DNA of 20,000 nucleotides, taken from contig CAYMBN010000006.1 in the NCBI GenBank assembly GCA_964388715.1, forward strand, positions 51,167 through 71,166, in the 5' to 3' direction. The position numbers and the translations under genes were made by a program. Positions 1-20,000 of the stretch are shown in pieces. This DNA is from an uncultured Methanosarcinales archaeon. GTDB taxonomy: Archaea; Nanobdellota; Nanobdellia; Woesearchaeales; CAYMBN01. Below the pieces are notes generated by a model. It searched no databases and had not been told where the DNA came from. It worked only from the letters and a program-made list of their open reading frames with translations. Every line of letters starts with the position of its first letter. Position 1 is the first letter of the stretch.

Positions 1-1830
1 TGCAGTCCTTATAGGGTTTGCAACTACTACAATGTCGGTTGCTTTGAAACTTGTCTTTGGTACACCAATATCATTAACAACCCTATCAAAAACACCGTAA
101 GGTGATTCAGCGTGGATTGTTCCTGCAACTATATTAGCTGCTGCTCCAACTCTCATTGCTTCGTAAAGTGATTTTGCTTCATCACTTCTAACCTCACCAA
201 CTATTAAAGCAGAATCTCCTAAACGAAGTGTTGATCTTATACCTTCTGTGGCACTTACTTCAGCAGAACCTTTTGCGAGTGCACCTGCAACCTTAAGCGG
301 TTGTATGTTAAAACCTAATTTTCTTAATGAAGTTGTTGGAAGTTCTAATGTATCTTCTATTGTAATAACTCTATAACGTCTCATTATTTCTACCATGAGA
401 CTACCAAGTAAAGATGTTTTACCACTACTCCTAGTTCCTGCAATTAACATTGTTCTTGTTCCGTCAACAAGGAAGCTGAGTAAACCAGCTGCTAAAGGAG
501 TTAACATTTTTACGTTCATGAATAATGGAAGTGTCCATGGTTTATCTCTATGACGTCTAAAAGAGAAAGCAAGACCATAAGGATCAAGAGGTTGTGTAAT
601 TGCAGATACTCTTGCACTTGCACTAGGAAGAAGTAATTCTGTGTCAAGGATTTGGTTTGCTTCGTCTAAAGGTCGACCAGATATCATTCTTAGTTTAGAA
701 GCCCAGCTTTCTGCTTCTGTATTTGTAGGAGTTATATTAGTAAAACAATCACCATAATCCTGGTGTACAACAAACATTGGAATTTGGCCAAGTGGAGAGT
801 TGATTGATATATCTTGAATCTTTTCATCATTTAGTAATACTTCTATTAATCCAAATCCAACTGTGTATCTAACTAATATTTCTGTTAATTCATCTATCTC
901 TTTTTCACGCATGTTTATTTTTCTGTGCTCAACTAATTCTTCTATTAAATCATGGCCTACATTGTAGAAAACTTCTCTCATACGTTTTGGGTCAACAAAT
1001 TCAGAGCGTTTTGGTTTATGTTCTGCCATTATCCTTCTTGCTGTATCTAGTATTTCATACTTTTCTTCTGTTAATGTGAATTCTGGTGGCATTAGATGGT
1101 ATAAATAACGTGTTGAATTAGGAAAAGAAAAGATTGTTACTTCTGTATTGCCAACAGAATAATTGTCAAGCTCTTCTCCGTTGGTTGGATAAGACGCCAT
1201 TAGTTTTGTGAACATAAAGTCTGGTTTTACTGTTGGAGAAAATATTTGTCTATATATTGTTCTGTCACCAATTTTGTAACCTGCTAGGTTTGGTTTTGCA
1301 ATCTTTATTAGAGCTGTTTTTTCAAATTGATCAATTAAAAATTTAAGAATTGATATAAATTTTTCAATACAGGCGTGGCATCTTTCATCAATTAGATTTT
1401 GGAGGTTTATTTTTTCTTTTCTCAATAATCTTTTTACCTCAACATAACTGCCAAGAGGATCAGTTTTCATTAATCTAAATAATAAATTTTGTATTTTAGT
1501 GTACCTTGTATTATAACAACGTGTGCAACCTTCAACAAAAGTGCCCATGCTGTGGTAAGAAAGTAATGTTTTTTGTTTAAGTAAACGGTTGTATAACTTA
1601 GATATTTCAGCTAATAGTTGTGTTTGGTGAAAATCATATTCAAAATCACGTTTTTGAGTAAAAATTATTTTAGTAACATTACCTGCTTCGGCAAGAATTT
1701 CAATTGTTTTTGCCATGACAGTAGGATTATCTTCAATACTTGGTAAATAAAGAAGTTTTTCGCAATCTATTCTAAGGATATTTTCGTCTCCTTCACGAAT
1801 AATCTCATAATCCCATAACTTTGGTTTCAA
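1..1830 (-). CDS. Type II/IV secretion-system (VirB11/FlaI/TadA-like) ATPase; C-terminus truncated by the window edge
   Basis: Not in the ORF track because there is no stop codon inside the window. Segments translated by hand in one minus-strand frame from TTG at 1830 (SD GAGGTG just upstream) give MKPKLWDYEIIREGDENILRIDCE..., Walker A (MLIAGTRSSGKTSLL), Asp box (RVITIEDTLELP), Walker B (LRLGDSALIVGEVRS) and His box (VAGTIHAESP). The frame reaches base 1. Confidence 0.9.
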   Translation of the reverse strand, partial: MKPKLWDYEIIREGDENILRIDCEKLLYLPSIEDNPTVMAKTIEILAEAGNVTKIIFTQKRDFEYDFHQTQLLAEISKLYNRLLKQKTLLSYHSMGTFVEGCTRCYNTRYTKIQNLLFRLMKTDPLGSYVEVKRLLRKEKINLQNLIDERCHACIEKFISILKFLIDQFEKTALIKIAKPNLAGYKIGDRTIYRQIFSPTVKPDFMFTKLMASYPTNGEELDNYSVGNTEVTIFSFPNSTRYLYHLMPPEFTLTEEKYEILDTARRIMAEHKPKRSEFVDPKRMREVFYNVGHDLIEELVEHRKINMREKEIDELTEILVRYTVGFGLIEVLLNDEKIQDISINSPLGQIPMFVVHQDYGDCFTNITPTNTEAESWASKLRMISGRPLDEANQILDTELLLPSASARVSAITQPLDPYGLAFSFRRHRDKPWTLPLFMNVKMLTPLAAGLLSFLVDGTRTMLIAGTRSSGKTSLLGSLMVEIMRRYRVITIEDTLELPTTSLRKLGFNIQPLKVAGALAKGSAEVSATEGIRSTLRLGDSALIVGEVRSDEAKSLYEAMRVGAAANIVAGTIHAESPYGVFDRVVNDIGVPKTSFKATDIVVVANPIRTA

Positions 1831-1922
1831 TAAAAAACACCTCTCTTTTTAGTATACTACTCATGAATACTCCACAAAGTATAATAAAGGTAAATACTAA
1901 ATACTAAAAAATTAATTAAATA

Positions 1923-1930
1923 TTTAAACT
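1923..1930 (+). promoter_or_regulatory. Putative TATA box for the 1954/2399 genes (leaderless spacing)
   Basis: TTTAAACT ends 23 nt before ATG 1954. The overlapping bases 1921-1928 read TTTAAATA on the minus strand and could serve the divergent ATPase. Confidence 0.5.
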
Positions 1931-1953
1931 TTTAGGTAATAATACTAATTAAA

Positions 1954-2364
1954 ATGGCTAATACAAAACAAAAAGGGTTATTTCATCATTCTTCGCAACC
2001 AGATACTGTTTTGGTTAACTTTAATAATCAAATCAATGATGTAAGTAGAAGATTAAGAATACTTGAAGAAAGGTATACTAATATAAGAAGAAAGGGTCAA
2101 GTTGTTGAACAAAATATGCTGTCAGAAAATAAAAAAGTTAATACAGAAATCAAAACTGTGAATTCTGATATAAGTGATTTGAAACGGGGAATAGCTGAAC
2201 TTAAATCAAAGATGATGTTAATAGTGAAAGAATTGCAACTTTGTGCTAAAAAAGAGGATGTACAAGTACTTGAAAAATACATTAATTTATGGGAACCTAT
2301 TAACTTTGTTACATCTAATGAAGTCGAGAAGATTGTTAAGAGTATGATAGAAAAGTTTAAATAA
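1954..2364 (+). CDS. Hypothetical coiled-coil protein (136 aa)
   Basis: Long heptad-like helical region (INDVSRRLRILEERYTNIRRK...ISDLKRGIAELKSKM); no TM segment; TATA-like box upstream. Confidence 0.8.
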   Translation: MANTKQKGLFHHSSQPDTVLVNFNNQINDVSRRLRILEERYTNIRRKGQVVEQNMLSENKKVNTEIKTVNSDISDLKRGIAELKSKMMLIVKELQLCAKKEDVQVLEKYINLWEPINFVTSNEVEKIVKSMIEKFK

Positions 2365-2398
2365 GTATAATATAATAAATATATAAAAAGGTGATTAG

Positions 2399-3058
2399 AT
2401 GGCTCTTTTTAAGAAAAAAGCAAGTGCAGGGGAGTTTGAGAATGATATTTTTAAACCCTCTTCAACAGAAGGTTTACCAACAGATCTTGTTCTTGCAATG
2501 AAGAAACAAGGACTTTCCAATAATCAAATTGTTCAAAATCTTCAAAGAGAAGGATATACTTCTGAACAAATATTTGATGCTATGAATCAAGCTGATTTAA
2601 AGTATGGTGTTAAAGATATTTCAACTCAGGATGTTAATACTGGATCTGAACCAGATAAAAGTCAATTTGAACAACCACAACCAATGCCACAACAAGCTGT
2701 TCAAGCACAACAACCATATTATGAGACATCTTCTGATAAAGAAAGGATAGAAGAGATAGCTGAGGCTATTATTGATGAAAAATGGGCTGATTTAATTAAA
2801 AATGTTGATAAAATAGTAGCTTGGAAAGAAAAAACAGAAGCTAAAATAACTAGAATTGAACAAGAATTTGCAGATTTAAAACATAACTTTGATAATCTAA
2901 ATAAAGCTATTATTGGTAAGATTAATGATTATGATAAAGGACTTGCTAATGTTGGAACTGAAGTAAAGGCATTAGAAAAAGTGTTCCAAAAAGTATTGCC
3001 AACATTAACTGAAAATGTTAATGAATTATCAAGAATTACTAAGAAAATCAAGAAGTAA
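2399..3058 (+). CDS. Hypothetical protein: small N-terminal helical domain, Q/P-rich linker, C-terminal coiled coil (219 aa)
   Basis: SD AGGTGA at 2389-2394; segment MKKQGLSNNQIVQNLQREGYTSEQIFDAM; linker QPQPMPQQAVQAQQP; C-terminal heptad repeats. Confidence 0.85.
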   Translation: MALFKKKASAGEFENDIFKPSSTEGLPTDLVLAMKKQGLSNNQIVQNLQREGYTSEQIFDAMNQADLKYGVKDISTQDVNTGSEPDKSQFEQPQPMPQQAVQAQQPYYETSSDKERIEEIAEAIIDEKWADLIKNVDKIVAWKEKTEAKITRIEQEFADLKHNFDNLNKAIIGKINDYDKGLANVGTEVKALEKVFQKVLPTLTENVNELSRITKKIKK

Positions 3059-3061
3059 AAA

Positions 3062-3604
3062 TTAAGGTTGTTTACTTACTTCTCCTGCCATTAATTTTAT
3101 TGTAAATACACAGATTAATAAAACAAAAATTAATCCAAGTAGTTTTGGATGAAAAAAGCTTGTCCAAAAACTTTGTTCAAATCCTTCTGTGGATCCAGTA
3201 GTTGTTTCTGTAAGGTCCATAAGTCCACCACCGTAAACATTTGCAAGTGCAATGACTAAGATTAATATTGAAAAAGTGATAATCCAATACATAACAGATT
3301 TATCTTTAACTGCTTCTCTTATTTTAGCATCTTCTGTACCAAATATTTTAAAAATAAGTAGTAAGAAGATTAAAAATATAAATACAAGAACAAACCAAGG
3401 AACCATTTGTTTAATAACTTCCATTACATTTCCTGAAAATAGTGCGAAAACTCCTACACATAAACCAATTAGGATATTAATACCTTGATTTTTACCAAGA
3501 AATCCTGTAAATTGTAGTATTGCATATACAATTAACCAAACAAAAATAAAACCAAAAATGGTTGTTAGGTTTTGTAATAAACCAAGATCAATTAAAGTAG
3601 CCAT
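3062..3604 (-). CDS. Uncharacterised ~5-TM membrane protein, paralog 3 (start reassigned to ATG 3604, 180 aa)
   Basis: Five hydrophobic segments. N-terminal FGFIFVWLIVYAILQFTGFLG matches the motif of the two upstream genes. ATG 3604 lies 1 nt after the upstream stop codon, whereas the track's start at 3634 is a TTG inside the previous gene. Confidence 0.8.
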   Translation of the reverse strand: MATLIDLGLLQNLTTIFGFIFVWLIVYAILQFTGFLGKNQGINILIGLCVGVFALFSGNVMEVIKQMVPWFVLVFIFLIFLLLIFKIFGTEDAKIREAVKDKSVMYWIITFSILILVIALANVYGGGLMDLTETTTGSTEGFEQSFWTSFFHPKLLGLIFVLLICVFTIKLMAGEVSKQP

Positions 3605-3605
3605 T

Positions 3606-4214
3606 TTACTTTTTTCCGCCAAAATAGTTTCCAATATCGTTCACAAGGTTACCCATTCTCACTGCGCCTTCACCTTTAGTGTCTGGTTTAGTGATATACC
3701 AGATAATTACACCAAATATTAGGACCATGATTATTATAGCTACCGAATCTGAACCAAAGAAATTGTTAAACCAACCCCATGATCCTTTACGTCCCCACCA
3801 TCCTGCTGCGCCACCAAAGATGTAGATAATAATTATAAAAGATGCTATTGCTATCCATCCTGATAATGAAGCACCAAGCCATCTTGATTCTGCTCCAAAT
3901 AAACCAATTAGGATTAATAACATAACAAATGCTACTGCTACAATTGATACATTAGGTAATGCTTTATTCAGCATTTCAACAACATCTGTTCCACCTGGAT
4001 AAGAGCCTGTAACGTGTGGAATTACAACACTAAGTGCTAAAACTAGTGCGATTACAACGTTAAAATTCTTTTTTCCGTCACCTAAAATTTTGGTTTTTTG
4101 CAGTATTGCAAAAACAATTGTGAATATTAATAAAAAAGGTAATAGAACATCTGTTAGGCCCCAAGATTCAAGCATTTTCATGAAACCTTCAAGTTGATAA
4201 GCATTTGATGGCAT
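3606..4214 (-). CDS. Uncharacterised ~5-TM membrane protein, paralog 2 (202 aa)
   Basis: SD GAGGTG upstream; motif GLTDVLLPFLLIFTIVFAILQKTKILG...KKNFNVVIA; five hydrophobic segments. Confidence 0.85.
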   Translation of the reverse strand: MPSNAYQLEGFMKMLESWGLTDVLLPFLLIFTIVFAILQKTKILGDGKKNFNVVIALVLALSVVIPHVTGSYPGGTDVVEMLNKALPNVSIVAVAFVMLLILIGLFGAESRWLGASLSGWIAIASFIIIIYIFGGAAGWWGRKGSWGWFNNFFGSDSVAIIIMVLIFGVIIWYITKPDTKGEGAVRMGNLVNDIGNYFGGKK

Positions 4215-4235
4215 TTACAACACCTCTTTTCATAT

Positions 4236-4814
4236 TTATTTTTTTGAGGAAACAGCACTCCTCTCTTTTGGATTTATTATATATATCATAAATAAAATTA
4301 CGACAATAACTAGGATAACTGAACCAGCTAATTTACCTGTCATCCAGTGGTCTTCTAAATATTCCCAGAACCATTCTAGCCACGATTCTCCGCTTTTAGT
4401 AGGGATGGCATGTAAAAATATAATTACAATTGCAATGAACATAATAATCATGAAAAACTTTCTCCAAGGTCCTTCAAGGAAAACATCTTCACCTTGTCTA
4501 TAAAATGAACCAATTAGTAAAAGGAAACATATTGATAATAAAAGTAATATTACAATATTTCCAACTGCTTCATTAATAGCTGAAACAAGTCTTGTTGAGG
4601 CAACAACAATAAATGCAATAACAAAAGCAATCATTGCATTAAGGTTTTTCTTTGTGTATTCTTTGCCATCAAAGGTATCTACTCCTAAAATTTTGGTTTT
4701 TTCTAGTATTGCAAATACCATTGTAAAAACAAGAATAAAAGGTAGAATTACATCGTATACACCTATATCTTCAAAAAATTCAATAATACTTCTAAACACC
4801 GTCTCTTTTACCAT
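4236..4814 (-). CDS. Uncharacterised ~5-TM membrane protein, paralog 1 (192 aa)
   Basis: Motif GVYDVILPFILVFTMVFAILEKTKILG...KKNLNAMIA; five hydrophobic segments; BRE-TATA upstream. Confidence 0.85.
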   Translation of the reverse strand: MVKETVFRSIIEFFEDIGVYDVILPFILVFTMVFAILEKTKILGVDTFDGKEYTKKNLNAMIAFVIAFIVVASTRLVSAINEAVGNIVILLLLSICFLLLIGSFYRQGEDVFLEGPWRKFFMIIMFIAIVIIFLHAIPTKSGESWLEWFWEYLEDHWMTGKLAGSVILVIVVILFMIYIINPKERSAVSSKK

Positions 4815-4839
4815 TATTCTTTATTTAATATAATTGTGG

Positions 4840-4854
4840 TATTTAAAGGTTTCG
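4840..4854 (-). promoter_or_regulatory. Archaeal BRE + TATA promoter for the triple membrane-protein operon
   Basis: Minus strand reads CGAAA-CC-TTTAAATA, ending 25 nt before ATG 4814. Confidence 0.7.
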
Positions 4855-4895
4855 GTTTAGAAATGTCGGAAATTTTTAACAAAAATTTATGAGCA

Positions 4896-4926
4896 TTCTC
4901 AAAAACACTCATTGAGTTTTTGAGAA
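4896..4926. repeat. Imperfect inverted repeat (13-bp stem, 2-nt bulge, 3-nt loop)
   Basis: TTCTCAAAA-ac-ACTC-att-GAGT-TTTTGAGAA, directly upstream of the TATA box at 4929. Confidence 0.7.
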
Positions 4927-4928
4927 GA

Positions 4929-4936
4929 TTTATAAA
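4929..4936 (+). promoter_or_regulatory. TATA box for the translin-aspS operon
   Basis: TTTATAAA ends 24 nt before ATG 4961; the gene has no SD. Confidence 0.65.
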
Positions 4937-4960
4937 TAAGCACGGTAATCTTATAATAAA

Positions 4961-5539
4961 ATGTTAAATAAAAAGGATCTAAATGAGATGAAAGCTGAGA
5001 TGGCTAATTTTGATTTAAATAGAGAAAAGGTTATTAAGAAAGCAAGAGACGTTATTAAATTAAGCAAAAAGATTATTTATTCTATTCATAGGAATAATAT
5101 TGATGAAGGACTTATTAAGGAAATTAAAAAAGAGAAAGAAGAACTTGAAAAGTATATAAAAAAGAATAAAGGGTTATATTATGAAGGTTCTTTTAAAGTT
5201 GCTATACAAGAATATGTTGAAGCAATGCTTTATTATGGATTTGTGAAAAGTAAGAAGGTTTTTTCAAGAAAAGAGCTTGAAGTACAAAGTTATTATTATT
5301 TGCTTGGATTATGTGATTTAAGTGGTGAACTTGTAAGAAGAGCTATACATTCTGCTACAGCTGGAAAATACAAAGATGTTGAGGTCATTAGAAATCTCGT
5401 TGATGACATTTATGGTACTTTACTTGAATTTAATATAAGAGAAAATGAATTAAGGAAAAAATTTGATTCAATTAAATATGATATTAAAAAACTTGATGAT
5501 CTTAATTATGATTTGAAAGTTAAAAGAAAAGTAAAATAA
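4961..5539 (+). CDS. Translin/TRAX (archaeal C3PO) family RNase
   Basis: All-helical 192-aa protein with REKVIKKARDVIKLSKKIIYSIH, QEYVEA and YLLGLCDLSGELVRRA. The acidic catalytic pattern (ExxE, DxxGE) is intact. Confidence 0.88.
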   Translation: MLNKKDLNEMKAEMANFDLNREKVIKKARDVIKLSKKIIYSIHRNNIDEGLIKEIKKEKEELEKYIKKNKGLYYEGSFKVAIQEYVEAMLYYGFVKSKKVFSRKELEVQSYYYLLGLCDLSGELVRRAIHSATAGKYKDVEVIRNLVDDIYGTLLEFNIRENELRKKFDSIKYDIKKLDDLNYDLKVKRKVK

Positions 5540-5552
5540 TAAGGGTGTTTTC

Positions 5553-7274
5553 ATGTTAAGAACTCATACTTGTGGTGAACTTACCAAAAAGAATATTGGT
5601 AAAAAAGTTGAATTATGTGGTTGGTTAGATAGTAAAAGAGAACATGGGAATGTTACTTTTGTTAATTTAAGGGACCGATATGGTGTAACACAGGTTGTTT
5701 TTAATGAAAGTGTTCGTGACCTTAAAAATGAGTTTGTTCTAAGAGTTAAAGGTACTGTTAAAAAAAGGCCCGAATCTAATAAAAAATTAAAAACAGGTGA
5801 AATTGAAGTTGAAGTTAATAGTTATGACATTCTTAATAAGTGTGATGTTTTACCTCTTGATTTGAGTGGACAAGTTGAATCTACAGAAGAAACAAGAATG
5901 AAGTATAGGTATCTTGATTTGAGAAGACCAGAAATACAAAAGTTTTTTGTGATAAGGGATAAAGCAATACTTAGTGCAATGAATTTCATGAATAATAATA
6001 ATTTTATTCATCTTGAAACACCTTTATTAGTTAAGGCAACACCAGAAGGAGCTAGAGATTATATTGTTCCAAGTAGAGTTAATAAAGGAAAATTTTATGC
6101 ATTGCCTCAAAGTCCACAGTTGTATAAACAAATTCTTATGGTTGCTGGTTTTGATCGTTATTATCAAATTGCTCGTTGTTTAAGAGATGAAGATTTAAGA
6201 TCTGATAGACAACCAGAACATACACAAATTGATATTGAAATGAGTTTTATTGAAGCAGAAGATTTATATAAATTAGTTGAAGGTTTAATGAAAGCTATAT
6301 TTAAAGAGGGAATTGGTTTTGATGTTAAAGTTCCATTTAAGAGATTTACTTATGATGAAGCAATGAATAGATTTGGTTCTGACAAGCCCGATATAAGATT
6401 TGGTTTGGAGCTTGTTGATGTTTCCGATATAATGAAAAAAAGTGAATTTGGAATTTTTAAATCAGTGATTGAGTCTGGTGGAAATGTTAAATGTATTAAT
6501 GCAAAAGGTTGTGGAAAATTTTCAAGGAAAGAAGTTGATGAACTTGAAAAAGTTGCTAAAACATACCATGCAAAAGGTTTGGTTAGAATTAAGATGATTG
6601 ATAAGTTAGAAGGAACAGTTGTGAAGTTTTTTAGTGAGAAAGTACAAAAAGAATTAATTAAAAAAACTGAGGCAAAAAATGGAGATTTGTTACTGTTAAT
6701 AGCAGATAATTTTAAGACTTGTTCAGAAGCTCTTGGACAAGTGAGAATATTTTTAAGAGATAAACTTAATCTGATTAAGAAAGAAGAGTTTTCATTTTGC
6801 TGGGTTGATAATTTTCCATTATTTGCTTGGAATGAAGAAGAAAAAAGATGGGAACCAGAACATCATATGTTTACAATGCCACAAAAAGAATTTATTAAAG
6901 ATTTTGAAAAAAGACCTGGTAATGTAAAAGGTGTTTTATGGGATTTAACATTAAATGGAATTGAACTTGGCTCTGGTTCAATACGTGTTTCTGATCCAGT
7001 ATTACAAGAGAGAATAATGAATTTTATTGGACTTCCTAAAAAAGAAGCTCATAAAAAGTTTGGTTTCTTGCTTGATGCTTATAAGTATGGTGGACCTGTA
7101 CATGGAGGAATTGGTCTTGGTTTTGATAGAATGATTGCATTAATGTGTGGTTTAACTGATATAAGAGAAATCATTTTGTTCCCTAAAAATAAGGATGCGG
7201 CATGTTTAATGGATGATTCTCCTGGTGAAGTTGATAGAAAACAGTTAGATGAAGTTGGAATAAAATTAAAGTGA
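5553..7274 (+). CDS. aspS: Aspartyl-tRNA synthetase, bacterial type with GAD insertion domain
   Basis: MLRTHTCGEL N-terminus, TPEGARDYIVPSR, ALPQSPQLYKQILM, RDEDLRSDRQPE, HGGIGLGFDR; 573 aa; SD GGGTG at 5543-5547. Confidence 0.96.
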   Translation: MLRTHTCGELTKKNIGKKVELCGWLDSKREHGNVTFVNLRDRYGVTQVVFNESVRDLKNEFVLRVKGTVKKRPESNKKLKTGEIEVEVNSYDILNKCDVLPLDLSGQVESTEETRMKYRYLDLRRPEIQKFFVIRDKAILSAMNFMNNNNFIHLETPLLVKATPEGARDYIVPSRVNKGKFYALPQSPQLYKQILMVAGFDRYYQIARCLRDEDLRSDRQPEHTQIDIEMSFIEAEDLYKLVEGLMKAIFKEGIGFDVKVPFKRFTYDEAMNRFGSDKPDIRFGLELVDVSDIMKKSEFGIFKSVIESGGNVKCINAKGCGKFSRKEVDELEKVAKTYHAKGLVRIKMIDKLEGTVVKFFSEKVQKELIKKTEAKNGDLLLLIADNFKTCSEALGQVRIFLRDKLNLIKKEEFSFCWVDNFPLFAWNEEEKRWEPEHHMFTMPQKEFIKDFEKRPGNVKGVLWDLTLNGIELGSGSIRVSDPVLQERIMNFIGLPKKEAHKKFGFLLDAYKYGGPVHGGIGLGFDRMIALMCGLTDIREIILFPKNKDAACLMDDSPGEVDRKQLDEVGIKLK

Positions 7275-8318
7275 TTTTCCTTTCTTGATTTTTTCCCTTA
7301 ACCTTTCCATAAATTTTTGCATATAGTAAAGATTATGGTAAGATTTTAAGATGTATGCATTTGGTTCGTTAATTTTTGTTAAGTAACGGATGTATGCTCT
7401 GCTGTAGTTTTTACAAACAAAGCAGTTGCAGTTTGAGTCAATTGGTTTTTTATCATTTTGGAAGGCTTTGTTTGTGATTTTAAGAATCCCTTTACTTGTT
7501 AACATGAAATTGTGTCTTGCAACTTGTGTTGGATAAACAGAGTCAAAACAATCAATACCTTGTTTTACTGCTTGAATAATATCATCAGGGTGACCAATAC
7601 CCATTGTGTAACGTAATTTATTTTCTGGTAATAAAGAAGTTGTTTTCATTGAGTCATATGTCTTTTTTTGTGGTTCACCTATTGCTAAACCACCAAGTGC
7701 GTAGCCGTCAAAGTCTAGTGATGTTATTTGTTGGATGGATTTTTTTCTGAGGTCTTTATGGAATCCTCCTTGGCAGATTCCAAAAAGTAGTTGTTTCTTG
7801 TTTTTATGGAATTGTTTACAGAGTTTAGCCCATTCATAAGTTTTGTTTAATGAGTAAAGTACTTGTGATCTGTTTTGGTTTGGTAGTGGCATTAAGTCAA
7901 GAACCATTGCAATATCACTTGCTATTGTGTTTTGGTTTTGCATACATTCTTTTGGAGTTAATAAATGATGTGAACCATCGAAAGGACTTTTGAAATGAAT
8001 GCCTTTATCTGTTATCTTTTGACAGAAATCTCTTATTACTTGGAAACCGCCTGAGTCAGTGAAGATTATGTCTTTGTAGTTCATGAATTTGTGAAGTCCA
8101 CCATGTTTTTTTATTAGTTGATTTCCTGGTTTTAATGAAAGAAGAAGAGAGTTTGCTATGATTGCTTTTGCGCCGATTGTATTAAGTTGTTCTGATAGAA
8201 CATGTCTTGGAGCTGCTTTTGTTGCAACTGGCATAAAAAAAGGAGTTTCTATCTTCTTGTTGTTTACTTTGAATATTCCTGTACGTGCTTTACCTAAGTT
8301 GTGAGTGATTTTTAGCAT
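7266..8318 (-). CDS. tgt: tRNA-guanine transglycosylase, bacterial (queuosine/G34) type
   Basis: TPFFMPVAT, TDSGGFQV, DIAMVLD, FGICQGG, GGLAIGE, YTMGIG, DCFDSVYPT and Zn site CNCFVC...HN; 350 aa with no C-terminal PUA extension. Confidence 0.93.
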   Translation of the reverse strand: MLKITHNLGKARTGIFKVNNKKIETPFFMPVATKAAPRHVLSEQLNTIGAKAIIANSLLLSLKPGNQLIKKHGGLHKFMNYKDIIFTDSGGFQVIRDFCQKITDKGIHFKSPFDGSHHLLTPKECMQNQNTIASDIAMVLDLMPLPNQNRSQVLYSLNKTYEWAKLCKQFHKNKKQLLFGICQGGFHKDLRKKSIQQITSLDFDGYALGGLAIGEPQKKTYDSMKTTSLLPENKLRYTMGIGHPDDIIQAVKQGIDCFDSVYPTQVARHNFMLTSKGILKITNKAFQNDKKPIDSNCNCFVCKNYSRAYIRYLTKINEPNAYILKSYHNLYYMQKFMERLREKIKKGKSL

Positions 8319-8323
8319 AGAAA

Positions 8324-8770
8324 TTATACCTCATCTAGGACAACCAGTGTTTGTGTTCTATCAACACCATCTATATTACGGAGGGTCCTTGTAATAAAAT
8401 TATTTAATTCTGATATGTTTGTTGTTCTTAGTTTAATAATGATATCTGTTTCACCTGTTACCATATCAACTGATTCAACATAAGAATTTTTCTTTATTTT
8501 AAATGCAATATCTTTTTGTTCTAGCTTTTTACCTGATTTTAAGGTATAATCAACTGTTACAAAAATGTATGCACAGATTGTTTTACCAAGTTTTTCATGA
8601 TCAATATTAATTGTAAAGTTTTTTATGATACCTTGCTGAGTTAATCGTTTAATTCTGTTGTGTACTGTTGTAATTGGAAGGGAAACTTTTTTAGAAATTT
8701 GACTAGTAGTAAGTTTTGCGTTATTTTTTAATACGTCTAAAATTCTTAAATCTTTTCCATCTATTTTCAT
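8324..8770 (-). CDS. Lrp/AsnC family transcriptional regulator
   Basis: N-terminal HTH (IDGKDLRILDVLKNNAKLTTSQISKKVSLPITTVHNRIKRLTQQGII) and RAM domain (VDMVTGETDIIIKL). Its stop is 5 nt upstream of tgt, whose SD (GAGGT) lies in the end of this gene. Confidence 0.95.
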   Translation of the reverse strand: MKIDGKDLRILDVLKNNAKLTTSQISKKVSLPITTVHNRIKRLTQQGIIKNFTINIDHEKLGKTICAYIFVTVDYTLKSGKKLEQKDIAFKIKKNSYVESVDMVTGETDIIIKLRTTNISELNNFITRTLRNIDGVDRTQTLVVLDEV

Positions 8771-8773
8771 ATA

Positions 8774-8790
8774 ATGGAATAATATTCCAT
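8774..8790. promoter_or_regulatory. Perfect 8-1-8 palindrome, candidate Lrp/AsnC operator
   Basis: ATGGAATA-A-TATTCCAT lies between the TATA box (TTTATAAA, 8793-8800) and the start codon (8770) of the regulator gene. Confidence 0.7.
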
Positions 8791-8846
8791 ATTTTATAAA
8801 TTTTTTGGTATTTTTTTGTATATATTTTCATTTTAAAAAAGATAGT

Positions 8847-8854
8847 TTTAAATA
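8847..8854 (+). promoter_or_regulatory. TATA box for the small ORF at 8878
   Basis: Purine-rich AAAAGATAG then TTTAAATA, ending 23 nt before ATG 8878; same spacing as other promoters in the window. Confidence 0.5.
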
Positions 8855-8877
8855 TAATGGGTGAATTCTGAAAACCA

Positions 8878-8979
8878 ATGAAAAAATCAAAAAGAAAATT
8901 AAAACCATTGTTCAGGCTAAAGAGAAAAGCTTGCCTGAAAGCACTTTTTCTAGATCAAAATCTTTTGAATAATAATTGA
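8878..8979 (+). CDS. Putative 33-aa small ORF / leader peptide upstream of asnS
   Basis: Hand translation: MKKSKRKLKPLFRLKRKACLKALFLDQNLLNNN*. It is below the ORF-track size cut-off and has a TATA box at leaderless spacing. Confidence 0.4.
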   Translation: MKKSKRKLKPLFRLKRKACLKALFLDQNLLNNN

Positions 8980-9021
8980 GATGTCTGTTTTTATCAGATC
9001 AATGTATTTTTTCAATAAAGT

Positions 9022-9076
9022 TTTAGAACCATCAAGCAGAGCTTGAGGTTTCTAAACGGTTTCGACCCTGTCGAAA
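9022..9076. repeat. Two adjacent inverted repeats upstream of the asnS promoter
   Basis: TTTAGAACCATCAAGC-aga-GCTTGAGGTTTCTAAA (9022-9056; 14 of 16 positions complementary) and TTTCGAC-cct-GTCGAAA (9060-9076). Confidence 0.75.
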
Positions 9077-9086
9077 ACTTTATATA
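9072..9086 (+). promoter_or_regulatory. BRE + TATA promoter of asnS
   Basis: CGAAAAC-TTTATATA, with SD GGTGA at 9113-9117 before ATG 9122. Confidence 0.7.
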
Positions 9087-9121
9087 ATATAAAACTAAAT
9101 AAAATCATAATTGGTGAAAAA

Positions 9122-10414
9122 ATGAAATTTGTTAGTATACAAGAAGCAATGGATAAAGGAAAAGGCAAAGTCTCTATAAGAGGTTGGGTTTATAGAGAAA
9201 GAAAAAGTAGCAAATATGCCTTTATTATACTTAGAGATAGCTCTCACACTATTCAATGTGTGTTTGATGCAAAGAAATTTGGAAAAAGGTGGAAAGATAT
9301 TGATAAAATACTTATTGAGTCTGCTATGGAAATAAGTGGACAGATAAAAAAGGATGACAGAGCACCAACAGGTTATGAAATTCACGCAGAAGATTTTAGA
9401 GTAGAACATTATGCAGAACCATTCCCAATTGTAAAAGATCAAAGTCCTGAGTTTTTAGCTGATAAAAGACATTTGTGGCTAAGAAGTCAGAAAATGATTG
9501 CTATTATGAAAATACGATCAACTATTTTTGGTGCAATCCATGATTATTTTAGAAAACAAGGTTTTTATGAATTTCAGAGTCCTATTTTTCAGCCAACCCA
9601 ATCAGAAGGTGGTTCTACTGTTTTTACTGTACCTTATTTTGGTGATAAAGTTTATCTAGCACAAACATGGCAATTACAAGCTGAAACAGCTATCTTTGCA
9701 TTAGAAAAGATTTATTGTATTGCTCCTAGTTTTAGAGCAGAGAAATCAAAAACTTCACGTCATTTAACAGAATATTGGCATGCTGAAATGGAAATGCCTT
9801 GGTGTAAGTTTGAGGATTTGCAAGATCATGGTGAAGCATTGGTTAAACATGTTGTTAAAGACGTTCTTAAGAAACATAAAAAAGATTTGAAAACATTGAA
9901 AAGAGATATTAAAAAGTTAGAACCTGTTGTTAAAAAACCATTTTTAAGAATAACTTATGATAAAGCATTGAAGATTCTTAAAGATAAATGCAAGATGAAG
10001 GTTGAATGGGGTAAAGATTTAAGAACAATTGAAGAAGAAAAATTAACTAAATTGTATGATGTGCCAATAATTGTAACTGATTATCCAAAAGTTGTTAAAG
10101 CGTTTTATATGAAAGAAACTCCTGGGAAATCTAAGTGTGTGCAAGGGTTTGATTTTTTAGCACCAGAAGGATATGGTGAAATAATTGGTGGATCACAAAG
10201 AGAAGAAGATATTGAAAAAATTAAGAAAAGGTTAAAAGAGCAAGGTGAAGATCCTAAAGATTATGAATTCTATCTTGATACTCGTCGATATGGGTCAGTG
10301 CCACATGGTGGATTTGGTTTTGGAGTAGAAAGAGTCATTGCATGGGTGTGTGGTCTTGATACAATTAAAGATGCAATAGCATTTCCAAGGACAATGGTTA
10401 GGTATAAGCCTTAA
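9122..10414 (+). CDS. asnS: Asparaginyl-tRNA synthetase
   Basis: OB-fold (VSIRGWVYRER...FIILRDSS), RHLWLRS, motif 2 FRAEKSKTSRHLTEYWHAEME, GEIIGGSQRE, motif 3 YGSVPHGGFGFGVER; 430 aa. Confidence 0.93.
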   Translation: MKFVSIQEAMDKGKGKVSIRGWVYRERKSSKYAFIILRDSSHTIQCVFDAKKFGKRWKDIDKILIESAMEISGQIKKDDRAPTGYEIHAEDFRVEHYAEPFPIVKDQSPEFLADKRHLWLRSQKMIAIMKIRSTIFGAIHDYFRKQGFYEFQSPIFQPTQSEGGSTVFTVPYFGDKVYLAQTWQLQAETAIFALEKIYCIAPSFRAEKSKTSRHLTEYWHAEMEMPWCKFEDLQDHGEALVKHVVKDVLKKHKKDLKTLKRDIKKLEPVVKKPFLRITYDKALKILKDKCKMKVEWGKDLRTIEEEKLTKLYDVPIIVTDYPKVVKAFYMKETPGKSKCVQGFDFLAPEGYGEIIGGSQREEDIEKIKKRLKEQGEDPKDYEFYLDTRRYGSVPHGGFGFGVERVIAWVCGLDTIKDAIAFPRTMVRYKP

Positions 10415-11622
10415 TTATTACTTACCAACATTTCATCTACTTCTGTAAGGAGTCTTTTTTCGAAGTCTGTTACTCTTTCTCCTTCTTTTCTTTCTGTGTT
10501 GAGGTGAGTTATTAGTTCTTTTGTTAAAGTGATTTCTTTTTCGCGTTCTAAGAAAGAAACTTGGCCTAAGTGTTCTTTTATGATTGAATCTTCAAGCTCG
10601 TCGATGTTTTTGGTATCAATCTTGATTTCTTCAAATTCTTTTGTTTTGAGTGCATTGGTATTTTTCATTAAAAAATAAGCTCCTTTCCCATAAATAATCC
10701 TATAAATTTCTTTGAAATCAATGTCAGACACTTTGCCACTTTCTAAAGTTCCTTTTAATCTTAACGATACAATTGTGTTGATGAATTCTTTATCTTTAAC
10801 TTTGCCTAGTAGTTCAACTTTAACTTGTTCAGGAGTTAAATGATTACAATCAAGTTCAATATGTTCATGATTCTTAATTGTAATTGGTTCATATCTAAGC
10901 TGACCATTATCATAAATATAAAACCCGCCCCTTTCTAGTTTTTCAAGTTCAGCAAAATTGTTTGGAAATAATGGGCCAGGGTAAACAATGTTTTTGTAGT
11001 TTTCCAAAGATATGTCTTTTACAATATGTACATGACCCCCAGCATAATAATCAAAGTTTTTTGGTAGAAATGAAATAGGAGCTGAAGCCATTTTTTCAAG
11101 TTCTTTTGGTTTTAATTCTGTTATAGCTGTGTGAAACATGAAAATCTTAAAACCTTGTTCTGATTCAAGGTTTTCTCTAATAAGATTTTCATAATATTTT
11201 CTTTCTAACATTCCCCTTTTCCCTAACAAACCTGTAATTTTGACATTTGTTTTTGAATCAACTGTGAACTTAAGTTTAAGTTTTTCATCAATAACTTCTC
11301 CTTTCACAACATTTACAAAAAGTCCTGCATTTTCTAAAACATCGACGACGGTTTTGCCACTTGGACTGAAATCGTGGCTGCCAACAATGCCATAAACAGG
11401 AATATTTTTATCTTTTAATTTTTTTAATTTGAGAACAACTCTTTTTAAGTGATCTATTTGTGGAAGAGACGTGTTGAACAAGTCACCACTTATTAAGATG
11501 AAATCTATATTTTCTTCAATACATTTATCAACGGATTTTTCAAAAGCTTGTAAACTAATATCTTTTAATCTAGGATCTCTCCACGATCCAATATGACAGT
11601 CAGCTATGTGTGCAAATTTCAT
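10411..11622 (-). CDS. mre11: Mre11/SbcD-family DNA double-strand-break repair nuclease
   Basis: Metallophosphoesterase motifs [27 protein letters not shown] and YPGP; 4-nt overlap with herA. Confidence 0.92.
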
Positions 11623-13145
11623 AATTTAACACCATTAAAATCTGTTTGGAATTTATTTTCTTTTGTTTTTTCCTTTTTTTCTATTAATTCATCAAAGAAA
11701 GGTATCTTGATAGGGATTGCAAATCGTGCAAAGTTGCTTGTTATGATTGCTTCACCTTTATCAAGAGACGCAATGTTTCTATTGTCTGAGCTTAGATCTT
11801 GTGCAGCTGACTCTATTATTGCTTGACGTTCTGGTGCCATTTCTGTTCCAAGGATTATCTTTGTGTTCATGTTTGCTAATATTGGGCGAGGGATTAAACT
11901 TGGTAATTGAGTTATTGCTGTTAAACCAACTTTGAATTTACGCCCTTCACGAGCAATTGTTGAAAAGATATTTGAACCACGTTCAAGTGCATCTTTGCCT
12001 AGCACACGTGGTGCTTCCTCAAGTACAATTGAAATAACTGGTTTGTTATCAAGTATACCGTCAATTTTATAATGTTTATATCTGTAAAATATTTCATTTG
12101 CAATCAAACTTCCGACGAGGATTTCAACTGCGCCACCAAAACTGGAAGTGTCAATAATAACAACTTTTCCTTGTTCAAGTTCATTACAAATATCACTTAT
12201 TGTTGTTTCACCTGCTGCTAAATCAAATATTCCTTTACAAAATACTTGTGATCCATTAAATTCAAGATTAAGTAATGAGAGCATTCTTCTTTTTAAAACT
12301 GCAAGTGTTCCTTCAAAGAATTCAACATTTAGCGGTTTTTCTAAAATAATAGCTTCAATCCATTTAATACCATATTCACGGTAATATGCATTCATTGCTT
12401 GTTGTTGTGGATCTGACCAATTGACAACACCTTCAAAATGTTGCGGTTTAATGTTTTTTATGTTAATTTTAAGTGTTTTTGTACCAACAGGTGCATTTTT
12501 CGGAGTGTAATAAATTACATTTTCTTTTTTTTCATGATCTTTTAAACCAACTTTATTACGACCGTAATATTCATCATGGGGATCAAGAACTAAAACACCA
12601 CAATAATTTTGGTTGATTATGTTCCATAACATCACTTTTAATAATACACTTTTTCCTTTACCAGTTGTGCCTGGAATAAGAATATGGTGTGAAAATACTT
12701 TTTCTCCATCGAGGTTTATGTCAACATCCATTATTTTACTTCCTGAACGTAACTTGCCAATAAAAATAGGATTATTAGGTTTGATTAAAAATTTAAGATC
12801 ATTTTCAGTTATAGCTCTTACTTCTGAAAAGAATTTTGGAAGTGTTTTACATAATCTAACATCTTCACCAACATAAATTAATGGTTTTAAGTAAGCAAGT
12901 GTATAATTTCGAAGTTCTGGGTCCATAAATTCAAGATCATTTTCTTCTTCTAATTTAAGGCCTGAAATAAGTTCTCGATTTAAAAGTGATATCTGTGAAC
13001 CATAAACCAGATCAAATACTTGTAATATAACTTTGCCACCATCTGTTTGCGCTACTAAAAGTTCACCTAACTCTATCTTTTTATCACTTTTTTGCCTAAT
13101 AAGAATTTTGCCAAATTCACCACTTATTACTTGTCCTTTTACCAT
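11619..13145 (-). CDS. herA: HerA-family bipolar DNA helicase/translocase
   Basis: HAS-barrel-like N-terminus, Walker [21 protein letters not shown], Walker [26 protein letters not shown]; adjacent to mre11. Confidence 0.9.
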
Positions 13146-13168
13146 TAAACAAGTCGAAGAAAAACTGT

Positions 13169-13176
13169 TATTTAAA
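13169..13176 (-). promoter_or_regulatory. TATA box for herA-mre11
   Basis: Minus-strand TTTAAATA ends 23 nt before ATG 13145. Confidence 0.6.
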
Positions 13177-13188
13177 TATTTATATGGT

Positions 13189-13899
13189 CTAATTTGTATA
13201 TTTTCGTTCTATCTTTAATAATCGCTTAATTTCCATTTTAGAGATAGCACAGCCACGGATCTTAAGAGCCCATAAAACTGCGTCAAGTAATGTCTTTTTT
13301 GGGTCTATTACTTGTTTTGTTTTATTAGGAATAAATTCATCTAACATTCCTTTTTCAAATGCGATTGTTACTAGTTCCACTGAGCGGATTAGTTTGATTT
13401 TTTTTACTTCACTCTGAAATTCTCTAGCAACTTTTGGGTCATATGTAACATTTGTGTGAAATCGATGTTCAAAAAAATGAACAAGTTTTTTTGGTTCTTC
13501 TATAAGTAATCTTACTGTTCTTTCATCAACAACAATTGCTGATGAATTTAAATATAATGCTGTGGCAAGTGTTTCCATGTCGGCGTAAGAAACAATATGT
13601 AAAAAATGTCCTCGTGCAGTAAAACAATTATTTGCTAGTTGATATAATTGTTCTGCCTTTTTCTTTATTTCTTCTTTTGAAATAACCTGAAGAATATCTT
13701 CTCTTATTGCTTGGATGATTTGTAAAGCTTCAAACTTGAATTTTTTTGATTTTAATGGTCTATCAATTAACTCTTTTTTAACAGCTTCACAAAGATAAAA
13801 TTCTCCTTTAAACTTTGCTCTTAGTTGTTTTAACAAACCTAATAAATTGTTTGTTGCAAGACTTATTATTGGACCTGCATCAAATATTAATGATTTCAT
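13189..13899 (-). CDS. PIN-domain protein (VapC/DUF3368-like), 236 aa
   Basis: N-terminal [28 protein letters not shown] and IVVDERTVR follow the acidic PIN pattern; ATGA overlap with the upstream gene. Confidence 0.75.
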
Positions 13900-14456
13900 T
13901 TGAATAAGGACCTCGCAAAGTTTAATCTTTCTCTAATATTTGTTTCATGTTTTTCTAAGTCAATTATTTTTGTTTTACCAAGATAACTCAAAAGTTCCCA
14001 TTGACTTAAACCAAGTAATTCTGCTGTACGTGCTGTACTAATACCATGTTCAACTAATTTACTACCTTTTTGAATTTTAGCTTTGTTTAGTACTTCTTCA
14101 ATATAAAATTGAATTTTTTCATCAAACTTACTTATAAATTTGAACATTTGTCTGATTATTGCTTTATAATCTTTAACATCTCCTTTTTTTAATGATTTTA
14201 ATGCTTTTTTTAATTGAATGAAAATGCTTGAATAAATTAATGGGTCTAGTTTAGCTGGTCTTTCAGCTAATTTATATATTGCAAATATTATGACAGCTAT
14301 TGAGATTGAATCTTGATCTTGGAATATTGAAGCAGAATGAATTGTATGGTTACTTAAATCTTTTAGTTCAAGTATGTCTTTTTCCTCTTTAATTTCAAGT
14401 ATATCGATTGCTCGAACAAGAACTTTAATTATATCCTCTTTTATTGATTGAATCAT
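13896..14456 (-). CDS. Helical protein with a C-terminal UPF0175-like HTH (candidate antitoxin/regulator), 186 aa
   Basis: C-terminal GISTARTAELLGLSQWELLSYL; translationally coupled to the PIN gene; TATA at 14479-14486, 22 nt upstream. Confidence 0.65.
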   Translation of the reverse strand: MIQSIKEDIIKVLVRAIDILEIKEEKDILELKDLSNHTIHSASIFQDQDSISIAVIIFAIYKLAERPAKLDPLIYSSIFIQLKKALKSLKKGDVKDYKAIIRQMFKFISKFDEKIQFYIEEVLNKAKIQKGSKLVEHGISTARTAELLGLSQWELLSYLGKTKIIDLEKHETNIRERLNFARSLFK

Positions 14457-14537
14457 ACTTAAAATAAATGATTGATATTATTTAAATATTGTGTTTTACA
14501 AAAGGTTTTTATATAATAAAAATATTAATAATAAAAA

Positions 14538-15407
14538 ATGGTGAGAAAACCTATTGTCGCTGGACAATTTTATGAAGCTGATAAAAACAAGTTAAAAAAA
14601 CAGATTGAAGGATGTTTTTTATCTGAATTAGGACCTGGTTCTTTACCTATTGATAAAAGAAATAAAAAAATTTTTGGAGCAATAGTTCCACATGCAGGAA
14701 TTCCCTATTCTGGTCCTTGTGCTGCTCATGTTTACAAAGAAATTGGGGAAGCAGAATTACCTGATTTGTATATTTTATTAGGTACTAATCATGGAGGCAT
14801 GGGTGGATCATGTATTTCACTAGAAGATTGGCAAACTCCATTTGGAACAGTAAAAGTTCATGAAATGTTTGCAAAACATCTTATTAGTGTATCATCTATT
14901 AAAGAAAATAGTACAGCACACCAATATGAACATTCAATTGAAGTGCAACTTCCATTTTTACAATATGTAAATAAACATTACTTAAGAAGTTTAAGAATAG
15001 TTCCAATAAATGTTTCACATGATTATGGATATGAAGAACTTGCTGTAAATCTAAAACAGGCTATTACAGAAACTAAAAAAAAGGTGTGTATTATTGTAAG
15101 TGGTGATTTTACACATTATGGTGTTAATTATGGGTTTGCGCCATTTACAACTAATATAAAAGAAAATTTATATGGACTTGATAAAGGTGCTATTGATTAT
15201 ATTAAAAAACTTGATGCTTGGTCATTTTTGCATTATGTAAAAGATAAAAAAGCTACAATTTGTGGTTCTGCTCCTATTGCAACTTTAGTAGAACTTTCCA
15301 GAATTATGAAAAAGAAAAATGTTGAGTTGTTAAAGTATTATACTTCTGCAGATATCATTGGAGATTATAATAACGCTGTTGGTTATGCAAGCATAATTAT
15401 TAAATAG
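14538..15407 (+). CDS. amrB: MEMO1-family protein (AmmeMemoRadiSam system protein B)
   Basis: MVRKPIVAGQFY, IVPHAG, LGTNH, EHSIEVQLPFLQ, SGDFTHYG, TICG, VGYAS; TATA TTTATATA at 14508-14515. Confidence 0.93.
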   Translation: MVRKPIVAGQFYEADKNKLKKQIEGCFLSELGPGSLPIDKRNKKIFGAIVPHAGIPYSGPCAAHVYKEIGEAELPDLYILLGTNHGGMGGSCISLEDWQTPFGTVKVHEMFAKHLISVSSIKENSTAHQYEHSIEVQLPFLQYVNKHYLRSLRIVPINVSHDYGYEELAVNLKQAITETKKKVCIIVSGDFTHYGVNYGFAPFTTNIKENLYGLDKGAIDYIKKLDAWSFLHYVKDKKATICGSAPIATLVELSRIMKKKNVELLKYYTSADIIGDYNNAVGYASIIIK

Positions 15408-15408
15408 A

Positions 15409-16089
15409 TTATCTTTTTCTTTCCAAGAAACTCCAATCTAAATGTTTATGTTTCGGAAGACGTTTCTTGGTTTTTCTTGATCTTGTTAGATAAAAGAATA
15501 AAACTACTAGAATGATTATAGTTATAATTATAATATAAATCCAAATTTTACTTTTTTTCTCAATTTTTAATATGCCAGCTCCTTTAAGTTTTTCTCTTTT
15601 TTTACAATCTTCAGGACAACTTCCTTCTGTTTCATCTCCATCACAGATACCATCACCACACTTAACTTCAGCTACTAATATTTCACTTTTAAGATTTCCC
15701 ATATTAGCTGGTGGTAACATGTAAACTGCATCAAAGGAAAACTTTTGTCCATCAATATCAGAAGGTACTTTAACAATGTATGTTAAAGAAGGATTTTCAA
15801 TGTCAGATGTGAAAGACCATCTATGGTCAACTTTTTCTTTTAGTTGATATTCAATATCATCTTTTAATTCTTTTGCACCATTAACATTCCAAGATATAAA
15901 TTCAAACTTCTCTGGGATAACGTCGCTGATTACTACTTTTTTGTTTAGTTCAACATCCTTTACATTAAAGGTGATCACTAAATTTTCACCTGGACTAACT
16001 CTTTCAGGTAAGTTTCTTTCAATAGAGACAGCAAGAACATTACTAATTAATAAAATCAGACTTAATAATAAAAAAATAACTTTTTTCAT
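15409..16089 (-). CDS. Secreted, membrane-anchored beta-sandwich protein with a Cys-rich motif (start reassigned to ATG 16089)
   Basis: Signal peptide MKKVIFLLLSLILLISNVLA, preceded by SD GGTGA that overlaps the upstream stop. Beta-rich domain (VSIERNLPERVSPGENLVITFNV...LTYIVKVP), CGDGICDGDETEGSCPEDC, TM helix IWIYIIIITIIILVVLFFYL and a basic tail. Confidence 0.8.
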   Translation of the reverse strand: MKKVIFLLLSLILLISNVLAVSIERNLPERVSPGENLVITFNVKDVELNKKVVISDVIPEKFEFISWNVNGAKELKDDIEYQLKEKVDHRWSFTSDIENPSLTYIVKVPSDIDGQKFSFDAVYMLPPANMGNLKSEILVAEVKCGDGICDGDETEGSCPEDCKKREKLKGAGILKIEKKSKIWIYIIIITIIILVVLFFYLTRSRKTKKRLPKHKHLDWSFLERKR

Positions 16090-16097
16090 ACTTTGGT

Positions 16098-19000
16098 TCA
16101 CCCTTGGTTTTCGTAAAAATCCCTAATTAAATCAATTATTTTAAATGGATCTGTGTATTCTGGGAATTTTTCACTATTTTCGTAGAATGCTCTTATTACA
16201 TCAATGATAAAAAATTGATCACTCATTACACCCACTACAAAATAACTTAAACTGTCTGTTTCAGAAGTATAATAAACATAATTAGCGTCTGTTGAGAGAA
16301 TATCTGTTTTAAGTTCTTCCCAACCATCATCAGTATTATGTTTAAGTACTATTTTTTCTTTAACAATATCTTGTTCACTTAACCAAGATAAAGAAACTTT
16401 AAATTGGAATTCTACCCCATCTATGTCGCTGTTTTCTATGTTTGTTCTGTTAACATAAAAGTATTGGTATGTTTTACTTCCAGTAGAAGAAAGTTCAGAA
16501 GGTTCTTTTCCTTCTTTTAATTCAACTACTTTTATTTTTGCATCTGAAACTGGATTGGAAAATGTGATTTTAAGTTCATCTACTATGTCAAGATTTGTTG
16601 TTGTTAATGTTTGACTTGTATCTGAAGAAATGATAAATGTTTGTTGATTCTGAATTGTATCTTCTTTAGGAGGTTCTGTATAACCACTTCCACCACCACT
16701 ACCACTACTATCACTGCTACTTCCAGTTGTATCAGCACTGAAAGCTGTTTTGTTTGAAAAGTCCATTGTATTTCCATTTTTGTCAATGCATCTGATATAA
16801 TAATAACCAGTGGTGTCAGTTGTGTATGTGAAGGTATTACTATGAATAGTTGTACCTGTTGCAGCTAGTGCACTCATACTGCTATAAGATACATTTGTGG
16901 TATGGTATGCACAATTTGCATTCTCATTTGTTGTGACTGTTAAAGAAACTGTTACTGTTGCAGTGCCTGTACCAGATGATGAAGTACTTATTGCTGATAC
17001 TGTAGGTGTTGTTGCATCTAATACTGAAAAGTTTCTCTTTACAGCACCAGAGTTTCTTAGACCAATGTCTGAACAATTTAATGTGTAATTATAAGTTCCG
17101 TTTAGTAAACCACTATAATTATGAATATGTGTATAATGTACACCTGTGTTAGAAAAATTACTTGTTGTAAATGTTCCAGATTCAATTGTAGCTGTTGCAT
17201 TGCTTATATTGTATGAACAGAATGTTGCTCTTGGATTTGCTTCCCATACATCTGCTGTTACCTGTACAAAACTGTTTGTTTGAGGTGTTGTTGTGTTTAC
17301 TGGTGCTGTTAAGTTAACTGTTGGTGCTACTGTATCGTTTGCTAAAGCTACCCCTGATAAGTGTGGGACATAAGCTGTTACATTTGCTGAATCATTTGTG
17401 TAACATGCTGCTGCTGCTGTGCCTACTTCTGAAGTTGGTGCAGTATTGCCTGTACATCGTGTTAAATTGTAAATTGTGTATCCTTGATCATCTTCAATGT
17501 ACAACACATTTAAGTCTTTCAAGGTTTGGTTGAAAATAATTACACTTGTATTGTAATAGTTATCATTTACAAAGTTACTTACGTTTTGTAATAATACTAA
17601 ATTAGTTATGTTTGTACCTGATTTATTCTGGCTTAAGTTTGATTGTTTTGAGTGTTTGCTTGTGACTACAATTAGGTCTGCTGTTTTGTTCCAGTTTGCC
17701 AAAGATGTGTTGAAGCTTGGCATTGTTACTGTATAATTGTCTGTTACAGATGCGTTTGCTATGAAACGAAGTGTTAATGTTTGGTTCATCCATTGAGCGC
17801 CTGTTAATGCTGTTGTTGAGTTTCTTAGAGTAGCGTTTAATTTACCTTTGTTTACAATAGTGAAGGTACCCATTCTAGTATCAACGTTTTCTTGGGCAAC
17901 AACTGTGATACTTCTTGTTACTTGGGTTGCTAGATTACCTGCTTCGTCTTTTGCACTGAACACGATTGTGTGTGGACCTGCGCTTAGGTTTTGAATAGAT
18001 ATGTTGGTAGCATTGTTTGCTGATGGAGTTAATGACATAACTGTACCATCAATTGTGAAGTTCCATCTGGTTGCGTTTGCTTCTGTTAATGTAAAGTTGA
18101 TTGTTACGTTTCCATTTGCATTTGTGAATATTGTTTGACTTGTGTTTGGTGAGGTTATTGTAAAGCTTGGTACATCATCGTCAATTGCATAATATATTCC
18201 TGGACTAGCTGATGAAGTTGTATTTGTGTTGTTTGCTGTGTCAACTACTGTAATGTTAAGTATTTCGTCTGCGCCTAACAATATTGTACCATTCCAGATG
18301 TTAGCAGATTGGTTTAGTGCAATTCCTTCTGCAACTACTGTACTTATGCCAGAGATATTGTCTGTTGCATTAACTGTGATTACTACCAGATCTGTTGATT
18401 TTACATAACGATCTGAGAGTGTAAAGTTGAAGATTGGTGCATAGTTGTCAACTACAAATTGATATTTTATTGTGCTGTTTATGTTTCCATTTGTATCATT
18501 TGCAAATACTGTTACATTATATGTTCCACCTGATACTGGGAATAATGAAGTATTTGATGTATTAATGCTTGCATTGTAAAAAGTTGAGGTATTTGTTGTA
18601 GTGTAATTTCTTTGGTAAATTGCTGTTGCGTTTGAGATTGCAAACCAAACATTAGTGATTCCGACTGGGTCTGTTATGGTAACATTGAAAAGGTATACAC
18701 TGCTTATGTTTGATTTGTTTGTTGGTGTGGTTAATGTAACTGTTGGAGCTTTTGTGTCTATTGTTAATGTTCTTGCTACAGTTTTATTAGAAACATTTGA
18801 ATCATCTGAACAATTTACATACCAAGTATGTGCACTATCAATCATATCTGATACATTTGTTTGTACTGTCTCATTACCATATACAGTAGTATTTAAGACA
18901 TCGTCAATATATAATCTACATGTTAAGTTTGTGTCAACTGTGTCATTAACAGACCATATAAATGTCTGGTTAACACTAGTGGTATTTGTTGTTGCATTTG

Positions 19001-19103
19001 TTGGGCTCATTAATGTAAGAAACGGTGCTGCTAAGACATATGAAGCCACTAAAACAGTAAGAACTAAGAACATTGTAAAATATATTGTGTATTTATTACC
19101 CAT
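16098..19103 (-). CDS. Large secreted Ig-like-repeat surface glycoprotein with a PGF-pre-PGF-like domain (1001 aa)
   Basis: Signal peptide; T/N/S-rich beta repeats with D-x-x-x-P boundaries (DTKAP, DNYAP, DDDVP, DTVAP, DATTP); more than 20 N-x-S/T sequons in the first ~220 aa; Ser/Gly linker; C-terminal domain ending YYTSETDSLSYFVVG; no C-terminal TM helix; SD GAGGGT. Confidence 0.85.
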   Translation of the reverse strand: MGNKYTIYFTMFLVLTVLVASYVLAAPFLTLMSPTNATTNTTSVNQTFIWSVNDTVDTNLTCRLYIDDVLNTTVYGNETVQTNVSDMIDSAHTWYVNCSDDSNVSNKTVARTLTIDTKAPTVTLTTPTNKSNISSVYLFNVTITDPVGITNVWFAISNATAIYQRNYTTTNTSTFYNASINTSNTSLFPVSGGTYNVTVFANDTNGNINSTIKYQFVVDNYAPIFNFTLSDRYVKSTDLVVITVNATDNISGISTVVAEGIALNQSANIWNGTILLGADEILNITVVDTANNTNTTSSASPGIYYAIDDDVPSFTITSPNTSQTIFTNANGNVTINFTLTEANATRWNFTIDGTVMSLTPSANNATNISIQNLSAGPHTIVFSAKDEAGNLATQVTRSITVVAQENVDTRMGTFTIVNKGKLNATLRNSTTALTGAQWMNQTLTLRFIANASVTDNYTVTMPSFNTSLANWNKTADLIVVTSKHSKQSNLSQNKSGTNITNLVLLQNVSNFVNDNYYNTSVIIFNQTLKDLNVLYIEDDQGYTIYNLTRCTGNTAPTSEVGTAAAACYTNDSANVTAYVPHLSGVALANDTVAPTVNLTAPVNTTTPQTNSFVQVTADVWEANPRATFCSYNISNATATIESGTFTTSNFSNTGVHYTHIHNYSGLLNGTYNYTLNCSDIGLRNSGAVKRNFSVLDATTPTVSAISTSSSGTGTATVTVSLTVTTNENANCAYHTTNVSYSSMSALAATGTTIHSNTFTYTTDTTGYYYIRCIDKNGNTMDFSNKTAFSADTTGSSSDSSGSGGGSGYTEPPKEDTIQNQQTFIISSDTSQTLTTTNLDIVDELKITFSNPVSDAKIKVVELKEGKEPSELSSTGSKTYQYFYVNRTNIENSDIDGVEFQFKVSLSWLSEQDIVKEKIVLKHNTDDGWEELKTDILSTDANYVYYTSETDSLSYFVVGVMSDQFFIIDVIRAFYENSEKFPEYTDPFKIIDLIRDFYENQG

Positions 19104-19226
19104 TTTTTTAAACCCTCTTTATTATAGTATGTGTATTTAATTAGTATTTAAATATTTTGTTAAAAAAGGATATGTGTAAATACTATGCATGTGTTAAAAT
19201 AAAGAAATAAAAAGAGAAAAAATATT

Positions 19227-20000
19227 TTATTTTTTCTTTGTTTTCTTTGTTTGTTGTTGGTATAATAGATAAGCTACTACTGCAACCACTAGTATGATTA
19301 ATATTATTAACCATGCTTTTGATTTAGGTGGTTCTTCTGGTTCTTCTACTGGTTCCTCTGTTGGTTCTTCCTCTTCTTCTACTCCTTCTGCAGCTTTCCT
19401 AAGTTCTTCTTTTTTAGCTTCTTCTATTACTTCTTTAACACCGATTGCGAAATAACTGAAACCTGGTGTTAATGCTTTGTATGTTATTTCTGTATCATCT
19501 TCTGAGAGGATTTCTGTTTCAAGATCATTCCATTTACCATCTTTGAATCTCTTTAGTGCAACATCTTCTTTATTAATTCCTTGTTCACTAATCCATTCTT
19601 TTGTAACTTTGAATGTTACTGAAGCTATTTCAATATCTGATTCTTTTAAGTGACCTGCTGTTAGTTGTAAGTATTTGAATGAAATAACTAATGTTTCTTC
19701 TGTTTCTGGTGCTTGTGTAAGTTCTGAAACTTTAACCTCAATATTGCTTACATCATTTGCAACTTTTATTTTAACTTCTGTAAGAGGTATTTCTGTTTTA
19801 TCAACAGTCATAGTAATTTCTTCTCCTGCCTTAATACTACCCCAGATTTTAGCTGATTCTACACCTATGATTGTTTCTTTTACAGGGATTACTAAAGCAT
19901 CTGCTCCTGTTGAACTTGCAACACTAGCTGCTGTTACATCTACAGTGTAACTTGTGCTGTTTGAAAAGTCCATTACATTACCATTCTTATCAATACATCT
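19227..20000 (-). CDS. Membrane-anchored PGF-pre-PGF domain surface protein; N-terminus outside the window
   Basis: The frame is open to base 20000 (RCIDKNGNV-MDFSNST...), so the track's start at 19973 is internal. Contains YKALTPGFSYFAIG, a Glu/Pro linker, TM helix AWLIILIILVVAVVAYLLY and a Lys-rich tail. Confidence 0.88.
   Translation of the reverse strand, partial: RCIDKNGNVMDFSNSTSYTVDVTAASVASSTGADALVIPVKETIIGVESAKIWGSIKAGEEITMTVDKTEIPLTEVKIKVANDVSNIEVKVSELTQAPETEETLVISFKYLQLTAGHLKESDIEIASVTFKVTKEWISEQGINKEDVALKRFKDGKWNDLETEILSEDDTEITYKALTPGFSYFAIGVKEVIEEAKKEELRKAAEGVEEEEEPTEEPVEEPEEPPKSKAWLIILIILVVAVVAYLLYQQQTKKTKKK

Follow-up and report, generated by a model that had tools for sequence, protein, structure and literature searches.

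A candidate asparagine-sensing leader ORF upstream of asnS in a Woesearchaeota genome

In the 1.3 Mb genome (30.8% G+C, 95.75% complete) of a DPANN archaeon belonging to the Woesearchaeota, a short ORF that ends in three asparagine codons lies upstream of asnS, the gene for asparagine--tRNA ligase. The first-pass annotation of the 20,000-nucleotide stretch of DNA analysed here (the window) took this ORF for a candidate asparagine-sensing leader, which raises the question of whether an archaeon may use a translating ribosome to gauge the charging of a tRNA. Leader-peptide attenuation is a textbook bacterial mechanism that needs coupled transcription and translation, and archaea couple the two processes as well. 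Full-text literature searches found no report of leader-peptide control in archaea.

The spacer between the AsnC-like regulator gene and asnS

The leader ORF ends 142 nt before asnS, on the same strand, in a spacer that is bounded on its other side by a divergently transcribed regulator gene. The features of this region are listed below in order of their coordinates.

8324-8770, minus strand: gene for an Lrp/AsnC-family transcription regulator of 148 aa, divergent from the leader, assigned with Pfam
8775-8789, no strand: perfect palindrome TGGAA-N5-TTCCA beside the regulator start codon, presumed regulator binding box, sole perfect match in the window
8793-8800, minus strand: TATA box of the leaderless regulator gene, 22 nt from its ATG, read from the sequence
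8847-8854, plus strand: TATA box of the leader transcript, TATA-like TTTAAATA, read from the sequence, with ATG 8878 located 23 nt downstream
8878-8979, plus strand: leaderless leader ORF of 33 codons (8878-8976) with its TGA stop codon (8977-8979), with counterparts at the same promoter position in other genomes
8911-8917 with 8933-8939, plus strand: 7-bp stem within the ORF, its 3' arm covering Cys-Leu codons
8968-8976, plus strand: three consecutive AAT (Asn) codons, codons 31-33, abutting the stop codon, presumed sensing codons
8980-9000, plus strand: predicted small hairpin beginning directly after the stop codon (stem 8983-8987/8995-8999)
8988-9012, plus strand: T5 (8988-8992) and T6 (9007-9012) runs read from the sequence, candidate archaeal termination signals of the leader transcript
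9020-9077, no strand: tandem pair of palindromic modules, members of a family that lies upstream of promoters across the genome and is not asnS-specific, with BLAST copies elsewhere
9079-9086, plus strand: proximal TATA box of asnS, 35 nt from its ATG, read from the sequence
9113-9117, plus strand: Shine-Dalgarno-like GGTGA of asnS, read from the sequence
9122-10414, plus strand: asnS, asparagine--tRNA ligase of 430 aa, above the cut-offs of the NCBIfam equivalogs NF003037 and TIGR00457

The elements from which the first-pass annotation had built its proposal are plainly legible: the TATA box at 8847, the ATG at 8878 and the TGA at 8977-8979 delimit the ORF of 33 codons, and its four Asn codons, all of them AAT, fall within the last seven codons (codon 28 at 8959-8961, then codons 31-33). 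The stems that it had noted within the ORF and just after it, as well as the later T run, are also present. The 23-nt spacing between TATA box and ATG suggests that the ORF starts at the 5' end of its transcript. A TATA-to-ATG distance of 22-25 nt, the layout of leaderless mRNAs, was found by regular expression at six other genes of the window, so that the spacing is shared with other genes as had been described, though with six of them and not seven. The N-terminal half of the encoded peptide is strongly basic, and the peptide has no match in NCBIfam.

The earlier caution that AAT runs are common in AT-rich DNA is borne out, the nine-base run of three AAT occurring 177 times on both strands of the genome. 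The run by itself is therefore unremarkable, and its position at the end of a promoter-proximal ORF is the notable part. Asn-Asn falls within the final four residues of 0.84% of the genome's 10,548 short ORFs (12-45 codons, six frames), and 0.019% of them finish with Asn-Asn-Asn. The contigs of four DNA runs that span 8600-9300 are identical across the leader and are thus uninformative on selection.

The product of asnS scores 497.8 bits with NF003037 (cut-off 414) and 342.7 bits with the AspRS(Asn) model, which is under the cut-off of 353 for the latter. It had been pointed out that the gene has a promoter of its own, and this holds: the proximal TATA box and the GGTGA site are both in place, and those genes of the window that have a GGTGA Shine-Dalgarno site, asnS included, carry a TATA box 35-41 nt upstream. 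When the spacer was compared with the whole genome by BLAST, near-identical copies of 9049-9084 and 9022-9052 turned up elsewhere. At these sites the palindromic modules abut a TATA box, and the genes behind them include ribosomal-protein genes, one tRNA gene and one for an S-adenosylhomocysteinase-like protein. A generic palindrome count was too noisy and was replaced by a count of the junction motif between the two modules, which occurs 43 times on both strands of the genome vs. five times in a simulated genome of the same composition. The stems at 9022-9076, which had been put forward as a possible part of an attenuator, thus exist, but we reject that role for them because the same modules lie upstream of TATA boxes at many promoters of the genome. 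As the modules are the usual promoter-upstream architecture here, the promoter at 9079 seems an ordinary one, and read-through from the leader would be dispensable for asnS expression.

The regulator, which the first-pass annotation had not named, contains the domains PF13412 (HTH_24), PF13404 (HTH_AsnC-type) and PF01037 (AsnC_trans_reg), all above their cut-offs. Since no NCBIfam equivalog reaches its cut-off, we infer the ligand from gene context. Bacterial-type tgt and bacterial-type aspS lie to the left of the regulator gene. The box at 8775-8789, to which near-matches in the window are at chance level, is found at the same place in orthologous loci and is presumably bound by the regulator itself in autoregulation.

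Asparagine-terminated ORFs in related genomes

A DNA search of the spacer against 401 genomes of the order gave matches almost only to the first ~88 nt (8771-8858, the promoter) and to the palindromic modules; the body of the ORF, too diverged for a DNA search, had no match among these genomes. The regulator box, both TATA boxes and their spacing are kept in G001, G061, G084, G172, G302 and others. Orthologues of the regulator, with 46-60% identity, adjoin asparagine genes in other Woesearchaeota. The closest of them (46-55% identity) face a bacterial-type asnA in G061 and G302, an asparaginase-domain gene in G172, an AsnRS-like synthetase gene in G001 and, in G084, a decayed AsnRS-like gene followed by asnS.

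For a wider comparison the regulator alignment was used to fetch 80 genome and 80 metagenome loci, to which four earlier loci and the window were added. The regulator is present in these 165 loci, of which 133 are non-redundant with at least 250 nt upstream. The first gene facing the regulator encodes AsnA, an AsnRS-like synthetase, AsnB or AsnRS in 37 of the 133 (representatives checked by Pfam), and asnS is often found downstream of the synthetase gene in such loci. In 22 of these 37 Asn-gene loci the gap is below 150 nt and the synthetase gene is itself leaderless, which leaves no room for a leader and makes the device optional.

In the 15 Asn-gene loci whose gap measures 150 nt or more, we counted every ATG ORF of 12-70 codons past the regulator's own promoter. 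Asn-Asn occurs in the last four residues of seven of the 23 sense ORFs, in seven different loci, compared to none of the 15 antisense ORFs of the same loci. At 41 loci with a non-Asn first gene, one of 78 sense and two of 76 antisense ORFs have this ending, so that all controls pooled give 3/169. The enrichment has a Fisher p of 1.4e-5 by ORFs and 1.9e-4 by loci, where neither ORFs nor loci are independent events as the leaders share ancestry across loci. The comparative check suggested at the outset, for a small ORF with terminal Asn codons in relatives, thus came out in favour of the proposal. Seven of the other eight Asn-gene loci have an ORF with one Asn among its last four codons and one locus lacks it. 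Six of these eight precede asnB, and their ORFs share an Asp-Tyr/His-Arg-Asn or Phe-Tyr-Asn tail; one precedes asnA and its ORF ends in a single Asn.

The ATG of the leaders before asnA, the AsnRS-like synthetase gene or asnS, the window included, follows the TATA box at 22-24 nt. Judged by eye, two asnB leaders are leaderless too, and a third comes after a Shine-Dalgarno site. Among the asnS loci of the order (22 loci, 41 genomes), an Asn-Asn-terminated upstream ORF is found in three, those of the window genome, G020 and G031, and at the asnS loci of G007 and G019 the upstream ORF has at its end one Asn codon or two that are not adjacent. G031 (L020) resembles the window most: its leader stands directly before asnS with T5 and T6 between them and with neither regulator nor synthetase gene. 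In G084 (L039) fragments of the AsnRS-like gene lie between leader and asnS.

Since the archaeal asnA and thrS are both of bacterial type, wider sampling of them brought up largely bacterial loci, which served as negative controls only. Only two of 128 short ORFs preceding 73 bacterial asnA genes (products ~50-55% identical to archaeal AsnA) end in Asn in this way, both in one locus of 25% G+C, which indicates that the leaders were not inherited along with the bacterial genes. On these comparisons, the Asn-terminated candidate leader ORFs form a family in Woesearchaeota, located after the promoter region of a divergent AsnC-like regulator gene and before asparagine-synthetase/asnS operons or before asnS.

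In order to see whether the frame shows signs of being read, 13 non-redundant leaderless leaders were assembled by eye. Asn occupies 24 of the 52 last-four positions in this set vs. seven of 237 positions elsewhere. Interchange of AAT and AAC at the terminal Asn codons, which had been named as a decisive sign, is slight (AAT 23, AAC 1). The stop codons vary instead (TGA 5, TAA 4, TAG 4) and lengths change by whole codons (17-33 codons), and some leaders have one extra codon (Cys, Gln or Arg) after the Asn pair. Varying stops and whole-codon length changes are a stronger sign of a read frame than AAT/AAC interchange. In the close relatives L055 and L150, two of 69 ORF positions differ, with many more differences in the flanking leader (a comparison by eye, with no computed rate).

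A threonine counterpart before thrS, and RNA structure

If the ORF before asnS reflects a general device, other synthetase genes of the genome may be preceded by ORFs with their own cognate codons. A whole-genome scan found 47 TATA-spaced intergenic short ORFs, four of which have a doubled residue in the last four positions and a downstream gene; these four include the Asn ORF before asnS and a Thr-run ORF before thrS. The candidate Thr leader has 32 codons, a TATA box 20-23 nt upstream and a terminal Thr run that mixes ACT, ACA and ACC, and it ends 81 nt before thrS (TIGR00418, 698 bits, cut-off 384). It is followed by a T5 run and then by a proximal TATA box and Shine-Dalgarno site, as at asnS.

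At four of the 30 thrS loci of the order (window genome, G007, G020 and G022), a short ORF upstream carries Thr at four or more of its final eight positions, and the other 26 lack one; the base rate of such a Thr-run tail is 17 in 15,811 ORFs. In the thrS upstream regions no other residue forms such a tail in more than two ORFs, and Asn does so in none. The ThrRS of the window genome is 50-59% identical to the best-matching loci, which are mostly Firmicutes; none of 188 ORFs at 64 bacterial thrS loci has the Thr run, nor was it found at four other archaeal loci. That a Thr-run ORF precedes thrS both here and in three relatives speaks for cognate-codon leaders in general.

Several further candidates from the genome were set aside, among them the other two doubled-tail ORFs and those of a less strict scan. 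A Phe-rich short ORF before a PheRS-alpha-like gene starts inside the upstream gene and lacks a TATA box, and its Phe codons are the T-rich terminator of that gene read in frame. A Tyr/Leu-rich ORF before a LeuRS-like gene sits in a divergent promoter, the LeuRS-like gene being itself leaderless. An Ile-run ORF (contig 13) and a Thr-run ORF before a PEP-synthase-like gene (contig 17) have downstream genes that are not cognate, and are unexplained or due to chance.

The 249-nt leader of the window folds somewhat better than shuffled sequences (z = -2.2; 5 of 200 shuffles as good). A consensus fold of six close leaders predicts a stem between the 5' end and the Cys-Leu-Ala codons, with 10 pairs, one of them compensatory, and the window leader has a different 7-bp stem over the same Cys-Leu codons. 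Constrained folding of eight leaders, with a ribosome set over the Asn codons or the stop codon, did not consistently alter how exposed the ribosome-binding site further downstream was predicted to be. The 17 Asn and Thr leaders do not surpass 651 control ORFs in the predicted stability of the 45 nt around the stop codon (mean -4.1 vs. -4.4 kcal/mol, p = 0.54). Three switch models, pairing of the 3' arm of the post-stop hairpin with the Shine-Dalgarno site, pairing of the Asn/stop region with a downstream element, and a 1:2/3:4 vs. 2:3 scheme, were accordingly left without support from constrained folding or hairpin stability. The suggested search for mutually exclusive structures and covariation turned up nothing beyond the one compensatory pair, and the hairpins near the stop codon equal those of controls. 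Rfam gave no match at gathering score in the window, T-box included, and at E up to 1 the sole match in 8771-9130 was to an unrelated snoRNA model (E 0.99). A T5 run within 50 nt after the stop codon is found in eight of 17 leaders vs. 118 of 631 control ORFs (p = 0.008), a mild enrichment that gives weak support as the controls include coding DNA.

Proposed working, rival readings and known systems

We think it fairly probable that 8847-8979 is a short transcription and translation unit that works as a ribosome-based gauge of Asn-tRNA(Asn) charging. The conserved Asn-terminated ORFs, with their controls, and the parallel Thr ORF before thrS both speak for the asparagine-sensing leader first proposed for this locus. 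The TATA box at 8847 would give rise to a leaderless mRNA that opens with the 33 codons, the last three of them for Asn, followed by the stop codon. When charged tRNA is scarce, a ribosome would stall on the terminal Asn codons, 10-35 nt upstream of T5/T6, and more polymerases would cross the asnS promoter into asnS. When asparagine is plentiful, the ribosome would finish and depart, and transcription would stop at the T runs, leaving a short transcript. A basal level of asnS would come from the proximal promoter at 9079, and the AsnC-like regulator may add control by free asparagine at the upstream promoter.

A stalled ribosome could act by protecting the nascent RNA against intrinsic or factor-dependent termination, by making the RNA refold or by stabilising the mRNA. 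Archaeal polymerases terminate at oligo-T without a hairpin, and a termination factor needs free nascent RNA. Because of this and of the geometry of the locus, we prefer a route in which a stalled ribosome close behind the polymerase at the T runs would hinder termination. Translation of the ORF, stalling, the direction of the effect and the relay of the stall are all deduced from the arrangement of sequence elements. A gauge of tRNA charging at synthetase genes would make sense for DPANN archaea, with their tiny genomes and imported amino acids.

The main alternative is that the ORF is a true member of the Asn-leader family but a relic, orphaned by deletion of an asparagine-synthetase gene before asnS and now giving a dead-end transcript without control, which we regard as unlikely. 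The synthetase gene that usually follows the leader is absent at this locus, so that the leader may be an orphan. In relatives the homologous promoter drives asnA, the AsnRS-like synthetase gene or asnB, then asnS, and G084, with its AsnRS-like gene fragments, could represent an intermediate state. In the window, T5, T6 and an entire proximal promoter lie between leader and asnS, and neither AsnA nor an AsnRS-like paralogue was found in the 95.75%-complete genome, which has one Asn_synthase-domain gene without glutaminase domain on another contig. Nevertheless, the TATA spacing, open frame, three Asn codons, internal stem and regulator gene are all intact. The layout of G031, with its leader directly before asnS and no synthetase gene or regulator, indicates that the pairing of leader and asnS exists by itself, and thrS of the window genome has the same arrangement of leader, T run and proximal promoter.

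It is quite improbable that the product of the locus is a functional small peptide or small RNA that has nothing to do with sensing asparagine. Short ORFs can encode functional micro-proteins, and the basic N-terminal half of the peptide would suit such a role, but between genomes the peptides have neither sequence nor length in common beyond the terminal Asn and a short Cys-Leu-Ala-like stretch, and NCBIfam holds no match. Very improbable, in our view, is an untranslated RNA or DNA signal, with the conserved AAT-AAT as a binding motif for tRNA-Asn (as in the T-box), a protein or the regulator, and with the ORF incidental. The nucleotides AATAATTG around the stop codon are common to many leaders and the predicted stem of six leaders includes the 5' end, as would befit such a signal; yet the variable stop codon, the extra Cys, Gln or Arg codon after the Asn pair and the whole-codon length changes, together with the lack of an Rfam match, T-box included, do not fit it. 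Moreover, the ATG of the leaders before asnA, the AsnRS-like synthetase gene or asnS is always at a leaderless distance from the TATA box, and the Thr-run ORFs before thrS follow the same logic with other codons. A chance ORF in an AT-rich spacer is barely credible: short ORFs and AAT runs are plentiful in the genome, but an Asn-Asn ending is rare among such ORFs and recurs at a homologous promoter specifically before Asn genes, with regulators only 46-60% identical, so that the recurrence is no artefact of very close genomes.

Returning to the gauge of Asn-tRNA charging, it can be extended to a wider proposal on which we are evenly divided, namely that Woesearchaeota (DPANN) possess a ribosome-read network in which leaderless mini-ORFs ending in cognate codon runs precede synthetase genes or synthetase operons (Asn, Thr). 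This network would work through archaeal termination (oligo-T, possibly FttA) and no bacterial-type hairpin switches, and in the Asn case would be layered on an AsnC-type regulator. The locus probably represents leader-peptide-type amino-acid control outside bacteria, here in a DPANN archaeon. If so, a second domain of life, one with TATA promoters, leaderless mRNAs and hairpin-independent termination, would use ribosome stalling to sense its metabolic state, and leader-peptide attenuation would have arisen or persisted in archaea with a different read-out. The read-out mechanism of the leader family would then become directly testable with reporters.

The bacterial systems that most resemble this arrangement differ from it in various respects. 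The closest published system is that of Canestrari et al. (bioRxiv 10.1101/834739), in which polycysteine leaderless short ORFs of mycobacteria (Ms5788A type) were shown experimentally to unmask a sequestered ribosome-binding site, several loci respond to one amino acid, and two consecutive codons suffice. The arrangement in the window is alike in that the ORF would lie at the 5' end of the transcript and has at least two consecutive codons for the amino acid of the downstream pathway, the feature described in that source (10.1101/834739). It differs in that it belongs to an archaeon with TATA promoters and has asnS 142 nt away behind its own promoter; furthermore, folding of eight Asn leaders gave no sequestration of the ribosome-binding site.

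Classical attenuators are another point of reference. In Escherichia coli, pheM-pheST, thrL, trpL and hisL have a leader ORF with cognate codons near its end and mutually exclusive terminator and antiterminator hairpins. The Asn leaders share with them an ORF end rich in cognate codons before a synthetase gene (as at pheST) or a biosynthetic operon, and the Thr-rich tail of thrL resembles that of the ORF before thrS in the window genome. In contrast to these attenuators, no exclusive hairpins were found in the Asn leaders, and the leader families of Rfam gave no match. The T-box riboswitches of Firmicutes, located before thrS- and asnS-type genes, read tRNA charging from within a synthetase-gene leader, as we propose here; unlike the T-box, to which there is no match, it is the ORF that would sense, and not a contact between RNA and tRNA.

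The regulator has a bacterial parallel of its own. In E. coli asnC, which encodes an AsnC-family regulator, is divergent from the asparagine-synthetase gene asnA, and to our knowledge this locus has no Asn leader peptide. The regulator of the window lacks such a partner gene and faces the leader and asnS, whereas orthologues of it are paired with asnA in the same way as in E. coli.

Short ORFs with terminal codon runs

Besides the Asn-terminated leader upstream of asnS, the window's own genome (G000) and a second genome of the same order (G084) hold the following short ORFs:

G000 contig 8, about 37170-37270 (locus L291:1973-2071), minus strand: 32-codon Thr-run ORF, TATA box 20-23 nt upstream
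G000 contig 13, about 22620-22690 (locus L292:3124-3190), minus strand: TATA-spaced 21-codon ORF, last six codons Ile
G000 contig 11, about 44513 (locus L295): 10-codon ORF, three Asn codons near its end
G084 locus L039, interval of about 680 nt between regulator and asnS: leader ORF ending in Asn-Asn, G+C-rich structured stretch and 95-aa fragment

The final part of the ORF on contig 8 is a long series of Thr codons, and thrS follows after 81 nt; Thr-run ORFs upstream of thrS were found at 4 of 30 loci of the order (G000, G007, G020 and G022). Downstream of the Ile-run ORF come a G+C-rich segment and a T8 tract, and the gene that follows is a G+C-rich orphan of 173 aa, for which no family match was found. 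Another Lrp-like regulator gene (323 aa) starts 10 nt past the Asn-containing ORF on contig 11. The 95-aa fragment in G084 is similar to the central part of an AsnRS-like synthetase, and this interval is probably such a synthetase gene in decay.

Palindromic modules at promoters

Window 9020-9077 and about 30 other G000 sites: palindromic GTTT...AAAC modules in tandem, abutting TATA boxes

The TATA boxes of many G000 genes are directly adjoined by these modules, and the motif at the module junction has 43 matches in the genome vs. 5 in a simulated genome of the same composition. The tandem modules may act as terminator/promoter insulators.

Gene neighbourhood and asparagine metabolism

Window 5553-10414: gene cluster aspS, tgt, AsnC-like regulator, asnS
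G000 contig 1, 83036-84490, minus strand: 483-aa protein with an asparagine-synthase-type ATP-pyrophosphatase domain, lacking a glutaminase domain

In the window cluster aspS is of bacterial type and carries a GAD domain, and tgt is of the bacterial queuine type. Since queuosine modification occurs on both tRNA-Asp and tRNA-Asn in bacteria, the grouping of these genes with the regulator and asnS may have a functional basis; two other genomes (G003 and G010) also show aspS-tgt-asnS synteny. The 483-aa protein has a second, PP-loop-like domain fused to the first, and may or may not produce asparagine.

A frequent partner of the regulator orthologues is a 162-aa gene with the N-terminal asparaginase domain only (loci L057, L083, L098, L141, L149, L171, L193 and others), usually followed by gatE. 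It could encode a split or minimal GatD-like subunit controlled by the same AsnC-like regulator. Two further loci, L066 and L119, carry ORFs (157 and 211 aa) between regulator and asnS that show weak, sub-threshold matches to a YbaK-type aminoacyl-tRNA editing domain.
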